In this document: piece by piece, positions 1-64,000 of the stretch
Layout of the letters: each line of letters begins with the position of its first letter
Position numbering within the stretch: the first letter of the stretch is position 1
Assembly: GCA_023664445.1 (NCBI GenBank)
Contig: JAMPFN010000006.1
Span: 176-64,175 of the forward strand
DNA length: 64,000 nt
Direction of reading: 5' to 3'
Origin: Clostridium sp.
GTDB lineage: Bacteria; Bacillota; Clostridia; Oscillospirales; Ruminococcaceae
Notes under the pieces: model-generated
What the model was told of the DNA's origin: nothing
Databases searched by the model: none
What the model saw: the letters and a program-made list of their open reading frames with translations, nothing else
Program-made: the position numbers and the translations under genes

Positions 1-24
1 ACGGTAGGGGAAACTGCAATACTT

Positions 25-108
25 TGGTGCGAGTGACGGGACTTGAACCCGTACGCCAATGACACACGCCCCTCAAACGTGCCTGTCTGCCTATTCCAGC
101 ACACTCGC
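25..108 (-). tRNA. tRNA-Leu (anticodon GAG)
   Basis: Reverse complement folds as a cloverleaf GCGAGTG...CACTCGC-ACCA. Anticodon arm is CACGT-TTGAGGG-GCGTG, with a long variable arm, a GGTTCAAGTCC T-arm and an encoded CCA. Confidence 0.95.
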
Positions 109-123
109 ATTGAGTACTTTAAT

Positions 124-152
124 ATTATATCAAATTATAAATGAAATGTCAA
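124..152 (-). promoter_or_regulatory. sigma-A promoter for tRNA-Leu
   Basis: Minus strand TTGACA-17 bp-TATAAT, immediately upstream of the tRNA. Confidence 0.8.
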
Positions 153-260
153 TAGTTTTTTCATGTTTTTTATATGTTTGTCGAATATGACGATACAGCG
201 TCGGATTTTTAACAATAAATGCAGTAAAATACACAAAACATAAAATGCACAAATAAAATA

Positions 261-719
261 TCAACCGTTTACATTATAATGCTCTGAAAGAAGATTCATA
301 GCCTTAAGCAGCTTATGTATGTAAACAAAAGGTCCTATGACGATCAATGAACCGAGAACATTCCAACCCCAAAATGTTCCTGAGCCGAAGCTGTAATAGA
401 TATTACGCCGTTTAAGTTCCGCTCCGATACGTGCGGACATCTTATGATACCATACTATGGTTGCAATGCCGAATGTCAATCCGTTAAAAATAAAAATAAT
501 AAGACAGGCATGCATAGTTTTTTTGCCGTCATATCTTGAAGCAATAACATTGATGTCAGTAGATACACCCGACAAGACTACTATAGAATAAATTCCAAGA
601 GTCACAATGCTTAGAAGAATAAACTTAATAAGTCCTCTGTTTGTTTTCAGCTGTCCAATAGGAGCGGTTGACGCCTGATAATTTTCAATCTTTTGTTTTT
701 CCAATTGAGTATTTTCCAT
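261..719 (-). CDS. small membrane protein, DUF4234-like
   Basis: 152-aa ORF with three hydrophobic segments and a repeated LxIxTxGI(Y/A)xxxW-type motif (LSIVTLGIY, FNGLTFGIATIVWYHK) typical of DUF4234 proteins. Confidence 0.65.
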   Translation of the reverse strand: MENTQLEKQKIENYQASTAPIGQLKTNRGLIKFILLSIVTLGIYSIVVLSGVSTDINVIASRYDGKKTMHACLIIFIFNGLTFGIATIVWYHKMSARIGAELKRRNIYYSFGSGTFWGWNVLGSLIVIGPFVYIHKLLKAMNLLSEHYNVNG

Positions 720-851
720 TATAAAATTCCTTTCATTATTGATTTATCCATGGAATAGTATTGATTATACCATATTATTATGAAAAAAACTATAGTATTT
801 TTATAATTTTATATTTTTTTGTGAAGAATAGATGAAAAAATCAAATTTTAA

Positions 852-880
852 TTGACATTCATTTTAAATAATGATATTAT
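852..880 (+). promoter_or_regulatory. sigma-A promoter (extended -10) for the ABC transporter gene
   Basis: TTGACA-17 bp-TATTAT with a TGn extension. A GGAGG RBS precedes the ATG at 969. Confidence 0.7.
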
Positions 881-968
881 ATTACATGTCAGTTTGAAAA
901 TTTGCGGCAGCAAAAATACAAATAAATTCCTTTATAGTATGTTGTTGCCCTATGGAGGTTAGTATAGC

Positions 969-3272
969 ATGCTTGAACTTAAAAATATTAAAAAGACTTA
1001 CCATGTAGGCGATGTCGAAACAAAAGCTCTCGATGATGTAACGGTTTCTTTCAGAGAAAAGGAATTTGTCGCAATATTGGGAACAAGCGGATCCGGTAAA
1101 ACCACCAGTTTGAACATAATCGGCGGCTTGGACAGATACGACTCCGGCGATATGATAATCAACGGAAAGTCCACTAAGAATTTCAAGGACAAAGAATGGG
1201 ATGCATACCGCAACAACAGTATAGGATTTATTTTTCAAAGTTATAATCTTATTACTCATCTGAGTATAGTTTCTAATGTCGAGATAGGTATGACGCTTAG
1301 CGGCGTTTCAGCATCGGAAAAGCACAAAAGAGCCATGGAAGTGCTTGAAAAGGTCGGACTAAAGGAACACATACACAAAAAGCCGAATCAGCTTTCGGGC
1401 GGTCAGATGCAGAGAGTCGCCATTGCAAGAGCGCTTGCGAACGATCCGGATATCCTGCTGTGCGACGAGCCAACGGGCGCTCTTGACACGACAACGAGCG
1501 TACAGATAATGGATCTTATCAAGGAAGTTGCGGGCGACAAGCTTGTTATCATGGTAACTCACAATCCCGATCTTGCTCAAAAATATGCGGACAGGATCGT
1601 AAGCTTTCAGGACGGCAAAATAATTTCCGACACGAATCCATTTGATGAAAAGGACGGCAAAAACGATTTTTCATTAAAGAAAACGAGCATGAGCTTCTTT
1701 ACGGCTTTGAAGCTTTCCGCAAATAACATAAAAACAAAGCTCGGAAGAACGTTTCTTACATCATTTGCGTCAAGCATAGGAATTATCGGTATTGCATTGA
1801 TACTAAGCCTATCGGTCGGATTTCAAATGCAGATAGATAAATTTGAAAGCGATACTCTTCAGCAAATGCCCGTTATTATCTCGCAGCAAAGTATGGATAT
1901 GGACATTGAAACTATGGAAAAGCTTGCCGAGGACGAAGATAAATATAAAGAGTTCCCCGATGAAGAAAAGGTGTTCGTCATGGATTCCATGCAGGAAACT
2001 ATGATGCATACAAATAAATTCAATAAAGAATATCTTGATTATATCAACAATATCGACAAGGATATATGCAAAGGATTGCAGTTTGTACGAACTGTAAATC
2101 TTAATATGATAAGAAAAACGGGCGACGAATATTTTCCTGTAACAACGGCAAACATGAATTTTTCTTCATCTCCGTTCTCGATCGACGGTGATGAAAACTC
2201 GCTAATGAAAGAGCATTACGATATTCTTGCGGGCAAGATGCCGGAAAACGAAACGGAAGCTATCCTTGTGATCGATACTAAAAACAGAATTTACAACACT
2301 CTCACAACAGAACTCGGTATAGATGCAAAAAACGGAGATGAAATCGATTTCAGCGATATAATCGGAACGGAATTCAAGGTTATCCTGAATAATGATTTCT
2401 ATGTAAAAAATGAAGAAATGGGGATTTACACATTCAATACCGATTACAAGGCTATGTATGAATCTCCAAACAGCATAACTCTCACGATTTCAGGAATCAT
2501 AAGACCTAATGAGGACTCCCCTACCTCTATGATGTCAAACGGCGGAATGATCGCGTACAACGACAAACTTTCCCAAAAGGTTATTGCAGATTCGCTTAAC
2601 TCGGATATCGTAAAGGCTCAAAATGATTCGGATCTTAATGTGATGTCAATGGAACCTGTCACCGAAGAAGAAAAACAGCAGCTTATTTCCTACATGGGCG
2701 GTGACGAGATACCTTTCATTATTGAACTTTATCCATATGATTTTGAAACCAAGGATAAAATACTCGAATATCTTGATGATTTCAATAAGGGAAAGGACGA
2801 GGAGGATAAGATAATTTATACAGATACGGCGGGCATTATATCGGGAATGTCTGACGGTATAATGAACGGCATCACCATAGTGCTTATAGCATTTGCAGGC
2901 ACAAATCTTATAGTAAGCCTTATCATGATCGCAATTATTACTTATACTTCAGTTCTTGAAAGGACAAAGGAAATCGGTATCCTCAAAGCGCTCGGCGCAA
3001 GAAAGAAAGATATTACACGAGTATTCGATGCTGAAACATTCATACTCGGCGTATGCTCGGGACTTTTGGGAATAATAATTTCCAAGATCCTGACCTATCC
3101 TATAAACTTAATAATATACAATATGACAGAGCTTAAGAACGTCGCGCAGCTTAAAATATCGCATGCTCTTATACTTGTTGCCGTAAGTACCGTACTTACA
3201 ATGCTCGGCGGACACATTCCTGCAAGAATGGCTGCTAAAAGGGATGCTGTCGAAGCTTTGAGAAGCGAATAA
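969..3272 (+). CDS. MacB/FtsX-type ABC transporter, fused ATP-binding and permease domains
   Basis: Walker A GTSGSGKT, signature LSGGQ, Walker B ILLCDE and H-loop VTH, followed by TM1, a large extracytoplasmic domain and a C-terminal FtsX permease (ERTKEIGILKALGA). Confidence 0.9.
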   Translation: MLELKNIKKTYHVGDVETKALDDVTVSFREKEFVAILGTSGSGKTTSLNIIGGLDRYDSGDMIINGKSTKNFKDKEWDAYRNNSIGFIFQSYNLITHLSIVSNVEIGMTLSGVSASEKHKRAMEVLEKVGLKEHIHKKPNQLSGGQMQRVAIARALANDPDILLCDEPTGALDTTTSVQIMDLIKEVAGDKLVIMVTHNPDLAQKYADRIVSFQDGKIISDTNPFDEKDGKNDFSLKKTSMSFFTALKLSANNIKTKLGRTFLTSFASSIGIIGIALILSLSVGFQMQIDKFESDTLQQMPVIISQQSMDMDIETMEKLAEDEDKYKEFPDEEKVFVMDSMQETMMHTNKFNKEYLDYINNIDKDICKGLQFVRTVNLNMIRKTGDEYFPVTTANMNFSSSPFSIDGDENSLMKEHYDILAGKMPENETEAILVIDTKNRIYNTLTTELGIDAKNGDEIDFSDIIGTEFKVILNNDFYVKNEEMGIYTFNTDYKAMYESPNSITLTISGIIRPNEDSPTSMMSNGGMIAYNDKLSQKVIADSLNSDIVKAQNDSDLNVMSMEPVTEEEKQQLISYMGGDEIPFIIELYPYDFETKDKILEYLDDFNKGKDEEDKIIYTDTAGIISGMSDGIMNGITIVLIAFAGTNLIVSLIMIAIITYTSVLERTKEIGILKALGARKKDITRVFDAETFILGVCSGLLGIIISKILTYPINLIIYNMTELKNVAQLKISHALILVAVSTVLTMLGGHIPARMAAKRDAVEALRSE

Positions 3273-3309
3273 GAACGACGACAACAATAACTAATATAAG
3301 TATACACAA

Positions 3310-3366
3310 AAGATCCGGAAGTAAAGACTAAAATGCACGCTAAAGCAGTCTTTACTTCCGGATCTT
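3310..3366. terminator. bidirectional hairpin between convergent genes
   Basis: Perfect 20-bp inverted repeat AAGATCCGGAAGTAAAGACT / AGTCTTTACTTCCGGATCTT. Confidence 0.75.
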
Positions 3367-3399
3367 ATAGTGAATGTCAAAATTAATTTATGTAATATA

Positions 3400-3447
3400 T
3401 TCATTTCTTGCCTTGATGTAAGAAACGAACCAAAAGAAATCAAGCTT
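3400..3447 (+). repeat. dispersed palindromic repeat, module E
   Basis: TTCATTTCTTGCCTTGATGTAAGAAACGAACCAAAAGAAATCAAGCTT; near-identical copies at 25679 and 61307. Confidence 0.85.
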
Positions 3448-3466
3448 ACGCTTCGAAATTGCGGTT

Positions 3467-3685
3467 TGCGATTTTGAGGGCTTTATCTCCCGATCTTTGC
3501 CAAGAATGTTTCGTGTGGGTACTTACATTTTTAGTAATACTTCCCCTTGGGGAAAGTATTACTAAAAATCATGAGGATTCCAAAGGTGACTCACCGCGGG
3601 GCGGGGAGATGTCACGAAGTGACAGAGGGGACGGCTCTGTAAGAGGCATTTCCTTTGGCAGGGGGGTTGGGGAACAGAGTCCCCA
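3467..3685 (+). repeat. left arm of ~220-bp inverted repeat flanking the amidase gene
   Basis: Aligns by eye to the reverse complement of 5636..5855 with roughly 15 differences. Contains internal palindromes ATTTTTAGTAATACTTCCCC-TT-GGGGAAAGTATTACTAAAAAT and TGTCACGAAGTGACA. Confidence 0.95.
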
Positions 3686-3718
3686 AATATGGCAAAAGGT
3701 TAGGGGGACAAAGTCCTC

Positions 3719-5581
3719 TTAATTCTTATTCGCCATAATAATATCGAGCGTTTTCAATATTCCGTCTGCATAAGCCTTTGCAAGCTTATCGTAATTTGCC
3801 TTTATAAACTGCGCATCGTCCCAGTCATCGACAAATCCTCCTTCGATAAGTACTGATGGAGCATTCGTTTCGCGTATAATAGTAAATCTGTCAGCGCCGT
3901 TTCTTATAAATGTTTTACAGCCGTTGCTGTACATGAATTTAGATACCTCGGCATTGATATTTTCGGCAAGAGTTAATGACATTCCGCCGTACATGGAATA
4001 ATATACCTCAAACCCATGACCTCCGACAGCGTTGAAATGGATATCAATTATAAGATCGGGATCATAGTCGTTGCAAAGCTTCAGCTTGCCTTCCATGGTT
4101 GTATCAATATCGGCGTCACGGCTCATGATAAATTCAATACCCGCATTTTTTAAATGCTCCGCCACAAGCTTGCCTGTTTTCAGCGTGTATTCCTTTTCAA
4201 CAATGTATTTCACAGCTCCCGAATCCACTCCGCCGTGTCCGACGCCTACAAATACCTTTGGGAATTCGGGATCAAGAGCGCCGTTTGACTTAAAGAAATA
4301 TCTTTTTTCGCCTATCTTTTGCCAGCCTGTCAGCATAACTCCGCTTTTGTCAAAATAATATTGGTCACTACCGATTTTGAGGAATCCGACAGTCATTTTT
4401 CCGTCCGATTTAAAATAGTATTCCTTCGAGTTTATGGTCTGCCAACCGGTTTTCATGATACCGTCGCTGCCAAAATAATAGCTATCGCTGCCTATTTTAT
4501 AAAGCCCGACAGCCATTTTTCCGTCCGATTTAAAGTAATATTTCTTCGAGTTTATGGTCTGCCAACCTGTTTTCATGATACCGTCGCTGTCAAAATAATA
4601 CTTATCACCGTCAATAGCTATAAGTCCCGTCTGCATTGCGCCGTCGCTGTCAAAGTAATATTTTTTTCCTGATATCTCCGTAAAACCTGTCTGCATTAAT
4701 CCACTGTTATCGAAATAATATTTTTTGCCGCTATTATTTAAAAATCCCTTAGCGATCGTTCCGTCGTCATTATAATATCTTGTTCCGTCATTGAATTTCT
4801 GAAATCCAAGCATGAGGCAGCCCTTATCCGAAAATCGGTATATATTTCCGTCAACAGCCCAGTCGCCGATGTATTTTCCCGTACTCTCATCAGCATAGTA
4901 TATATAACCGTTATGTTTTATCCAACCGTAAAGCGGCTTCTGCATTTCATAATCATAGAAAACTCTTTTTCCGTCAACAGTCTGCCAACCGCATTGATAT
5001 ATGCCGCTTGACGAAAAAAGATAAGGAATACCGTCGATCTCAATATTTCCCTTCGCTATAACTCCGTCATCATTGCAGTAATACTTGGTATCGTCTATCT
5101 CTGCCCAACCGACGCACAATTTTCCCTGTTCATCGAAAATATATTCCATACCGTTGATCTCATGTCTGCCGACAAGCTTCCCCTTATCGGGATCGGCATA
5201 AAACCTCTCACCCATATAATCGATCCAGCCGTTTTTTCTGCATCCCGTATCAAGATCGAAAAACATTCTTATTCCGTCAACAGTATACCAACCGGTTTTC
5301 ACAGCGCCATTTCGTGCAATATAATATGTTTCTCCGTCTGCCTGCAAAAGTCCGTTTACACTCTCTCCGCTTTCCGGAAAGTAATATAATCTGTCGTCAT
5401 CACCTATGACCCAGCCGGTTTTACTTTCTGTTTCGTCAAAAACCGCTTCCTCATCGGCGTTTGACTCGGCAGATAATTCGGCAATATTCTCTTCTTCGGC
5501 CGATACGGTCGTACATGCTCCCATTATCATTATAAAAAATGCAGTAAAAGCAAGAGTATACCGATAAAACTTCAATTTCAA
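3719..5581 (-). CDS. secreted N-acetylmuramoyl-L-alanine amidase (Amidase_3) with many cell-wall/choline-binding-type repeats
   Basis: Signal peptide; repeated YYFxxxGxMxTGW units; C-terminal amidase motifs GHGG, EKE, IHFN and LIEGGF, with zinc ligands and catalytic Glu present. TTG start with a GGAGG RBS. Confidence 0.9.
   Translation of the reverse strand: MKLKFYRYTLAFTAFFIMIMGACTTVSAEEENIAELSAESNADEEAVFDETESKTGWVIGDDDRLYYFPESGESVNGLLQADGETYYIARNGAVKTGWYTVDGIRMFFDLDTGCRKNGWIDYMGERFYADPDKGKLVGRHEINGMEYIFDEQGKLCVGWAEIDDTKYYCNDDGVIAKGNIEIDGIPYLFSSSGIYQCGWQTVDGKRVFYDYEMQKPLYGWIKHNGYIYYADESTGKYIGDWAVDGNIYRFSDKGCLMLGFQKFNDGTRYYNDDGTIAKGFLNNSGKKYYFDNSGLMQTGFTEISGKKYYFDSDGAMQTGLIAIDGDKYYFDSDGIMKTGWQTINSKKYYFKSDGKMAVGLYKIGSDSYYFGSDGIMKTGWQTINSKEYYFKSDGKMTVGFLKIGSDQYYFDKSGVMLTGWQKIGEKRYFFKSNGALDPEFPKVFVGVGHGGVDSGAVKYIVEKEYTLKTGKLVAEHLKNAGIEFIMSRDADIDTTMEGKLKLCNDYDPDLIIDIHFNAVGGHGFEVYYSMYGGMSLTLAENINAEVSKFMYSNGCKTFIRNGADRFTIIRETNAPSVLIEGGFVDDWDDAQFIKANYDKLAKAYADGILKTLDIIMANKN
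4388..4600. repeat. intragenic 120-bp tandem duplication (two wall-binding units, 40 aa)
   Basis: GACAGTCATTTTTCCGTCCGATTTAAA...GATACCGTCGCTG at 4388 recurs at 4508 with few substitutions. Confidence 0.9.
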
Positions 5582-5635
5582 TCCCTCCGTTAATAGGTAT
5601 ATTTTTGAAACGAAAATCTATTTTTGAGAAACTTG

Positions 5636-5855
5636 TGGGGGACGCTGTCCCCCATACCCCTGCCAAAGGAAATGCCTCTTACAGAGCCGTCCCCTCTGTC
5701 ACTTCGTGACATCTCCACGCCCCGCGGGGAGTCACCTTTGGAATCCTCGTGATTTTTAGTAATACTTTCCCCAAAGGGGAAGTATTACTAAAAATAAAAG
5801 TACCCATACAAAACATTCTTGGCAAAAATCGGGAGATAAAGCCCTCAAAATTGCA
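5636..5855 (-). repeat. right arm of ~220-bp inverted repeat flanking the amidase gene
   Basis: Reverse complement matches 3467..3685. Confidence 0.95.
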
Positions 5856-5859
5856 CATC

Positions 5860-5905
5860 ATAGTTGCTGAATGGTAAATAGTATCATTTACAGTCCCCGA
5901 CTATG
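5860..5905 (-). repeat. dispersed repeat, module F
   Basis: Reverse complement TAGTCGGGGACTGTAAATGATACTATTTACCATTCAGCAACTAT matches 25785..25828 (TAGTCGGGGACTGTAAATGATAAATTTTACCATTCATCAACTAT). Confidence 0.85.
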
Positions 5906-5931
5906 AAGACAGATCCTAAGTTACACATAAG

Positions 5932-7500
5932 TTACTCATAGCACTTGAAAACTCCGTCTACATGCTTGTCATCAATTTTTTTGGTAAATAAGCTTACAAC
6001 AGGTACAACCACGATAGAAAGGAGCATGGCTATAGCTCCCGCATTTATAGGCGACGCCAAATTCAGCTTGAATGACGCAGCGCTCTTTGTAAGTTCGGGA
6101 AACCAACCGAATCCGAACAGGATCATGTGTCCTACAGTTATTCCGATACCGAGAATAAAGCTTGTCCAGACAGCCGCCTTTGTAACTTTTTTGCTGAAAA
6201 GACCAAACATAAACGGTCCCAAAAACGCTCCGGCAAGCGCGCCCCATGAATAAGACATAAGCGTTGAAATAGAAGCGTTTTTATTGAAAGCGATTATAAC
6301 TGAAATGATAAGAAACGCTGCGATAAGAACACGCATTATAATAACTTCTTTCTTTTCATTCAGATCTTTCATTTTGGGTTTTATAAAGTCAATTGTGAGA
6401 GTCGAACTCGAAGTCAGTACAAGCGAAGAAAGCGTTGACATAGACGCTGAAAGAACAAGTACCACAACAAGCCCGATCAGTATATCGGGAAGCGCCGTTT
6501 CCAAAAGCGCAGGTATCATTGCGTCAAATTCAGGCTTTCCGTTTGAAAGGGTACTGATAAACGTCTTTGAAGAATCGGTATTGTCAAGAGTGCAGAAAAG
6601 TCTGTCAAATCCGCCAAGCAGATAAGAGCCTCCAGCAACAATAAGCGCAAATACAGTTGAAATGACAGTACCTTTTTTAATGGCGTTTTCATCTTTGATA
6701 GCATAGAATTTATGTACCATTTGAGGAAGTCCCCATGTACCAAGAGATGTAAGTATCACAACTCCCAAAAGATTTACAGGATCGGGTCCGAAAAGACTGT
6801 TGAACTGATTTGTCTTTCCGTTTACCTGCATTTCTCCGAGCTTTGAAAGCGCTTCAGAAAATCCCCCTTGATTCTCTACAGCACAGATCACTACCGCTAT
6901 AATTCCAATAAGCATTACTATTCCCTGTACAAAATCGTTGATAGCCGTTGCGGCATATCCGCCAAGTATAACATAAATTGCAGTTATAACAGCCATTGCA
7001 ATGATTATGATTTTATACGAACTGTCTGAATCCAGGCTGAAAGCCATATTGAAAAGTCTTGACAGACCGTTGTAAACAGACGCCGTATATGGTATCAGGA
7101 AAATGAATACGATAAGAGCGGAAGCTATTTTCAGCCCCTTTGAATCAAATCGCTTCTCAAAATACTCCGGCATCGTCTTTGCGTTCAAGTGATTGGACAT
7201 TATCCTCGTGCGGCGTCCAAGAACGACCCACGCAAGAGCGCTTCCGATAATAGCGTTGCCTATGCCTATCCACGCAGCCGAAACGCCGTAGCTCCAGCCG
7301 AATTGTCCGGCGTAGCCTATGAATACTACCGCCGAAAAATAAGACGTACCGTAAGCGAACGCAGTCAGCCATGAGCCGACATTTCTTCCGCCAAGTACAA
7401 AATCGCTGACAGATCTGGTCTTTTTTGATGTGTAAAGACCAATCCCCATCATAACTGCAATGTATACCATTAGCATTGCAAGGGTTATCGATGTTGTCAT
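5932..7500 (-). CDS. sodium:solute symporter (SSS; PutP/PanF-like)
   Basis: 522 aa, about 13 TM segments, motifs DFVLGGR, SYFSAVVFIG and SASMSTLSS. Substrate not assignable. Confidence 0.85.
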   Translation of the reverse strand: MTTSITLAMLMVYIAVMMGIGLYTSKKTRSVSDFVLGGRNVGSWLTAFAYGTSYFSAVVFIGYAGQFGWSYGVSAAWIGIGNAIIGSALAWVVLGRRTRIMSNHLNAKTMPEYFEKRFDSKGLKIASALIVFIFLIPYTASVYNGLSRLFNMAFSLDSDSSYKIIIIAMAVITAIYVILGGYAATAINDFVQGIVMLIGIIAVVICAVENQGGFSEALSKLGEMQVNGKTNQFNSLFGPDPVNLLGVVILTSLGTWGLPQMVHKFYAIKDENAIKKGTVISTVFALIVAGGSYLLGGFDRLFCTLDNTDSSKTFISTLSNGKPEFDAMIPALLETALPDILIGLVVVLVLSASMSTLSSLVLTSSSTLTIDFIKPKMKDLNEKKEVIIMRVLIAAFLIISVIIAFNKNASISTLMSYSWGALAGAFLGPFMFGLFSKKVTKAAVWTSFILGIGITVGHMILFGFGWFPELTKSAASFKLNLASPINAGAIAMLLSIVVVPVVSLFTKKIDDKHVDGVFKCYE

Positions 7501-7583
7501 GTTTATATTTCTCCTTTAAAGTTGTGTGGCATTAAAGCCCAAAAGCATGCTGCAGAAAACTCTGACATCAAGCATACTTATAT

Positions 7584-7612
7584 ATTGTATCAGTTACACA
7601 GGAATTTGTCAA
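7584..7612 (-). promoter_or_regulatory. sigma-A promoter for the symporter
   Basis: Minus strand TTGACA-17 bp-TACAAT. Confidence 0.7.
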
Positions 7613-7717
7613 GCAATTTTATAAAATTTGTGTAATAGCACAAAAAATCAGCCGCTTTAAAATAAACATCTGATTTTATTTGTAAATATTTACACAATTG
7701 TTAAGGTTAAGAAGCGC

Positions 7718-7760
7718 TTTTGAGAAGCTTATGGTGGACAAAGTCCCCCATAAACTTACC
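7718..7760 (+). repeat. degenerate copy of repeat module D
   Basis: TTTTGAGAAGCTTATGGTGGACAAAGTCCCCCATAAAC resembles 5621 (TTTTGAGAAACTTGTGGGGGACGCTGTCCCCCATACC) and 61240. Confidence 0.6.
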
Positions 7761-7782
7761 AAAAACTGAATTGCAGTTAATT

Positions 7783-8976
7783 TCACTTTGTTTCCTTTAA
7801 AACTTCTATAGCTTTTTTAAGCTGCAAGTCGTCCTCCTCCGGAATCTTTTCGATCTCTGTATCTTTATACTTATCATCATTATCCACATCATATTCAGGA
7901 GCGAGCCCAACACCATGATAACACTCCGACTTAGTGGTTCTGTATCTCGCAACCGTAAGCCTTACTCCTCCCCCATTGCTAAGGTTAAATGTATTTTGCA
8001 TAATTCCTTTTCCGAATGAATTTTTGCCGACAAGTACGGCTTTGTCAAAATCTTTAAGCGACGCCGCAAAAAGCTCCGCAGCGCTTGCAGAATTACCATT
8101 TATAAGAACTGCCATTGGAATATTAAGCTCTTCCGCATCAGACGAGCATATTACCTCCGTGCTGCCGTCTTTAAACTCCGCAATCGCTATATCCCCCTTA
8201 GGAAGCAATGGATCAATACAGCTATTGCATGCGCTGACAAGACCTCCTCCATTGTTTCTGACGTCAAATATAAGCGCATTTGCTCCGTTGTCAAGACATT
8301 CTTTCAGCGCATCCTCATATTGAGAAGAAGTGGTTTCCTTAAATGAAGATATTCTTATGTACCCGATATTATTCTCAAGCATACGGCTTGAAACAGTTTG
8401 AGAAGCGATTTCTTCACGTATCATAGTAAAATCATGCTCTTCGCCGCCTCGCTTAACTGTAAGAGTAACCTTTGTTCCCACATCGCCTCTTACAAGTTTT
8501 ACAGCATCGCGGTATTCCATTTGAGTTACGTCCTTGCCGTCGACCGCAATTAAAATATCGTCAACTTTAACGCCTGCCTCTTTTGCGGGACCGTCGCTAA
8601 GTTCCACCACCGTTATATCTTTCTCGTCAACAAGGTTTACGGTAATACCGATACCGCTCACCGCTCCTTTGGCATTGATAATATCCTGTTCGTATTCGTC
8701 AGACGACATATAAACCGAATATTTGTCATCAAGCGCGCTGACCATTGCCTTAAGAGAAGAATCAATTACCTCTTTCTCGTTATATTCTTCATAATAATTT
8801 TCATCGATATACTTATCGACCTCAAACATATCTTCGATCGATCTCGATTTTTCCCTGTATATCGCAACGCTGTCATTACATACCTCAAATGCCCAAAATG
8901 ATGTTGCCGCAAATGTGATTACAGAAACAGCCCCGGCAATCAGGACCGCAGATCTGATACTAATTTTCTTTTCCAT
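7783..8976 (-). CDS. ctpA: S41 family carboxyl-terminal processing protease (CtpA-like)
   Basis: N-terminal TM, PDZ domain (GIGITV), DVRNNGGG, catalytic SASAAE and SFGKG motifs. Confidence 0.88.
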   Translation of the reverse strand: MEKKISIRSAVLIAGAVSVITFAATSFWAFEVCNDSVAIYREKSRSIEDMFEVDKYIDENYYEEYNEKEVIDSSLKAMVSALDDKYSVYMSSDEYEQDIINAKGAVSGIGITVNLVDEKDITVVELSDGPAKEAGVKVDDILIAVDGKDVTQMEYRDAVKLVRGDVGTKVTLTVKRGGEEHDFTMIREEIASQTVSSRMLENNIGYIRISSFKETTSSQYEDALKECLDNGANALIFDVRNNGGGLVSACNSCIDPLLPKGDIAIAEFKDGSTEVICSSDAEELNIPMAVLINGNSASAAELFAASLKDFDKAVLVGKNSFGKGIMQNTFNLSNGGGVRLTVARYRTTKSECYHGVGLAPEYDVDNDDKYKDTEIEKIPEEDDLQLKKAIEVLKETK

Positions 8977-9048
8977 TACCGATACTCTCTCCTTTTACTG
9001 CGCAAAACAGGGCAAGAATTATGCCCTGCCCTGTTGTATAAATAAATA

Positions 9049-10464
9049 TTAATATAAGTATCCTGACGGATCAACCTTTGAACCGTTTACCATTACCTCA
9101 AAGTGCGTATGGAAACCTGTTGACCAACCTGTTGAACCAACGTAGCCGATCGCTTCACCGGCTGAAACATATTGTCCGACGGAAACACAAATACTTGCAC
9201 AATGACCATAAAGCGTAGAAATACCGTCGCCGTGGTCAATTACAACATAGTTTCCGTAACCGCCGCCGCAGCCGCAGCTTCCGTCTTTGCCGTAATTATG
9301 CGTGCAGCCGGATTTAGCCACAATAACCGTACCTGAACCTGCAGCTGTAACAGTCGCACCGGCAATTCCTCCTCCGGCAATATCCATACCATTGTGGAAC
9401 GAACCCCACCTATAACCGTAACCGCTTGATACTGAATAGAATCCCGGAACCGGCCATGAAAGTGCGCCGCTAAAGCCTCCGCCTCCGGTAGAAGCTGCTA
9501 TTTCACCGTCTCCCGAGCTGCTGCCGCCGCTGTCATCATCTGAATAGTCATCGTCAGAATAATTGTTTTCTTCACGTTCTTCGTCAAGGGCTATCGCCTG
9601 CTGACGCTGTCTTTCGATCTCATCCTGGATCTGTTGTATTTCATTATCCTTGGCGTCATTATCTGCTTTAAGATCCTCAACATCTCTCTGCTGCGAAGCA
9701 ATATCCGCTTCCTTACGTGCTATGTAATCCGCTGATTCTTCATAGTCTGCCTGAAGTTCTTCCATAGCGGCACGGTATTCTTTTCTGTTTTCTTCCTGTG
9801 CCGAAAGATCCGTATCAAGCGCACTCATTTCAATATCAAGCTGCGCCTGTGCTTCCTTATACTGACTAAGCTGCGTATTAAGCGAATCTATAAGCTCGTC
9901 GTCATGCTTTGCGACCTGAGATATAAGTTCTATTTTTGAAAGCATATCATAAAAATCGGTTGCGCCGACAAGCGCAGATGCCAAGCTGTCGTTTCCCGAA
10001 ATATACATAGCTCTCAAACGATCCTTGAAAAGCTCAAGCCCCTCTTCTATATCCTTTTCTTTTTGGGATATATCGCTTTGAAGCTGATCGATCTTTTCTC
10101 TTTTTTCTTCGATCTTAATATTCAGATCGTTAATAATAGTATTAACATTGTCAAGGTTTGCATTCTGAAGATCGATTTTCTCCTGAAGCTGATTCTGATA
10201 GGCTTCCTGTTCGGCAAGATCGCCTTTCAAGCTGTCAATACTCTGCTGAAGTTCATCGATCTCCTTTTGATTTTGAGCTTTCTCTGCTTCTATCTCATCA
10301 ACAGTCATAGCTTCTGTCATAATAACAGACTTATCGTTATTAACATATGTAAGAGTTCCTGCTGTTATCGCCGCGCAGAGAATTACCGCTGTCGCCTTTA
10401 ATTTGTTTTTACCTGATGCAATTTTCATAATAAGCGCCGGGCTCATCCGGCTGAACACCACCAT
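9049..10464 (-). CDS. EnvC/CwlO-like coiled-coil M23 peptidoglycan hydrolase or activator
   Basis: Long coiled coil, acidic/Gly linker and an M23 domain with intact HNGMD and HTH motifs. Lies downstream of ftsEX. Start may be 10428. Confidence 0.85.
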   Translation of the reverse strand: MVVFSRMSPALIMKIASGKNKLKATAVILCAAITAGTLTYVNNDKSVIMTEAMTVDEIEAEKAQNQKEIDELQQSIDSLKGDLAEQEAYQNQLQEKIDLQNANLDNVNTIINDLNIKIEEKREKIDQLQSDISQKEKDIEEGLELFKDRLRAMYISGNDSLASALVGATDFYDMLSKIELISQVAKHDDELIDSLNTQLSQYKEAQAQLDIEMSALDTDLSAQEENRKEYRAAMEELQADYEESADYIARKEADIASQQRDVEDLKADNDAKDNEIQQIQDEIERQRQQAIALDEEREENNYSDDDYSDDDSGGSSSGDGEIAASTGGGGFSGALSWPVPGFYSVSSGYGYRWGSFHNGMDIAGGGIAGATVTAAGSGTVIVAKSGCTHNYGKDGSCGCGGGYGNYVVIDHGDGISTLYGHCASICVSVGQYVSAGEAIGYVGSTGWSTGFHTHFEVMVNGSKVDPSGYLY

Positions 10465-10512
10465 TCTTTAATCTTCAATTTATACAGATATCACATTATA
10501 TAAGTGATATTG

Positions 10513-11418
10513 TTATACGTTAAGATGTTTTCTGATACTCAATACGCAGCCCAAAGCGCCAAGCGCCGCTCCGGCAAGTATATAAGATACCGCAACCTTT
10601 ACAGCAATATCGCCAAACGGCAGAACCGATCCAGTACCTATAATATTGAGTATGTTTACTTCCTCCGTAAGAAGTTTCAAAACAGCGTCATAACCTATCC
10701 ATGTAATTATCATAGCAACCAATCCGGAAGCCATACCGGTTACCATACCCTCGACAAAGAAAGGTATTCTTATGAACATATTTGTCGCGCCGACATATTT
10801 CATGATGCTTATCTCATTTCTTCTCGCAAATACGCTGGCTTTTGTAGTATTTGAAATGATTACCATTGATACTATTGTCAAAGCTATGATTATGGCAGTT
10901 GCTACAAGAGTAATGATCTTTCTCATTTCCGTCAGTATATTAACGAAGTCAAACGGCGCTCTTATAGAATAAACATGGTCGAGATCCCCGATAAGATCAA
11001 CTGTTTCCTGCGTAAGGGAAATATCGTCGATCTTCACCCTGAACGAATCAACGAGAGGGTTGTCCTCGCCGAGCGAATCAAAAATTTCCTGATATTCGCT
11101 CATGCTGTCCTTCATATCCTCAAACGCCTTATCTTTTGAATAGAAAGTTATCTTATCAATATTTTCGATCCGCTCAAGAAGAGCTTCCGTTTTGGCGATC
11201 TCTTCCTGAGTTATATCTTCATCAAGAAAAACTATAACCTCATTTTTATTTTCAATTCCGCCTATAATGGAGTTGATATTGACATAAAAAAGTATTGAAA
11301 GCCCCACAAGCAGAATCGAAACAAGCAGTACGCAGAAAGATGCAAATGCCATCATTCTGTTTTTCCAAACATTTTCAAAGCCCTGCTTTGTAAGGTATTT
11401 TAAACCGCTAAGCTTCAT
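10513..11418 (-). CDS. ftsX: cell division permease FtsX
   Basis: Four-TM FtsX pattern, RRNEISIMKYVGAT motif, downstream of ftsE. Confidence 0.9.
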   Translation of the reverse strand: MKLSGLKYLTKQGFENVWKNRMMAFASFCVLLVSILLVGLSILFYVNINSIIGGIENKNEVIVFLDEDITQEEIAKTEALLERIENIDKITFYSKDKAFEDMKDSMSEYQEIFDSLGEDNPLVDSFRVKIDDISLTQETVDLIGDLDHVYSIRAPFDFVNILTEMRKIITLVATAIIIALTIVSMVIISNTTKASVFARRNEISIMKYVGATNMFIRIPFFVEGMVTGMASGLVAMIITWIGYDAVLKLLTEEVNILNIIGTGSVLPFGDIAVKVAVSYILAGAALGALGCVLSIRKHLNV

Positions 11419-12091
11419 TTACTCCTCCAATCACCTCATCAAAAACGACTTCACCGGAATCTATATTAATTATTCTTCCGCCGAAATGCCGTACAAGGTC
11501 ATGTTCATGAGTAACCATGAGAATAGTCGTTCCGCATTCGTTTATACCTTTCAGAAGATCAACTATCTCATAGGAAAGCTCCGGGTCGATATTTCCGGTA
11601 GGCTCGTCGGCAATGATAAGCTGAGGATCGTTTACCAACGCCCTTGCTATCGCGACACGCTGCTGCTCGCCGCCCGAAAGCTGATTCGGATAGGAATGTG
11701 ATTTTTCCTGAAGCCCGACAAGACTTATAACATATGGAACACGTTTTCTTATGTATTTTCTCGGAGCGTCGATAACACGAAGCACGAAAGCGACATTTTC
11801 ATATACTGTCATTGACGGAATCAGTCTGAAATCCTGAAAAACGAATCCTATCGTTCTTCTGAAATCCGGAATCCTGCTTCTTTTCAATGTGCTAAGGTTA
11901 TAGTCGTTTACCATAACTCCGCCGCTCGTAGCGTCTATTTCCTTTAAAATCAGCTTGATAAGCGTACTTTTTCCCGCGCCGGAAGACCCGACAACAAACG
12001 CGAATTCGCCGTCGTTGATCCTAAGGCTTACATTATTAAGCGCGTCAACACCTGTCGAATAGGTAACAGACACATTTTTCAATTCTACCAA
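11408..12091 (-). CDS. ftsE: cell division ATP-binding protein FtsE
   Basis: GSSGAGKST, FQDFRL, LSGGEQQR and DEPTGNID motifs. TTG start at 12091 after an AGGAAGG RBS (ORF track extends to 12139). Confidence 0.9.
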   Translation of the reverse strand: MVELKNVSVTYSTGVDALNNVSLRINDGEFAFVVGSSGAGKSTLIKLILKEIDATSGGVMVNDYNLSTLKRSRIPDFRRTIGFVFQDFRLIPSMTVYENVAFVLRVIDAPRKYIRKRVPYVISLVGLQEKSHSYPNQLSGGEQQRVAIARALVNDPQLIIADEPTGNIDPELSYEIVDLLKGINECGTTILMVTHEHDLVRHFGGRIINIDSGEVVFDEVIGGVNEA

Positions 12092-12154
12092 TATTGACAC
12101 CTTCCTTAAATTCGGAGTATTCTCCCGCCAACGCCGCAATACCGGAAAAACAAA

Positions 12155-13240
12155 TCAGAATTTGACCGGATTTGCGGATAAATATTTCTTGACCATAAGC
12201 GCGATCTTGAATATTATTGCATGGTCAAATTCCCTCAAATCAAGACCGGTAAGCTTTTTGATCTTTTCCAATCTGTAAACAAGCGTATTTCTGTGTACAA
12301 AAAGCTTTCTTGAAGTTTCAGAAACATTAAGATTATTTTCAAAAAATTTCTGTATAGTAAACAGCGTTTCATGATCGAGCGACTCTATACTTCCCTTTTT
12401 AAACACCTCATGCAGAAATGTTTCGCAAAGAGTCGTCGGCAAATGATAAATAAGTCTTGCGATACCGAGATTATCATAGCTGATAATATTCTTGTCATTA
12501 TCAAATACCTTTCCGACCTCCAAAGACATCTGCGCTTCCTTGAACGAACGGGCAAGCTCCTTAACTCCCGTAACGGCAGTACCTATACCCACATTGACTC
12601 TTGTATAGAATTCGCTGCTCAGCGTATCGGAAATAGAACGCGCAAGCTTTTCAAGATCCTTCGAGTCAACAGACTCCTTTATCTCCTTGACAAGAACTAT
12701 ATCGCTTTCAGCTATATTGAAAACAAAATCCTTGTTTTTATCCGGGAAAAGATTCTGTATAACGTCATAAGCGGAAATATCATTTGAAGAAACGATCCTG
12801 ATGAGAAAAACGACCCTGCTTATTTCGGCGTTGAAATGAAGTTCCCTCGCCTTGATAACGATATCTCCCGGCAGGACATTATCGAGCACAACGTTCTTAA
12901 TAAAATTATTTCTGTCATATTTTTCATCGTAATACTGCTTTATATTTGAAAGACTTATCGCCATGATCGTAGCATATTTAGCGGCATTTTCATCAACGCC
13001 CTCGACAAAAACGGCGTATTCCGGCTTGACCCTCGAACCAAACGGCTTGTATGTATAGCCGTCCCTGATAAAAATATCATGAGAATCGTTCAGATCAAGA
13101 GAAACGAATTCATTTGTTGTTCCTACTTTTGCAAGATCGCTGCACGCGATAATGGTAGCTGTTTCATCAACAACGCCGATAACGGCATTAACCGCATCTC
13201 TCATCTGATGAACAAGACCCTGAAATAATCTGTTAGACAT
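12155..13240 (-). CDS. CdaR/PucR-family transcriptional regulator
   Basis: C-terminal SETSRKLFVHRNTLVYRLEKIKKLTG helix-turn-helix and N-terminal sugar-diacid-recognition-like domain. Likely start MSNRLFQ. Confidence 0.85.
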   Translation of the reverse strand: MSNRLFQGLVHQMRDAVNAVIGVVDETATIIACSDLAKVGTTNEFVSLDLNDSHDIFIRDGYTYKPFGSRVKPEYAVFVEGVDENAAKYATIMAISLSNIKQYYDEKYDRNNFIKNVVLDNVLPGDIVIKARELHFNAEISRVVFLIRIVSSNDISAYDVIQNLFPDKNKDFVFNIAESDIVLVKEIKESVDSKDLEKLARSISDTLSSEFYTRVNVGIGTAVTGVKELARSFKEAQMSLEVGKVFDNDKNIISYDNLGIARLIYHLPTTLCETFLHEVFKKGSIESLDHETLFTIQKFFENNLNVSETSRKLFVHRNTLVYRLEKIKKLTGLDLREFDHAIIFKIALMVKKYLSANPVKF

Positions 13241-13563
13241 ATAAATATCCTTTCTGATTTTTATACTAAAAATAATTTGTTGTTTTAGTATAAATAAAAA
13301 TTTAAAATGCCCCGCACATTCGCTACGTGCGTATCGGCAAATAGTAAACGCCAAATAAACTTGCTGTTTACTATAACAAATACCTTTTAAGAACCTAATA
13401 TATTACAAATTGTAACACATTTCAAACGTTTATGTGTTAACAAACTGTTAACATTTCGAGCGTTTGTGTAATAATGCACAAATTCCCATGTAATTATTTG
13501 TTAAATAAATATAATATTGTTAATTATTTTCGTAACTAAAATGTAACTTATGTTTTTATTATA

Positions 13564-15330
13564 TCACATTTTTTCCGGTTTGTCAATTTTTAATATCGTA
13601 AGCGTATTTCTGAGCGTCTGACGCACCGCAGCGCAAAGAAAAAGTCTTGCTTTTTTAAGCTCCGGCGTTTCGGCGTTCTTTACGCTGCACGAATCATAAA
13701 ACTTATGAAACAGCGTTGCAAGTTCAACGGCATACTTTGTGATCTTCGACGGATCATAGGTCTTTGCCGCGCTGTCAATTTCAGACGGAAGCGATGCAAG
13801 ATGACGTATAAGTTCGATCTCCTGCGGCTTATCAAGAACGTCGAAGTCGTCTGCCTTATAATTATTTGCTGTAAATCCCTCTATATTCAAAGCCGTTATG
13901 ATGCTGCATATTCTCGCGTGGGCATACTGTACATAAAAAACGGGATTCTGCGACGACTTTTCAACGGCAAGTCCAAGATCGAAATCAAAATGAGAATTCG
14001 GCTCTCTGTAATTAAAGAAAAATCTCGCCGCATCTATCGGTATCTCGTCAAGAAGAGTAGACAATGTTATCGCCTTTCCCGAACGCTTTGAAAGCTTGTA
14101 CTTTTCACCGTCCTTCACAAGATTCACCATTTGCATAATAACTATGTCAAGCCTGTCCGCATCGATACCGAGCGCCGTAAGAGCGGCTTTCATTCTCGGG
14201 ATATATCCGTGGTGATCCGCGCCGAAGATATCTATAGCCTTATCAAAGCCCCTTGTCACAAGTTTATTATAGTGATATGCGATATCGGGTACAAAATATG
14301 TCGGTATACCGTTTGCGCGGACAAGGACTCTGTCCTTTTCGTCACCGAGTTCCGATGATTTAAACCATACTGCGCCCTCTTTTTCATAAGTATAGCCCTT
14401 TTCGGTCAGCATATCAACGATCTTTTTTACCGAACCGTCGTTATGAAGCGTACTTTCACGAAACCATGTATCGTACGTTATGCGGTATTTCCCGAGATCT
14501 CTTTCAAGTCCGGAAATATTTTTCGGAAGCGCATAGGAAACCAGTTGTTTTCTGCGCTCCTCGCCGGAAACGTTCATAAGCGAATCGCCGTTTTCAATAA
14601 AGAAATTATGTGCGTGAGCTATAATATCCATACCGAGATAAACGTCTTCGGGCATAGGGAAATTTTCGGTATCATTATATAAAGCGGAACAAACCGCATC
14701 CGTATCGTTATTGTTTTCGGACAAAACGAAAAGTCCCTTTGCGCTGCATATCTGCGTGTATCTTAGTTCAAGCGATTTTCCGAATTTTTCTATCTGATTT
14801 CCTGCATCGTTTACATAAAATTCCCTTTCAACGCTATAGCCCGACCAGCTTAATATTTCCGCCAGACAGTCGCCTATAGCGCCTCCCCTCGCATTTCCGA
14901 TATGCATAGGACCTGTCGGATTGGCTGAAACAAATTCAACAAGTATTCTCTTATTCCCTCCGGAACTTGTTCTGCCGTAGCTTTCTCCCTCTTTGAGTAC
15001 AGAATCGGCAACAGCGGAAAACCACTTTCTTGACAGGAAGAAATTCAGAAATCCCGGTCCTGCAATTTCAAGCTTTTCAAAGTATGTGCCGTCAAGCGCC
15101 GCTTCTTCGCATATCATCTCGGCAATTTTTCTCGGCGGAAGCCTGAACGTCCTTGCCGAAACCATTGCGGCATTTGCGGCAAAATCCCCGTGTGATTTAT
15201 CCGCCGGTATCTCAATTATAAAATTCGGAAGCGGTTCGGGCGGAACTTTTCCGAACGATACCATTCTTCCCATTGAATCAAGGATTATATCTCTTGCCTG
15301 CTGCGACGCAAGCCTTATCAGATCTGCCAT
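13564..15330 (-). CDS. argS: arginyl-tRNA synthetase
   Basis: FVSANPTGPMHIGNARG (HIGH-like), FGADHHGY, KLSKRSG and YVQYAHARI motifs. Start MADLIR after an AAAGGAAAG RBS. Confidence 0.95.
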   Translation of the reverse strand: MADLIRLASQQARDIILDSMGRMVSFGKVPPEPLPNFIIEIPADKSHGDFAANAAMVSARTFRLPPRKIAEMICEEAALDGTYFEKLEIAGPGFLNFFLSRKWFSAVADSVLKEGESYGRTSSGGNKRILVEFVSANPTGPMHIGNARGGAIGDCLAEILSWSGYSVEREFYVNDAGNQIEKFGKSLELRYTQICSAKGLFVLSENNNDTDAVCSALYNDTENFPMPEDVYLGMDIIAHAHNFFIENGDSLMNVSGEERRKQLVSYALPKNISGLERDLGKYRITYDTWFRESTLHNDGSVKKIVDMLTEKGYTYEKEGAVWFKSSELGDEKDRVLVRANGIPTYFVPDIAYHYNKLVTRGFDKAIDIFGADHHGYIPRMKAALTALGIDADRLDIVIMQMVNLVKDGEKYKLSKRSGKAITLSTLLDEIPIDAARFFFNYREPNSHFDFDLGLAVEKSSQNPVFYVQYAHARICSIITALNIEGFTANNYKADDFDVLDKPQEIELIRHLASLPSEIDSAAKTYDPSKITKYAVELATLFHKFYDSCSVKNAETPELKKARLFLCAAVRQTLRNTLTILKIDKPEKM

Positions 15331-15350
15331 TGGTAGTCTTTCCTTTCTTT

Positions 15351-15449
15351 GGCAACACCGCACAAAGCGCGCCTGACGGCTTTGCACATCATCTGCTTGC
15401 GATTTTCCGTCATATCACACAATTTTTTTCTTCTTTGTGCGGTATTGCC
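15351..15449. mobile_element. putative MITE / long inverted repeat, family 2 (GGCARCRCCGCACAAAG ends)
   Basis: 17-bp arms GGCAACACCGCACAAAG / CTTTGTGCGGTATTGCC. A closely matching arm sequence occurs at 25569..25622. Abuts the TAA stop of the upstream gene. Confidence 0.55.
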
Positions 15450-15875
15450 TTAAGCTTTTTTTACATTCATTATTATTTCATTATCGGACATATAACTTGT
15501 ATTTATATCTATAGTATACTTCATATATAATCTGCCGCCGTTTTCATCGAGTTCGTTTTCAATGGCATGAGTATAGATGCCGACGACCATATCCCCGTAA
15601 GGCGTTGAATAGTGGCAATGATGCCTTTTTCCCGGTTCAATGACAAGATCGGAACTTGACGTGCCTCTCCTGATTATCGATGCATACTTATTGCCGGTAA
15701 CGGAAACGCTCGTTTCCGAGCCTTCAAATCCGGTCGCCTCGGAATCAAGATAGCTGATAACATAACGGTCGTCCTTTATACTGAACTTGCCTGCGGTTAT
15801 AAGCTCCGTTTCAGTTTTTTCGTTATATATGGATTGTATGCTCTTCATTTCGATCAAAAATTTTTCAGAATTCAC
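15450..15875 (-). CDS. DUF1934 family protein
   Basis: 141 aa beta-rich protein with the HHCHYSTPYG motif, in the usual context upstream of argS. Confidence 0.75.
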   Translation of the reverse strand: MNSEKFLIEMKSIQSIYNEKTETELITAGKFSIKDDRYVISYLDSEATGFEGSETSVSVTGNKYASIIRRGTSSSDLVIEPGKRHHCHYSTPYGDMVVGIYTHAIENELDENGGRLYMKYTIDINTSYMSDNEIIMNVKKA

Positions 15876-15879
15876 TTTT

Positions 15880-16689
15880 TCATTCCCCTAAATTACAGCT
15901 GAACACTTCTCCGTCTACAGGATGTTCAAGGAAGTGTCCGGCATTTTCTTCAAAAAGCTCGATACTGTCGCTGACATAAAAAACATTTTTTCCTTCATGG
16001 CTTACGTCATTGAGCAAATCGGCTTCCATAAGACAGCTTCGCGCGTATTTTGCGGCTTCAGCCCCCGATGAAATAAGCTTTACGCCCTCCCCCATTATAT
16101 CGGAAATTATATCTCTCAGCACAGGGTAATGCGTACAGCCGAGTATCAGCACGTCCACTCCCTCATTCTTTATCGGAGTCAAGTATTCCTCGGCGGCAAG
16201 ACGCGTTATCTTACAGTTTCTGTCCGTATATCCGTTCTCGACAAGATGAACGAAAAGAGGACACGCGTTTCCGATAACTCTTACGTGCGGATTTATCGTC
16301 CTTACAGCCTTGGCGTAGCTTCCGCTTCGTATAGTCGCGGGCGTTCCGATAACGCCTATCTTTCCGTTTTTTGTCGCGGCGCACGCCGTCTGCACCGTCG
16401 GAAGAATAACTCCCGTAAAAGGCATAGTGTCAACGAGCGGCTCGGAGCCTATCACAGAACTTACTGTTCCGCACGCTGCGATTATCATTTTTATTTTATG
16501 CTTTAAAAGGAACGAAACATCCTCTTTTGCGTATCTTAAAACAGTTTCACGGCTTCTGCTGCCGTAAGGTATTCTTGCGGTATCGCCGAAATATATTATA
16601 TCCTCATTCGGTAAAAGAGCGTTAAGCTCCTTTACGGCGGTAAGTCCGCCCATACCCGAATCAAAGACACCGATAGCGTATTTATTCAT
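15880..16689 (-). CDS. murI: glutamate racemase
   Basis: FDSGMGG, GDTARIPYG, ACGT and LGCTHYP catalytic Cys motifs. Confidence 0.95.
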   Translation of the reverse strand: MNKYAIGVFDSGMGGLTAVKELNALLPNEDIIYFGDTARIPYGSRSRETVLRYAKEDVSFLLKHKIKMIIAACGTVSSVIGSEPLVDTMPFTGVILPTVQTACAATKNGKIGVIGTPATIRSGSYAKAVRTINPHVRVIGNACPLFVHLVENGYTDRNCKITRLAAEEYLTPIKNEGVDVLILGCTHYPVLRDIISDIMGEGVKLISSGAEAAKYARSCLMEADLLNDVSHEGKNVFYVSDSIELFEENAGHFLEHPVDGEVFSCNLGE

Positions 16690-16699
16690 AATGTATTCC

Positions 16700-17773
16700 T
16701 TAATAGTTTCTTTCAGAATTGTCGATAGCCTGTTCGATAAGCTTGTCAATAAGATAACCGTACGTCATGCCAAGATCCGCCATAAGCATGGGATACATGC
16801 TTATAGAAGTAAAGCCGGGCATGGTATTTATTTCATTCAGTATGACTTCGTCGTCTTCCGACAAGAAGAAATCGACTCTTGAAAGCCCCTTGCAGCCCAT
16901 AGCTTTATACGCGCTTATTGCCGTTTCTCTGATCTCTTTTATCGTTTCCTCGGGAAGCGCGGCAGGAATGACCTGTGTCACAGAATTGTTTATATATTTC
17001 GACTCATAATCATAAAAATCCTTGCTCTTGGAAAGTTCCCCGACAAACGACGCAAAAGGCGAATCATATCCGAAAACCGCAACCTCGAGTTCTCTGCCCT
17101 TTATATATTCCTCTATTATGACTTTATTGTCATGGGAAAACGCGAATTTCACCGCTTCCTTGAGGGATTCAAGGTCAGTCGCCTTATTTATGCCTATCGA
17201 CGATCCGGCGTTTGCAGGCTTTACAAATACCGGAAAACCGAGTTCCTCCGCAATAGCGATGCATTTCTTGTCAAGGCGGTTAAGATCCCTAAGTCCGACC
17301 ATACGCCATTCGGCGGTTCTGATGTTATTATAATCGAGAACAGTATGGGTATGCGCTTTATCCATGCATGAAGCGGAAGCCAAAAGTCCGCAGCCCACAT
17401 AAGGGATCCTTGCAAGATCGAGCAGTCCCTGAACCGTTCCGTCCTCGCCGTTTTTTCCATGAAGCACAGGAAAAACGACATCGATCTTGCGGGGCGTATA
17501 TTCGCCGTTTTCCAAAACAAGTATACCCTTGTGTATGGGATCGGGAGAAATTATCGCAGACGCGCAGTCCGTGTCCTTTTCCCATTCTCCGGACGCAATA
17601 TTTGAAACATCTCCCGGATAATAAAGCCAGCGACCTTTTTTGGTAATGCCTATGCAAATGATCTCATACTTGTCCTTAGGCATGTTTTCGATAATGTTGG
17701 AGGCTGAAATGAGAGAGATATCGTGTTCGCTTGAAACTCCGCCGAACAATACCGCAACCTTGATTTTAGACAT
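16700..17773 (-). CDS. ddl: D-alanine--D-alanine ligase
   Basis: FGGVSSEHDIS, HGKNGEDG, GSSIG, FYDYESKY and NEINTMPG motifs. Confidence 0.95.
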   Translation of the reverse strand: MSKIKVAVLFGGVSSEHDISLISASNIIENMPKDKYEIICIGITKKGRWLYYPGDVSNIASGEWEKDTDCASAIISPDPIHKGILVLENGEYTPRKIDVVFPVLHGKNGEDGTVQGLLDLARIPYVGCGLLASASCMDKAHTHTVLDYNNIRTAEWRMVGLRDLNRLDKKCIAIAEELGFPVFVKPANAGSSIGINKATDLESLKEAVKFAFSHDNKVIIEEYIKGRELEVAVFGYDSPFASFVGELSKSKDFYDYESKYINNSVTQVIPAALPEETIKEIRETAISAYKAMGCKGLSRVDFFLSEDDEVILNEINTMPGFTSISMYPMLMADLGMTYGYLIDKLIEQAIDNSERNY

Positions 17774-18044
17774 TGTTTACAACTCCTTTAATAAAAATGA
17801 ATACAACACGACACCGCGCTGAATCTATGCAAAAGATACGCCGAACGATTATGTATCAATATATTTTAACATATTTTTCGGCAAACTTCAAGTATTTTTC
17901 AATAATTATTTAAAATATAAACCGAAAAAACGTATTTTTTATAAAAATCCGAAACTCACGAATAGATTTCGGCAAGCTTTACCTGCTTCATCTATATTAT
18001 ATATCCGCGCAAACAAAAAAATTCCATAAAATTATTTAAAAAGC

Positions 18045-18073
18045 TTGACTTTATGAAAAATGTGTGGTATAAT
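18045..18073 (+). promoter_or_regulatory. sigma-A promoter of rpmG-secE-nusG-rplKA
   Basis: TTGACT-17 bp-TATAAT, preceded by an AT-rich UP-like element. Confidence 0.8.
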
Positions 18074-18178
18074 GATAACACCTCTTTCAGGGGGTTATTT
18101 TTTTGTTCCTCTGAATTGAGGGAGGCAAACTATTTATTTTTCGCAAAAAGCGGAAGAATATCGTCAGGAGGTGCCGAT

Positions 18179-18328
18179 ATGAGAGTAAAGGTGACTTTAG
18201 CTTGTACAGAATGCAAGCAGCGCAATTATTGTACGAAGAAAAACAAGAAGAATGATCCGGACAGACTTGAGATGAACAAGCACTGCAAGTTCTGTAAGAA
18301 GCATACTCTTCACAAGGAAACAAAGTGA
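18179..18328 (+). CDS. rpmG: 50S ribosomal protein L33 (zinc-ribbon form)
   Basis: [17 protein letters not shown]...[16 protein letters not shown], with a GGAGG RBS. Confidence 0.95.
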
Positions 18329-18342
18329 CGGGAGGTCTTGTA

Positions 18343-18594
18343 ATGTCAAAGGATGAAACCAAAAAGGAAAAGAAGACCCCGGACAAATCCAAAAAGAAAA
18401 AACCAAACAAAGTAGCCAAATGGTTCAAGGACTTGAAAAGCGAATTCAAAAAAGTCGTATGGCCGAGCAAAAAACAGGTGTTTAACAACACTTTCGTCGT
18501 TTTGGTAACAATGGTCGTTTCAAGCGTTTTTGTCGGAGCGCTCGATTTCGGTCTTTTGAGGCTTTTCAGATTCCTTTTGGGTATCGGAGAGTAA
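18343..18594 (+). CDS. secE: preprotein translocase SecE
   Basis: EFKKVVWPSKK motif plus a single TM segment, in rpmG-secE-nusG synteny. Confidence 0.92.
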   Translation: MSKDETKKEKKTPDKSKKKKPNKVAKWFKDLKSEFKKVVWPSKKQVFNNTFVVLVTMVVSSVFVGALDFGLLRLFRFLLGIGE

Positions 18595-18626
18595 AAACGG
18601 AAATTTATCTTTAAGGAGGACTTAAT

Positions 18627-19157
18627 ATGTCAGAAGCGGCAAAATGGTATGTTATCCACACATATTCGGGATATGAAAACAAGGTCGCACAGAATATTGA
18701 AAAAGTTGTGGAAAACAGAAAGCTTCACGATCTTATCCTTGAAGTTAGAGTTCCTACGGAAAAGGTAACTGAGATTACCGACGGCAAAACAAAGGAAGTT
18801 GAAAGGAAAGTTTATCCGGGCTATGTTTTGCTGAAAATGGTATATACCGACGATTCATGGTATGTCGTTAAAAACACAAGAGGCGTTACGGGATTTGTAG
18901 GTCCCGCTTCAGAGCCTACTCCCCTTTCGGAGGAAGAGGTTCGCGCGCTCGGCGTGGATATCGACAACGGTACTGTCGAGGTCAACTTCAAGGAAGGCGA
19001 TCGGGTTCAGGTTTCCGGAACAGCCATGGACGGATTTGTCGGCATAGTACAGAAAATCAATATCGAAGACGGAACAGTCGATGTTTTGGTATCGATGTTC
19101 GGTCGTGAAACTCAGGCTTCGCTGGCGCTCAACCAGGTAATAAAGCTTGATGACTAA
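18627..19157 (+). CDS. nusG: transcription termination/antitermination factor NusG
   Basis: WYVIHTYSGYENKV, YPGYV and TRGVTGFVG motifs plus a KOW domain. Confidence 0.97.
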   Translation: MSEAAKWYVIHTYSGYENKVAQNIEKVVENRKLHDLILEVRVPTEKVTEITDGKTKEVERKVYPGYVLLKMVYTDDSWYVVKNTRGVTGFVGPASEPTPLSEEEVRALGVDIDNGTVEVNFKEGDRVQVSGTAMDGFVGIVQKINIEDGTVDVLVSMFGRETQASLALNQVIKLDD

Positions 19158-19183
19158 TCAGCGAAAGCTGCGTATGCTTATAA

Positions 19184-19225
19184 GTGGGAGAGGCAAAAAA
19201 CATTAATTGTCTCGGCGTTTACCAC
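19184..19225 (+). promoter_or_regulatory. ribosomal protein L1-binding leader upstream of rplK
   Basis: GTGGGAG-hairpin-TTACCAC, the rRNA-mimic L1 autoregulatory motif, just before the RBS. Confidence 0.7.
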
Positions 19226-19248
19226 AATTTTTGGAGGTGCAAAAAAGC

Positions 19249-19674
19249 ATGGCACAGAAAGTAGTCGGCTATATAAAGCTTCAGATCCCGGCAGGTAAAG
19301 CAACACCTGCACCACCGGTAGGTCCGGCGCTCGGACAGCACGGTGTAAACATCATGTCTTTTACAAAGGAATTTAACGAAAGAACAAAAAACGATATCGG
19401 TATGATAATTCCTGTCGTTATAACAGTATATGCTGACCGTTCGTTCTCATTCATCACAAAGACACCGCCTGCGGCAGTTCTTATAAAGAAAGCTTGCGGT
19501 ATTGAAACGGCATCGGGCGTTCCTAACAAGACAAAGGTCGCAAATATCACAAAGGAACAGGTTCAGAAAATCGCTGAACAGAAAATGCCCGACCTTAACG
19601 CGGGTTCCCTTGAAGCGGCAATGAGCATGATCGCCGGAACAGCTCGCTCAATGGGTATCGTTGTAGTTGATTAA
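19249..19674 (+). CDS. rplK: 50S ribosomal protein L11
   Basis: [23 protein letters not shown] motif. Confidence 0.97.
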
Positions 19675-19805
19675 GAAGTAATTCTCAAAGGAAAATCAAC
19701 GTAGTTATCGGGTAAATCCGATGAAAAGACGTTTGCTTATGCCTATGAGGACGACTTCTAATACCTGAGGATACAAAGGAACTTTATCCTTTGTTTTCTG
19801 AAATG

Positions 19806-19863
19806 GTGGGAGGAAATTTCCGCTAATCGGACTTTGCGAATATAAGCGGTCCGGTATTACCAC
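19806..19863 (+). promoter_or_regulatory. second L1-binding leader upstream of rplA
   Basis: GTGGGAGG...TATTACCAC immediately before the rplA RBS. Confidence 0.65.
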
Positions 19864-19882
19864 TTTATATGGAGGATTTATA

Positions 19883-20578
19883 ATGAAACACGGCAAGAAA
19901 TATATGGAAAGCTGCAAGGCTGTTGACAGCACAAAGCAGTATGATTCTGTTGAGGCTCTTGATTTAGTATGCAAGAACGCCAAGGCAAAGTTTGACGAAA
20001 CTGTTGAAGCGCATATCCGTTTGGGCGTTGACTCAAGACATGCTGACCAGCAGGTCAGAGGCGCTGTTGTTCTTCCTAACGGAACAGGTAAAAACGTAAG
20101 AGTCTGCGTTTTCTGCAAGGAAGATAAGTATGACGCCGCAAAGGAAGCAGGCGCTGAATTTGTCGGCGGTATGGATCTTGTTGACAAGATCATGAAAGAA
20201 AACTGGATGGACTTTGACGTTGTCATAGCTTCTCCCGATATGATGGGTATGGTCGGACGTCTTGGTAAGGTTTTAGGTCCGAGAGGTCTTATGCCAAACC
20301 CCAAGGCAGGTACTGTAACTCCCGATGTTGCAAAGGCTGTAACAGAAGCTAAGGCAGGTAAGATCGAATATCGTCTTGATAAGACAAATATTATCCACTG
20401 CCCTATCGGAAAGGCTTCATTCGGTTCAGCTAAGCTTGACGAAAACTTTGCTACTCTTATGGAAGCAGTTGTTAAGGCTAAGCCGGCAGCAGCAAAGGGT
20501 ACTTACATCAAGTCTTGCACAGTTACATCTACTATGGGCGTAGGCGTTTCTGTAGCAACCGCTAAGTATGGCGCATAA
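19883..20578 (+). CDS. rplA: 50S ribosomal protein L1
   Basis: [23 protein letters not shown] and EYRLDKT motifs. Confidence 0.97.
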
Positions 20579-20631
20579 TTTCTGAAAAAAATGGCGATAC
20601 CGTTCAGGTAATGTGCGGTATCGCTGAATAT

Positions 20632-20708
20632 GTCCACATAGCTCAGTTGGATAGAGCGACCGCCTCCTAAGCGGTAGGCCGGAGGTTCGACTCCTCTTGT
20701 GGACGCCA
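20632..20708 (+). tRNA. tRNA-Arg (anticodon CCT)
   Basis: GTCCACA...TGTGGAC-GCCA; anticodon arm ACCGC-CTCCTAA-GCGGT; GGTTCGACTCC T-arm. Confidence 0.95.
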
Positions 20709-20775
20709 ATTATTTACTGGAAAAGCTTTTATTGTTTTTCCGGTTTTTTATTAATCTTTAAAAGGAGTTTGGAAT

Positions 20776-22068
20776 ATGGACTACTCTCCAAAGGAAATTT
20801 TAAGCTTTGTTGAAGAAAATGACGTTAAATTTATAAGGCTTACGTTTACCGATATTTACGGACAGCTGAAAAATATAGCTATAATGCCCGATCAGCTTTC
20901 TCATGCCTTTGAACACGGCATAGCCTTTGACGGCACGGCTCTTGCAGGCAGACATTCCGATCTTATGCTTTTTCCGGATATATCAACTCTTTCCGTTTTG
21001 CCGTGGCGGCCGAAATCAGGAAGAGTTATCAGATTTTTCTGTAATATCAGATGTACCGACGGTACTCCTTATAAGGGCGATCTTAGAGCTGAACTTAACA
21101 ATTATATCGAAGATCTGCGCAAAAATAATTTTACCTGTGAGATCGGTACAAAATTTGAATTCTATCTCTTCAATACCGACGACAACGGCGAACCTACAAG
21201 AATCCCACACGACCATGCCGGATATCTCGACATCGCGCCCTTGGATAAGTGCGAAAACGTAAGGCGTGAGATATGTCTTTCACTCGAAGAAATGGGCTTT
21301 AATCCGCAAAGCTCAAGACATACGCACGGTCCGGGTCAGAACGAGATAGATTTTATCAGAAGCGACGCTTTAAACGCTGCCGACAATATGGTTTACTATA
21401 AAACAGTCGTTAAAAATATTGCGGCACAAAACGGTCTTTACGCAACCTTTATGCCCAAACCCATCGAGAAAAAACCCGGAAGCGGACTCCATATCTGCAT
21501 TGCCGTAAAGGAAAACGGGAAACATCTCTTCTCCCCCGACGCCGAAAATCAGACAGAAAGCGGAAAGCATTTTATAGCCGGTATTTTAAACAGAATACGT
21601 GAAATAACTTGTTTTCTGAACCCTGTCACAAATTCATATAAGCGTTTCGGAGAAGATTATGCTCCGAAATATGTAAACTGGTCGTTTGAGAATCGTTCAC
21701 AGCTTATCAGGATCCCATACACATCGGGCGGAAAACATCCGAGAATTGAAATCCGCTCTGCCGACGCGGCATGCAATCCATATATTGCTTTCAAGCTTTT
21801 GCTTGCGGCGGGCTTTGAAGGACTTGAAAATAAAACCGTACTGCGTGACGATACCTTTACAAATTCCGCAGCAGGTCAATTTGACGAACTGCCTTCGTCG
21901 CTCGGCGAGGCGATAGAACTTGCAAAATCTAGCGATTTTGTAAGAAAAAATCTCTCGCCTGAGATACATGATTCCGTAATAAGAAAGCTTGAATACGATC
22001 TCGCGCACTATAATGCGGCAGATGACAAACAATTATTTGAGGACGAATATTATTTTAAAATTATTTAA
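20776..22068 (+). CDS. type I glutamine synthetase homologue with a degenerate active site
   Basis: Colinear with GSI-alpha (FTDIYG, PGQNEIDF, ATFMPKP, GSGLH, NRS, RIEIR, NPY), but several metal and substrate ligands are substituted (see findings). Confidence 0.85.
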   Translation: MDYSPKEILSFVEENDVKFIRLTFTDIYGQLKNIAIMPDQLSHAFEHGIAFDGTALAGRHSDLMLFPDISTLSVLPWRPKSGRVIRFFCNIRCTDGTPYKGDLRAELNNYIEDLRKNNFTCEIGTKFEFYLFNTDDNGEPTRIPHDHAGYLDIAPLDKCENVRREICLSLEEMGFNPQSSRHTHGPGQNEIDFIRSDALNAADNMVYYKTVVKNIAAQNGLYATFMPKPIEKKPGSGLHICIAVKENGKHLFSPDAENQTESGKHFIAGILNRIREITCFLNPVTNSYKRFGEDYAPKYVNWSFENRSQLIRIPYTSGGKHPRIEIRSADAACNPYIAFKLLLAAGFEGLENKTVLRDDTFTNSAAGQFDELPSSLGEAIELAKSSDFVRKNLSPEIHDSVIRKLEYDLAHYNAADDKQLFEDEYYFKII

Positions 22069-22083
22069 AAGGTTGTGAATTTT

Positions 22084-22653
22084 ATGGGGAGGGTGCTGTT
22101 AGCGTCTGGCTCTGATAAGGGTATTGCTGTTCTTTCCCAGCTTCTGAAAGAATCGGGATACAATCAGATAACCAACACAAACAGCGGAAATGACGCAAGA
22201 CGCTGTATTGATCAGACAGAATTTGAATTACTGATAATAAACACGCCTTTGACCGACGAATTCGGTCACGATTTGTCGGTCAAGGCGGCAGAATCGTCAA
22301 ATTCCGGAATAATACTCATCTGTAAGTCGGAAATTTCCGACGACGTTTCCGATAAGCTCAGCAGTTACGGCGTTTGCGTTATTCCAAAGCCTGTTAACAA
22401 GGCTGTTTTCCACCAATCCGTAAAGCTTGTATCCGCTACCCGTTCAAGAATGCTTGGACTACAGTCCGAAAACTTCAAGCTTCAAAATAAAATCGAAGAA
22501 ATAAGACTTGTAAACAGAGCCAAAATATGCCTTATGCAGTATTTAAAATTCTCCGAACCGCAGGCTCACAGGTATATTGAAAAACTGGCAATGGATACAA
22601 GACAGACAAGAAAAGAGGTTGCGCAAAATATACTTTCGACATACGAACAATAA
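22084..22653 (+). CDS. ANTAR-domain antiterminator with pseudo-receiver domain (NitR/AmiR-like)
   Basis: C-terminal VNRAKICLMQYLKFSEPQAHRYIEKLAMDTR ANTAR motif. N-terminal receiver-like domain has Asn (LLIINTP) at the usual phospho-Asp position. Confidence 0.85.
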   Translation: MGRVLLASGSDKGIAVLSQLLKESGYNQITNTNSGNDARRCIDQTEFELLIINTPLTDEFGHDLSVKAAESSNSGIILICKSEISDDVSDKLSSYGVCVIPKPVNKAVFHQSVKLVSATRSRMLGLQSENFKLQNKIEEIRLVNRAKICLMQYLKFSEPQAHRYIEKLAMDTRQTRKEVAQNILSTYEQ

Positions 22654-22678
22654 GAACCTGTGTTTGAAGAGGCGCAAT

Positions 22679-23164
22679 ATGAAAAGAGTTATATTGATAT
22701 GCGGCAAAATTTGCAGCGGCAAATCGTATTATGCCAAACAACTGAAAAAAACGGAAAAAGCCGTTATCTTATCAACAGACGAAACGACTTACGACTTGAT
22801 AAATAATGAACAAGGAGAATTCTATAACACATTTGCAAATAGGGTCAATATGTATCTAAGAAAAAAAGCGGTGGAAATTGTTAACGCAGGAGCAACAGTC
22901 ATTTTGGATTGGGGGTTTTGGACAAAAGAAAGCAGACGGGATATTTCTGAATTCTTAAAATCCAATAACATTCCTTATGAATGGCACTATGTTGACGTGA
23001 ATGAGGATAAGTGGAAAAGACAAATAAAAGAAAGAAATGAAAAAATCAAAAATGGACAGAACAGCTTGGATTTCTATGTAGATGAAGGACTTTTAAACAA
23101 GCTTTTGTCATTGTTTGAAGAACCAAGTAAAGCGGATATGGATATTTGGTATATAAACGGATAA
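22679..23164 (+). CDS. small P-loop kinase/ATPase (AAA_33-like)
   Basis: GKICSGKS Walker A and VILDWGFW. AT-richer than its neighbours. Confidence 0.75.
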   Translation: MKRVILICGKICSGKSYYAKQLKKTEKAVILSTDETTYDLINNEQGEFYNTFANRVNMYLRKKAVEIVNAGATVILDWGFWTKESRRDISEFLKSNNIPYEWHYVDVNEDKWKRQIKERNEKIKNGQNSLDFYVDEGLLNKLLSLFEEPSKADMDIWYING

Positions 23165-23195
23165 ATTCTAAGTTATCGTTTTTATAACCTCAGAC

Positions 23196-23302
23196 GATGT
23201 CCCCCGCCTCTTAGGCGGCGAACATCTTAAGATTCAGTCGGAGGAACAATCTCCGACTGAATCCGGCTTACTACCGTAAGCCGTCTGCTTGTTGAAAGCA
23301 GA
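23196..23302. other. array of four back-to-back hairpins (possible structured RNA or palindromic element remnant)
   Basis: GATGT..CGCCTCTTAGGCG..ACATC; GATTCAGTCGGAG/CTCCGACTGAATC; CGGCTTAC/GTAAGCCG; TCTGCTT/AAGCAGA. Confidence 0.55.
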
Positions 23303-23322
23303 GCTTTGAATTCAATCACAAA

Positions 23323-23370
23323 TAACGCCATAGTATTTATGACCTTAAAATCATAAATATTATGGCGTTA
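23323..23370. terminator. bidirectional terminator between the ATPase gene and ackA
   Basis: 20-bp arms TAACGCCATAGTATTTATGA / TCATAAATATTATGGCGTTA, one mismatch. Confidence 0.7.
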
Positions 23371-23424
23371 AAACTTATAGAACGTTTTAGGGAGTGTTGA
23401 CACTACCGCTCAACGCCCGTCTTA

Positions 23425-24624
23425 CTACTTTGAAATAAGCGCCAAAGTATCACGCGCAATAAGCAATTCCTCATTTGTAGGAATTACCCAAACTTCAACC
23501 TTTGAATCAGCTGTAGATATCTTTGTAAGCGTTCCTCTTACGTTTTTATTAAGTTCGTGATCGATCTTGATTCCTATATAATCGACATTTGAACAAACTC
23601 CATCTCTTACTTCCCATGAATTTTCACCGATACCGCCTGTAAAGATAAGCGCGTCAAGACCGTTCATAACAGCGGCATACGCTCCTATAAACTTTTTAAT
23701 TTCATATCTGAGCATGTCGGCAGTAAGCTGCGCCTTTTCGTCTCCGTCGTGGATAGCGGCATAGATTTCTCTGTTATCGGATGAAACATGCGATACGCCG
23801 AGGAATCCTGATTTTTTATTGAGATAATCGCTCATCTGATCCGGAGTCATATCAAGCTTCTTTTCAAGATATGTAACGGCGGAAGCGTCAATTGCGCCGC
23901 TTCTTGTTCCCATGATGATACCGTCAAGAGGAGTAAAGCCCATAGATGTATCTATTGATTTTCCGTTTTCGATAGCCGTGATAGACGAACCGTTTCCGAG
24001 ATGACACGAAACGACCTTCAAGTCCTTGATATCCTTGCCCATAGCTTCGGCAAGAGCCATTGAAACAAATCTGTGCGATGTTCCGTGGAAGCCGTATTTT
24101 CTTACATGATACTTTTCATAATCCTCATATGGGATTCCGTACATATAAGCTTTCGGAGGCATTGACTGGTGAAATGCGGTATCGAATACGGCTGCCTGAG
24201 GAACAGAAGGATCAAACACCTTTTGGCAAGCCCTGAGCGCAAGCGCATGAGCGTGATTATGAACAGGAGCAAGCTCCGCAAGTTCATCGATTTTGTCAAT
24301 AACTTCATCTGTTACTAAAGTCGTTTCGCTGAATATCTCCGCGCCCTGTACGATTCTGTGACCTACAGCCGAAATCTCGGACATACTCTTGATAACGGAC
24401 GCTTCGCTGTTAAGAAGCGTATCGACAAGCTTTTCAAAAGCTTCCGTATGCGTTGGGAAAGAACAATCTTCACTAAGTTCTCTGCCGTCGTGAGTCTTGT
24501 GAGAAATATGACCGTCTATTCCGATCCTGTCGCAATTTCCCTTTGCAATAACCTTTTCATCGTCCATATCAATAAGCTGATATTTGAGAGATGAACTTCC
24601 TGCGTTTACAACTAAAATTATCAT
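23425..24624 (-). CDS. ackA: acetate kinase
   Basis: LVVNAGSSSLK, GHRIVQG, YGFHGTSH, HLGNGSS, FTGGIGEN and PTNEE motifs. Confidence 0.96.
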   Translation of the reverse strand: MIILVVNAGSSSLKYQLIDMDDEKVIAKGNCDRIGIDGHISHKTHDGRELSEDCSFPTHTEAFEKLVDTLLNSEASVIKSMSEISAVGHRIVQGAEIFSETTLVTDEVIDKIDELAELAPVHNHAHALALRACQKVFDPSVPQAAVFDTAFHQSMPPKAYMYGIPYEDYEKYHVRKYGFHGTSHRFVSMALAEAMGKDIKDLKVVSCHLGNGSSITAIENGKSIDTSMGFTPLDGIIMGTRSGAIDASAVTYLEKKLDMTPDQMSDYLNKKSGFLGVSHVSSDNREIYAAIHDGDEKAQLTADMLRYEIKKFIGAYAAVMNGLDALIFTGGIGENSWEVRDGVCSNVDYIGIKIDHELNKNVRGTLTKISTADSKVEVWVIPTNEELLIARDTLALISK

Positions 24625-24763
24625 CAGTATAACAACCTTTCTAAAGCATACCATAGCACGCTTTAATATATTATATAAATACATTATACAACTTTTTTTG
24701 TTGTAATGCAAGGGGTTTTATTAAAAACAGCGAAAAAAACTTAAAAAAGACAATATAAACGGT

Positions 24764-24792
24764 GTATAAAAGCATGATAACAGTCCAAACTA
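24764..24792 (+). promoter_or_regulatory. possible forespore sigma-F/G-type promoter
   Basis: GTATA-17 bp-CAAACTA upstream of a SpoIIQ-like gene. Confidence 0.4.
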
Positions 24793-24810
24793 TTTTTGGA
24801 GGTGTTAAAC

Positions 24811-25560
24811 ATGAAGAAGAATACAAAATCATTCCTAAGCGGAAAAGGTTTTTATGTTGCACTGTCATTAAGTGTCGCTATGGTAGGTGCGGCGTGTTAT
24901 TTTGCATATACACAAACGTCAAATGATCTCACGGGAGAACTGCAGTCGGCTTTAAGTTCCTCAGAAAGCGAAAGAGAAGCTGCCGAGATACAGACGGACA
25001 TACCCAAAAACACACAGCCGCCGCATACACAAATGCCCACCGAAGCCGTAACGGAAGCGGCAGCTGATGACGAAGCGGAAGATGCGATCGAAAGCGTAGC
25101 TGAAGAGAATATTGAAAACAACGACCAGCCCGAACAAGCGGCAAAGTCGGAGGAAAAGAAGTTTTCCATGCCTTTAGAGGGCGAAATACTCAACGAATTC
25201 AGCAATAGAGAGCTTGTCAAATCAAAGACCACAGGCGCATGGCAGACACATAACGGCATAGATATTTCTGCCGCGCTTGGTGATGTGGTGCTGTCATCGG
25301 GCTCGGGAACTGTTACCGCCATTGACAATGATCCGCTGTGGGGAATTATGGTAACTATCGATCACGGAAACGGCATAATTACCCGATACTGCAACTTAAA
25401 CGAAGGCATTACGGTACAGGTAGGGCAAAAAGTAGGCGTCGGTGAAGAAATAGGCGCTGTCGGCGAAACAGCCGATATCGAAACCTCGGAAAAATCTCAT
25501 CTTCATTTTGAAACGGCAAAAAACGGCTCATTTATCGACCCGCTTGAGTTGATCGGATAA
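24811..25560 (+). CDS. membrane-anchored M23 peptidase, SpoIIQ-like
   Basis: N-terminal KGFYVAL TM, disordered acidic linker, and an M23 domain with HNGID and HLH intact. Confidence 0.7.
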   Translation: MKKNTKSFLSGKGFYVALSLSVAMVGAACYFAYTQTSNDLTGELQSALSSSESEREAAEIQTDIPKNTQPPHTQMPTEAVTEAAADDEAEDAIESVAEENIENNDQPEQAAKSEEKKFSMPLEGEILNEFSNRELVKSKTTGAWQTHNGIDISAALGDVVLSSGSGTVTAIDNDPLWGIMVTIDHGNGIITRYCNLNEGITVQVGQKVGVGEEIGAVGETADIETSEKSHLHFETAKNGSFIDPLELIG

Positions 25561-25568
25561 TACTTTTA

Positions 25569-25622
25569 GGCAGCGCCGCACAAAGACTGTGAATATTAAA
25601 CACAATCCTTGTGCGGCGTTGC
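25569..25622. terminator. hairpin/terminator with family-2 arms
   Basis: GGCAGCGCCGCACAAAG / CTTGTGCGGCGTTGC followed by T-rich sequence. Arms match 15351..15449. Confidence 0.6.
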
Positions 25623-25678
25623 TGTGTTTTTTATGAATTTTTATTTATAATATAATTGTCCGATATACAATGTGTATG

Positions 25679-25828
25679 TTCATTTCTTGCCTTGATGCAA
25701 GAAACGAACCAAAGAAAATCAAGCTTCCGCTCCGGCACAGCTCACGCTGTGAGTCGCAGAAGCGAAAAATAATGACTATCTTTATAGTCGGGGACTGTAA
25801 ATGATAAATTTTACCATTCATCAACTAT
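25679..25828 (+). repeat. mosaic repeat: module E plus module F
   Basis: 25679..25726 matches 3400..3447; 25785..25828 matches the reverse complement of 5860..5905. Confidence 0.85.
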
Positions 25829-25954
25829 AGTTTACTTCGGTATTTACACATTACAGCATATACAAAAAGCTTATTTTTTTACACTCTAACCACTCGTTAA
25901 ACGGGTAATTTTCATTATAATCTAAAAGCGTACCCAAAAGGTACGCTTTCATCA

Positions 25955-26407
25955 TCATTTTCTTATCTTCATAGAGCTTTTTGTTTTTTTCATATCCTGC
26001 AAAACTGCTGTCATGAATCTTTCTGTCTTACTCATAAGACTTTCGGTATATTCGTTGGCATCCTTCATAATTTTTGAAGCGTTCGTCTTAGCCTGCGTCA
26101 GGATATCAAGAGCTTTTTTCTTTGCTTCCTTAACAATATTATCCTGCATCACCATTGTTTCAGCTCTTTTTTCAGCCTGTCTTATAACGGTGTTTGATTT
26201 TTCCTTTGCAGCGTTTAAGATCCTGTCCTTATCAAAAACAATACCTCTTGCTTCTTTTATTTCAGCCGGAAGATGAAGTCTTACATCATCTATAAGATCT
26301 CTCAGACGATCGGTATTAACTGCCTTTCTATCTCCCGAAAACGGTATAGTCTTTGCCTTATCGAGCACTTCGTCCATTTCGTCCAGAATATCATCAATTT
26401 TATTCAT
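25955..26407 (-). CDS. conserved coiled-coil protein downstream of coaD (DivIVA / ATPase subunit H-like)
   Basis: Heptad-rich AxxxxxxAxxxA pattern and LPAEIKEARGI, in conserved rsmD-coaD synteny. Confidence 0.6.
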   Translation of the reverse strand: MNKIDDILDEMDEVLDKAKTIPFSGDRKAVNTDRLRDLIDDVRLHLPAEIKEARGIVFDKDRILNAAKEKSNTVIRQAEKRAETMVMQDNIVKEAKKKALDILTQAKTNASKIMKDANEYTESLMSKTERFMTAVLQDMKKTKSSMKIRK

Positions 26408-26415
26408 GGTATAAT

Positions 26416-26901
26416 TTACTCCTTTACAAGTCTTTTCTGAATAAATTCAAGCACATTCACGGGAACAAAGGAACTTATATCTCCGCCGTATTGTGCGATT
26501 TGCTTTACAACGCTTGAACTTAAATACATATTTTCCGATGAAGCTGTTAAAAAAACCGTTTCAGCTTGTGAATAAAGCTTTTTGTTTGCCAAAGCCATTT
26601 GAAATTCATATTCAAAATCACTAACCGCTCTAAGACCTTTAACAATAGCAGCCGCGCCTACATTTTTAACATAGTCGGCGAGCAATCCATCAAGAATATC
26701 GATCACAACATTGTCAAGCCCATCTATATTTCTGCTTATCATCATCATACGCTCATTAAGTGTAAAGCTTGGTATCTTGGCTGAATTTACGGATATCAGA
26801 ACAATGACCTTATCAAACAACTGTGACGCCCTTTTAATAACGTCAAGATGTCCGAACGTTATCGGATCAAAGCTTCCGGGACATACGGCGATCTTACGCA
26901 T
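26416..26901 (-). CDS. coaD: phosphopantetheine adenylyltransferase
   Basis: PGSFDPITFGHLD, KGLRAVSDFEYE and SSSVVK motifs. Confidence 0.96.
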   Translation of the reverse strand: MRKIAVCPGSFDPITFGHLDVIKRASQLFDKVIVLISVNSAKIPSFTLNERMMMISRNIDGLDNVVIDILDGLLADYVKNVGAAAIVKGLRAVSDFEYEFQMALANKKLYSQAETVFLTASSENMYLSSSVVKQIAQYGGDISSFVPVNVLEFIQKRLVKE

Positions 26902-26904
26902 ATA

Positions 26905-27450
26905 TCATTCCTCCCCGGGCAAACAATATAATGATACTTTTATTTTACCATATTTATATGTTTTTTTCAACCTTAAACCGTTAATTTCTTCAGAAAGTAC
27001 GAGATTTTGTTCATGTTCACATAAAATTTTCCCATTTTCATTAAGCATTTTTCCTAAAAACGGCAAAATTTCCGTCAAAATGCCTTTATTGTACGGAGGA
27101 TCGAGAAAAATAAAATCAAACTTTCTGTCATTTATTTTAGCATAATCCAGACAATTCATGTTTAAGATCTCTGATCTGTCAACAAAACCCGTCGTTTCAA
27201 GATTCGCTTTTACGGTATCGAGCGATCTCTTTGAATTATCGACAAAAACGACTGATTTCGCTCCTCTGCTAAACGCCTCGATACCGAGCTGACCGCTTCC
27301 CGAAAACAAATCAAGCACAGACGCTCCCTCTATTTCAAACTGTATTGCGGAAAACATTCCTTCCTTGACTCTGTCTGTTGTAGGGCGCACGTCATTTCCC
27401 TCAAGAGCGATCAATTTTCTGCCTTTAGCGGAACCCGTTATAACTCTCAT
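26905..27450 (-). CDS. rsmD: 16S rRNA m2G966 methyltransferase
   Basis: RPTTDRVKE, LDLFSGSGQLG and FLDPPY motifs. Confidence 0.93.
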   Translation of the reverse strand: MRVITGSAKGRKLIALEGNDVRPTTDRVKEGMFSAIQFEIEGASVLDLFSGSGQLGIEAFSRGAKSVVFVDNSKRSLDTVKANLETTGFVDRSEILNMNCLDYAKINDRKFDFIFLDPPYNKGILTEILPFLGKMLNENGKILCEHEQNLVLSEEINGLRLKKTYKYGKIKVSLYCLPGEE

Positions 27451-27466
27451 ATCGATCTCCCTTCAT

Positions 27467-29296
27467 TTATTGCAGTTCATTACGGATAAAATCATATAAC
27501 TCCTTTGCAATATCTGTTCCAACGCCTGCCGACTTGGCAAGTTCCTCAACGGAAGCATTTTTCAGATTCGCAACAGTTTTATATTTTATCATGAGCTTTT
27601 GCGCTTTTTTTTCACCTATTCCTTTTACCTGTGTAAGCTCAAAATTAATGCTTTTTTTCGTATGCTTTGATTTCATATAAGAAATCGAAAACCTATGGAC
27701 CTCATCCTGTATCTTTGTCATAAGAATAAACGCAGGTTTGTTTTTTGAAACCTCGATCTCTCCGCCGTCTGTCGAAATAGCTCTCGTTCTGTGCTTACTG
27801 TCTTTCACAAGCCCATATATAGGCACATTCAGATCATATTCCTTCAATGCATTTTTTACAGCGCTTACATGTCCCTGACCGCCGTCAAGCAGAATAAGAT
27901 CAGGAAGCTTTGAAAAGCCTTCGTCTTCCCCCTTGAAATATTCGTTAAAGCGTCTTTTCAAAACCTCCTGCATGCATGCGTAGTCATTCTGCATCGCACT
28001 TTCCTTTATTGAAAATCTCTTATATGCTTTTTTCAGCGGCCGACCGTTTTCAAACACGATCATTCCCGCAACCATTGACGACGACGAATAGTTTGAAATA
28101 TCGTAGGATTCTATATACATCGGCGGTTTTTTCAGTCCCAGTATCTCTCCCAGTTCTTCAAGCGCTTCCACTTCCCTGCCGGTACGATTATTTTTGATCG
28201 AAATATACTCCTCGGCATTTTTCTTTGAAAGCATGACGTATTTGAGCATATTGCCTTTTTTTGGAAAAAAGAATCTGATATGCTTATCATACTTTTCATT
28301 AAGAGCCTTGTTGACAATATCAGAATTTTCAAATTCCGACTCAAAATAAATACTTTTCGGACATTTTGAAGCATTAAAATAATACTGCAAAACAAATGAT
28401 TCCATGAGATTTTCTTCATACTCATTAATTGAAAAGAAAAACGTGGTTTTATCATAAAGCCTGCTGTCGCGGTACATAAGAACAGATATACATGATCCGG
28501 CAGGACTTTTCACAGACGCGACGATATCGCAGTCACCCATATTAAGATCGAGTATCTTCTGCGTTTCATTTGATTTTGAAATAGCCCTTATCCTGTCCCG
28601 TATCTGTGCCGCACGCTCAAAATCAAGATTCTCAGCAGCCTGTTCCATCTGAAAACGCAGATTTTTTATTGACGATTCGCTTCCGTTTTTTATATATTCC
28701 ACAGCCTGACCGATCAGATTTCTGTATTCCTCACAGGTTATATTTCCATTGCATACGCCTATACATTGATTTATATGAAAATTCAGACAGGGACGCATTT
28801 TCTTCTGTTTTTCCGAAAATTTGTTTTTGCATGTCGGAAGCTTAAAAAGCTTATTCACTTCTTTTACAGTCTGAGTAGCTATAAACGAGCTCATATAAGG
28901 ACCCAAATACGTTCCCGTTTTATCGTTCTGCTGCTTTTCGGCGGTTATACGCGGAAAAACATCGTCGGATATCTTAATATAGTGATATCCCTTATCGTCC
29001 TTTAAGAGAATGTTATATTTAGGCTTATGCTGTTTTATAAGACTGCATTCAAGAAGCAGAGCCTCATACTCGCTGTCAGTCACAATAAAGTCGTAATCAT
29101 GGACATTCTCTACCATTTTCGCGACCTTCGGCGTATGGTCGGGATTGCTTCTGAAATAGCTTGTAACTCTGTTTTTGAGATTTTTTGCTTTCCCGATGTA
29201 AATTATCTCACTATGCTTATCCTTCATAAGATAAACGCCCGGAGAAGAAGTCAGTTTCAGTGTTTTTTCCTGCAAATAAGGTAATCGCTGATTCAT
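27467..29296 (-). CDS. uvrC: excinuclease ABC subunit C
   Basis: GIY-YIG (PGVY, IYIGKAKNLKNRV), UVR domain, ESYDIS, LLDGG and HhH (VKGIGEK). Confidence 0.96.
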   Translation of the reverse strand: MNQRLPYLQEKTLKLTSSPGVYLMKDKHSEIIYIGKAKNLKNRVTSYFRSNPDHTPKVAKMVENVHDYDFIVTDSEYEALLLECSLIKQHKPKYNILLKDDKGYHYIKISDDVFPRITAEKQQNDKTGTYLGPYMSSFIATQTVKEVNKLFKLPTCKNKFSEKQKKMRPCLNFHINQCIGVCNGNITCEEYRNLIGQAVEYIKNGSESSIKNLRFQMEQAAENLDFERAAQIRDRIRAISKSNETQKILDLNMGDCDIVASVKSPAGSCISVLMYRDSRLYDKTTFFFSINEYEENLMESFVLQYYFNASKCPKSIYFESEFENSDIVNKALNEKYDKHIRFFFPKKGNMLKYVMLSKKNAEEYISIKNNRTGREVEALEELGEILGLKKPPMYIESYDISNYSSSSMVAGMIVFENGRPLKKAYKRFSIKESAMQNDYACMQEVLKRRFNEYFKGEDEGFSKLPDLILLDGGQGHVSAVKNALKEYDLNVPIYGLVKDSKHRTRAISTDGGEIEVSKNKPAFILMTKIQDEVHRFSISYMKSKHTKKSINFELTQVKGIGEKKAQKLMIKYKTVANLKNASVEELAKSAGVGTDIAKELYDFIRNELQ

Positions 29297-29317
29297 TTTT
29301 CTCCTCCGTTCAAATTA

Positions 29318-29481
29318 TTAGAACTTGTATTCATAGGTTTTACGCACATCATTTCGCAAATTTTGTTGCTGAGCTGCGTCATTTTTTTGCAATACGCAAG
29401 TATTCCTGCGAAAAAATTCTTTGTCATCATCAAAATTATGCCGGAAAATCCGTACATAATCCCTATGAACACAAGCTCTCA
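29318..29481. mobile_element. ~165-bp MITE, family 1
   Basis: TIRs GAACTTGTATTCATAGG / CCTATGAACACAAGCTC, flanked by TTA and TCA. Interior is homologous to 51852..52017. Overlaps the TGA stop of the acyl-CoA synthetase. Confidence 0.75.
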
Positions 29482-31146
29482 ATTTATAAAACTGTCCTTA
29501 AGACGTATTTCTTTTCTCTTGATTTTTCCGCTTATTGTTTTAGGAAGCTCCTCTACATATTCGACAATTCTCGGATACTTATACGGAGCTGTCACTCTTT
29601 TTACGTGATCCTGTATATCCTTTGTAAGCTCTAAGCTTGGCTCGTATCCCTTAGCGAGAACGATAGTAGCCTTAACGACCTGTCCTCTGATCGGGTCGGG
29701 AGCGGATGTAACGGCGCATTCTACCGCTGCCGGATGCTCGAGTATTGCGCTTTCGACCTCAAACGGTCCGATTCGATATCCTGAGCATTTGATAACATCG
29801 TCGTTTCTGCCCATAAACCAATAATATCCGTTTTCATCTGTTACGGCAACGTCGCCCGTATCGTAATATTCCCCTAAAAGGATCTCGTCGGTCATTTCTT
29901 TATTATGGTAATATCCCGTAAAAAGTCCGACCGGAGGATTTCCCTTGACGTCATATACAACAATGACTCCTTCCTCGCCCGGTTTGCACTCCTCTCCCTT
30001 ATCGTTAAGAAGCCTGATATCATAAAGCGGGGCAGGCTTGCCTGTTGAACCGGCTGTCGGTTCGAGCCACATAAAGTTTGCGATCAGCACAGAACCTTCC
30101 GACTGTCCGAAGCCTTCGCGAAGCTTTATGCCCGTGAGCTTATACCAATCGTTGAAAACCTGCGGATTGAGAGGTTCGCCTGCGATACAGCATGTTTTTA
30201 TGCTCGACAGATCAAATGATTTTACATCTTCCTGAAGCATGAAACGGAACATTGTAGGCGGTGCGCAAAATGTCGTGACTTTATATTCGGATATTTTTTT
30301 CAGAAGATTCAAAGGAATGAATTTGTCCATATCGTATGCGAAAATAACCGCGCCGCATATCCATTGACCATATATCTTTCCCCAACCGAATTTTGCCCAG
30401 CCGGAATCCGACACGCTCATATGAAGTTTATTTTCCTGTACCTGCTGCCAATATTTAGCAGTAACAATATGTCCGAGAGGATGCGCAAAATTATGCTGTA
30501 CAAGCTTTGGCATGCCTGTTGTGCCGGAGGTGAAATAAACGAGCATTATATCGTTCCATTTATTTGCTTCCTCTCCCGAAGGACGCTCAAATTCATCGGA
30601 GAATTCGGCAATACGCTCTTCAAAATACTCCCAGCCGTCAATTTTCTTATCAACAACAATTTTGTTTTTAAGACTTGGTATCTCCGGTTCGGCAGCCGTT
30701 ACCTGATCTATTACAAACCGGTCAGGCAGACATATGACCGTCGATACCTCCGCAGCATTTCCTCTGTATACAATATCTTTTTTCGTAAGCTGAAGCGTTC
30801 CCGGGATCAGAACCGCTCCGATCTTGTGAAGAGCTGTTGCGCAGACCCAATATTCCCATCTTCTTCTGAGAATGAGCATTACGACTGTGCCTTTTTTTAT
30901 TCCGATACTCTTGAAGTAGTTTGCCGTACGGTTTGACAGCTTTGAAATATCGGTAAATGTAAACTTTTTCTCTTCACCATGATCGTTACACCACACAAGA
31001 GCAAGCTTTTCCGGTTCTGTTTTCGCCCATTCATCGACAATATCGAATCCAAAATTAAAATTTTCCGGAACATTCACCTTATAATTTTCCTTGAAATCCT
31101 CGTAGCTGTCAAATTCGATGCGAGGCAAATATTTATCCAACAACAT
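29479..31146 (-). CDS. short/medium-chain acyl-CoA synthetase (AMP-binding)
   Basis: YFTSGTTGMPK, GFGQSE, YDTGD, GYRIGPFEVES and PKTISGKI motifs. Confidence 0.9.
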   Translation of the reverse strand: MLLDKYLPRIEFDSYEDFKENYKVNVPENFNFGFDIVDEWAKTEPEKLALVWCNDHGEEKKFTFTDISKLSNRTANYFKSIGIKKGTVVMLILRRRWEYWVCATALHKIGAVLIPGTLQLTKKDIVYRGNAAEVSTVICLPDRFVIDQVTAAEPEIPSLKNKIVVDKKIDGWEYFEERIAEFSDEFERPSGEEANKWNDIMLVYFTSGTTGMPKLVQHNFAHPLGHIVTAKYWQQVQENKLHMSVSDSGWAKFGWGKIYGQWICGAVIFAYDMDKFIPLNLLKKISEYKVTTFCAPPTMFRFMLQEDVKSFDLSSIKTCCIAGEPLNPQVFNDWYKLTGIKLREGFGQSEGSVLIANFMWLEPTAGSTGKPAPLYDIRLLNDKGEECKPGEEGVIVVYDVKGNPPVGLFTGYYHNKEMTDEILLGEYYDTGDVAVTDENGYYWFMGRNDDVIKCSGYRIGPFEVESAILEHPAAVECAVTSAPDPIRGQVVKATIVLAKGYEPSLELTKDIQDHVKRVTAPYKYPRIVEYVEELPKTISGKIKRKEIRLKDSFIN

Positions 31147-31191
31147 TTTAAAACTCCTTTTTAACAAAAAAACGATCCAAACGACTCCCGA

Positions 31192-32472
31192 TTATTTAAT
31201 ATGATCAAGGGCTTTCTGTCCGATATCCCTCCTGAAATGCATATCATTGAATTTTATGGAATCGACTCCCCTATACGCCTTGTCAAGAGCCGCTTTCAGG
31301 TTATCCGCAGCAGCCGAAACGCCTATAACACGTCCGCCTGACGTTACAAGCTTATCGTTTTCAAGCTTTGTTCCCGCATGATATACAAGATATCCGTCAA
31401 GCTGTCCCTTATCGTCAAGACCGCTTATCTCGTATCCTGACTTGTATTTTACCGGATAACCGCCGCTCGCAAGTATAACGCATGCGCAGCAGCCGTTTTT
31501 CCAATCGATATCAATAGTGTCAAGCTTTTCGTCAATGACGGCGTCAAAGATATCGGCAAGATCGCTTTCCAAAAGAGGAAGAACCACCTGCGTTTCCGGA
31601 TCGCCGAAACGGCAGTTATATTCGATGACCTTAGGTCCGTCGGGCGTGAGCATAAGACCAAAATAAAGGCAGCCCTTAAACTTTCTGTTTTCAGCGTTCA
31701 TCGCCTTTATTGTTGGCATAAATATCTCATTCATACATTTTTTTGCAATTTCATCGGTATAACACGGATTCGGAGCGACAGTTCCCATACCGCCCGTATT
31801 AAGACCTTCGTCATTGTCGTTAGCTCTTTTATGATCCATTGAAGATACCATGGGTCTCACCGTATTACCGTCTGTAAAGCAAAGCACCGATACTTCCGGA
31901 CCTGTCAAAAATTCTTCTATAACAACATTAAGACCGCTGCTGCCGAAGATCTTATCCTCCATTATGGAATTAACGGCTTTTTTGGCTTCTTCAAAATTCT
32001 GTGCAATAATAACGCCTTTGCCGAGCGCAAGACCGTCCGCTTTTACAACAACGGGATATTTATTTTCATTGTCTATATACGCGATCGCTGCTGCGGAATC
32101 GTCAAAGACCTCGTATTTTGCGGTAGGAATACCGTATTTTTTCATAAGATTTTTTGAAAAGACCTTGCTTCCCTCAATTATAGCCGCCGACTTATCAGGT
32201 CCGAACGCCCTTATTCCGTTTTCATTGAGCGCATCGACCATGCCGAGTACAAGCGGATCATCGGGCGCGACAACTACCATATCGACAGACAGTTCCTTTG
32301 CAAGCTTCACAACTCCGTCGATATCGGTCGCTTTAACGTCGAAGCACTTTGCGTATTTGGCGATTCCGCCGTTTCCCGGAGTGCAGTAAAGCTTTTCTGT
32401 TTTAGGACTTTCGGCAAGCTTCATTATAATGGCATGCTCTCTGCCGCCTCCGCCAACTACAAGTATATCCAT
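31192..32472 (-). CDS. purD: phosphoribosylamine--glycine ligase
   Basis: VGGGGREHA, KADGLALGKGV, NTGGMG and EYNCRFGDPE motifs. Confidence 0.96.
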   Translation of the reverse strand: MDILVVGGGGREHAIIMKLAESPKTEKLYCTPGNGGIAKYAKCFDVKATDIDGVVKLAKELSVDMVVVAPDDPLVLGMVDALNENGIRAFGPDKSAAIIEGSKVFSKNLMKKYGIPTAKYEVFDDSAAAIAYIDNENKYPVVVKADGLALGKGVIIAQNFEEAKKAVNSIMEDKIFGSSGLNVVIEEFLTGPEVSVLCFTDGNTVRPMVSSMDHKRANDNDEGLNTGGMGTVAPNPCYTDEIAKKCMNEIFMPTIKAMNAENRKFKGCLYFGLMLTPDGPKVIEYNCRFGDPETQVVLPLLESDLADIFDAVIDEKLDTIDIDWKNGCCACVILASGGYPVKYKSGYEISGLDDKGQLDGYLVYHAGTKLENDKLVTSGGRVIGVSAAADNLKAALDKAYRGVDSIKFNDMHFRRDIGQKALDHIK

Positions 32473-32483
32473 AGAATTTCTCC

Positions 32484-33662
32484 TTAATGATGAAACAATC
32501 TCATTCCTGTGAACGCCATTGCCATATTGTATTTGTTGCAGGTTTCAATAACATTGTCGTCCCTTATCGAACCGCCGGGCTCTGCAATATATGAAACGCC
32601 GCTTTTTTTAGCTCTTTCGATATTGTCGCCGAACGGGAAGAATGCGTCCGAGCCAAGGCATACGCCGCTATTCTTTTCAAGCCATGCTCTTTGTTCTTCC
32701 TTAGTAAATACAGGCGGCTTTTCCTTGAATATTTTCTGCCATGCGCCGTCTGCAAGAACGTCCATATACTCGTCGGAGATATATACGTCGATAGCGTTAT
32801 CCCTGTCGGGACGGCGTATATCGTCAACAAATTTCAGTTCAAGTACCTGCGGCGCTTGTCTTAGCCACCAATTATCAGCCTTATTTCCTGCAAGTCGGGT
32901 GCAATGGATTCTCGACTGCTGTCCTGCGCCGATGCCGATAGCCTGTCCGTCCTTTACATAGCATACGGAATTTGATTGAGTATATTTCAGAGTTATAAGC
33001 GAGATAACAAGATCGCGCTTCTTATCGTCAGGGATATCCTTGTTTTCTGTAACAACATTTGCCAAAAGCTCGTTATCGATAACAAAATTATTTCTTCCCT
33101 GTTCAAACGTAATGCCGAAAACCTGTTTTGTTTCGATCTCCTCGGGAACGAAATCAGGGTCGATCTTTATAACGTTATACGTTCCCTTACGCTTTGATTT
33201 GAGTATCTCAAGAGCATCGTCGGTATAATCGGGAGCGATAATTCCGTCCGAAACCTCTCTTTTAAGCATAAGAGCGGTCGCCTTGTCGCAGGTATCGGAA
33301 AGCGCAACAAAATCTCCGTATGACGACATTCTGTCGGCGCCCCTTGCCCTCGCGTAAGCGCATGCCATAGGCGAGAGTTCTCCTAAATCGTCGACAAAAT
33401 AAATTTTTTTCAAAGTATCGGAAAGCGGAAGTCCGACTGCCGCGCCCGCCGGTGAAACATGCTTGAATGAAGCCGCAGCGCACAGACCGGTCGCCTTTTT
33501 CAGTTCCTTTACAAGCTGCCAGCCGTTAAACGCGTCAAGAAGATTGATATATCCCGGTTTCCCGTTAAGCACCTCTATCGGAAGCTCGCCGTTCCCGACG
33601 TAGATCCTTGAAGGCTTCTGATTAGGATTGCAGCCGTATTTTAAAAGCATTTCTGATGACAT
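32484..33662 (-). CDS. purH: AICAR transformylase (PurH C-terminal type, lacking the N-terminal IMP cyclohydrolase domain)
   Basis: LKYGCNPNQ, SFKHVSPAG, KYTQSNSV, GQQSRIHC and SDAFFPF motifs; only 392 aa. Confidence 0.9.
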   Translation of the reverse strand: MSSEMLLKYGCNPNQKPSRIYVGNGELPIEVLNGKPGYINLLDAFNGWQLVKELKKATGLCAAASFKHVSPAGAAVGLPLSDTLKKIYFVDDLGELSPMACAYARARGADRMSSYGDFVALSDTCDKATALMLKREVSDGIIAPDYTDDALEILKSKRKGTYNVIKIDPDFVPEEIETKQVFGITFEQGRNNFVIDNELLANVVTENKDIPDDKKRDLVISLITLKYTQSNSVCYVKDGQAIGIGAGQQSRIHCTRLAGNKADNWWLRQAPQVLELKFVDDIRRPDRDNAIDVYISDEYMDVLADGAWQKIFKEKPPVFTKEEQRAWLEKNSGVCLGSDAFFPFGDNIERAKKSGVSYIAEPGGSIRDDNVIETCNKYNMAMAFTGMRLFHH

Positions 33663-33673
33663 GATTTTTCTCC

Positions 33674-34390
33674 TTATTCATTAACATTACGAAATTCGTC
33701 TGTGGTCTTTCCCGTAGAAAGATTGATATACCTTACAAAAAGCGACACTTTATTATTTTTATCAAGGCTCTGCCAAAGACCGTCTGTAAAATCCTTTATT
33801 CCGCCTTCGACAGCGACAAGTTTAGGTTCGCCTTCAAAGCTCGGGAGCGGATCTCCGTCGCCCATGTAGGTGTGGATAAAGTGACCTTCGCCATGAATGG
33901 GATTATTGTATGTAAATGTAAAACGGTTGCAGGATTCGGGATTTCCGTTCGCACTTTTCAAAATCGACAGCGCGTAGTTGAAGCTTTTACCCGGGTCTAT
34001 TTTCGCAATTCCCGAAATTCTCGGCGTGTAGTTAGGCTTATCCGGTTCAAATTCTCTCGTTCTGAGAGCCTGTTCAAAAGTCATCTGATTGTTCATCATA
34101 TCATAGATAGTATCTGTCTGATCGCCGTTTGTAACAATAGTCTTGTTGCCCAAAACTCTCACAGGCGAATATATTATAAGGCTCGGATCTGTAAGCTTTG
34201 TTGGGTCGAACGCCTGTGTCCTTATGCCGTTTCCGTCTTTAACAAATATCCTGTTACGGCTGTTCTCGCTTCTGCCCATTATAAAATACGCGATCACAGC
34301 GTGGTTTCCGCCGTTGGACTTACCGATAATAATACCTCTTCCGGGGTAACTGTTTGAACTTAGTTCTTTTTTTATGTCGAGTTTTTCCAT
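33674..34390 (-). CDS. stand-alone IMP cyclohydrolase-like protein (PurO-like)
   Basis: YPGRGI, GRSENSRNR, VTNGDQTD and TPRISG motifs; position inside the pur operon. Confidence 0.8.
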   Translation of the reverse strand: MEKLDIKKELSSNSYPGRGIIIGKSNGGNHAVIAYFIMGRSENSRNRIFVKDGNGIRTQAFDPTKLTDPSLIIYSPVRVLGNKTIVTNGDQTDTIYDMMNNQMTFEQALRTREFEPDKPNYTPRISGIAKIDPGKSFNYALSILKSANGNPESCNRFTFTYNNPIHGEGHFIHTYMGDGDPLPSFEGEPKLVAVEGGIKDFTDGLWQSLDKNNKVSLFVRYINLSTGKTTDEFRNVNE

Positions 34391-34402
34391 AGCACTGTCC
34401 TT

Positions 34403-35035
34403 TCATTTCACATAAGCTTTACCGTCAATAATTTCAATTTTATCCTGACAAAAAAGCGAAACCGCCTCGGGAAGTATTTTCCACTCCGCCTGTTCCATAA
34501 TTCTTTTTTGCAGACTTTCCGGAGTATCGCCGTTTTCAACATTTACAGCCTTTTGGAGAATTATAGCTCCTGCATCCGCCTCCTCATTCACAAAATGAAC
34601 GGTAGCGCCGCTTACCTTTACTCCGTAGTTCAAAGCAGATTCGTGTACTTTAAGTCCATAATATCCCTGACCGCAGAATGACGGTATCAGCGCAGGATGA
34701 ACATTTATTATCCTATAAGGAAAAGCTTTTATTATCTGTTCTCCCAATATAGTCATAAATCCGGCAAGCACAACAAGATCGGCTTTTTCCTCGATCAGAG
34801 CCGAAAGTACAGCGTCGCTGTAGCTGTAGCTACTTTCAAATTCCCTTCTCGGGATAACTCTCGCGGGGATATCGTTTTCTTTTGCACGTACAAGCGCGTA
34901 AGCGTCATCTCTCGACGAAATAACGCAGGAAATTTTACCGTTTTTGATAATACCGCTTTTCTGCGCATCAATAAGCGCTTGAAGATTGGTTCCTCCGCCG
35001 GAAACAAGCACAACTATTCTTTTTAAATCCGTCAT
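34403..35035 (-). CDS. purN: phosphoribosylglycinamide formyltransferase
   Basis: SGGGTNLQA, LAGFM, INVHPALIP and GATVHFV motifs. Confidence 0.95.
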   Translation of the reverse strand: MTDLKRIVVLVSGGGTNLQALIDAQKSGIIKNGKISCVISSRDDAYALVRAKENDIPARVIPRREFESSYSYSDAVLSALIEEKADLVVLAGFMTILGEQIIKAFPYRIINVHPALIPSFCGQGYYGLKVHESALNYGVKVSGATVHFVNEEADAGAIILQKAVNVENGDTPESLQKRIMEQAEWKILPEAVSLFCQDKIEIIDGKAYVK

Positions 35036-35055
35036 ATAAAACTCCATTTCGCATA

Positions 35056-36090
35056 TCAGCTGATTATAACGCCCTCGTCGCCCTCGGCAAGTTCCCCTAA
35101 AATATACGCTTCAACACCCGAAGCGTTGAGTATCCCGACCGCCTTGTCAGCATCGTTTTTATCTACAGAAACAGTCATTCCGACGCCCATATTGAACGTA
35201 TTGAACATATCTCTTTCAGGAATGTGACCCGTTCTCGCAATAAGCTCAAAAATAGGAAGTATCTGAACGGCGGATTTTTCGATCTTTGCGGAAAGCCCGT
35301 TCGGAAGCGAACGCGGAATATTTTCATAGAATCCGCCGCCTGTGATGTGGGACACAGCATTTACGTTTACCTGCTTTAACAGCTCGAGCACAGGCTTGAC
35401 ATAGATCTTTGTTGGTGTAAGCAGGCATTCGCCTAAAGTAGTTCCCAAATCGGAAAAATGTCTTGCAAGAGTCTGTTCATTTACCGTGAATATCTTTCTT
35501 ACAAGTGAAAATCCGTTTGAATGGACTCCGCTCGACTTAATTCCGATAAGAATATCGCCTGCCTTTTGATTTTCCGGCTTCAATATCTTATCCTTATCGA
35601 CTACGCCGACCGAAAATCCAGCAACGTCATACTCGTCGACAGGATAAAATCCGGGCATTTCAGCCGTTTCGCCTCCGACAAGAGCGCAGCCTGCCTCAAC
35701 GCAGCCGTCCGCGATACCTGAAACTATCTCCGCAACCTTTTCCGGATAATTCTTCCCAACGGCAATATAATCTAGGAAAAACTGTGGCGCGGCGCCGCAG
35801 CAGATTATATCGTTAACGCACATAGCAACGCAGTCAATACCGATAGTATTATGCCTGTCCATAAGGAAAGCGATCTTGAGCTTTGTGCCGACTCCGTCCG
35901 TACCCGATACAAAAACAGGCTTATCGATACCTGTAAGATCGGGTTCAAACAAACCGCCGAAGCCGCCTATTCCGGTAAGAACGCCGCTTGTGGAAGTTCT
36001 TGCAACGTGCGATCTCATCAATTCAACAGCCTTATATCCGGCGGTTACGTCAACGCCGGCTTTTTTATAGCTTTCTGAAAAACTTTTCAT
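35056..36090 (-). CDS. purM: AIR synthase
   Basis: [30 protein letters not shown] and FNMGVG motifs. Confidence 0.96.
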
Positions 36091-36096
36091 TAATTT

Positions 36097-37518
36097 TTAT
36101 TCTCCTATTTTTCTTTCAAATTTATCTTTTGGCATTTCCTTAGGAACTTCTATCGGATATTCGCCCGTAAAGCAGCCCGTACAGAAGCCGCATCCCGCGC
36201 CCTCCGCTATTTTCTTTACCCCGTCAACGCTTAAATATCCGAGCGAATCCGCGCCAATCTCCTCTGCGATCTCGTCAACAGTCATTTTACAGGCAATAAG
36301 ATTCTCCTTGCTGTCGATATCAGTTCCGAAATAACAGGGATTGGTAAACGGCGGACTGGAAATGCGCATATGAACCTCTTTTGCGCCGGCTTCTTTTATA
36401 AGACTGACAATTCTTGCGCTTGTCGTACCTCTGACGATACTGTCGTCTATAAGAACCACTCTTTTTCCTTCCACAACATCTTTGATGACATTAAGCTTTA
36501 TTCTGACAGAATTAGAACGCTGCGACTGCGTCGGCTGAATAAATGTGCGTCCGACATATCTGTTTTTTATAAAACCGACTCCATAGTGTATGCCCGAGGC
36601 TCTTGAAAAACCGAGCGCAGCGTCAAGACCGCTGTCGGGAACGCCTATAACGACATCGGCTTCAACGGGATGCTCTTTCCAAAGTATCTCGCCCGCTTTA
36701 AGCCTTGCATTGTGAACGCTTACATTTTCAATGACCGAATCGGGTCTTGCAAAATAAACATACTCGAACACGCACATAAACGATTTATCACCGCAGTGCG
36801 TTCTGATAGACCTGATACCGTCAGAATCGACAACAACTATTTCTCCAGGCTCGACATTGCGGACAAATTCCGCGCCGATGCTGTCGAGAGCGCACGTTTC
36901 CGAAGCAAACACAACGCCTCCGTCCTCGGTTTTTCCCATGCATAGCGGTCTGAATCCCTGAGGATCTCTTGCCGCAATAAGCTTTTTGGGCGACATTATA
37001 ACAAGCGAATACGCTCCCTTGAATTTGTACATCGCCTGTTCAAGCGATTTTTCTATGGACGGCTGAATAAGCCGCTGCTCGGTTATCGCGTATGAGATAA
37101 CCTCGGTATCGTTTGTATTATGGAAAATCGCGCCTTTCAGCTCGTACTTCTCACGCAGCTCCCTTGCATTTACAAGGTTTCCGTTATGCGCTATCGCAAG
37201 CGGTCCTTTTATATGCCTTACAACAAGCGGCTGAGCGTTTGAGCGATTTGATTTTCCCGTAGTCGAATATCTTACGTGACCGACGGCGATATTACCCAAA
37301 CCAAGCTTTTTTATCTGCTCTTCATCAAAAACCTCCGGCACAAGTCCCAAGTCCTTATGGTATGAGAAAACGCCCTTATCGTTTACAACAATGCCGCAGC
37401 TTTCCTGTCCTCTGTGCTGCAAAGCGTAGAGAGCAAAATAAGTCTGTGCGGCGACATCCTCCGCAGCATTGGAGTAGATCCCGAATACGCCGCATTCTTC
37501 ATGCAATCCTGTCAGCAT
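36097..37518 (-). CDS. purF: amidophosphoribosyltransferase (canonical, glutamine-dependent)
   Basis: Propeptide-EE-CGVFG with Cys1, QHRGQ, GHVRYST, HNGN, DDSIVRGTT and Fe-S Cys residues. Confidence 0.96.
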   Translation of the reverse strand: MLTGLHEECGVFGIYSNAAEDVAAQTYFALYALQHRGQESCGIVVNDKGVFSYHKDLGLVPEVFDEEQIKKLGLGNIAVGHVRYSTTGKSNRSNAQPLVVRHIKGPLAIAHNGNLVNARELREKYELKGAIFHNTNDTEVISYAITEQRLIQPSIEKSLEQAMYKFKGAYSLVIMSPKKLIAARDPQGFRPLCMGKTEDGGVVFASETCALDSIGAEFVRNVEPGEIVVVDSDGIRSIRTHCGDKSFMCVFEYVYFARPDSVIENVSVHNARLKAGEILWKEHPVEADVVIGVPDSGLDAALGFSRASGIHYGVGFIKNRYVGRTFIQPTQSQRSNSVRIKLNVIKDVVEGKRVVLIDDSIVRGTTSARIVSLIKEAGAKEVHMRISSPPFTNPCYFGTDIDSKENLIACKMTVDEIAEEIGADSLGYLSVDGVKKIAEGAGCGFCTGCFTGEYPIEVPKEMPKDKFERKIGE

Positions 37519-37523
37519 TCAAA

Positions 37524-38945
37524 TCATTCCCTTCCGTCCCAGCAGTAGGAGCAAAGTCTGCATTCCGAAAGCCCTACCGCTCTCACAGTACCTTCAAGCG
37601 ACTGAAATTCAAGAGAGGTAAGCTTTAATCTTCTGCATATCTCATCACGCAGATATCTGCCCCTTTCGGTATTGGAATCGCTGTATTCATGTATGTATTT
37701 TACGCCCTCGGCGCCTTCCTTTTCGTCTATGATCTGTCTTGCGATAAGCTCAAGCTCCGATGTGCTGCGTGAAAAATTAAGATATCTGCATCCATACATT
37801 ATAGGCGGACATGCAGAACGCATGTGAACTTCCTTTGCGCCGTTTTCATAAAGAAACTCAACGGTTTCTCTCATCTGCGTTCCTCTGACGATACTGTCGT
37901 CAACAAACAGCAGTTTTTTACCCTCGATAAGCTCATGCACGGGAATAAGCTTCATTTTTGCGACTCTGTTTCTCATGGATTGATTTGTCGGCATAAAGCT
38001 TCTCGGCCATGTCGGGGTATATTTGACAAAAGGTCTTGCAAACGGAATACCGCTCTTATTGGCATAGCCTATTGCATGAGGGATCCCCGAATCCGGAATC
38101 CCGCAGACATAATCAACATCGGGAAGCCGACCGTTTTTAATATCGCTTTCCGCCATGATCTCACCGTTTCTTGCTCTCATGACTTCAACGTTCACGCCTT
38201 CATAGCAGGCATTCGGATAGCCGTAATATGTCCACAGAAATGTACATATTTTCATATTTTCCGTGCCTTCGCTAAGTATTTCAAAGCCGTCCCTTGTAAT
38301 TTTTGTTATCTCACCGGGTTTAAGCTCATGACAGGTCTGATAGCCAATCTTCTGAAACGCAAACGACTCAAATGAAAAGCAATATCCGTCCGACCTTTTG
38401 CCAAGTATTATCGGAAGTCTGCCAAGCTTGTCCCTTGCGCATATAATAGAATCTTCCGTCATAAGCGCCAACGACATCGTGCCCTCTATCTTTTCCTGCG
38501 CGTACCTTATCCCCTCAACAAAAGAATCTCTTTGAGCGATAAGCGCGCCGATAAGTCCCGCAGAATTTATATTTCCGCTGCTCATCGTTTCAAAATTCGC
38601 ACATCCCTTTTCAAGCAATTCGTCTGAAAGCTTTTCGGCATTTGTTATTATGCCTATCGAGCAGACCGCGTAAAGACCGAGCTTAGAACGCACCATGATA
38701 GGCTGAGGGTCGGTATCGCTTATGCAGCCTATGCATATCCTGCCTCTCATTTTTTCAATATCGTGTTCAAATTTGGTACGAAACGGCGAATTTTCTATAC
38801 TGTGAATATTTCTTTGGAAACCAAGCTCAGGTGAAAATGAAGTCATTCCGCCTCTTCTTGTGCCAAGATGCGAATGATAATCGGTTCCGAAAAAAACGTC
38901 CTGAATACAGTCGTTCGACGAAACAGCTCCGAAAAATCCACCCAT
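37524..38945 (-). CDS. amidophosphoribosyltransferase paralogue lacking glutaminase catalytic residues
   Basis: Starts MGGFFG (no Cys1). HRG, HVRY and HNG motifs are replaced, while PDSG, DDSIVRGT and Fe-S Cys residues are retained. Confidence 0.88.
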   Translation of the reverse strand: MGGFFGAVSSNDCIQDVFFGTDYHSHLGTRRGGMTSFSPELGFQRNIHSIENSPFRTKFEHDIEKMRGRICIGCISDTDPQPIMVRSKLGLYAVCSIGIITNAEKLSDELLEKGCANFETMSSGNINSAGLIGALIAQRDSFVEGIRYAQEKIEGTMSLALMTEDSIICARDKLGRLPIILGKRSDGYCFSFESFAFQKIGYQTCHELKPGEITKITRDGFEILSEGTENMKICTFLWTYYGYPNACYEGVNVEVMRARNGEIMAESDIKNGRLPDVDYVCGIPDSGIPHAIGYANKSGIPFARPFVKYTPTWPRSFMPTNQSMRNRVAKMKLIPVHELIEGKKLLFVDDSIVRGTQMRETVEFLYENGAKEVHMRSACPPIMYGCRYLNFSRSTSELELIARQIIDEKEGAEGVKYIHEYSDSNTERGRYLRDEICRRLKLTSLEFQSLEGTVRAVGLSECRLCSYCWDGRE

Positions 38946-38947
38946 GA

Positions 38948-39664
38948 TCAAGCACCCATAACTCTCTTCATAAGCTCATTATAAGCTTCTTCAACGCCGC
39001 CCATATCTCTTCTGAATCTATCCTTATCGAGCTTTTCATGTGTTGTGCTGTCCCAGAAACGGCATGTATCGGGCGATATTTCATCCGCCAAAATTATCTC
39101 GTCGTGGAATCTTCCGAATTCGATCTTGAAATCAATAAGATCTATATTGATCTCCTTGAAGAATTTTAACATAAACTCATTTACCTTGAAAGCGTATTTT
39201 GTAATGGTTTCTATTTCCTCTTCCGTTGCAAGATCGAGCCCGAGAGCGTAATATTTATTTATGAACGGATCGCCGAGATCGTCGTTTTTATAGCTGAATT
39301 CGAGCGTAGGCCGCTTTAACGGAGTACCCTCGGCAATACCGAGCTTTTTGGAAAAACTTCCGGCAGCAACATTTCTTACGATTACCTCGAGAGGTACGAT
39401 CTCAACCTTTTTGACAATAGTTTCTCTGTCGCTTATTTCTTTTACAAGATGCGTAGGGATACCCTCTTTTTCAAGAAGCGAGAACATATAATTCGTCATC
39501 TTGTTGTTTATAACGCCCTTTCCCACGATAGTACCTTTCTTTTCGCCGTTGAAAGCCGTTGCGTCATCTTTGTAGTCAACGATAACGCAGTCAGGATCGT
39601 TTGTCGCGTAAACTTTCTTAGCTTTGCCCTCGTAAAGCTGTTCTGCCTTTGTGATATTTTCCAT
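38948..39664 (-). CDS. purC: SAICAR synthetase
   Basis: [31 protein letters not shown] and LDKD motifs. Confidence 0.96.
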
Positions 39665-39699
39665 TTTTTTCTCCATTCCGCCGTTTCAGCCGGCATAAA

Positions 39700-40203
39700 T
39701 TAGTTTAAATAACTTTCTATATCCTCGGATATTTTCTTATCCTTAACGATCACATCATTTGCCATTTTTGTCTTCATATCATGAAGCTTTTTCGCCAGTT
39801 CATTATCCGAAAGCGCAAGCATCTGCACAGCAAGTATCGCGGCATTGGCAGAACCGTCTATAGCAACCGTGGCAACGGGAATGCCGCTCGGCATCTGAAC
39901 AGTTGCAAGCAAAGCGTCAAGTCCATCGAGAGCAGACGACTTTATCGGGATCCCGATAACCGGAAGAACCGTATGAGCCGCCAAAACTCCGCCGAGATGC
40001 GCTGCCTTTCCTGCCGCAGATATTATAACTCCAAAACCGTTTTTCTCCGCATTCGCAGAAAACTCCGCCGCCTGTTCGGGAGTTCTGTGCGCAGACATAA
40101 CATGTACCTCATAAGGAACTCCGAATTCCTTGAGCTTTAAGACCGCCCCCTTAACAATCGGCAGATCGCTGTCGCTGCCCATAATAACCGCTACTTTTTT
40201 CAT
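39700..40203 (-). CDS. purE: AIR carboxylase / N5-CAIR mutase
   Basis: MGSDSD, SAHRTP, AGKAAHLGG and MPSGIPVATV motifs. Confidence 0.96.
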   Translation of the reverse strand: MKKVAVIMGSDSDLPIVKGAVLKLKEFGVPYEVHVMSAHRTPEQAAEFSANAEKNGFGVIISAAGKAAHLGGVLAAHTVLPVIGIPIKSSALDGLDALLATVQMPSGIPVATVAIDGSANAAILAVQMLALSDNELAKKLHDMKTKMANDVIVKDKKISEDIESYLN

Positions 40204-40270
40204 AATATCACCTTAAAATATTTATTTTACAGCAAACGGCATAAACGCCGTTACCATAATTATCAAACGT

Positions 40271-41314
40271 CTATAATTCAGCTTTATTTATGCTTTTTAA
40301 TATTAGCCTGTTGTTTGCGTCTCCGACTATATTAAAAGTTATTTCCGAAGTAATATTCGCTAAATCTGCATTTCCCTGACCATAATCATAATTTACGGTC
40401 AGCTTTATATTATATGAGGAAAAGTTTTTTTCTTTTGTTATATCGGCTTTAAAATCCGAAACGCTTTTAATACGGCAGTCCTTGAAGAAATTATTCGACG
40501 ACAGCGCCGTATAATACTGCTCGGTCGTTATATCCGAAATATCGCCGTTTCCACGGAAAAGATATTCAAGATAACCGCATACTATTCCGGATATCCTGTT
40601 AATGTTTTCAACCCCGAAAGCATTTATTTTAACCGGATCGGCAAATGAAATATCAATAGGGACATTTCCCGGAGAACATTTTATATCGATATATATATAC
40701 TGCATTTCGCCGTCGGTATATTTACCGCGGTATTCGCTTTCGCCGTCATACAGATAAATTATTTTTTCCGAATATCTGTAGCCCGTCCAGACATTTTCAG
40801 ATAGGACGTTTCCTTTTTTGTCAAACAAGATAAAATCCTCATTATCTCCCGTAAATCCGCCGACAAAATCGCTGCTGATAGATTTAAACGTCTCGAAAAT
40901 AAATGGCACAAGTATATTTGAATCGCGGTCAATGATACCCATTTTCTTATTTTTATCATCAAACGCCCTGCTCACAATGAATCTGTCACCTGAAAGAATA
41001 TAAATGTCATTCCACACAGGTTCGATGAAAACATGGTCGTCTTTTTCCGACACCCCGAGTAAGCCGCTTTCGTCCTCAAAAACGGTATACTCCTCAATAT
41101 TATTATCCATTTGAGCTATGATATTTTCCGCAGAGCCGTCCTTTCCGGACTCTTCACGGTTAACGTCAATATAAGTCTTTATGAGTACTGCGGTCATGAC
41201 CGCAAGCAAGACCAAAAGCGAAACAATAATAAACTTGAAATATCTGTTTGTCATCAGCCCTCTCGACCGTATCAGGACTCTATTTATCTTTTTTTTCATT
41301 TTTCGTTTTTTCAT
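40271..41314 (-). CDS. hypothetical membrane-anchored surface protein (WG-repeat-like beta region)
   Basis: Basic N-terminus plus one TM; G-I-I-D..I-L-V-P repeats reminiscent of WG beta repeats. Exact start uncertain. Confidence 0.5.
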   Translation of the reverse strand: MKKRKMKKKINRVLIRSRGLMTNRYFKFIIVSLLVLLAVMTAVLIKTYIDVNREESGKDGSAENIIAQMDNNIEEYTVFEDESGLLGVSEKDDHVFIEPVWNDIYILSGDRFIVSRAFDDKNKKMGIIDRDSNILVPFIFETFKSISSDFVGGFTGDNEDFILFDKKGNVLSENVWTGYRYSEKIIYLYDGESEYRGKYTDGEMQYIYIDIKCSPGNVPIDISFADPVKINAFGVENINRISGIVCGYLEYLFRGNGDISDITTEQYYTALSSNNFFKDCRIKSVSDFKADITKEKNFSSYNIKLTVNYDYGQGNADLANITSEITFNIVGDANNRLILKSINKAEL

Positions 41315-42248
41315 CAGTTTCTTTTACAATATAGACAGGACGGCTCTTTGTTTCAAGATACGTTTTGGATAAATACTGTCCGAGAATACCCGTACAGAAA
41401 AGCTGCAGACCGCCGACAAAGAATATGGCGCACATTATTGTCGGAAACCCCTGAACGTTTTCCCCGAAGGCGATAGTCTTAACTATTATCGCGATCACCC
41501 ATATAAACGATATAAAACAGCTCAGAACGCCAAGCAGCGAGGCAAGCGCCAAGGGAGCGGTCGAAAAAGCGAATATCCCCTCGAGCGAATATAAAAACAG
41601 CTTCCAGAACGACCATGCCGTAGTACCGGCAGCACGCTCCACATTTTCATATTCAATATATTTGACGCTGAATCCGACCCAACTGAATATCCCCTTTGAA
41701 AATCTGTTGTATTCTTTCATTGAAAGTATGGCGTCAACCATATCTCTCGTCATAAAGCGGAAATCCTGCGCGCCGTCAACTATTTCCGTCTGAGATATCT
41801 TATTCATTATTCTGTAAAATTTTCTTGCAAACCATGAACGCACCTTTGACTCTCCTTTACGGCTGACACGTCTTGTGGTTGCGCAGTCATATCCCTCTTT
41901 CGTGACATAATCATACATCTTAGGGATAAAAGCAGGCGGATGCTGAAGATCGGCGTCCATAACCACAACATAATCGCCCTTTGAGTTTTCCAGTCCGGCA
42001 AACATTCCCGCTTCCTTTCCGAAATTACGCGAAAATGAAATATATCTGACGCGCTCGTCCTTTTTAGCAAGATCTCTTAAAATTTTAAGAGTATCGTCCC
42101 TTGAGCCGTCGTTTACAAACAAAAGCTCAAAATCAATACCGTCGTTTTCGTCTTTCATCTTTGCAATGATCTTATTTATCTCATTATAAAAAAGAGGAAG
42201 AACCTCCTGTTCATTATAACAAGGAACTATTACAGATATCAGATTCAT
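41280..42248 (-). CDS. GT2 undecaprenyl-phosphate glycosyltransferase (GtrB/YkcC-like)
   Basis: VPCYNE, NDGSRD, SRNFGKE and MDADLQHPP motifs with two C-terminal TM segments. Confidence 0.9.
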   Translation of the reverse strand: MNLISVIVPCYNEQEVLPLFYNEINKIIAKMKDENDGIDFELLFVNDGSRDDTLKILRDLAKKDERVRYISFSRNFGKEAGMFAGLENSKGDYVVVMDADLQHPPAFIPKMYDYVTKEGYDCATTRRVSRKGESKVRSWFARKFYRIMNKISQTEIVDGAQDFRFMTRDMVDAILSMKEYNRFSKGIFSWVGFSVKYIEYENVERAAGTTAWSFWKLFLYSLEGIFAFSTAPLALASLLGVLSCFISFIWVIAIIVKTIAFGENVQGFPTIMCAIFFVGGLQLFCTGILGQYLSKTYLETKSRPVYIVKETDEKTKNEKKDK

Positions 42249-42372
42249 TTTTTCAGCTCCTTTACCCAACAATACAATATTATTTTACAACAAAATTTAC
42301 AAAAAATCAAGTCTATTTTTGCACAAATTGAAAAAACTCTTAAAGCCGTATATTTAATATTTTTAAAAAATA

Positions 42373-44025
42373 GTGCATTATGTATATTTTTACCTTATAA
42401 AGACTATCATATTGTATATAGATGCGGCAAGTAAAGCTTGTCGGAACCGAGAACAGATTCTAAATCCATCCGGGAGGAAAACAGCTATAACTTTTCAAAA
42501 ATCATTTTTTAAGATAAATAAATCAAAAACCATAGATTTTTTATGTCCCCTTATATCGGGAATCGTAACTGCTCTGTCATTTTACGGCGGGAAAACGGCA
42601 TTTCTTATATTTTTCTCACTAATACCATTTTTTTATTCTGCGCTTTATAAATTTAAAATATATAAATTATTCATATATTCATTCGCTCTTTACTTTTTTT
42701 CGCTTATCTGGACGCCTAATTCCATATCAATGGTGACTGAAAGCCGTGCTGTGCAAATACTTATATCAGCCGTTATGCTTCTGACAATACCGCTGATACT
42801 GTCGGTAACTCTTACGCTCCCGTTTTATATATTCAGGCTTTCACAATTGTCAAAATTCAAAACGGCTGCCGTTTTCCCGTTTGTCTATATATTCGGCGAA
42901 TGGCTGCAAGGTTCATTGGAGTCGTTTTCATTTCCTTGGGTAAGGCTCGGAAACATCGCCTCCCCTTTTACCGTATTTATCCAATCGGCGTCAGTTTTCG
43001 GCACGCTTTTCATATCGCTTATAATATTGTATATAAATATGTCTGCTGCATTGCTTTTAAGCCGGATAGATACGGCCAAAAAAATCATATTTTCATCTTT
43101 TTCCGTATTTTTAACGGCAATGAACCTGACATTCGGTTTTTACAGCTGCGGTACGGCGGAAAAAAACGACTCCCCTCCCCTTTCGGCTGTTATTGTTCAA
43201 GGAAATTATCCAAGAAACAGCAAACGCGGCTCGTCGCCCGATCAGATGCTGAAAAAATATCTCGATCTGCTCTATTCGGACGCTCCGGAAAACGCGGATA
43301 TAATTTTGTTTCCGGAAACGTCTATGCATTCGCAGATATACAAAACCGACGGACTGCAGCAGCTTTTGTATAAGCTTTGCAGCGATTTTAACGCGCTTCT
43401 TTTGTCGGGAAGTCAGTACAATTCAGACGATAAGCACTATAATGCCTGCATGACGGTAAATACCGCGCATGAGATCGACGCGGCATACATCAAAAGAATA
43501 CTTGTACCGTTCGGCGAATACATGCCGTTTGATGTTAAGGCTTTAAATATTATTAGTTCAGGCTTTTCTGCCGGAAAAGAATGCGGTCTTATAGATTTCA
43601 AAAACGGACAAATAGGCTGTCTGATATGCTTTGAATCTATTTTTCCGAGAATTGCCGCCGAAACTTCTCAAAAGGGCGCGCAAGCCGTAACCGTACTCAC
43701 AAACGATTCCTGGCTTGGTAAAAAAATACCGCTTTACCAGCACCACTCGCATTCAATAATGAGAGCGGTGGAAAATAACAGATATTTTTTAACGTCGACA
43801 AATACGGGGATATCGTCGATCATAGACCCAAAAGGCAAAGTAATAACACGGGGAGATCTGAATACGGAATGCGTCGTTAGCGGCGATTTTTACATGAACG
43901 GCAAAAAAAGCTTCTACACCGTATACGGCGATATTATAATACTCCCCTCCTGCGTTATTATAATTTACTCGTGCATCAAATATGTTTTCTGTCAAATGCG
44001 ATCGTTAATTTCCAAAAAGACTTGA
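42373..44025 (+). CDS. lnt: apolipoprotein N-acyltransferase
   Basis: Multi-TM N-terminus (FPWVRLG), VQGN, and the nitrilase-fold triad FPET / YIKRILVPFGEY / ICFES, plus TNDSW. Start codon uncertain. Confidence 0.85.
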   Translation: MHYVYFYLIKTIILYIDAASKACRNREQILNPSGRKTAITFQKSFFKINKSKTIDFLCPLISGIVTALSFYGGKTAFLIFFSLIPFFYSALYKFKIYKLFIYSFALYFFSLIWTPNSISMVTESRAVQILISAVMLLTIPLILSVTLTLPFYIFRLSQLSKFKTAAVFPFVYIFGEWLQGSLESFSFPWVRLGNIASPFTVFIQSASVFGTLFISLIILYINMSAALLLSRIDTAKKIIFSSFSVFLTAMNLTFGFYSCGTAEKNDSPPLSAVIVQGNYPRNSKRGSSPDQMLKKYLDLLYSDAPENADIILFPETSMHSQIYKTDGLQQLLYKLCSDFNALLLSGSQYNSDDKHYNACMTVNTAHEIDAAYIKRILVPFGEYMPFDVKALNIISSGFSAGKECGLIDFKNGQIGCLICFESIFPRIAAETSQKGAQAVTVLTNDSWLGKKIPLYQHHSHSIMRAVENNRYFLTSTNTGISSIIDPKGKVITRGDLNTECVVSGDFYMNGKKSFYTVYGDIIILPSCVIIIYSCIKYVFCQMRSLISKKT

Positions 44026-44107
44026 AAAAATCGGATAATTATTGTATAATTAAAATGTCAAATAAATTTGTTGTTTGCAGAATGTCGAAAAAGTATTTAT
44101 TAAATTT

Positions 44108-44284
44108 AAAGTTTAGGTCAAGCCTTTTCAAAGGCTTGTGGGGTGCATGGGGCAAAGCCCCTGCTCGACGTCCGCAGACGTCGAAATCCCTTGCCGCAGG
44201 GCGCTCCGCAAGGGGTGAGCCGTAAAAACAGTCCTGTGGACTGCTTTTAGGCGAGGGGACGCCCTGCAAGAGAGGGCGTCCCCT
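44108..44284. repeat. GC-rich multi-hairpin intergenic element (REP-like)
   Basis: Stacked palindromes CAAGCCTT/AAGGCTTG, GGGGCAAAGCCCC, TCGACGTC/GACGTCGA, AAAACAGTC/GACTGCTTTT and AGGGGACGCCCT/AGGGCGTCCCCT. The 5' end matches the arm at 52037. Confidence 0.75.
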
Positions 44285-44366
44285 TATTAAAGCAGATTTT
44301 TGCGCAATGTGTAAACGCCAAATAATTTTTTTGTTTGCAGTATAATATCATTATAAGAAAGGATAT

Positions 44367-46298
44367 ATGAAGTTATATATGAAAGATGGTTTTGTTAAAA
44401 TCGCGTGTATCACGCCTGAAATAAAAGTCGCCGACTGTGATTTCAACGGTTCAAAAATAATCGAAAGCATCGTAAAAGCGCATAAATGCGGAGTTAAAAT
44501 ATGCGCGTTCCCCGAGCTTTCTGTCACAGGCTATACATGCGGCGATTTATTTTTACAAACGCCGCTTATCAAAGCTGCTGAAAAATCGTTTCTGAATATA
44601 CTGTATTCTACCAAATTGCTCGATATCGTATCCATTATAGGCATGCCGTTTGCATATATGAACTGTCTGTACAACTGCGCCGCCGTGATCTACAAGGGTC
44701 AAATACTCGGTATAGTGCCGAAAATAAACATTCCCAATTACAGCGAATTCTATGAACTTCGCCACTTTACAGGAGGGTTTTTGGAAACTTCCGTTATTGA
44801 TTTTCATGGCGAAACCGCACCGTTCGGAACAAATCAGATCTTCGGCTGTCCGGATTTTCCCGAACTTTGCTTCGGCATTGAAATATGCGAGGATCTGTGG
44901 GCGGCGGATCCGCCCTCTGCAAAGCTTGCGGAAAACGGTGCAAATATAATATTCAACCTTTCAGCCAGTAATGAAATTATAGGCAAAGATGAATACAGAA
45001 AAACTCTGATCGCAGCGAAATCGGGCAGTCTGCCTTGTATATACGCTTATGCGGATGCCGGAATAGGCGAATCCACTACCGATATGGTATTTCTCGGACA
45101 CTCGATCATCGCGGAAAACGGTTCTATACTTAAAGAAAAATATCTGCTTGAAAACGATATGATAACAGAAGATGTCGACTTATATAAAATTGCGGAAGAA
45201 CGACGGAAAATCAATACCATTAAAAACGGCTGTCCCGATAGTTTTTGGTATAATGACTTTCCCATGAAAATCGAAAAAACGTCCCTTGACCGTTCGTTTC
45301 CAATGCTGCCGTTCGTTCCCAAACCCAAATCAGACCTTGATTCACGATGTAAAAAAATTCTGACGATGCAGTCGTACGGACTTTCAAAACGCATTAAGCA
45401 TATCGGAATAAAAAATATAGTACTGGGTTTATCGGGCGGACTGGATTCTACTCTTGCGCTTATTGTCGCAGTAAAGGCGTTCGAGCATCTTGAAATTGAT
45501 AAAAACGGCATAACGGCTGTGACAATGCCTTGCTTCGGCACTACCGACAGAACATACGGCAACGCATGTATGCTTGCAAAGTCGTACGGCGTAACTCTTC
45601 GTGAAATCAACATAAAAGAAAGCGTTATGAAGCATTTTTCGGATATCGGTCATGATGAAAACGTACACGACACAACCTATGAAAATTCACAGGCTCGTGA
45701 ACGAACGCAGATCCTTATGGATATTGCAAATCAGACAAACGGAATAGTTATCGGAACGGGCGACCTTTCAGAGCTTGCCCTCGGCTGGGCTACCTACAAC
45801 GGAGATCACATGTCGATGTACGCGGTCAACGCTTCCGTTCCGAAAACGCTGGTACGTCATCTTGTGGAATATGAGGCTTATCTTTCAGATGAAAATATAA
45901 AAAAGATACTCCTCGATATACTCGATACGCCGGTCAGCCCCGAACTTCTTCCGCCGTCTGAAAACGGAAAAATATCACAGAAAACAGAAGATCTGGTGGG
46001 ACCCTATGAGCTGCATGACTTTTTCCTTTATTACATGGTCAGATTCGGCTTCTCTCCCTCTAAAATATTCCGCATAGCAAAAATTGCCTTTGACGGCGTT
46101 TACGACGATAATACGATACTTAAATGGGAAAAAACTTTTTATAAAAGATTTTTTTCACAGCAGTTTAAGCGTTCATGTCTGCCGGACGGTCCTAAGGTCG
46201 GAAGTGTTACGCTCTCGCCGAGAGGCGATTTCAGAATGCCGAGCGACGCATGCGTAAAAATATGGCTTAATGAACTTGACAAAATTATGGAGGTATAA
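44367..46298 (+). CDS. nadE: glutamine-dependent NAD+ synthetase
   Basis: Nitrilase-type glutaminase triad (FPELS, PKINIPNYSEFYE, EICEDLW) plus the synthetase SGGLDS and ENSQARER motifs. Confidence 0.94.
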   Translation: MKLYMKDGFVKIACITPEIKVADCDFNGSKIIESIVKAHKCGVKICAFPELSVTGYTCGDLFLQTPLIKAAEKSFLNILYSTKLLDIVSIIGMPFAYMNCLYNCAAVIYKGQILGIVPKINIPNYSEFYELRHFTGGFLETSVIDFHGETAPFGTNQIFGCPDFPELCFGIEICEDLWAADPPSAKLAENGANIIFNLSASNEIIGKDEYRKTLIAAKSGSLPCIYAYADAGIGESTTDMVFLGHSIIAENGSILKEKYLLENDMITEDVDLYKIAEERRKINTIKNGCPDSFWYNDFPMKIEKTSLDRSFPMLPFVPKPKSDLDSRCKKILTMQSYGLSKRIKHIGIKNIVLGLSGGLDSTLALIVAVKAFEHLEIDKNGITAVTMPCFGTTDRTYGNACMLAKSYGVTLREINIKESVMKHFSDIGHDENVHDTTYENSQARERTQILMDIANQTNGIVIGTGDLSELALGWATYNGDHMSMYAVNASVPKTLVRHLVEYEAYLSDENIKKILLDILDTPVSPELLPPSENGKISQKTEDLVGPYELHDFFLYYMVRFGFSPSKIFRIAKIAFDGVYDDNTILKWEKTFYKRFFSQQFKRSCLPDGPKVGSVTLSPRGDFRMPSDACVKIWLNELDKIMEV

Positions 46299-46301
46299 AT
46301 A

Positions 46302-46952
46302 ATGACTTACAAAGAAAGCTTTATTAAATTTATGGTTGAAAGCGGTGTGCTTACTTTCGGAGAATTTACTCTTAAAAGCGGACGCAAAGCGCCCTATTTC
46401 GTAAACACGGGAAACTACAATACAGGCGCGCAGCTTGCCCGTCTTGGCGAATACTACGCCCAATGCATTAAGGGAAACGTCGTCGAGGCGGACACGCTTT
46501 TCGGTCCTGCTTATAAAGGAATACCGCTTGCTGCCGCTTGCAGTATCGCCCTTTCAAACAAGTACGGCATTGACGTGAATTATGCCTTCGACCGCAAGGA
46601 AGCCAAGGATCATGGCGAGGGCGGCGTAATTGTCGGAAAGAAAATGCAGGACGGTGAAAAAATCGCCATTATCGAGGACGTTATCACAGCGGGTACGGCA
46701 ATACGCTCCGTGCTTCCGCTTCTTAAAGCGCAGGCGGACGTTGATATTACGGCTCTCATTATTTCCGTTGACAGAATGGAAAAGGGCAAGGGCGAGCTTT
46801 CGGCGGTTCAGGAGGTAAAAAAGGATTTCGGGATCAATGTATATTCCATTGTTACGATCGAAGATATAATCGAAGCTATAAAAAACGAGGTCATTCCGGG
46901 TAAAGAATATTTAGACAAGATGCTTGCATACAGAGCCGAATACGGGGTTTAA
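46302..46952 (+). CDS. pyrE: orotate phosphoribosyltransferase
   Basis: FTLKSGRKAPYF, GPAYKGIP, RKEAKDHGEGG and IIEDVITAGT motifs. Confidence 0.95.
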   Translation: MTYKESFIKFMVESGVLTFGEFTLKSGRKAPYFVNTGNYNTGAQLARLGEYYAQCIKGNVVEADTLFGPAYKGIPLAAACSIALSNKYGIDVNYAFDRKEAKDHGEGGVIVGKKMQDGEKIAIIEDVITAGTAIRSVLPLLKAQADVDITALIISVDRMEKGKGELSAVQEVKKDFGINVYSIVTIEDIIEAIKNEVIPGKEYLDKMLAYRAEYGV

Positions 46953-46958
46953 GAACTA

Positions 46959-47231
46959 ATGAAAAATACGACTTTTGCCGTTATTTTAGGCGTTGAACTC
47001 ATTCTTGCGCTAAACGGTTTCAGCCTTTTCTCCTTTTTCAGCATTATATTGGCTGTAATGATGTTCGGAATTTGTTCATTGATCGTACTTGCTTTTTATT
47101 TTATCCTGATGAAAACCAAAAATCCTCCAAAAAATAAAATGGATTTTTATAAAAAAGGAATTTTGATTCTTTTTGGAATATGCTCGGTAATACCTTTTGT
47201 ACTCTTAATAATGGTAAGGATGAACATATAG
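46959..47231 (+). CDS. small three-TM hypothetical protein (paralogue 1)
   Basis: 90 aa, hydrophobic; shares the PKN.K..FY..GIL..FG motif with the next ORF. Confidence 0.6.
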   Translation: MKNTTFAVILGVELILALNGFSLFSFFSIILAVMMFGICSLIVLAFYFILMKTKNPPKNKMDFYKKGILILFGICSVIPFVLLIMVRMNI

Positions 47232-47246
47232 TATGCGAGGTTCATA

Positions 47247-47528
47247 ATGAATAAAATAACGTTTTTTATAACTTTGACAGCAGAAATTTTATCTGCCGCT
47301 TTAATTCTTGATATTTACGTCGGAACACCTGAATGTATTATTTGGGCTTTAATACTGTTCGCCGTATGCTTACTGCTCGTTTTCGGGATCTGCTCGATAC
47401 GCAAAAAGACCTCGCATTTACCGAAAAACTGCAAAATACAATTTTATCAAAACGGTATACTTAATATTTTCGGAACGCTTATAATTCTGCTTTTTGCAAT
47501 TTGGATTTTTATAAAATTTAAAATTTAA
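47247..47528 (+). CDS. small three-TM hypothetical protein (paralogue 2)
   Basis: 93 aa, with an upstream GAGG RBS; same motif as the previous ORF. Confidence 0.6.
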   Translation: MNKITFFITLTAEILSAALILDIYVGTPECIIWALILFAVCLLLVFGICSIRKKTSHLPKNCKIQFYQNGILNIFGTLIILLFAIWIFIKFKI

Positions 47529-47553
47529 AATGCGCACTTTTAATTACGCAAAT

Positions 47554-47579
47554 TAAGAACCTGTCCACATAGGCTCTAA
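47554..47579. mobile_element. minimal family-1 MITE scar (two TIR ends only)
   Basis: TAA-GAACCTGT-CCAC-ATAGGCTC-TAA. Confidence 0.55.
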
Positions 47580-47607
47580 AGATAAAATTATGAAAGGAAA
47601 TGGAAAA

Positions 47608-48828
47608 ATGACACTTTTTGAGGAATTGCAGAGAAGAGGACTTCTTGCACAGCTTACAGACGAAGCGGAAATAAAGGAGCTTATCAACAATGGAAAAGCT
47701 ACCTTCTACATAGGCTTCGATCCTACTGCCGATTCGCTCCATGTGGGACATTTCATGGCTCTCTGCCTTATGAAAAGACTTCAGGACGCAGGCAACAAAC
47801 CTATCGCGCTGCTCGGCGGAGGTACGGCTATGATCGGAGATCCCTCCGGAAAATCCGACATGAGAAAAATGATGACAAGAGAAACTATCGGTCACAACGT
47901 CGAATGCTTCAAAAAGCAGATGAGCCGTTTTATCGACTTTTCCGACGATAAGGCTCTTATCGTAAACAATGCAGACTGGCTTCTTGACCTCAATTATATT
48001 GACGTACTGCGCGATGTCGGCGCGCATTTCAGCGTAAACAAAATGCTGACGTTCGAGTGCTACAAGCAGAGAATGGAAAGAGGTCTTACGTTCCTCGAAT
48101 TCAACTACATGATAATGCAGAGCTACGATTTCTACAAGCTTTACACCGACTACGGCTGCAATATGCAGTTCGGCGGCGACGATCAATGGGCAAACATGCT
48201 CGGAGGCACAGAGCTTATCAGAAAAAAACTCGGCAAGGACGCTTACGCTATGACTATAACCCTGCTGCTAAATTCCGAGGGCAAAAAAATGGGTAAAACC
48301 GAAAAGGGCGCGGTGTGGCTCGATGCGGAAAAAACCACTCCTTACGAGTTTTATCAATACTGGAGAAACGTTTCCGACGCAGACGTTATCAAGTGCCTTA
48401 AAATGCTGACGTTTGTTCCTATCGAAGAAATCGAGGATATGGAACGGAACATGGAAGGCGCCGAATACAACAAGGCTAAAACGCTCCTTGCATACGAACT
48501 TACAAAGCTTGTACACGGAAAGGAAGAGGCGGATAAGGCGGACGCTGCTGCAAAAGCTGTCTTTTCAGGCAGCGGAGTAAGCGACGATATGCCGACGACC
48601 GAGCTTTCAAACGACGATCTTACGGACGGTAAAATCGGACTTCTGACTCTCCTTGTAAAAGCCGGTCTTGCGGCTTCAAACGGCGAAGCAAGACGTCTTG
48701 TGCAGCAGGGCGGCGTTTCGGCAGACAATGAAAAAATAACCGATCCGACAACGCATATTTCATTTGAAAACGGCGAGGTTATAATCAAAAAGGGTAAAAA
48801 GGTTTTCCATAAAGTTGTAATCAAATAA
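47608..48828 (+). CDS. tyrS: tyrosyl-tRNA synthetase
   Basis: GFDPTADSLHVGH, QFGGDDQW, KMGKT and a C-terminal S4 domain. Confidence 0.96.
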   Translation: MTLFEELQRRGLLAQLTDEAEIKELINNGKATFYIGFDPTADSLHVGHFMALCLMKRLQDAGNKPIALLGGGTAMIGDPSGKSDMRKMMTRETIGHNVECFKKQMSRFIDFSDDKALIVNNADWLLDLNYIDVLRDVGAHFSVNKMLTFECYKQRMERGLTFLEFNYMIMQSYDFYKLYTDYGCNMQFGGDDQWANMLGGTELIRKKLGKDAYAMTITLLLNSEGKKMGKTEKGAVWLDAEKTTPYEFYQYWRNVSDADVIKCLKMLTFVPIEEIEDMERNMEGAEYNKAKTLLAYELTKLVHGKEEADKADAAAKAVFSGSGVSDDMPTTELSNDDLTDGKIGLLTLLVKAGLAASNGEARRLVQQGGVSADNEKITDPTTHISFENGEVIIKKGKKVFHKVVIK

Positions 48829-48894
48829 GAACCTGTCTTCATAAGATATGTGTGCGGATTTTTATGTACATACGCTTGTGAAGACTGGTTCTAA
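48826..48894. mobile_element. ~69-bp family-1 MITE
   Basis: TAA-GAACCTGTCTTCATAAG ... CTTGTGAAGACTGGTTC-TAA. The left TAA is the tyrS stop codon. Confidence 0.7.
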
Positions 48895-48914
48895 AATACC
48901 AAAAGGAGGATATC

Positions 48915-51842
48915 ATGTTAAAAATAAGAAAAAGGCTTTTGTCAGCTGCTGCAAGCGCAGCTATGGCATTATCCTGTATCGCAGGAACAACCTTGGGTCA
49001 GGGAGTTTCCGCGGCACAGACCGATTGGAAATTCGATTTCGGCGCTAACGCGCAAAGCGGCTATACAAGCGTAAGCGCATCGCAGGGCTACAACACTTCA
49101 AACGGATACGGATTCAGAAACACGTCAGGCGTCAAGGACGTTTCAGCTCCCGGAAGCGGCGCTCTAAGCGACGCGGTACAGTTTACCGATACTGAAAACG
49201 ATAACAATACTTTCGACGTCGATCTGCCGAACGGTCTTTACCGGGTATCGGTCACATTGGGACAGACAAACCGTACCAGCGTTTACATGGAAGGAATGCT
49301 TCAAATCGTAAACATGACAGGAAACAACGCTGTCGATTCCATTCTTATCCCTGTTACGGACGGTCAGCTGAACGTTCGCGCTGCGGCAGGAAAAGAAGGA
49401 TATCCGTTTACGATCAGCGCGCTTGAAATAAAACAGGTTTCAACCGATCCCGCAATGCCTAAAACGGTATGGATGTGCGGCGACTCAACGGTCTGCAACT
49501 ACTATCCGAAAGATACAAGCGTTCAAGCCGGCTGGGGACAGGTGCTGGATCAGTTTATCGACAGTTCGTGGACGATCCGTAATATGGCGGCAAGCGGTCA
49601 GTACGCTAAAGGTTTTGTCGAAGCGGGTCAGTTCGACGCTATCGAATATTACGGCAAAGCCGGAGATATTTATATCATTTCGATCGGCATTAACGATACA
49701 AATTATTCAAATGAAACGGAATATTACAATACCGTGACCGATATGACAAAAAAAGCCAAAGCTAAAGGCATGGAGGTCATTCTTGTAAAGCAGCAGGGCA
49801 GAAACGGCGACGCGACAAGAAAACCGCTCCTTACCGGACGCTGGTTCGGAGGCGCACTTGACAAGATCGGTACGGAACAGGACGTTCAGGTGATAGACCT
49901 GTTCACGCCTTGGCAGAATCACTGTATTTCCATCGGCGAAACTGCCACAACCGCTCTTTACATGGAAAACGATACTCTTCATCCCAACCGTCAGGGAGCG
50001 TTAAAGCTCGCTGAATTTGCCGCTGAACAGATCGACTGGAATTCAGAAGAAGCTGTTCCGGAAGGCGCAGAAATTGCTGAAAACACTACATATCGGTTCA
50101 GAAATAAAAACAGCGGCATGTATCTGTATGCAGAAACCTATACAAAAGCATGCAATGTTTCACAATATTCTACCTTATCCCTCGATGAACAGTCTATCTG
50201 GACGGTAAAAAAAGCAGACGACGGCTATTACCGCATATACAGTCAGATAGACAAGGGACAGTATCTGCTTGATCTTGATATGGGCAAATCCGATAACGGT
50301 ACAAACATCGGCGTCTATGAAGATACAAAGTCTGACGCTCAGCTTTTCAAATTCGTTGACAACAAAGACGGAAGCTACTGCATTACCACCAAAAACAGCA
50401 AGGATAAATCATGCGTTGAGGTAAAAGACGCTCTTGATTATAATTTTGCAAACATTCAGCAATGGGAAATAAACGGTCACGCATGTCAGTCGTGGATCCT
50501 TGAACCTGTAACCTATACAGGAAAAGGCAGTTCGATCACAGTCGGCGATCTCAACAACGACGGCGTTATAAACGTAATTGACAGCGTACTTATAAAGCGT
50601 TATGCGGCAGGCAAGCCAAACGGAAACCGCCATAATGCCGATACAAATGCGGACGGAATTGTCGACGGCAGCGACGTCGAAGCTATTTCCAAATACATCA
50701 TTAAAACCGAAAAAACATTTGAAGCTGTTGAAAAGCGCAGTTCGTTCTACTATGCAAACGAGGCTTCGTTCAGCATGGGCGTTAAGGAATCCGAAAACAA
50801 AGGTTTTAAAAAGGATTCGTATGTGAATCTGGACAACAAGGTCGGAAGCTATATTCATTGGCTTCCATATGCGCCCGAGGACGGAAATTATCTCTGTACA
50901 TTCAGTATTGCCAACGCCAGCGAAGCGAACCGTTCCATGAAAATTGAAGTAAACGAGGGCGAGGATTACTGGATTCAGGATTTTCTCACGACCGGTTCAT
51001 GGACGACATGGAATACAAGAGGCATTGTTCTTCCGCTTAAAAAGGGTATCAACCGTATCCGTATGACTTCCAATACCGAACAAGGCGGTCCGAACATCGA
51101 TACGCTTTACATTGAAAAAACAGAAGAGCCTGTTGCAGAAACTTATATTCCAAACCAAGACCCTGTTCCCGATCCGCCGAGCAATGATCCGGTAGTTTAT
51201 ATTGCAGGAGATTCTACCGTACAGACCTACCGTGCAAGCGCGGCACCTCAACAGGGTTGGGGCGCATATCTGAATGATTATCTGCCGGAAAATTATACGG
51301 TATCTAATCACGCAATTGCAGGAAGAAGCTCTAAAAGCTTTTACGACAACGGACGTCTTGACACCATCTTAAACGAAATGAAAGCCGGAGATTATCTGCT
51401 TGTACAGTTCGGCATAAACGATTCCGCATACAACAACGCTGAAAGATATGCTCCTGTAAGCGGTACTGTTCCCGGCGCGGAGGGAAGCTTTGAATACTAC
51501 ATTTCCAAATACATTGAAGGCGCACAGGAAAAAGGCGGAAATCCTATACTGGTAACCACCGTACTTGGTCTTAAAGCATACAACAACAGTACTAAAAAAT
51601 TTGAAGGCAGCTATCAGAATTACTGTAACGCTATGAAAAAGCTTGCGGCACATTATAATATCCCCTGCATCGATCTTAACTCGCTCATGGTAGACCACTA
51701 TAATTCTATCGGCTATGACGCCGCGTACAATTATCACCTCATCTCGACCGAGCTTTCCGATACGGACATGACGCATTTTACTGAAACGGGCGCTAAAGCG
51801 GTCGCAAAGCTTGTAGCAGATAAACTTAACGGATTATTATAA
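48915..51842 (+). CDS. cellulosomal multimodular rhamnogalacturonan acetylesterase: beta-sandwich, CE12(SGNH), ricin/CBM13, dockerin, CBM35, CE12(SGNH)
   Basis: Signal peptide; two GDSTV...DxxH SGNH domains (GDSTVCNY/DTLH and GDSTVQTY/DMTH); QxW ricin repeats; duplicated Ca-binding loop GDLNNDGVINVID...ADTNADGIVDGSD; CBM35-like WTTW...GPNID. Confidence 0.88.
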   Translation: MLKIRKRLLSAAASAAMALSCIAGTTLGQGVSAAQTDWKFDFGANAQSGYTSVSASQGYNTSNGYGFRNTSGVKDVSAPGSGALSDAVQFTDTENDNNTFDVDLPNGLYRVSVTLGQTNRTSVYMEGMLQIVNMTGNNAVDSILIPVTDGQLNVRAAAGKEGYPFTISALEIKQVSTDPAMPKTVWMCGDSTVCNYYPKDTSVQAGWGQVLDQFIDSSWTIRNMAASGQYAKGFVEAGQFDAIEYYGKAGDIYIISIGINDTNYSNETEYYNTVTDMTKKAKAKGMEVILVKQQGRNGDATRKPLLTGRWFGGALDKIGTEQDVQVIDLFTPWQNHCISIGETATTALYMENDTLHPNRQGALKLAEFAAEQIDWNSEEAVPEGAEIAENTTYRFRNKNSGMYLYAETYTKACNVSQYSTLSLDEQSIWTVKKADDGYYRIYSQIDKGQYLLDLDMGKSDNGTNIGVYEDTKSDAQLFKFVDNKDGSYCITTKNSKDKSCVEVKDALDYNFANIQQWEINGHACQSWILEPVTYTGKGSSITVGDLNNDGVINVIDSVLIKRYAAGKPNGNRHNADTNADGIVDGSDVEAISKYIIKTEKTFEAVEKRSSFYYANEASFSMGVKESENKGFKKDSYVNLDNKVGSYIHWLPYAPEDGNYLCTFSIANASEANRSMKIEVNEGEDYWIQDFLTTGSWTTWNTRGIVLPLKKGINRIRMTSNTEQGGPNIDTLYIEKTEEPVAETYIPNQDPVPDPPSNDPVVYIAGDSTVQTYRASAAPQQGWGAYLNDYLPENYTVSNHAIAGRSSKSFYDNGRLDTILNEMKAGDYLLVQFGINDSAYNNAERYAPVSGTVPGAEGSFEYYISKYIEGAQEKGGNPILVTTVLGLKAYNNSTKKFEGSYQNYCNAMKKLAAHYNIPCIDLNSLMVDHYNSIGYDAAYNYHLISTELSDTDMTHFTETGAKAVAKLVADKLNGLL

Positions 51843-51851
51843 TCAAGGTAT

Positions 51852-52017
51852 TAAGAGCCTGTGTTCATAGAAATTTGCATACGTCTTTTCGGCAAATTTT
51901 CCTGATATACTGCGTTAATTTTTCTTGCCATACGCCGGTACCTGCAAAAAATTGCCTTGTTCTCAGAAAAATTATGCACGAAAATCCCGCATGACCTTCT
52001 ATAAACACAGGCTCTAA
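51852..52017. mobile_element. ~165-bp family-1 MITE
   Basis: TAA-GAGCCTGTGTTCATAGAA ... TTCTATAAACACAGGCTC-TAA, with a 3-bp TAA duplication. Interior is homologous to 29318..29481. Confidence 0.85.
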
Positions 52018-52036
52018 AATACATAGGTATGTCAAT

Positions 52037-52080
52037 AAAAGTTCAGGTCAAGCCTTTTTAAAGGCTTGACCTGAACTTTT
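52037..52080. terminator. bidirectional terminator between the CE12 gene and the feo operon
   Basis: Perfect 18-bp arms AAAAGTTCAGGTCAAGCC / GGCTTGACCTGAACTTTT. Confidence 0.8.
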
Positions 52081-52104
52081 TATGAGAAGAATTTTATTTT
52101 GGCG

Positions 52105-52248
52105 TTATCTATCATGACGGCATTTATCGCAATGCTTTGCGTCGGGACAGCCAATGCAATGCGCGCCTTTTTTCTTTGATCTGTATATGTATACCGAAAT
52201 AGACGACACAATAGCAGCCACAATAAGAATAATAATTATATTTTCCAT
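52105..52248 (-). CDS. FeoB-associated Cys-rich membrane protein (47 aa, not in the ORF track)
   Basis: MENIIIILIVAAIVSSISVYIYRSKKKGAHCIGCPDAKHCDKCRHDR, with an AGGAG RBS, directly after feoB. Confidence 0.85.
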   Translation of the reverse strand: MENIIIILIVAAIVSSISVYIYRSKKKGAHCIGCPDAKHCDKCRHDR

Positions 52249-52266
52249 ATTTTCTCCTTACTGCCG

Positions 52267-54270
52267 TTAAGCTGTTTTACCCAATGCGTATTCAAGCTTC
52301 AGATTTTTATTTGAACGATTGATAAGGAATACGATGAAGCCGACAATAATAGCTTCAATAACAAGTCCCACCAAAGCAGCTCCTGCATTTAACATCTCGG
52401 GAGCAGTAATGAGAGTGCCTATTGTATAAACGAGATAGCCTACTGTGTAACCTGTAGCTAACTGGAAACCTATACCGCCCCATACCCATTTTGCTGATTT
52501 CATTTCAGAATTCATAGCGCCGATAGCGGCAAAGCACGGAGGAGTAAACAGATTGAACATCAGGTACGCAAGAGCCGCAACCTTTGTTATAGCCATAACT
52601 CCGGCAACTTCCGCGCCTGCCCCCTGCATAAGAGCAAGTTCTTCTGTGTCAATGAGATTTTCAAGTCCGACAAAGCATACTGCAAGAGTACCCACGACAT
52701 TTTCCTTGGCAATAAATCCCGTTACGGCAGCCGCCGCTAACTGCCAGCTAAGTACGCCCACAATAGGTACAAGTATGTATGCGAACGGACTTGCTATAGT
52801 GGCAAGAATAGAACTGTCTGCCGATTCCGCAACATGGAACGTCCAGTCGAATGACTGCATTATCTGAACTGCTGTGTTGCAGAGAAGAATGATCGTAGCC
52901 GCTTTTTTTATGTACGCCCAGCCGCGTCCGCACATTGATTTGAACGCGCCGAAAATCGTCGGGATCTTGTATTCGGGAAGTTCGATGATAAAGAATGATT
53001 TTCTGACTTTATAGCCTGTGATCTTGTTAATGAGAAGCGCGCCAATGAATATCAGTGCAATTCCCGAGAAGTACATGACTGCGCTTACCCAACCTGCCTC
53101 GTCGAAAAACGCTCCGGCAAAAAGTGCGATAACAGGTATCTTCGCACCGCACGGCATCATAGGCGTGAGCATAGCGGTCGCGCGTCTTTCACGTTCATTT
53201 TTGATAGTACGGCTTGCCATGATACCGGGAACGCCGCAGCCGATTCCTATAACAAACGGAATAACAGATTTTCCCGAAAGACCGACCTTTTTGAATATCG
53301 GGTCAAGCACTACCGCAACTCTCGACATGTAACCGCAGTCCTCAAGAAGCGCGATGAGAAAATACATTATCATTACAAGCGGCAAAAAACCGAGAACGGC
53401 TATAACGCCGCCAATTATACCGTCTACAAGCAGCGCCGACAGCAGAGGAGAAGCATTCTCCAAAAGTCCGCCTACCCATTCCTGGAAAGCTTCCAACCAA
53501 CCGACAAGCGTGTCGGCAATAAACGGTCCGACCCAGACCTGAGAGATCTGGAACACAAGAAACATAACGACCGCAAAAATCGGGATACCAAGCCATTTAT
53601 TTGTCAGAACGGAATCGATTTTATCGCCCGAGTTCTTATCTTTTGTCTTGACCTTACGCTTTTCGACTTCCTTGACGATACTGTTTACAAACTCAAAACG
53701 CTTTCTGTCAGCGTCCTCCACGACCTTTTTGTCATTTAAGTCAATATCGCCTTGAGTATAGGGAGCTTTTTGCTGTGTACCGGCTTGTGCCGCTGCCGCT
53801 TCAACCACCTTTTCAAGACCTTCCGCCGAGGTAGAAACTGTGTTTATTACAGGACAGCAAAGCTTTTCAGACAGCATTTCGGAATTTATCTTAGTTTCTT
53901 TTTTCTCGTTAATATCGAATTTGTTGAGCGCAACGACTACCGGTACGCCAAGCTCAAGAAGCTGTGTGGTAAAGAAAAGGCTTCGGCTTAAATTTGTCGC
54001 GTCTACGATGTTGATTATTACGTCGGGATTTTCCTTTTTGACGTATGAACTCGTAATACTTTCCTCACTCGTGAACGGTGACATTGAATAAGCTCCCGGC
54101 AAATCTACCGCGATAAGTTCTTTCTCTCCGCTGTAGGATTTCTTGATAAGATGCTCTTTTTTGTCAACCGTTACGCCCGCCCAGTTTCCGACTTTCGCAT
54201 TGCTTCCGGTAAGCGCGTTATACATAGTTGTTTTACCCGAGTTAGGGTTGCCTGTCAAGGCGATTCTCAT
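52267..54270 (-). CDS. feoB: ferrous iron transporter B
   Basis: GNPNSGKT, GNWAGVTV, DLPGAYS and NKFD G-domain motifs; gate motifs GCGVP and PCGAK. Confidence 0.96.
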   Translation of the reverse strand: MRIALTGNPNSGKTTMYNALTGSNAKVGNWAGVTVDKKEHLIKKSYSGEKELIAVDLPGAYSMSPFTSEESITSSYVKKENPDVIINIVDATNLSRSLFFTTQLLELGVPVVVALNKFDINEKKETKINSEMLSEKLCCPVINTVSTSAEGLEKVVEAAAAQAGTQQKAPYTQGDIDLNDKKVVEDADRKRFEFVNSIVKEVEKRKVKTKDKNSGDKIDSVLTNKWLGIPIFAVVMFLVFQISQVWVGPFIADTLVGWLEAFQEWVGGLLENASPLLSALLVDGIIGGVIAVLGFLPLVMIMYFLIALLEDCGYMSRVAVVLDPIFKKVGLSGKSVIPFVIGIGCGVPGIMASRTIKNERERRATAMLTPMMPCGAKIPVIALFAGAFFDEAGWVSAVMYFSGIALIFIGALLINKITGYKVRKSFFIIELPEYKIPTIFGAFKSMCGRGWAYIKKAATIILLCNTAVQIMQSFDWTFHVAESADSSILATIASPFAYILVPIVGVLSWQLAAAAVTGFIAKENVVGTLAVCFVGLENLIDTEELALMQGAGAEVAGVMAITKVAALAYLMFNLFTPPCFAAIGAMNSEMKSAKWVWGGIGFQLATGYTVGYLVYTIGTLITAPEMLNAGAALVGLVIEAIIVGFIVFLINRSNKNLKLEYALGKTA

Positions 54271-54379
54271 ATAAATTCCTCCTTGTATTTAGTTGCTATA
54301 AGCTAACTTTGGTGCGTGATAATTGCTGTTCTAATAAAAACAGCAATTGACTCCTTGATTTTTTTAAAGCTTTTTTCCG

Positions 54380-54595
54380 TCAGCAGATCTCTATCGCCTT
54401 TGCAAGCTGATTGTCTATATTGTATCTGCCGTCTTTTATGGAAACAACGCAGCCGCCTTTCAAATGCGAAACTACAGTTATAGTTTCGCCGCTGTAGCAG
54501 CCCAAAGAAAACAAAAATGAACTTAGCTCTTCATCGTCGGCATTGATTTCCTTGATAGTATATTCCTGTCCGTCCAAAGCCTCAAACAATGTCAT
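54380..54595 (-). CDS. feoA: ferrous iron transport protein A
   Basis: SH3-like, LFSLGCYSGE and GRYNID..LA motifs; upstream of feoB. Confidence 0.85.
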   Translation of the reverse strand: MTLFEALDGQEYTIKEINADDEELSSFLFSLGCYSGETITVVSHLKGGCVVSIKDGRYNIDNQLAKAIEIC

Positions 54596-54625
54596 TCTTA
54601 TCACCACCTGTTGACAAAGTTTAAA

Positions 54626-54641
54626 TTAGTTAAAGCTAACT
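54626..54641. promoter_or_regulatory. putative metal-repressor (DtxR/MntR-like) operator
   Basis: TTAGTTAAAGCTAACT palindrome just downstream of the feoA promoter. Related half-sites at 54288..54308, upstream of feoB. Confidence 0.45.
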
Positions 54642-54651
54642 CGACTTTAAT

Positions 54652-54681
54652 ATTATACATTATAAAATTCATGTTTGTCAA
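54652..54681 (-). promoter_or_regulatory. sigma-A promoter for feoA-feoB
   Basis: Minus strand TTGACA-18 bp-TATAAT. Confidence 0.7.
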
Positions 54682-55074
54682 TAGAGCGCAGAAAAATTGT
54701 GAATTATTCACAAACAAAACCGCCGTTACAAACTTAAACATAGCAAAACAGCACATAAAATACGCCGTTTCTCGAATATTCATCGTAATGCCTCCTATAT
54801 ATAATAAAATTTAACAGCAAATTTACTCAAAACATTTACAGCGACTTTCACTACACTATAACATTAATTATACAAAAATCAATGGATTTGCATTATTTGA
54901 TCGATTTTCGACACCAAATGGTCAATTATCGACAGCTAAACTCTTCCAACATTCTATGACATTACCTTTTCTTTACATTATGTTGTGTCCCCGGGGACAC
55001 AATTTTTATTTACATATTTTGAGTTATAGTCTGATTTTTTCATGCGGTTGCCCTGCTAACATGCTCTGAATTTA

Positions 55075-55102
55075 TTGACATATTTTTTGAAAGTGGTATA
55101 AT
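55075..55102 (+). promoter_or_regulatory. sigma-A promoter for nfnAB
   Basis: TTGACA-16 bp-TATAAT. Confidence 0.65.
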
Positions 55103-55209
55103 GTATTTTGTACAATTTGTTGAAATTGTTTTTTTGTACAAGTTCTATTGCAAATCGCATGAATTTATGATATAATTATTATAAATGTATTTATTAGGAG
55201 AGTTGTGTT

Positions 55210-56034
55210 ATGTTTAAAATTGTTCATAAACGTGTGCTGAATCCCGCTGTTGTGCTTATGGATATTGAAGCGCCTTTTATTGCAAAGAAGGCAAAAGCAG
55301 GACAATTCATCATTTTCAGAATAGACGAAAAGGGCGAAAGAGTTCCGCTTACTATCGCAGGCTACGACAGAGAAAACGGTACTATAACAATAATATTCCA
55401 GATCGTCGGAGCTACTACCGAACAGCTTGCCGCGCTTAACGAAGGCGATGCTCTGCTCGATGTCGCAGGTCCCCTCGGTATACCGACGCATATCGGCGAA
55501 AATGCAAAGAAAGTATGCGTTATCGGCGGCGGCGTAGGCTGCGCTATCGCATATCCCCAAGCTAAAGAGCTTTTTGAAAAAGGTCTTGAGGTCGACGTTA
55601 TTACCGGCTTCAGAAGCAAGGATATAATTATCCTTGAAGAGGAATTCAAACAAACATCGTCCAATCTCATAGTCTGTACAGACGACGGAAGCTACGGAAA
55701 AAAAGGCTTCGTGACGGACGCTTTGAAAGAACTGATAGACGCCGGAAACAAATATGACGCGGTTATCGCTATCGGACCTGTGCCGATGATGAAATTTGTC
55801 TGTGCCGTTACAAAGCCTTACGGAATAAAGACTATCGTTTCGCTCAATCCTATAATGATCGACGGAACAGGAATGTGCGGCGGCTGCCGTGTCACAGTCG
55901 GCGGAAAGATCAGATACGCCTGCGTTGACGGTCCCGACTTTGACGGTCACGAAGTCGATTTTGACGAACTTATGAAGAGAAATTCCACATACAGAGAGCA
56001 GGAACACGAATGCCGAATGCTCAAAAACGCTTAA
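55210..56034 (+). CDS. nfnA: NfnA/SudB: FAD/NAD-binding [2Fe-2S] subunit of ferredoxin:NADP+ transhydrogenase
   Basis: ERVPLT, GPLG, GGGVG and DGTGMCGGCR...CVDGP motifs. Confidence 0.85.
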   Translation: MFKIVHKRVLNPAVVLMDIEAPFIAKKAKAGQFIIFRIDEKGERVPLTIAGYDRENGTITIIFQIVGATTEQLAALNEGDALLDVAGPLGIPTHIGENAKKVCVIGGGVGCAIAYPQAKELFEKGLEVDVITGFRSKDIIILEEEFKQTSSNLIVCTDDGSYGKKGFVTDALKELIDAGNKYDAVIAIGPVPMMKFVCAVTKPYGIKTIVSLNPIMIDGTGMCGGCRVTVGGKIRYACVDGPDFDGHEVDFDELMKRNSTYREQEHECRMLKNA

Positions 56035-56054
56035 TAAACAGGGGGAAATTTACT

Positions 56055-57443
56055 ATGGCTAATATGGCATTAAATAAAGTTACCATGCCCGAACAGGATC
56101 CTAAGGTAAGGGCAAGGAATTTTGAAGAGGTAACTCTCGGATATACCGAAGATATGGCTGTTGAGGAAGCGCAGAGATGCCTCGGCTGCAAACACAAGCC
56201 CTGTATGACAGGCTGTCCGGTAAGCGTGAGGATTCCAGAATTCATCGCCAAGGTCGCTGAAAGAGATTTTGAAGGCGCATACGAGATCATCACTTCAACC
56301 AATTCTCTTCCGGCTGTCTGCGGACGCGTGTGTCCGCAGGAAAATCAGTGCGAGGGCAAATGCGTAAGAGGCATAAAAGGTGAACCGGTCGCGATAGGAC
56401 GTCTTGAAAGATTCGTTGCCGACTATATGATGGACAAAGCTGCCTCGGCTTCAAAGCCCGAATCTAACGGTCACAAGGTTGCGGTTGTCGGCGCAGGACC
56501 TTCCGGTCTTACCTGTGCCGGAGATCTTGCTAAGCTTGGCTATAAGGTGACTATATTTGAAGCGTTCCATACGGCAGGCGGTGTGCTTATGTACGGTATT
56601 CCCGAATTCAGGCTTCCGAAATCCATAGTTCAAAAAGAGATAACCAAGCTTAAAGATCTGGGCGTTGAAATAATGCAGGATATGGTGATCGGAAAGGTTC
56701 TTTCGGTAGACGAGATCATGGATATGGGATATGAAGCCGTATTCATCGGTTCCGGCGCGGGACTTCCGAGATTTATGGGCATAGAGGGCGAATCGCTTAT
56801 CGGCGTATGCTCCGCAAACGAATACCTTACAAGAATAAATCTCATGAAAGGCTATCTTGACGACTATGCAACGCCTGTTATCAAATCGGGTGCGGTCGCT
56901 GTCGTCGGCGGCGGAAACGTCGCTATGGACGCTGCAAGAAGCGCTCTCCGAATGGGCGCGGAACATGTTTACATAGTTTACAGACGTTCCGAAGCTGAAA
57001 TGCCGGCAAGAAAAGAAGAGGTACACCACGCTAAGGAAGAAGGCGTTGAATTCCTCAATCTTAACAATCCCGTTAAGATACTTGCGGATGAAAACGGAAG
57101 AGTCTGCGCTATGGAATGTATCAAAATGGAGCTTGGCGAGGCTGACGAAAGCGGCAGAAGAAGTCCTGTTCCCGTTGAGGGCTCAAACTATGAGCTTAAA
57201 GTAGATACCGTCATTATGGCTATCGGCACATCTCCGAATCCGCTTATCAGAACTACGACCCACGGAATTGAAGCCAACAAAAGAGGCTGTCTGATCGTTG
57301 ACGAGGATATGCTCACAACAAGAGAGGGCGTTTATGCCGGCGGCGACGCCGTAACAGGCGCGGCAACAGTTATTCTTGCGATGGGTGCAGGAAAAACAGC
57401 CGCAAAGTCCATTGACGAATACATTAAGTCCAAAAACAAATAA
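56055..57443 (+). CDS. nfnB: NfnB/SudA (GltD homologue) NADPH-dependent subunit
   Basis: CLGC..PC..GCP and CGRVCPQE..C Fe-S motifs; GAGPSG, GGGNVAMD and GGDAVTG; paired with nfnA and no gltB nearby. Confidence 0.85.
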   Translation: MANMALNKVTMPEQDPKVRARNFEEVTLGYTEDMAVEEAQRCLGCKHKPCMTGCPVSVRIPEFIAKVAERDFEGAYEIITSTNSLPAVCGRVCPQENQCEGKCVRGIKGEPVAIGRLERFVADYMMDKAASASKPESNGHKVAVVGAGPSGLTCAGDLAKLGYKVTIFEAFHTAGGVLMYGIPEFRLPKSIVQKEITKLKDLGVEIMQDMVIGKVLSVDEIMDMGYEAVFIGSGAGLPRFMGIEGESLIGVCSANEYLTRINLMKGYLDDYATPVIKSGAVAVVGGGNVAMDAARSALRMGAEHVYIVYRRSEAEMPARKEEVHHAKEEGVEFLNLNNPVKILADENGRVCAMECIKMELGEADESGRRSPVPVEGSNYELKVDTVIMAIGTSPNPLIRTTTHGIEANKRGCLIVDEDMLTTREGVYAGGDAVTGAATVILAMGAGKTAAKSIDEYIKSKNK

Positions 57444-57456
57444 CGGAGGTCATTGA

Positions 57457-57861
57457 ATGAATAATCTTTTTATAGTTTTATCTGCAAATACAAATCAAAG
57501 CGCGGGCAGCAGCATGCTCACAACATTCCTGTTGTTTGCTATCGTTATCGTTTTCTTTTATTTTCTTATGATAAGACCTCAAAAGAAAAAGGATAAAGAG
57601 CAGCAGGAAATGCGTGAAACTATACAGATAGGCGATGAGATCATGACTATCGGCGGTATAGTCGGTATCGTTGTTAAAAAAACAGAGGACACCGTTGTTA
57701 TCGAAACAGGCGGCGATAAGAGTAAGCTTAGGATCAAAATGTGGGCGATACAGGAAAATGTTACCGTTTCCGAAAAGCTTACCGCTGAAAAAAATGAAAA
57801 GAAGAAAGCTATGATGGAAGCCGCACAAAATAAAAAGAAAAAAAAGCAGGAAAAACAATAA
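57457..57861 (+). CDS. yajC: preprotein translocase subunit YajC
   Basis: TM-FYFLMIRPQKK and GDEIMTIGGIVG motifs. Confidence 0.92.
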   Translation: MNNLFIVLSANTNQSAGSSMLTTFLLFAIVIVFFYFLMIRPQKKKDKEQQEMRETIQIGDEIMTIGGIVGIVVKKTEDTVVIETGGDKSKLRIKMWAIQENVTVSEKLTAEKNEKKKAMMEAAQNKKKKKQEKQ

Positions 57862-57910
57862 GATTTTTATCTGCGTTCTGACATTGTCAAATTGAACCAA
57901 AATACCAATA

Positions 57911-57948
57911 AAATACCCTTGACAGGTTAGTTTCTGTCAAGGGTATTT
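57911..57948. terminator. bidirectional intrinsic terminator
   Basis: AAATACCCTTGACAG / CTGTCAAGGGTATTT between convergent yajC and the acyl ligase gene. Confidence 0.8.
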
Positions 57949-57961
57949 TTGCGATGCTGCC

Positions 57962-57983
57962 TTAGAGCCTGTTCAGTATCTTA
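57962..57983. mobile_element. minimal family-1 MITE scar
   Basis: TTA-GAGCCTGT-TCAGTATC-TTA, next to the ligase stop codon. Confidence 0.45.
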
Positions 57984-57985
57984 AA

Positions 57986-59494
57986 CTAAATCGAAGCTCG
58001 AATGATTTTTTTAGAAGCTGTTTTAGGAAATTCAGTATCTCTGATAATCAGTTTTGTAATACGCTTTGCCGGCGGAAATTCCGCATTTACTTCATCTATC
58101 TTTTGCTGAATATCAGCTTCAATATTCTCGGACACATAATCGGGATCGGGATATACCTCCGCTGTGAGCAGATCATTCTTTGCGTAAACAACAATTTCTT
58201 TTATAGGTTTACAGCAGGCAAACTGATTTTCGATTTCCTCGGGGGAAACATTTTCACCATTGGATAAAATAATCAGATTCTTCTTTCTGCCGGTTATATA
58301 GACATATCCGTCATCGTCCACATAGCCCAGATCTCCTGTTTTCAGCCAACCGTCCTCTGTCAATGTCTTAGCGGTTTCTTCAGGGTTTTTATAATATCCT
58401 TGCATAACGGACTTACTCTTTACGCATATTTCGCCGTCCTCAATACGGATCTCGCAGCCCGGAACTCGTCTGCCTACAGATTTTGGCTTCGGACAGCCTT
58501 TTACGCCCGTACAGATACGCGGCGAACATTCCGTCATGCCGTAGCCCTGAGCAATGGCAATGCCAAATTCCTTATAACCGTCAATGATATCGGGGCTAAG
58601 ATATGCGCCACCCGTATAGATCACGCTGAAATTCTCGCCAAAGGTTTCCTTGCCGACTGCAATTTTATCGGGATTTTTTTCTGCCGCAAGCTGCATTTTT
58701 GACAAAATGGAAGCTGCTATCAAAGGCACGAATGTCGTTTCATCCGGCTGAAAAATTTTCAGATTTTTTGGAATGTGCATAAGCGAATCGTTGACGCAAA
58801 GAATTCTTCCGTACCACAAAGCGCATAGAATATCACAGGTAAAGCAGAAAACATGATGCACCGGCAATACTGTCATACGCTTCTGACCGCGGAAATTATT
58901 GTCGGGTTCACAGGTCGTATTATCGATAAGATTGCCGTTGCTTAGCATGACGCCCTTGCTCTGACCGGTGGTTCCCGAAGTAAAAAGAATTGCCGCAAGG
59001 TCGCTTTCTTTCGGATCGCCGTCAGGAGTTTTTCCGATATACTCGTCAATAATATCGCCAAGAAACAGAAAGCTTTCCTGCTTTTCATGAAGATGAATAA
59101 AATATTTCACCTGCGGACAAAGCTTTTTAAACTGTTCGATCTCGTTTTCATGACGCTTGTCCACAATAATAATTTCGCTATCCGAACGGTTTACCTCATC
59201 GGCAATTTTTTCCGCAGGATTGGCATTATCAAGAGGAACGGTCACATTTCCGCTACATTGAATACCAAACCAGGCTGTCAGGTACTCATAGCTTGTAGAG
59301 CCGATAACAGCGGCGTGTACGCCGTTTGGAAACTTTTCCGCGATCCAAACCGCAAAGCTGTCGCAGTCGCGGCGAAAATCGTGAAAGCTTTTGTCACGAA
59401 GCTTACGGTGCAGATACTCTCTGACGAAAGGCTCGTTGCCGAATACCGTATCGGCACGATAAACAAGTTCTTTAAGTGTAGAGATCTCCGCCAT
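57986..59494 (-). CDS. long-chain fatty acyl-AMP/CoA ligase (adenylation enzyme)
   Basis: FTSGTTGQSK, GYGMTE, WLKTGDLG, TGRKKNLI and PKTASKK motifs. Confidence 0.9.
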   Translation of the reverse strand: MAEISTLKELVYRADTVFGNEPFVREYLHRKLRDKSFHDFRRDCDSFAVWIAEKFPNGVHAAVIGSTSYEYLTAWFGIQCSGNVTVPLDNANPAEKIADEVNRSDSEIIIVDKRHENEIEQFKKLCPQVKYFIHLHEKQESFLFLGDIIDEYIGKTPDGDPKESDLAAILFTSGTTGQSKGVMLSNGNLIDNTTCEPDNNFRGQKRMTVLPVHHVFCFTCDILCALWYGRILCVNDSLMHIPKNLKIFQPDETTFVPLIAASILSKMQLAAEKNPDKIAVGKETFGENFSVIYTGGAYLSPDIIDGYKEFGIAIAQGYGMTECSPRICTGVKGCPKPKSVGRRVPGCEIRIEDGEICVKSKSVMQGYYKNPEETAKTLTEDGWLKTGDLGYVDDDGYVYITGRKKNLIILSNGENVSPEEIENQFACCKPIKEIVVYAKNDLLTAEVYPDPDYVSENIEADIQQKIDEVNAEFPPAKRITKLIIRDTEFPKTASKKIIRASI

Positions 59495-59718
59495 TATTTC
59501 AGCCCTCCGATATAGGCGATCAGTTCGCCTACCGTCTTGCTGTTTGCCGCCTCGGCTTCATCGATCTCCACGTCGAAAGCGTCCTCACAATCGCCGAGCA
59601 TGCACATAAAGTCATAAGAATTAAAACCGATATCCTCTATAAAACGTGACTCTTCTTCTATCTCATTGGATTCAATATCAATATACTGCGTAATCAGCTC
59701 TGTCAGTTTTTCAAGCAT
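59494..59718 (-). CDS. acyl/peptidyl carrier protein
   Basis: 74 aa, acidic, with the GFNSYD phosphopantetheine Ser motif. Stop overlaps the ligase start (TAATG). Confidence 0.88.
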   Translation of the reverse strand: MLEKLTELITQYIDIESNEIEEESRFIEDIGFNSYDFMCMLGDCEDAFDVEIDEAEAANSKTVGELIAYIGGLK

Positions 59719-59732
59719 TTTTCTTACCTCCG

Positions 59733-61139
59733 TTAAGTCATATCAATGATTTCCCGAATCGTTCTATTCGGATTTTCTATGCTTCGGAACAAAACACGTC
59801 CCGTAAAATAGTACAGGAATTCGATTTCCTGCGGAGTAACAAGCTCGGACTGATATCCGAAATGGAAAGTCAGACCTCCGTCGCCGAAACGATGCATTGC
59901 CGTAATGTAAAGCGGCTGAGGCTGTCTGCCGCTGTTATACCATCTGCTTTTGACGGGAATATCTTTAAGATAAGGCACAAGGCTTTTAAGCGTTGCGTTC
60001 TGATACGTAAAGCTGACGCTCTGATAGCATCCGCCCTGAGGATAGCCGAATTTCTGCCTTTGCTGACCGTAAAAGCCAAGCGTTGGATAATCGGCATGAA
60101 GAAACAGCTCCTGCTGCGCTTTATTGATGATATCCATAGATTCAAGTACCGTTTTATCAAGATCTATTATGGTACGCAGATCAAAGCAATGCATTCTGAC
60201 GCCGCCGCTTCGCTTATTGTGAAGAGTGGATCTGCGGCTTACGAAATCCTTGATCGTTACGTCAGTTTCGTTGTTGTTGAATTTGGAAAGCACAGTTCTG
60301 ATGGCATGAAGTATCACAACGCTGACGGGAATATTATTTTCTTCAGAAAAACGCAGTATCTTATTGGTGGAATCCACATTCAGATCATAAGTTACAGTTC
60401 TGCCCGCGCCCGTTTTTGTGGCAAGCACACCATAGCGCTGACCGGGATTTTCCTTGCGCCATTGTATCATTCTTCCGAAACCTGTATAATCGGTGTACAT
60501 AGGTTCGGGCTTATTCAGGATCTCCTGCCAGAAAGCCGTATCGCGCTGCTGCTTTTTGCTGCCGTTATACTCCAGATCTTTTTTGACGGATTCTATATAA
60601 GACGCCATTGGTTTCGGATAAGGCAGATCGTATATAAGATGACAGTAAATGTCCATTACATCTTTTGTAAAGGTTATCACAGAGCATGAATCCATACAGC
60701 AGTGATGCACATTGAAATAGTAGCCGTTGTAGCCGTCAGGCATTGAAACGATAACGATTCGTGAAAGTTCTCCGCCAAAAGTATCAAAGGGCTGCGAAGT
60801 CCAGCGGTCGAGGATCTCGTGAGCTTTCTCTTCGGTCAAAGCAGAAAAGTCGTAGTACTCAAAATATTTGTTTTCATAAGGCATTACATACTGCCAAAGT
60901 TCCCCCGTATCAGGGTCTTTCCATATACGCATACGCATCGACTCGCACCGTTCCACAGCGCGGTTCAGCGCCTCGCGAAGAACGGAAATATTAAGTCCCG
61001 TTTTCAAGTACTGACCTGTACCTATATTTACGATTTCATGAGTAGGACTTAAAGAAAGAGTATAGATATGCACCATTTGCGCCGCAGTAAGAGGATAACA
61101 GTCGCGCTTTATTCCTCCAATGATTTTTTCCATAGACAC
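59733..61139 (-). CDS. stand-alone NRPS-type condensation domain protein
   Basis: YPLTAAQ (C1), ESMRMR (C2) and HHCCMDS (HHxxxD active site); 468 aa. Confidence 0.88.
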   Translation of the reverse strand: MSMEKIIGGIKRDCYPLTAAQMVHIYTLSLSPTHEIVNIGTGQYLKTGLNISVLREALNRAVERCESMRMRIWKDPDTGELWQYVMPYENKYFEYYDFSALTEEKAHEILDRWTSQPFDTFGGELSRIVIVSMPDGYNGYYFNVHHCCMDSCSVITFTKDVMDIYCHLIYDLPYPKPMASYIESVKKDLEYNGSKKQQRDTAFWQEILNKPEPMYTDYTGFGRMIQWRKENPGQRYGVLATKTGAGRTVTYDLNVDSTNKILRFSEENNIPVSVVILHAIRTVLSKFNNNETDVTIKDFVSRRSTLHNKRSGGVRMHCFDLRTIIDLDKTVLESMDIINKAQQELFLHADYPTLGFYGQQRQKFGYPQGGCYQSVSFTYQNATLKSLVPYLKDIPVKSRWYNSGRQPQPLYITAMHRFGDGGLTFHFGYQSELVTPQEIEFLYYFTGRVLFRSIENPNRTIREIIDMT

Positions 61140-61239
61140 ACCTCCGTATAAATTATATTAAAATAGTTCTCCTGTTTATATAGTAACATAATTTTACTAA
61201 TATGTCAAGGATTTCTTTTGCGGCAACCATGGAAATGAT

Positions 61240-61500
61240 TTTTTGAGAAACTTGCAGGGGACGCTGTCCCCTAACCCCTGAAATGATTTCCGTGTTGCGC
61301 AGTATGTTCATTTCTTGCCATGATGCAGGAAACGAACCAAAGTACTTTAAAATAGTATGTTTTTTAATATACATACGAAAGCTGATTGTTGAGTTCTGCT
61401 ATTGAGTGATAATCTGTGTTGTCGTCTTTGGAGGGTGATTCCCCACAGTGTGGGGAAATGTCCCGAAGGGACAAAAGGGACGGGCGACCGTTGGGAGACA
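61240..61500. repeat. mosaic repeat cluster: modules D and E plus a C-like REP hairpin
   Basis: TTTTGAGAAACTTGCAGGGGACGCTGTCCCCTAACCCCTG; TTCATTTCTTGCCATGATGCAGGAAACGAACCAAAG; GGTGATTCCCCACAGTGTGGGGAAATGTCCCGAAGGGACAAAAGGG (compare 3585..3630). Confidence 0.8.
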
Positions 61501-61580
61501 GCCCGCCTGCATCCTCCGCCCTGCTATGAAAAATTTTTATTCAATTCCTTTTGTTCCGCTTTCAAGTAGGGTGACTATAT

Positions 61581-62741
61581 TTATAGAACTTTCTTTACCT
61601 GATTCATGCATAAGAAGATCAATTTAATAAACACAAAAAAATTACATGCTGTTATAAGCGGAACAATAAACAACAGCACAACTACCATTGACTGATAATG
61701 ATTCCAGATCTCTGTAAATTGTATATCTTGTATATATTTTATAAAACGATCATAGTAATATCCTATATCAAACAATTGCTCCTTCACAGGTAAAAAGCCC
61801 TCCGGAATATATATATCAGCAATGCCGAATTTAAAAATTAAAAACACAGTTAAAAGCATGAAAATAAGCAAAAAAATATTTAATACCAATTTTTTTGTTT
61901 TAACCTCAGAATTGTCTTTCAAGGATACCTTGATTGACAAAAACACAGAAGAAACTTTCTTTAAAAAAATACGGCACACTTGAATAACAATACAAATCAC
62001 GCTCAGATCTATCAAAATATAAAAGAAATTCATTAAGAGCCTTTTTATGCTGTACAAATTTGTTTCGTAATAAAATGCAGATAATTTCCCGTCTAACAAT
62101 TCATTAGTATCATAAATAATATCATTGTCAGACTGACTGTTTGATTTAATATATAAAAAATCTGTTTTTGCAGTATCTTCTAAGAGATTGATTGGCACAA
62201 ATACCGTATCTGACCCATTAGAGGACAATTTATTAATAATATCGTCCTTTTCGGAATAGACACCTAATATTGATTTTTTCTGTCCGGACAAATAAATCTC
62301 ATTTCCAATTATATCAATACTTTTAAAAAGCAAATTCGCTAACTTATCACTGATAATTACTGCATTATGTTCTGAAAGCATATCCAAACCAAAAAATTCA
62401 CCTTTAATAATATTCAATTTATGTATCGGTAAATAATAATTATCAGTATAGATTATATTGACATTTTCTGATATGAGACTGTTTTGACACGATCCAACTA
62501 TACCGGTTTCTCTCACCTGAGCGTTCAATATTAAATTTTCATTATTACTGCGTGCGTTTTCCACATCCGCAACGCTGATCGTATTATTTTTTTCATCTGA
62601 ATTATCCATTAAAATATATTCCATTGCATCGGGAAATGCATTATTTATTCTTTGATACAGCGATAAATTGAGCTTTACAAAAAAGATAAAAAGCACTGCA
62701 TAGATAAATGCCATTATTCTTGACCTATGTACTTTATCCAT
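61581..62741 (-). CDS. membrane protein with a MacB-like extracytoplasmic domain
   Basis: TM1, extracytoplasmic IIKGEFF...AVIISDKLANLLF..IIGNEI (MacB_PCD-like), and three C-terminal TM segments. Confidence 0.7.
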   Translation of the reverse strand: MDKVHRSRIMAFIYAVLFIFFVKLNLSLYQRINNAFPDAMEYILMDNSDEKNNTISVADVENARSNNENLILNAQVRETGIVGSCQNSLISENVNIIYTDNYYLPIHKLNIIKGEFFGLDMLSEHNAVIISDKLANLLFKSIDIIGNEIYLSGQKKSILGVYSEKDDIINKLSSNGSDTVFVPINLLEDTAKTDFLYIKSNSQSDNDIIYDTNELLDGKLSAFYYETNLYSIKRLLMNFFYILIDLSVICIVIQVCRIFLKKVSSVFLSIKVSLKDNSEVKTKKLVLNIFLLIFMLLTVFLIFKFGIADIYIPEGFLPVKEQLFDIGYYYDRFIKYIQDIQFTEIWNHYQSMVVVLLFIVPLITACNFFVFIKLIFLCMNQVKKVL

Positions 62742-63813
62742 TATTTATCACCCTTACCGTTTCACCATTTGTCAATGCTCTTGAAGATGATATAACAATT
62801 TTAGTATATTCATTTATGTCGTTTCCTGTTATGGCGGCATTAACATTATTATGCGATATTTGGTTTACATAAACCTTCTCCACATATGATTCCTTTCCAA
62901 ACAAACCCTCTTTGGTACGGATAACATATACAAAAGTATCGCCGTATTCATTGACTGAAACTGCATTTAAAGAGATCACATTATTGTATGCCTGTGATGA
63001 GAGTTCATATAAAACATTCACTTTTTTTCCTTCATTCAAATGTATCTCCTCGTCTGTAATTTCGGCATAAAATGAGTATTGCAAGGTTTCGGGATCGTAT
63101 ATTTTTTTAGTTACTGCCATATTGACCTTTTTTTCTTCAGCAGTCATTTTTCCGTTTATTAATTCATCTTGATTATAAGACACTTCTACCCTGCCTCCAA
63201 CAGGACATAGAGCGCCCTCGTCCTCATTCATTGAAAATTGAACGGACATCGATTGATCTCCCTCTGTGAATTTTGCAAGGGATTGACCGGCGGGAATAAA
63301 CGTATTTTCCGATACGGCGATCTGAGAAATAATACCGTCTGATTGGGCGCAGATCTCGCCGGAGTAAGGCGTTTGCGATTTATAAAGTTCCATTTCCTTT
63401 TCAAGTATTTCTAACTGCGTATTCAGCTGTTCACGTTCACTGTAATTATGCCATTGGGAAAGCTGTTCATTCAGCTTCCGGATCTCCAGTTCCTTTTTTT
63501 GAATCTCAATTTCAAATTCCTTTGAATTCACCTCAAAAAGAACATCTCCGGCTTTTACAGTTGAATTTTCTTCTGCTAAAACAGCGGTAATTTCCAGCGG
63601 TACATTATAACTGATATCACGCTTGTTTTCTATAGTAACTATACCCTCGGTTTTCAGATCAATAGGAAGTTCATCCCATTTTGGCGTTGAAATTTCAACA
63701 GTCGTTAATGTCAGGTTATATAACGTCTTTGAAAAAAACGTACATAAAATCAAAATAATCAATAAAGTTAACGAACAGCATATTAATACCCTGTTTTTTT
63801 TATTGGATCTCAA
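62734..63813 (-). CDS. HlyD/RND-type membrane fusion (periplasmic adaptor) protein
   Basis: TM anchor, lipoyl half-motifs (VKAGDVLF, AQSDGIISQI), alpha hairpin and ALTNGETVRV tail. Confidence 0.8.
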   Translation of the reverse strand: MRSNKKNRVLICCSLTLLIILILCTFFSKTLYNLTLTTVEISTPKWDELPIDLKTEGIVTIENKRDISYNVPLEITAVLAEENSTVKAGDVLFEVNSKEFEIEIQKKELEIRKLNEQLSQWHNYSEREQLNTQLEILEKEMELYKSQTPYSGEICAQSDGIISQIAVSENTFIPAGQSLAKFTEGDQSMSVQFSMNEDEGALCPVGGRVEVSYNQDELINGKMTAEEKKVNMAVTKKIYDPETLQYSFYAEITDEEIHLNEGKKVNVLYELSSQAYNNVISLNAVSVNEYGDTFVYVIRTKEGLFGKESYVEKVYVNQISHNNVNAAITGNDINEYTKIVISSSRALTNGETVRVINNG

Positions 63814-63825
63814 TTGTTTTCACCT

Positions 63826-63999
63826 CTATTTCATATTAACATGTTCAATTCCTTTAATCATTTGATCCTTTAATAAAAGGAACAGAAGCAATACCGGCAA
63901 AATCGCCAGTACACCGCAAACAAATTCGATCTCAAAATCAAATTCATTGATACGGGAAAGAAAAATTGATAATGGATATTTTAACTGATCTTTTAGAAA
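63826..63999 (-). CDS. partial carbohydrate-ABC (MalG-type) permease C-terminus, truncated by the window end
   Basis: FLKDQLKYPLSIFL...GVLAILPVLLLFLLLKDQMIKGIE resembles the MalG C-terminal PxxxxFxxxQxxxxxG motif. Confidence 0.6.
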   Translation of the reverse strand, partial: FLKDQLKYPLSIFLSRINEFDFEIEFVCGVLAILPVLLLFLLLKDQMIKGIEHVNMK

Positions 64000-64000
64000 A

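What the first reader, a model, noticed from the sequence alone, without database searches (positions are those of the whole stretch)
20776..22653. Putative pseudo-glutamine synthetase coupled to a pseudo-receiver ANTAR antiterminator: candidate nitrogen-sensing system
Seen, by eye alignment to B. subtilis GlnA from memory: the metal ligand E132 (GPEPEF) is K (GTKFEF); E189 (HHEV) is T (RHTH); N240 (NGSG) is P; the flap Glu E304 (YEAP) is missing (EDYAP); and the FVRIEE loop carrying R62/E65 is shortened (LAGRHSD). E134, E196, H245, E333 and R335 are kept. The adjacent ANTAR protein has Asn in place of the phospho-Asp, and no histidine kinase is nearby. Known: glnA-nitR (ANTAR) operons occur in solventogenic clostridia; AmiR-type ANTARs are controlled by a ligand-binding partner (AmiC) rather than by phosphorylation; B. 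subtilis GS controls TnrA/GlnR by direct binding. Inference: this GS fold may have lost catalysis and act as a glutamine/glutamate/ammonium sensor that gates an RNA-binding antiterminator.
Basis: partly seen in the sequence, partly recalled or inferred. Interest (0 to 1): 0.78.

Follow-up and report, generated by a model that had tools for sequence, protein, structure and literature searches.

The report
Pseudo-GS sensor paired with ANTAR regulator
A glutamine-synthetase look-alike that has lost key catalytic residues sits in one operon with a phosphorylation-blind RNA-binding antiterminator whose predicted targets are the real ammonium-assimilation genes, so the pair probably forms the nitrogen-sensing switch of this gut/rumen Clostridia lineage.

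Summary
ORF 20776-22068 is a GS-I-alpha-fold protein. Against B. subtilis GS it has E132K and E189T, the flap Glu304 is deleted, and a 4-residue deletion removes the Arg62 loop. ORF 22084-22653 is an ANTAR protein whose receiver has Asn at the phospho-Asp. No histidine kinase lies on the contig.

The substitutions are not decay. E132K/R, loss of E189, and both deletions occur in 121/121 close homologues (Ruminococcus, Porcipelethomonas).

The GS-like gene is followed by the ANTAR gene in 85/89 family loci and 78/80 named Clostridia loci. This ANTAR-linked clade is monophyletic and has lost metal ligands at least 10 times. It is never the only GS in a genome. It keeps the 2-oxoglutarate pocket of M. 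mazei GlnA1 at 96-100%.

The genome has an intact GSIII, one ANTAR gene, and one P-II domain, which is fused to AmtB. A hexaloop hairpin (C-AAnGGC-G) overlapping an intrinsic terminator precedes glnN, amtB-glnK and the GOGAT operon. Across genomes this hairpin tracks ANTAR presence (23/26 vs 2/19, p=2e-7).

Best reading: a pseudoenzyme derivative of the clostridial glnA-nitR pair, in which the GS fold senses nitrogen status. Direct gating of the antiterminator and the ligand remain inferred.

The parts
20632..20708 (+). tRNA-Arg(CCU) between rplA and the GS-like gene (context)
   Evidence: Rfam tRNA at 68.9 bits; ARAGORN.
20716..20752 (+). Intrinsic-terminator-like hairpin (11 bp, 7-nt loop) plus T-run, 24 nt before the GS-like start codon. 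It has no ANTAR-type hexaloop.
   Evidence: Terminator scan. Fold -15.4 kcal/mol, z -2.5. No sigma-70-like promoter was found between 20579 and 20775.
20776..22068 (+). GS-I-alpha-fold pseudoenzyme (430 aa). n1 metal ligands E132K (nt 21151-21153) and E189T (21322-21324) are changed. The flap Glu304 is deleted (after Y295, nt 21658-21660). The R62 loop is deleted (after G58, nt 20947-20949). The n2 ligands and the 2-oxoglutarate-pocket residues F19, R21, R78, R163, R164 and S180 are kept.
22084..22653 (+). NitR-type ANTAR antiterminator with a pseudo-receiver (189 aa; alternative GTG start at 22075). Asn53 replaces the phospho-Asp (nt 22240-22242). It starts 15 nt after the GS-like stop codon. 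It is the only ANTAR gene in the genome.
22679..23164 (+). AAA_33 P-loop kinase-like gene downstream. It is not part of the system.
   Evidence: Pfam AAA_33. It is absent next to the pair in all 168 other loci.

Best explanation
Nt 20776-22653 is a two-gene operon descended from the clostridial glnA-nitR pair.

The first product keeps the GS-I-alpha fold but is very probably no longer a glutamine synthetase:
- Two of the three n1 metal ligands are replaced (Lys and Thr).
- The catalytic flap Glu is deleted.
- The Asp50'-loop Arg is deleted.

It retains the n2 ligands, the nucleotide- and glutamate-binding arginines, and every residue of the inter-subunit 2-oxoglutarate pocket described for M. 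mazei GlnA1.

The second product is an ANTAR RNA-binding antiterminator. Its receiver domain cannot be phosphorylated.

Proposed mechanism (inferred):
1. The GS-fold oligomer reads nitrogen status, most likely through 2-oxoglutarate and possibly with ATP/ADP or glutamine.
2. Like AmiC with AmiR or NasS with NasT, it holds or releases the antiterminator by protein contact.
3. Free ANTAR binds a hairpin with closing C-G and hexaloop AAnGGC. This hairpin competes with an intrinsic terminator in the leaders of glnN (GSIII, the working GS), amtB-glnK and the five-gene GOGAT operon, so binding turns on ammonium assimilation.
4. A similar hairpin that holds the gdhA start codon in its loop may repress GDH translation at the same time.

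Shown here:
- the residue changes and their conservation;
- the gene linkage;
- the leader hairpin-terminator modules and their co-occurrence with ANTAR genes;
- the absence of a kinase and of a free P-II.

Inferred:
- loss of catalysis;
- the physical GS-like/ANTAR contact;
- the ligand;
- the direction of control.
For: - **Residue losses.** They are confirmed against solved GS structures and fixed in 121/121 homologues.
- **Gene linkage.** The ANTAR gene lies directly downstream on the same strand in 85/89 family loci and 78/80 named Clostridia loci.
- **Pseudo-receiver.** The ANTAR partners have Asn at the phospho site in 76/84, and their acidic pocket is lost.
- **Phylogeny.** The ANTAR-linked GS-like clade is monophyletic and separate from true GlnA. 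It shows at least 10 independent losses of metal ligands. All six ligands plus the flap Glu are intact in only 33/83 and 34/80 members.
- **2-oxoglutarate pocket.** F24, R26, R87, R172, R173 and S189 are 96-100% conserved. The two most conserved peptides picked automatically from the clade alignment (ENVRREIC and ENDVKFIRL) are the pocket-forming segments.
- **Never the sole GS.** GSIII is present in 134/151 family genomes, often within 2-10 kb of the pair. The one GSIII-less genome that clearly carries the pair has a true GlnA.
- **Own genome.** It has one ANTAR gene and an intact GSIII. Its only P-II domain is fused to AmtB. There is no histidine kinase on the contig.
- **RNA targets.** The three best hairpin-plus-overlapping-terminator hits with a closing C-G in 2.8 Mb are the leaders of glnN, amtB-glnK and GOGAT. 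The default folds of the glnN and amtB leaders are terminators (z -5.0 and -3.0).
- **Hairpin tracks ANTAR.** The hairpin precedes GSIII in 23/26 ANTAR-positive genomes and 2/19 ANTAR-negative genomes (Fisher p=2e-7). There are 110 unique instances across loci, with covarying stems.
- **Literature.** C. thermocellum has the same GS-I/ANTAR/GOGAT cluster (PMC4676874, PMC9888227). [quoted passage not shown] The sensor for NitR is described as not fully understood (PMC6316151).
Against: - There is no direct evidence of a GS-like/ANTAR complex, and no expression data (no RNA runs were found).
- 58/83 clade members keep all six metal ligands, so the ancestral and perhaps prevailing state is a working enzyme.
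- About 19 family genomes have the same pseudo-receiver ANTAR type in a GOGAT operon without any GS-like gene. The GS-like partner is therefore not universally required.
- Five of the six 2-oxoglutarate-pocket residues also occur in B. subtilis GS, and most occur in true GlnA of the family. Their invariance may be partly structural.
- Only single hairpins are seen in this genome, not the canonical dual ANTAR hairpins.
- The pair itself has no recognisable promoter or ANTAR hairpin upstream.
- The Fisher test ignores phylogenetic non-independence.
Confidence: 0.55

Rival explanations
1. The GS-like protein is still an enzyme. It could be a GS with altered metal use or a different gamma-glutamyl/amide ligase. 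Under this reading its position next to nitR reflects only co-expression of a nitrogen-assimilation enzyme with its regulator, as usually assumed for clostridial glnA-nitR.
For: - The n2 ligands E134, H245 and E333, and R298, R316, R321 and R335, are kept in the window protein.
- 58/83 clade members keep all six metal ligands.
- GS paralogues with other substrates are known (PDB hits to glutamate-methylamine ligase and gamma-glutamylpolyamine-type GS; NF045547 match).
Against: - Two of the three n1 ligands are replaced by Lys and Thr/Lys, and the flap Glu is deleted, in 121/121 homologues.
- H245 is also lost in most Ruminococcus members (KEKESE).
- Ligand loss recurs at least 10 times in the clade.
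- The clade is never the only GS in a genome.
- The score is below every NCBIfam equivalog cut-off.
Confidence: 0.2
2. The ANTAR protein is controlled by something else: a small molecule bound by its own pseudo-receiver, the AmtB-P-II fusion, or GSIII. The GS-like protein would then act on GSIII or GOGAT (for example as an inhibitory or scaffolding subunit) and not on the antiterminator.
For: - About 19 family genomes carry the same ANTAR type without a GS-like gene, inside GOGAT operons.
- The strongly conserved NTPLxDEFG motif of the pseudo-receiver could be a ligand or partner site.
- GSIII often lies within a few kb of the pair.
Against: - The adjacency is very tight and widespread: gaps of 3-200 nt in 163/169 loci.
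- The only P-II is membrane-tethered and is itself encoded in an operon with the target hairpin.
- The precedent of AmiC-AmiR and NasS-NasT favours the adjacent gene product as the partner.
Confidence: 0.17
3. The GS-like gene is a decaying relic of glnA with no function.
For: Catalytic residues are lost. The score is below the GlnA cut-off.
Against: - The full-length open frame is conserved at 60-98% identity in more than 120 clusters and many genera.
- More than 100 columns are invariant.
- The replacement residues themselves are conserved: K/R at position 132, K/T/S at 189.
Confidence: 0.02

Closest known systems
glnA-nitR operon of solventogenic clostridia (C. saccharobutylicum / C. acetobutylicum NitR)
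   Same: - The gene order is the same: a GS-I gene followed by a response-regulator-like ANTAR gene.
- The role is the same: inducing GS/GOGAT genes on nitrogen limitation by antitermination (PMC6316151; PMC4676874).
- The window pair belongs to the same widespread ANTAR-linked GS-I clade.
   Different: - There, GlnA is treated as the working enzyme. Here, catalytic residues are lost and a GSIII does the work.
- The pair in this genome has no ANTAR hairpin upstream of itself.
- No antisense-RNA layer was examined.
- I could not retrieve the clostridial model sequences by name to check their residues.
C. thermocellum Clo1313_2031 (GS-I alpha) / Clo1313_2030 (receiver + ANTAR) / GOGAT Clo1313_2032-2036
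   Same: - The cluster logic is the same, and GSIII paralogues are present (PMC9888227; PMC4676874).
- Deletion of the type I GS is reported, by its title, to deregulate nitrogen metabolism (Rydzak 2017, cited). That is what a regulatory GS predicts.
   Different: - The paper is not held, and its details rest on my memory.
- The residue state of Clo1313_2031 was not tested here.
- No link to the adjacent ANTAR protein was demonstrated in the texts I could read.
AmiC-AmiR (P. aeruginosa) and NasS-NasT (Paracoccus)
   Same: An ANTAR protein with a non-phosphorylatable N-terminal domain is controlled by sequestration by a ligand-binding partner encoded next to it (PMC12591593; PMC3795266). AmiR is a weak PDB hit of the window protein (E 3e-5).
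   Different: The partner there has a periplasmic-binding-protein fold that senses amides or nitrate. Here it would be a dodecamer-type GS fold.
B. subtilis GS controlling TnrA/GlnR
   Same: A GS-I-alpha acts as a nitrogen sensor that regulates gene expression by direct protein contact (PMC9249791, listed).
   Different: - There, GS is catalytically active. The signal is glutamine feedback inhibition through R62, which is lost in the whole ANTAR-linked clade.
- The targets there are DNA-binding MerR-type factors, not an RNA-binding antiterminator.
M. mazei GlnA1 (2-oxoglutarate-activated GS-I alpha)
   Same: It is the best PDB sequence match (E 1.5e-100). All of its 2-oxoglutarate-contacting residues except S38 are conserved.
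   Different: In M. mazei, 2-oxoglutarate switches on catalysis. Here catalysis is probably gone, and the pocket would serve signalling only. No binding has been tested.

Membership tests
Glutamine synthetase type I (GlnA, TIGR00653 equivalog) | Gln-synt_N + Gln-synt_C architecture | tested here: met
   PF03951 at 70.1 bits and PF00120 at 286.7 bits.
Glutamine synthetase type I (GlnA, TIGR00653 equivalog) | Score at or above the curated equivalog cut-off | tested here: not met
   329.7 bits against a cut-off of 429.15.
Glutamine synthetase type I (GlnA, TIGR00653 equivalog) | n1 metal ligands E132, E189, E196 (B. subtilis numbering) | tested here: not met
   The residues are K, T, E. Position 132 is K/R and position 189 is K/T/S in 121/121 homologues.
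Glutamine synthetase type I (GlnA, TIGR00653 equivalog) | n2 metal ligands E134, H245, E333 | tested here: met
   All three are present in the window protein. H245 is S or C in most Ruminococcus relatives.
Glutamine synthetase type I (GlnA, TIGR00653 equivalog) | Catalytic flap Glu (E304) and Asp50'-loop Arg (R62) | tested here: not met
   Both are removed by deletions. The deletions occur in 121/121 homologues.
Glutamine synthetase type I (GlnA, TIGR00653 equivalog) | ATP-dependent glutamine synthesis | not testable with these tools
   This needs an enzyme assay.
ANTAR antiterminators of the response-regulator type (EutV, Rv1626, NitR) | C-terminal ANTAR domain | tested here: met
   PF03861 at 60.6 bits against a cut-off of 27.3. 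Best PDB match is Rv1626, E 4e-12.
ANTAR antiterminators of the response-regulator type (EutV, Rv1626, NitR) | Receiver domain with phospho-acceptor Asp and acidic pocket | tested here: not met
   - The phospho-Asp is Asn and the acidic pair is Ser-Gly.
- Response_reg scores 26.5 bits, below its 30.2 cut-off.
- Asn occupies this site in 76/84 partners.
ANTAR antiterminators of the response-regulator type (EutV, Rv1626, NitR) | Cognate histidine kinase encoded nearby | tested here: not met
   No HATPase_c domain on the whole contig.
ANTAR antiterminators of the response-regulator type (EutV, Rv1626, NitR) | Target RNA: hexaloop hairpins with A1 and G4 that compete with a terminator | tested here: met
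   The leaders of glnN, amtB-glnK and GOGAT carry such hairpins. Their presence is associated with ANTAR genes, p=2e-7.
ANTAR antiterminators of the response-regulator type (EutV, Rv1626, NitR) | Two tandem hairpins per target | tested here: inconclusive
   This genome shows single hairpins. Some relatives show tandem pairs. No Rfam model was available for comparison.
Sequestration-controlled ANTAR pairs (AmiC-AmiR, NasS-NasT) | Non-phosphorylatable N-terminal domain plus an adjacent sensor gene | tested here: met
Sequestration-controlled ANTAR pairs (AmiC-AmiR, NasS-NasT) | Ligand-dependent physical complex between sensor and ANTAR protein | not testable with these tools
   No multimer prediction or experiment was available.
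Clostridial glnA-nitR operon | A GS-I gene immediately followed by a receiver-ANTAR gene on the same strand | tested here: met
   The gap is 15 nt here. The arrangement holds in 163/169 related loci.

The most novel reading that the evidence does not exclude
The ANTAR-linked GS-I clade is the missing cytoplasmic nitrogen sensor of many Clostridia.

- It would read 2-oxoglutarate through the ancestral inter-subunit pocket and directly sequester or release a NitR-type antiterminator.
- In the Ruminococcus/Porcipelethomonas lineage it has become a pure pseudoenzyme.
- That would make it the first GS-derived protein dedicated to controlling an RNA-binding regulator.
- The regulator would switch on GSIII, AmtB-P-II and GOGAT by antitermination, and may switch off GDH translation through a start-codon-in-loop hairpin.
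Probability: 0.35. Interest if true: 0.85.

Novelty: new variant of a known kind. Interest (0 to 1): 0.7.

Why it matters
How Clostridia sense nitrogen status is unresolved. They lack NtrBC, and the sensor for NitR is described as not fully understood (PMC6316151).

This locus offers a natural separation-of-function allele. The GS fold has shed catalysis but kept the 2-oxoglutarate pocket and its ANTAR partner. That makes 'GS as sensor' directly testable in cultured relatives: R. flavefaciens carries the same degenerate protein, and C. thermocellum is genetically tractable.

It also defines a compact, predictable RNA regulon (glnN, amtB-glnK, GOGAT, perhaps gdhA) in abundant rumen and gut fibre degraders. 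In those organisms ammonium assimilation governs growth and amino-acid overflow.

Tried and rejected
- **Canonical dual-hexaloop ANTAR scan of the genome**. The excess over shuffles came from a REP-like repeat, GGGGGACAGAGTCCCCC, whose real fold is a 7-bp stem with a triloop. I rejected it as a target.
- **Bare hairpin motif counts**. There is no genome-wide enrichment: 84 hits against 45-71 for permuted cores. Specificity comes only from the overlap with a terminator.
- **Very relaxed scan**. It gave 269 hits, mostly noise plus a second dispersed repeat, TTGAAAAGGCTTGA. Only the three nitrogen operon leaders combine a closing C-G with a terminator score of at least 14.
- **Autoregulation of the pair in this window.** The terminator at 20716-20744 has a 7-nt loop and no ANTAR hairpin. 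Many other Clostridia do have TGAAC-AAAGGC-GTTCA upstream of their GS-like gene.
- **Rfam.** No family matches the leaders.
- **RNA-seq.** No RNA runs were identified.
- **N240P and H195N as catalytic defects.** Rejected. True GlnA of the family has A or C at position 240. The Asn at position 195 is a clade signature; E. coli GS also has Asn there (own knowledge).
- **The downstream AAA_33 gene as a third component.** It is not conserved with the pair.
- **Covariation counting on my hairpin alignment A2.** Not run, because the sequences were selected for having stems, so the test would be circular.
- **Rydzak 2017.** The paper is not held.
Full report
**What is in the window**

Two same-strand ORFs lie after secE-nusG-rplK-rplA and a tRNA-Arg(CCU):
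- 20776-22068, 430 aa.
- 22075/22084-22653, 189-192 aa.

The first ORF has both GS domains (Gln-synt_N 70 bits, Gln-synt_C 287 bits). It falls below the curated GlnA cut-off (329.7 against 429.15 bits). Its best solved relatives are GS-I-alpha enzymes: M. mazei at E 1.5e-100 and B. subtilis at E 1e-97.

The second ORF has an ANTAR domain (60.6 bits) and a sub-threshold receiver (26.5 against 30.2 bits). Its best solved relative is Rv1626, with AmiR a weaker hit. Only 15 nt separate the GS-like stop codon from the ATG at 22084. Most homologues align from that Met.

**Checking the observation**

- E132K and E189T.
- N240P.
- The flap Glu304 deleted.
- A four-residue deletion that removes R62.
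- E134, E196, H245, E333 and R335 retained.

In the ANTAR protein the phospho-Asp of Rv1626 aligns with Asn, and the acidic pair aligns with Ser-Gly. No HATPase_c domain occurs on the whole 67.5-kb contig.

Two refinements:
- N240 is not diagnostic. True GlnA of the same family has A or C there.
- H195N is an additional change that marks the clade and is not a defect.

**Is it decay?**

No. The 120 best database clusters (60-98% identity; Porcipelethomonas, Ruminococcus, including R. flavefaciens) are full-length. They share the changes:

| Position (B. subtilis) | State in homologues | Count |
|---|---|---|
| E132 | K or R | 121/121 |
| E189 | K, T or S | 121/121 |
| FVRI loop (R62) | deleted | 121/121 |
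| E304 | deleted | 121/121 |
| H195 | N | 120/121 |

E134, E196, R298, R321 and R335 are kept. In most Ruminococcus members H245 is also lost (pattern KEKESE).

**Linkage to ANTAR**

I sampled one genome per genus in the bacterial family (151 genomes). Ninety have a GS-I-like hit. I fetched 89 loci.
- In 85 of them an ANTAR gene follows directly on the same strand.
- Four loci have no ANTAR hit. A fifth (L087) has only a marginal 24%-identity hit. These five carry R62, H195 and all ligands, and they cluster with B. subtilis GS. They are the true GlnA.

A scan of named genomes gave 80 further loci. They come from Ruminococcus, Harryflintia, Marasmitruncus, Ruthenibacterium, Butyricicoccus, Agathobaculum, Intestinibacter, Clostridium and others. 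In 78 of them the ANTAR gene is directly downstream. The ANTAR partners have Asn at the phospho site in 76/84, and the acidic pocket and the Thr are lost. The pseudo-receiver is therefore clade-wide.

**Evolution of the GS-like clade**

The ANTAR-linked proteins are monophyletic. All have lost R62. Beyond that, catalytic residues erode repeatedly:
- There are at least 10 independent lineages with missing metal ligands.
- A large subclade has Lys at the flap position.
- All six ligands plus E304 are intact in only 33/83 and 34/80 members.

The residues that bind 2-oxoglutarate in M. mazei GlnA1 behave very differently. These are F24, R26, R87, R172, R173 and S189 (PMC11957540).
- They are conserved at 96-100% in all three data sets.
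- The two most conserved peptides that the locus-finding tool chose from the clade alignment are ENVRREIC and ENDVKFIRL. These are the two pocket-forming segments.

Selection thus appears to protect an allosteric pocket more than the active site.

The clade is never the only GS in a genome:
- GSIII is present in 134/151 genomes, often a few kb from the pair.
- The single GSIII-less genome that clearly has the pair also has a true GlnA.

**What the antiterminator controls**

The genome has one ANTAR gene. It has an intact GSIII with GSIII_N, catalytic and C-terminal domains. It has a single P-II domain, which is fused to AmtB.

I searched for hexaloop hairpins (A at position 1, G at position 4) whose 3' arm is shared with an intrinsic terminator just upstream of a gene. 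This returned three leaders:
- glnN: TTGAAAC-AATGGC-GTTTCAG overlapping a 17-bp terminator.
- amtB-glnK: CAGC-AAAGGC-GCTG overlapping an 18-bp terminator.
- The five-gene GOGAT operon, after relaxing the sixth loop base: GAAC-AAAGGT-GTTC.

Each lies just downstream of a good sigma-70-type promoter. The unassisted fold is the terminator for the glnN leader (z -5.0) and the amtB leader (z -3.0).

The same module precedes GSIII and amtB in most relatives. There are 110 unique instances in the fetched loci. Eighty-eight have a closing C-G. The loops are mostly AAAGGC or AATGGC, and the stems differ by compensatory changes.

The hairpin is present upstream of GSIII in 23/26 genomes that have an ANTAR gene and in 2/19 that lack one (p=2e-7). 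This test does not correct for phylogenetic relatedness.

A further hairpin, TTTTAAAC-AATGGC-GTTTAAAA, holds the gdhA start codon in its loop right after the Shine-Dalgarno sequence. It recurs in four genera. This suggests, weakly, translational repression of GDH.

**Mechanism**

The coherent reading has three steps:
1. The GS-fold protein reports nitrogen status, most plausibly 2-oxoglutarate.
2. It holds or releases the phosphorylation-blind ANTAR protein.
3. The ANTAR protein stabilises the hexaloop hairpin and lets RNA polymerase read into glnN, amtB-glnK and GOGAT.

Three things make a dedicated cytoplasmic sensor necessary, and the adjacent gene is the obvious candidate:
- No kinase is encoded nearby.
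- There is no free P-II.
- The receiver is degenerate in the whole clade.

The literature is consistent with this:
- C. thermocellum has the same GS-I/ANTAR/GOGAT cluster plus GSIII paralogues.
- A 2018 review calls the NitR mechanism not fully understood.
- A 2025 review of RNA-binding antiterminators does not mention glutamine at all.

**What remains open**

- Physical contact, the ligand and the sign of control are inferred.
- Most clade members outside the Ruminococcus group could still be enzymes.
- About 19 family genomes place the same ANTAR type in a GOGAT operon with no GS-like gene, so the partner is not obligatory.
- Five of the six pocket residues also occur in B. subtilis GS.
- Only single hairpins occur here, whereas canonical ANTAR targets have two.
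- The pair's own promoter is unresolved. A plain terminator sits 24 nt upstream and no promoter was detected.
- No RNA data were available.

**Verdict**

The system is a pseudoenzyme variant of the known glnA-nitR kind. It gives a concrete, testable model for nitrogen sensing in Clostridia.

Noticed in passing
own genome contig C87:6922-6943 (locus L280:1492-1513): The gdhA start codon sits inside the hexaloop of an 8-bp hairpin, TTTTAAAC-AATGGC-GTTTAAAA, directly after the SD GGAGG. The same cTTTAAAC-AATGGN-GTTTAA arrangement recurs in three other genera (G122, G091, G029), all of which have ANTAR. This may be translational control of GDH.
   Followed up: partly
own genome contig C141:482-2266 (locus L153): AmtB is fused to a C-terminal P-II domain (594 aa). 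This is the only P-II domain in the genome, so there is no free GlnB/GlnK.
   Followed up: yes
window 20632-20752: A tRNA-Arg(CCU) and a plain intrinsic terminator are wedged between rplA and the GS-like gene. No promoter was detected in the 24 nt before the RBS, so how the pair is transcribed is unclear.
   Followed up: partly
window 3670-3684, 5638-5652, 61257-61271 (and many contigs of the genome): A dispersed REP-like palindrome, GGGGGACAGAGTCCCCC, often occurs in pairs in intergenic regions. Two copies lie inside the ~220-bp inverted repeats that another first-stage note proposed as an invertible cassette around an amidase gene. Those repeats may simply be copies of this element.
   Followed up: partly
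window 7049-7062, 44118-44131, 52048-52061: A second dispersed short repeat, TTGAAAAGGCTTGA, has dozens of copies genome-wide (3 in the window against 0.03 expected). It mimics an ANTAR-type hexaloop, but its stem is weak (two G-U pairs).
   Followed up: no
loci L126, L131, L136, L137, L147, L151: In about 19 family genomes the same pseudo-receiver ANTAR gene follows a GXGXG-domain gene and an FAD oxidoreductase gene of a split glutamate-synthase operon, with no GS-like gene in the genome. Two other ANTAR genes (L124, L128) are EutV-like, with a real Asp, in eut clusters.
   Followed up: partly
loci L159, L160, L161, L169, L180: Some relatives have two tandem hexaloop hairpins, or two successive hairpin-terminator modules, in the amtB leader. 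That is closer to the canonical dual-hairpin ANTAR target.
   Followed up: partly
window 22679-23164: An AAA_33 P-loop kinase-like gene lies 26 nt after the ANTAR stop codon. It is not found next to the pair in any other locus.
   Followed up: yes
loci L040-L086 (a subclade of about 25 genera): A large branch of the ANTAR-linked GS-like clade keeps all six metal ligands but has Lys in place of the catalytic flap Glu304. This is a second, independent route to probable inactivation.
   Followed up: partly

What the first reader, a model, noticed from the sequence alone, without database searches (positions are those of the whole stretch)
57986..61139. Minimal condensation-carrier-adenylation cluster: probable fatty-acid amide (N-acyl amine) biosynthesis
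Seen: a compact operon of a stand-alone C domain (HHCCMDS), a carrier protein (NSY serine) and a fatty acyl-AMP/CoA ligase, translationally coupled, with its own promoter (minus-strand TTGACA at 61203-61208 and TGnTACTAT) and terminator. Known: gut Clostridia use this three-gene architecture to join fatty acids to amines, including neurotransmitter-like amines, giving host GPCR ligands. Inference: the product here is unknown, and the variant HHxxxDS motif may reflect a distinct acceptor.
Basis: partly seen in the sequence, partly recalled or inferred. Interest (0 to 1): 0.68.

Follow-up and report, generated by a model that had tools for sequence, protein, structure and literature searches.

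The report
Fatty-acid-amide synthase cassette in Ruminococcus
These three genes are a real, intact copy of a known gut-bacterial pathway that joins a fatty acid to a small free amine, here in a Ruminococcus-type bacterium outside the family where the pathway is usually reported, and its product is still unknown.

Summary
Three co-directional minus-strand genes encode a stand-alone condensation enzyme (C), a 74-aa acyl carrier protein (ACP) and an acyl-activating ligase (A). They have one good promoter and one strong terminator.

The cassette belongs to the known fatty-acid-amide (FAA, "CTA") family of gut Clostridia:
- C matches the crystal-structure protein OaaC of Coprococcus eutactus (PDB 12kh) over its full length (E 8e-88). 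The next best PDB match is 4e-7.
- All three proteins pair one-to-one, in the same order, with the oaa cluster (33, 48 and 39% identity).
- In a tree, C falls with OaaC in a well-supported subclade of stand-alone C proteins, apart from the twelve C domains taken from multidomain NRPSs as outgroup.

New points are modest:
- The cassette belongs to a divergent clade found in at least 65 Ruminococcus/Oscillospiraceae-type species genomes (human gut, colon, rumen, rabbit). Published surveys place the family almost wholly in Lachnospiraceae.
- Congeners carry a different cassette type (45% identity) or none.
- The closest copies (95%) sit in another genus, which indicates old lateral transfer.
- Selection is strongly purifying (dN/dS 0.02-0.05).

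Verdict: a new member of a known kind, product unknown.

The parts
61180..61208 (-). Sigma-70-type promoter: -35 TTGACA (61208-61203), 17-nt spacer, extended -10 TGtTACTAT (61188-61180)
   Evidence: Best-scoring promoter-like site in 57700-61700 (10 of 12, TG present). It would leave a 5' UTR of about 40 nt before the ATG at 61133. It is a consensus match only.
59733..61133 (-). Stand-alone condensation enzyme, FAA type (466 aa from ATG 61133; the ORF is open to GTG 61139). RBS GGAGG at 61145-61141. Active-site motif HHCCMDS at residues 143-149.
   Evidence: Pfam Condensation 5e-36. PDB 12kh (OaaC) E 7.7e-88 over residues 10-466. In a clade with OaaC, SH-aLRT 99. H144 and D148 are invariant in 28 homologues. 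AlphaFold model pLDDT 86, pTM 0.83; the best folds are C-starter domains, TM 0.78-0.82.
59494..59718 (-). Acyl carrier protein, 74 aa; phosphopantetheine site Ser34 (DIGFNSYDF). RBS GGAGG lies 8 nt upstream of its ATG.
   Evidence: PP-binding 3.5e-9. The best NCBIfam hits are ACP models, all below their curated cut-offs. 48% identical to the carrier protein of the oaa locus, with the serine aligned.
57986..59494 (-). Acyl-activating (ANL superfamily) ligase, 502 aa. Its start overlaps the ACP stop (TAATG). Core motifs TSGTTGQSKG, GYGMTE, TGD and GRKKNLI are read off the alignment, with K496 assigned as the A10 lysine from general knowledge of the ANL motifs.
   Evidence: AMP-binding 3.6e-52 plus AMP-binding_C_3. 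The best NCBIfam model is long-chain-fatty-acid--CoA ligase, 4e-65, below its cut-off. 39% identical over the full length to the ligase of the oaa locus, E 4e-121. Junction sequence.
57910..57949 (-). Intrinsic terminator, 37 nt after the ligase stop. It is probably bidirectional, because T runs follow the stem on both strands and the convergent yajC gene ends at 57861.
   Evidence: 16-bp stem with a T-rich tail. Free energy -25.5 kcal/mol, z -5.5, 0 of 200 shuffles as stable. Sequence.

Best explanation
This is a complete three-gene C-ACP-A ("CTA") fatty-acid-amide synthase operon.

Proposed mechanism, inferred by homology to the reconstituted OaaA/OaaACP/OaaC system:
1. The 502-aa ligase adenylates a free medium- or long-chain fatty acid and loads it as a thioester on the phosphopantetheine arm of the 74-aa ACP (Ser34).
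2. The ACP is made holo in trans by the genome's single Sfp-type phosphopantetheinyl transferase, which lies on another contig.
3. The stand-alone C enzyme (catalytic His144 in HHCCMDS) transfers the acyl group from acyl-ACP to the amino group of a freely diffusing small amine and releases an N-acyl amide. No thioesterase is needed.

Shown here: gene integrity, domain content, order, motifs, family membership, purifying selection and conservation of the triplet. Inferred: the chemistry. Unknown: which fatty acid and which amine are used, and whether the product acts on the host or on the bacterium itself.

The cassette belongs to a divergent Ruminococcus/Oscillospiraceae-type clade. It probably reached this lineage by old lateral transfer from a neighbouring genus.
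For: Family membership:
- C versus OaaC (PDB 12kh): E 7.7e-88 over the full length. The next best PDB hit, EntF, is 3.7e-7.
- OaaC, OaaA and OaaACP were reconstituted in vitro and make fatty acid amides (PMC13310621).
- A locus encoding a protein 99% identical to OaaC reads C463-ACP82-A519, with the same Pfam domains and order. Window identities to it are C 33% (1e-96), ACP 48% (1e-21) and A 39% (4e-121).
- Tree of 128 C proteins: all stand-alone C proteins are separated from multidomain NRPS C domains (SH-aLRT 100). The window falls in a 49-row subclade with OaaC (SH-aLRT 99).
- Motif HHxxxDS fits the published (D/H)HxxxD(S/A) family motif.

Conservation and function:
- The C-ACP-A order is found in 61 of 65 related species genomes. 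In the other four the contig ends before the ligase gene. No flanking gene is shared.
- dN/dS is 0.02 for C and 0.04-0.05 for A against the closest copies.
- The genome holds one C domain, two carrier proteins (the other taken to be the fatty-acid-synthesis ACP, context not examined) and one Sfp-type PPTase.
- The model has a C-domain fold, and its nearest solved folds are lipo-initiation C-starter domains.

Lateral transfer:
- Genomes whose C is 92-95% identical (L001, L002, L004, L005) have housekeeping GltA at 65-66% and ArgS at 66-69% identity. Genomes whose C is 84-87% identical (L006, L007, L029) show the same range (GltA 66-67%, ArgS 66-68%).
- Same-genus genomes have GltA at 85-92% (one partial hit at 94%) and ArgS at 73-84%, but only a 41-45%-identical C, or none.
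Against: - No product, transcript or enzyme activity was observed.
- Identity to the only characterised member I could obtain is modest (33-34% for C), so substrates cannot be transferred from it.
- The ligase scores below every curated NCBIfam cut-off, so "fatty acid" as the donor rests on homology to OaaA and to fatty-acyl ligase models, not on an equivalog match.
- The transfer inference rests on two marker genes. Synonymous divergence is saturated (dS 1.2-1.5), so timing and direction are uncertain.
Confidence: 0.85

Rival explanations
1. The C enzyme transfers the ACP-bound acyl chain to a hydroxyl group or to a large acceptor (a lipid, glycolipid or cell-envelope precursor). It would then make an ester or an envelope modification rather than a diffusible N-acyl amine.
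For: - The C-domain superfamily includes ester-forming members (general knowledge).
- The acceptor cannot be read from the sequence.
- Identity to OaaC is only 33%.
- Some sub-lineages add an alpha/beta-hydrolase gene directly downstream.
Against: - The window's C sits inside the same subclade (SH-aLRT 99) as amide-forming OaaC.
- No lipid or cell-wall acyltransferase appears among the 11 PDB sequence matches or the top 50 fold hits.
- No membrane or envelope gene is co-conserved with the triplet in 65 loci.
- Neither C nor A matched any Pfam domain other than those of soluble C and ANL enzymes. No signal-peptide or transmembrane prediction was run.
Confidence: 0.06
2. The functional unit is larger. 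The upstream same-strand HlyD-type adaptor (62734-63813) and the MacB-like permease (61581-62741) would be the dedicated exporter of the amide. The cluster would then be five or more genes rather than minimal.
For: - The genes lie on the same strand directly upstream.
- They carry MacB_PCD and HlyD/RND-adaptor domains.
- Earlier notes of this scan describe FAA-type operons with built-in MacB-type pumps in other genomes. These are leads only.
Against: - The two genes are separated from C by a 440-nt intergenic region filled with dispersed repeats, and the cassette has its own promoter.
- Their composition is very different: GC 29-36% against 44% for the cassette.
- Neither gene accompanies the cassette in any of 65 related loci or in the six same-genus type-2 loci.
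- No ATPase gene is adjacent.
Confidence: 0.08
3. The cassette is a decaying or silent remnant with no current function.
For: - Distribution is patchy: 25 of 301 family genomes have a homologue.
- There is no adjacent regulator or PPTase.
- No expression data exist.
Against: - All three frames are intact and all catalytic motifs are present.
- dN/dS is 0.02-0.05 over saturated synonymous divergence.
- Good RBSs, a promoter and a terminator are present.
- An Sfp-type PPTase exists in the genome.
Confidence: 0.02

Closest known systems
Oleoyl-aminovaleric-acid (oaa) cluster of Coprococcus eutactus: OaaC (PDB 12kh), OaaACP, OaaA (Chang et al. 2021, Nat Microbiol 6:792, as cited in PMC13310621; Singh, Grant and Gulick 2026, J Biol Chem, PMC13310621)
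   Same: - Three free-standing proteins in the order C-ACP-A, with the same Pfam domains, including AMP-binding_C_3.
- Full-length one-to-one homology for all three proteins.
- The same tree subclade.
- Ser after the catalytic Asp, and the ACP serine aligned.
   Different: - Identity is only 33% (C), 48% (ACP) and 39% (A).
- The first motif residue is His (HH), not Asp (DH).
- The host is a Ruminococcus/Oscillospiraceae-type bacterium, not a Lachnospiraceae.
- The TetR-like and LytTR genes that flank the oaa locus are absent here.
- Substrates are unknown here.
- Homodimeric gating, as shown for OaaC, was not tested.
"CTA" / FAA-NRPS cassettes of Lachnospiraceae: Agathobacter rectalis (lauroyl tryptamine), Blautia (oleoyl dopamine), Enterocloster ebf/ecf (N-acyl lysine and putrescine amides). 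Sources: PMC10871352, PMC13060934.
   Same: The same three-gene logic: a fatty acid is joined to a free amine, and the carrier gene lies between C and A (PMC13060934).
   Different: - Published surveys place these cassettes almost only in Lachnospiraceae: 95.4% of 713 positive genomes in Clostridium cluster XIVa, and 36 species, all Lachnospiraceae.
- ebf/ecf are described with six genes or domains, whereas this cassette is the bare three.
Lipo-initiation C-starter domains of lipopeptide NRPSs (CDA C1, PDB 4jn3/5dua; RzmA, 7c1h)
   Same: These are the best solved-fold matches for the model (TM 0.78-0.82). They use an acyl donor, and they are reported as the sister group of FAA C domains.
   Different: They are embedded in multidomain assembly lines. 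Per PMC13310621 they take acyl-CoA donors and a carrier-bound aminoacyl acceptor. Sequence identity is 15-18%. Here the protein stands alone, and the cassette has a single carrier protein.

Membership tests
Fatty-acid-amide (FAA / CTA) NRPS-like cassette of gut Clostridia | Three discrete free-standing proteins (C, carrier, A) in one operon, with the carrier gene between C and A | tested here: met
   ORFs and junctions, domains, and the same layout in the oaa locus L087.
Fatty-acid-amide (FAA / CTA) NRPS-like cassette of gut Clostridia | The C protein belongs to the FAA C-domain clade rather than to assembly-line C classes | tested here: met
   E 7.7e-88 to OaaC against 3.7e-7 for the next PDB hit. 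Tree: stand-alone clade SH-aLRT 100, subclade with OaaC SH-aLRT 99. Only one characterised member (OaaC) could be included.
Fatty-acid-amide (FAA / CTA) NRPS-like cassette of gut Clostridia | Active-site motif (D/H)HxxxD followed by Ser or Ala rather than Gly; second His and the Asp conserved | tested here: met
   HHCCMDS in the window. The clade shows 62 of 62 HHxxxD(S/A). Published logo in PMC13310621. H144 and D148 are invariant.
Fatty-acid-amide (FAA / CTA) NRPS-like cassette of gut Clostridia | ACP-type carrier with a phosphopantetheinyl serine, and a PPTase available | tested here: met
   PP-binding and ACP-model hits. Ser34 aligns with the OaaACP serine. One Sfp-type PPTase lies elsewhere in the genome. 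The holo form was not shown.
Fatty-acid-amide (FAA / CTA) NRPS-like cassette of gut Clostridia | The A protein is a fatty-acid-activating ANL enzyme homologous to OaaA, not an amino-acid adenylation domain | tested here: met
   39% identity over the full length to the oaa ligase, E 4e-121. Best model is long-chain-fatty-acid--CoA ligase. Nearest solved structures are acyl-CoA ligases. Substrate chain length is not determined.
Fatty-acid-amide (FAA / CTA) NRPS-like cassette of gut Clostridia | No acceptor carrier protein and no thioesterase: the acceptor is a free small amine and the product is an N-acyl amide | tested here: inconclusive
   Only one carrier gene and no TE gene lie in the cassette, and the genome has only two carrier proteins. 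This is consistent with the feature. The amide product itself needs biochemistry.
Fatty-acid-amide (FAA / CTA) NRPS-like cassette of gut Clostridia | Autoinhibitory C homodimer released by holo- or acyl-ACP (shown for OaaC only) | not tested
   Only a monomer model was made. No dimer prediction or interface comparison was done.
Canonical modular NRPS | Multidomain C-A-PCP modules with an amino-acid-activating A domain and both donor and acceptor carrier domains | tested here: not met
   All three proteins are single-domain and free-standing. The genome has one C domain in total. The tree separates this protein from multidomain C domains.

The most novel reading that the evidence does not exclude
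The Ruminococcus/Oscillospiraceae "type 1" CTA clade is 33% identical to OaaC, keeps an HH rather than DH motif, and is conserved under strong constraint in at least 65 gut and rumen species genomes. It may use a donor-acceptor pair not among the amides characterised so far. That would define a new class of microbial N-acyl amide that is widespread in herbivore and human guts and is exchanged laterally between genera, replacing or complementing a second cassette type in the same genus.
Probability: 0.3. Interest if true: 0.5.

Novelty: new member of a known kind. Interest (0 to 1): 0.34.

Why it matters
FAA cassettes make lipid amides that act on human GPCRs, and some have been linked to inflammatory bowel disease (PMC10871352, PMC13310621). 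Published surveys of isolates found them almost only in Lachnospiraceae.

This cassette and its 65 relatives extend the same machinery to Ruminococcus/Oscillospiraceae-type fibre and starch degraders of the human gut, colon, rumen and rabbit caecum. Sources annotate these C proteins only as "hypothetical protein" or "peptide synthetase". Two distinct cassette types occur within one genus.

Identifying the product would add a clade to the catalogue of microbiome-derived N-acyl amides. It would also give a second, divergent C/ACP/A set for studying acceptor specificity. It does not change the known mechanism.

Tried and rejected
- **Rfam scan.** A scan of 57800-61700 at E up to 1 gave only one chance-level hit, so no riboswitch or leader was found.
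- **Empty-site test.** In seven same-genus genomes the gltA-yajC pair is conserved, but what follows yajC differs between species and maps to four or more different places in this genome. No clean insertion site can be defined.
- **Universal accessory gene** (decarboxylase, exporter, PPTase) next to the cassette. Across 65 loci there is none. Only sub-lineage additions occur: a MarR gene upstream in 13 loci, and alpha/beta hydrolases downstream in 7 and 4 loci.
- **Chang et al. 2021** is not held. The other characterised C domains could therefore not be put in the tree, and substrates could not be predicted by nearest neighbour.
- **Foldseek PDB library.** It ends on 2026-04-08, and the OaaC structure (12kh) did not appear among the fold hits. 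The sequence search was used for that comparison instead.
- **Recent transfer or foreign composition.** This idea was rejected. Cassette GC and GC3 resemble native genes, and dS is above 1.
- **Upstream HlyD/MacB genes as part of the unit.** This was weighed and judged unlikely (see rival explanations).
Full report
**1. Observation**

The region 57986-61139 holds three consecutive minus-strand ORFs of 468, 74 and 502 aa.
- Pfam assigns them Condensation (5e-36, residues 12-464), PP-binding (3.5e-9), and AMP-binding plus AMP-binding_C_3 (3.6e-52).
- NCBIfam finds only sub-threshold NRPS C-domain matches for the first protein, ACP models for the second, and long-chain-fatty-acid--CoA ligase as the best model for the third.
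- The ACP stop and the ligase start overlap (TAATG). C and ACP are 14 nt apart, and a GGAGG sits before each start.
- A 16-bp hairpin with a T-rich tail lies 37 nt past the ligase stop. Its free energy is -25.5 kcal/mol with z = -5.5. It can also serve the convergent yajC gene.
- The real start of C is most likely ATG 61133. The Shine-Dalgarno spacing is 7 nt to that ATG and 1 nt to the GTG at 61139.

**2. What it is**

The C protein matches PDB 12kh over its whole length (E 7.7e-88). The next best solved protein, EntF, scores 3.7e-7. 12kh is OaaC of Coprococcus eutactus, a free-standing C enzyme. With OaaA and OaaACP it was reconstituted in vitro and makes oleoyl-, palmitoleoyl- and lauroyl-amides of aminovaleric acid and GABA (PMC13310621).

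I fetched a metagenomic locus that encodes a protein 99% identical to OaaC. It reads C(463)-ACP(82)-A(519), with AMP-binding plus AMP-binding_C_3 in the ligase. The window's proteins match these one-to-one:
- C: 33% identity, E 1e-96
- ACP: 48% identity, E 1e-21, with the carrier serine aligned
- A: 39% identity, E 4e-121, with all ANL core motifs present

An exhaustive HMMER scan of 1.84 billion representatives found 122 cluster representatives at E below 1e-30, most of them stand-alone proteins of about 445-490 aa.

I built a maximum-likelihood tree of 128 C proteins (quick search, LG+G4).
- All stand-alone proteins separate from C domains cut out of multidomain NRPSs (SH-aLRT 100).
- The window falls in a 49-row subclade (SH-aLRT 99). 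This subclade also holds OaaC and the same-genus cassettes.

An AlphaFold model (pLDDT 86, pTM 0.83) has the C-domain fold. Its best solved matches are the lipo-initiation C-starter domains of CDA synthetase and RzmA (TM 0.78-0.82). This agrees with the published sister relationship. No lipid or cell-wall acyltransferase appears among the PDB sequence matches or the top 50 fold hits.

**3. The motif**

The published FAA motif is (D/H)HxxxDS, with Ser in 42%, Ala in 36% and Gly in 17% of 127 family members. My alignment gives the following:

| Group | Motif |
|---|---|
| This cassette's clade (62 members) | HHxxxD(S/A): 45 Ser, 17 Ala |
| Same-genus type 2 | DHMTMDS |
| OaaC | DHRLMDS |
| 80 stand-alone representatives, last position | Ala 30, Ser 27, Gly 8 |

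The motif is therefore the family norm and carries no acceptor information.

**4. Completeness and selection**

- The genome is 2.83 Mb and 99.95% complete. It has one C domain and two carrier proteins: this one, and one on another contig that is presumably the fatty-acid-synthesis ACP.
- It has one PPTase. This is a 202-aa Sfp-type enzyme (AusB/HetI-like) on another contig, and it can plausibly serve both carriers.
- Against the closest copies, dN/dS is 0.02 (C) and 0.04-0.05 (A), with dS 1.2-1.5. The genes are therefore under strong constraint.

**5. Distribution and history**

A scan of species-representative genomes found 65 loci whose C is 64-95% identical. They are nearly all labelled Ruminococcus sp., Oscillospiraceae or Clostridia MAGs, and they come from human gut, deer colon, rabbit, rumen and mouse.
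- 61 of the 65 loci show C-ACP-A in the same order. In the other four the contig ends before the ligase gene.
- None shares a flanking gene with the window.
- DNA similarity to the closest loci stops exactly at the coding limits, 57994-61146.

Within the window's own GTDB genus (22 species), nine other species have a C-ACP-A cassette. It is a different type (41-45%, 45-50% and 47-49% identity for C, ACP and A) and sits elsewhere in the genome. The rest have none.

Housekeeping proteins tell the opposite story:

| Genomes compared with the window | C identity | GltA identity | ArgS identity |
|---|---|---|---|
| Same genus | 41-45%, or none | 85-92% (one partial hit 94%) | 73-84% |
| L001, L002, L004, L005 | 92-95% | 65-66% | 66-69% |
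| L006, L007, L029 | 84-87% | 66-67% | 66-68% |

The window's C is also nested inside that foreign clade (SH-aLRT 99). I read this as lateral acquisition from a neighbouring genus. The transfer is old enough for synonymous sites to saturate and for composition to match the host: cassette GC is 44% and GC3 45-51%, like gltA and feoB.

In the wider family, 25 of 301 genomes (18 of 166 genera) have any homologue, and only three besides this one have the type-1 form. What follows yajC differs between congeners, so no clean empty site exists.

**6. Comparison with the literature**

Two surveys place these cassettes in Lachnospiraceae.
- 95.4% of 713 positive RefSeq Clostridia genomes were in cluster XIVa (PMC10871352).
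- CTA homologues occurred in 36 isolate species, all Lachnospiraceae, at a cut-off of 70% identity (PMC13060934).

The present clade is too divergent for such thresholds. Sources annotate these proteins only as "hypothetical protein", "peptide synthetase" or "condensation domain-containing protein". Earlier notes of this scan already record similar cassettes in other Clostridia, in rumen Oscillospiraceae and in Bacteroidales. Within this project, presence outside Lachnospiraceae is therefore not a surprise.

**7. Rivals**

- *Ester or envelope acylation.* This cannot be excluded without chemistry, but the clade placement with OaaC and the absence of co-conserved envelope genes argue against it.
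- *Upstream HlyD-like and MacB-like genes as a dedicated exporter.* They are separated from the cassette by a repeat-filled 440-nt gap. They have a GC of 29-36%, against 44% for the cassette. They never accompany the cassette elsewhere.
- *Dead remnant.* This is contradicted by intact motifs and very low dN/dS.

**8. Verdict**

The cassette is a new, divergent member of the known FAA/CTA family, with unknown substrates and a history of lateral transfer. Interest is moderate to low for mechanism. It would be higher only if the product proves to be a new amide class.

Noticed in passing
window 61295-61343 (minus strand), about 90 nt upstream of the cassette's -35 box: A copy of a dispersed repeat of about 54 nt. 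The consensus is GAAGCTTGATTTTCTTTGGTTCGTTTCTTGCATCAAGGCAAGAAATGAACATAC, which forms a 13-bp hairpin. The genome holds 184 copies, and 42 of them lie within 150 nt of a contig end. It looks like a REP- or MITE-like element that breaks the assembly. The copy here lacks the consensus 5' part.
   Followed up: partly
window 61418-61580: A second, longer repeat of 80-150 nt, GC-rich and structured. It has 5-12 copies at 94-98% identity on other contigs (C11, C65, C44, C85, C77, C157). It lies between the MacB-like gene and the cassette.
   Followed up: no
window 61581-63813: An AT-rich pair (GC 29-36%) of a MacB_PCD-containing permease-like protein without an ATPase and an HlyD/RND-adaptor-like protein. 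Only 4 of 21 congeners have a homologue of the permease, at 34-37% identity. It is not co-conserved with the cassette.
   Followed up: partly
L081-L086 (same-genus genomes G003, G021, G007, G010, G018, G008): A second "type 2" C-ACP-A cassette occurs in nine congeners. It carries the motif DHMTMDS and is 41-45% identical to the window's C and 39% identical to OaaC. One genus therefore hosts two distinct FAA cassette lineages.
   Followed up: partly
L017:2096-2527, L016:3682-4500, L049:9253-10131: Sub-lineages of the type-1 clade add genes to the cassette. Thirteen loci have a MarR-family regulator directly upstream on the same strand. Seven and four loci have an alpha/beta-hydrolase 76-87 nt downstream.
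   Followed up: partly
G000 contig C109:5240-5848 (L067:1417-2025, minus strand): The only phosphopantetheinyl transferase detected in the genome is a 202-aa Sfp-type enzyme (AusB/HetI-like). No AcpS-type gene was found with PF01648 at E up to 0.01.
   Followed up: partly
L005 (JAMPAJ010000012.1, labelled Alistipes sp.): A cassette with a 92%-identical C sits in a MAG labelled Alistipes (Bacteroidota). The housekeeping ArgS and GltA of that MAG are 65-66% identical to the window's, like those of the Ruminococcus-labelled MAGs. The label therefore looks like a binning or naming error rather than a cross-phylum transfer.
   Followed up: partly
window 29479-31167 (minus strand): A second ANL-family acyl-CoA synthetase lies in the window. 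Its best model is MbcS-like (9e-133), below the cut-off. It is unrelated to the cassette.
   Followed up: no
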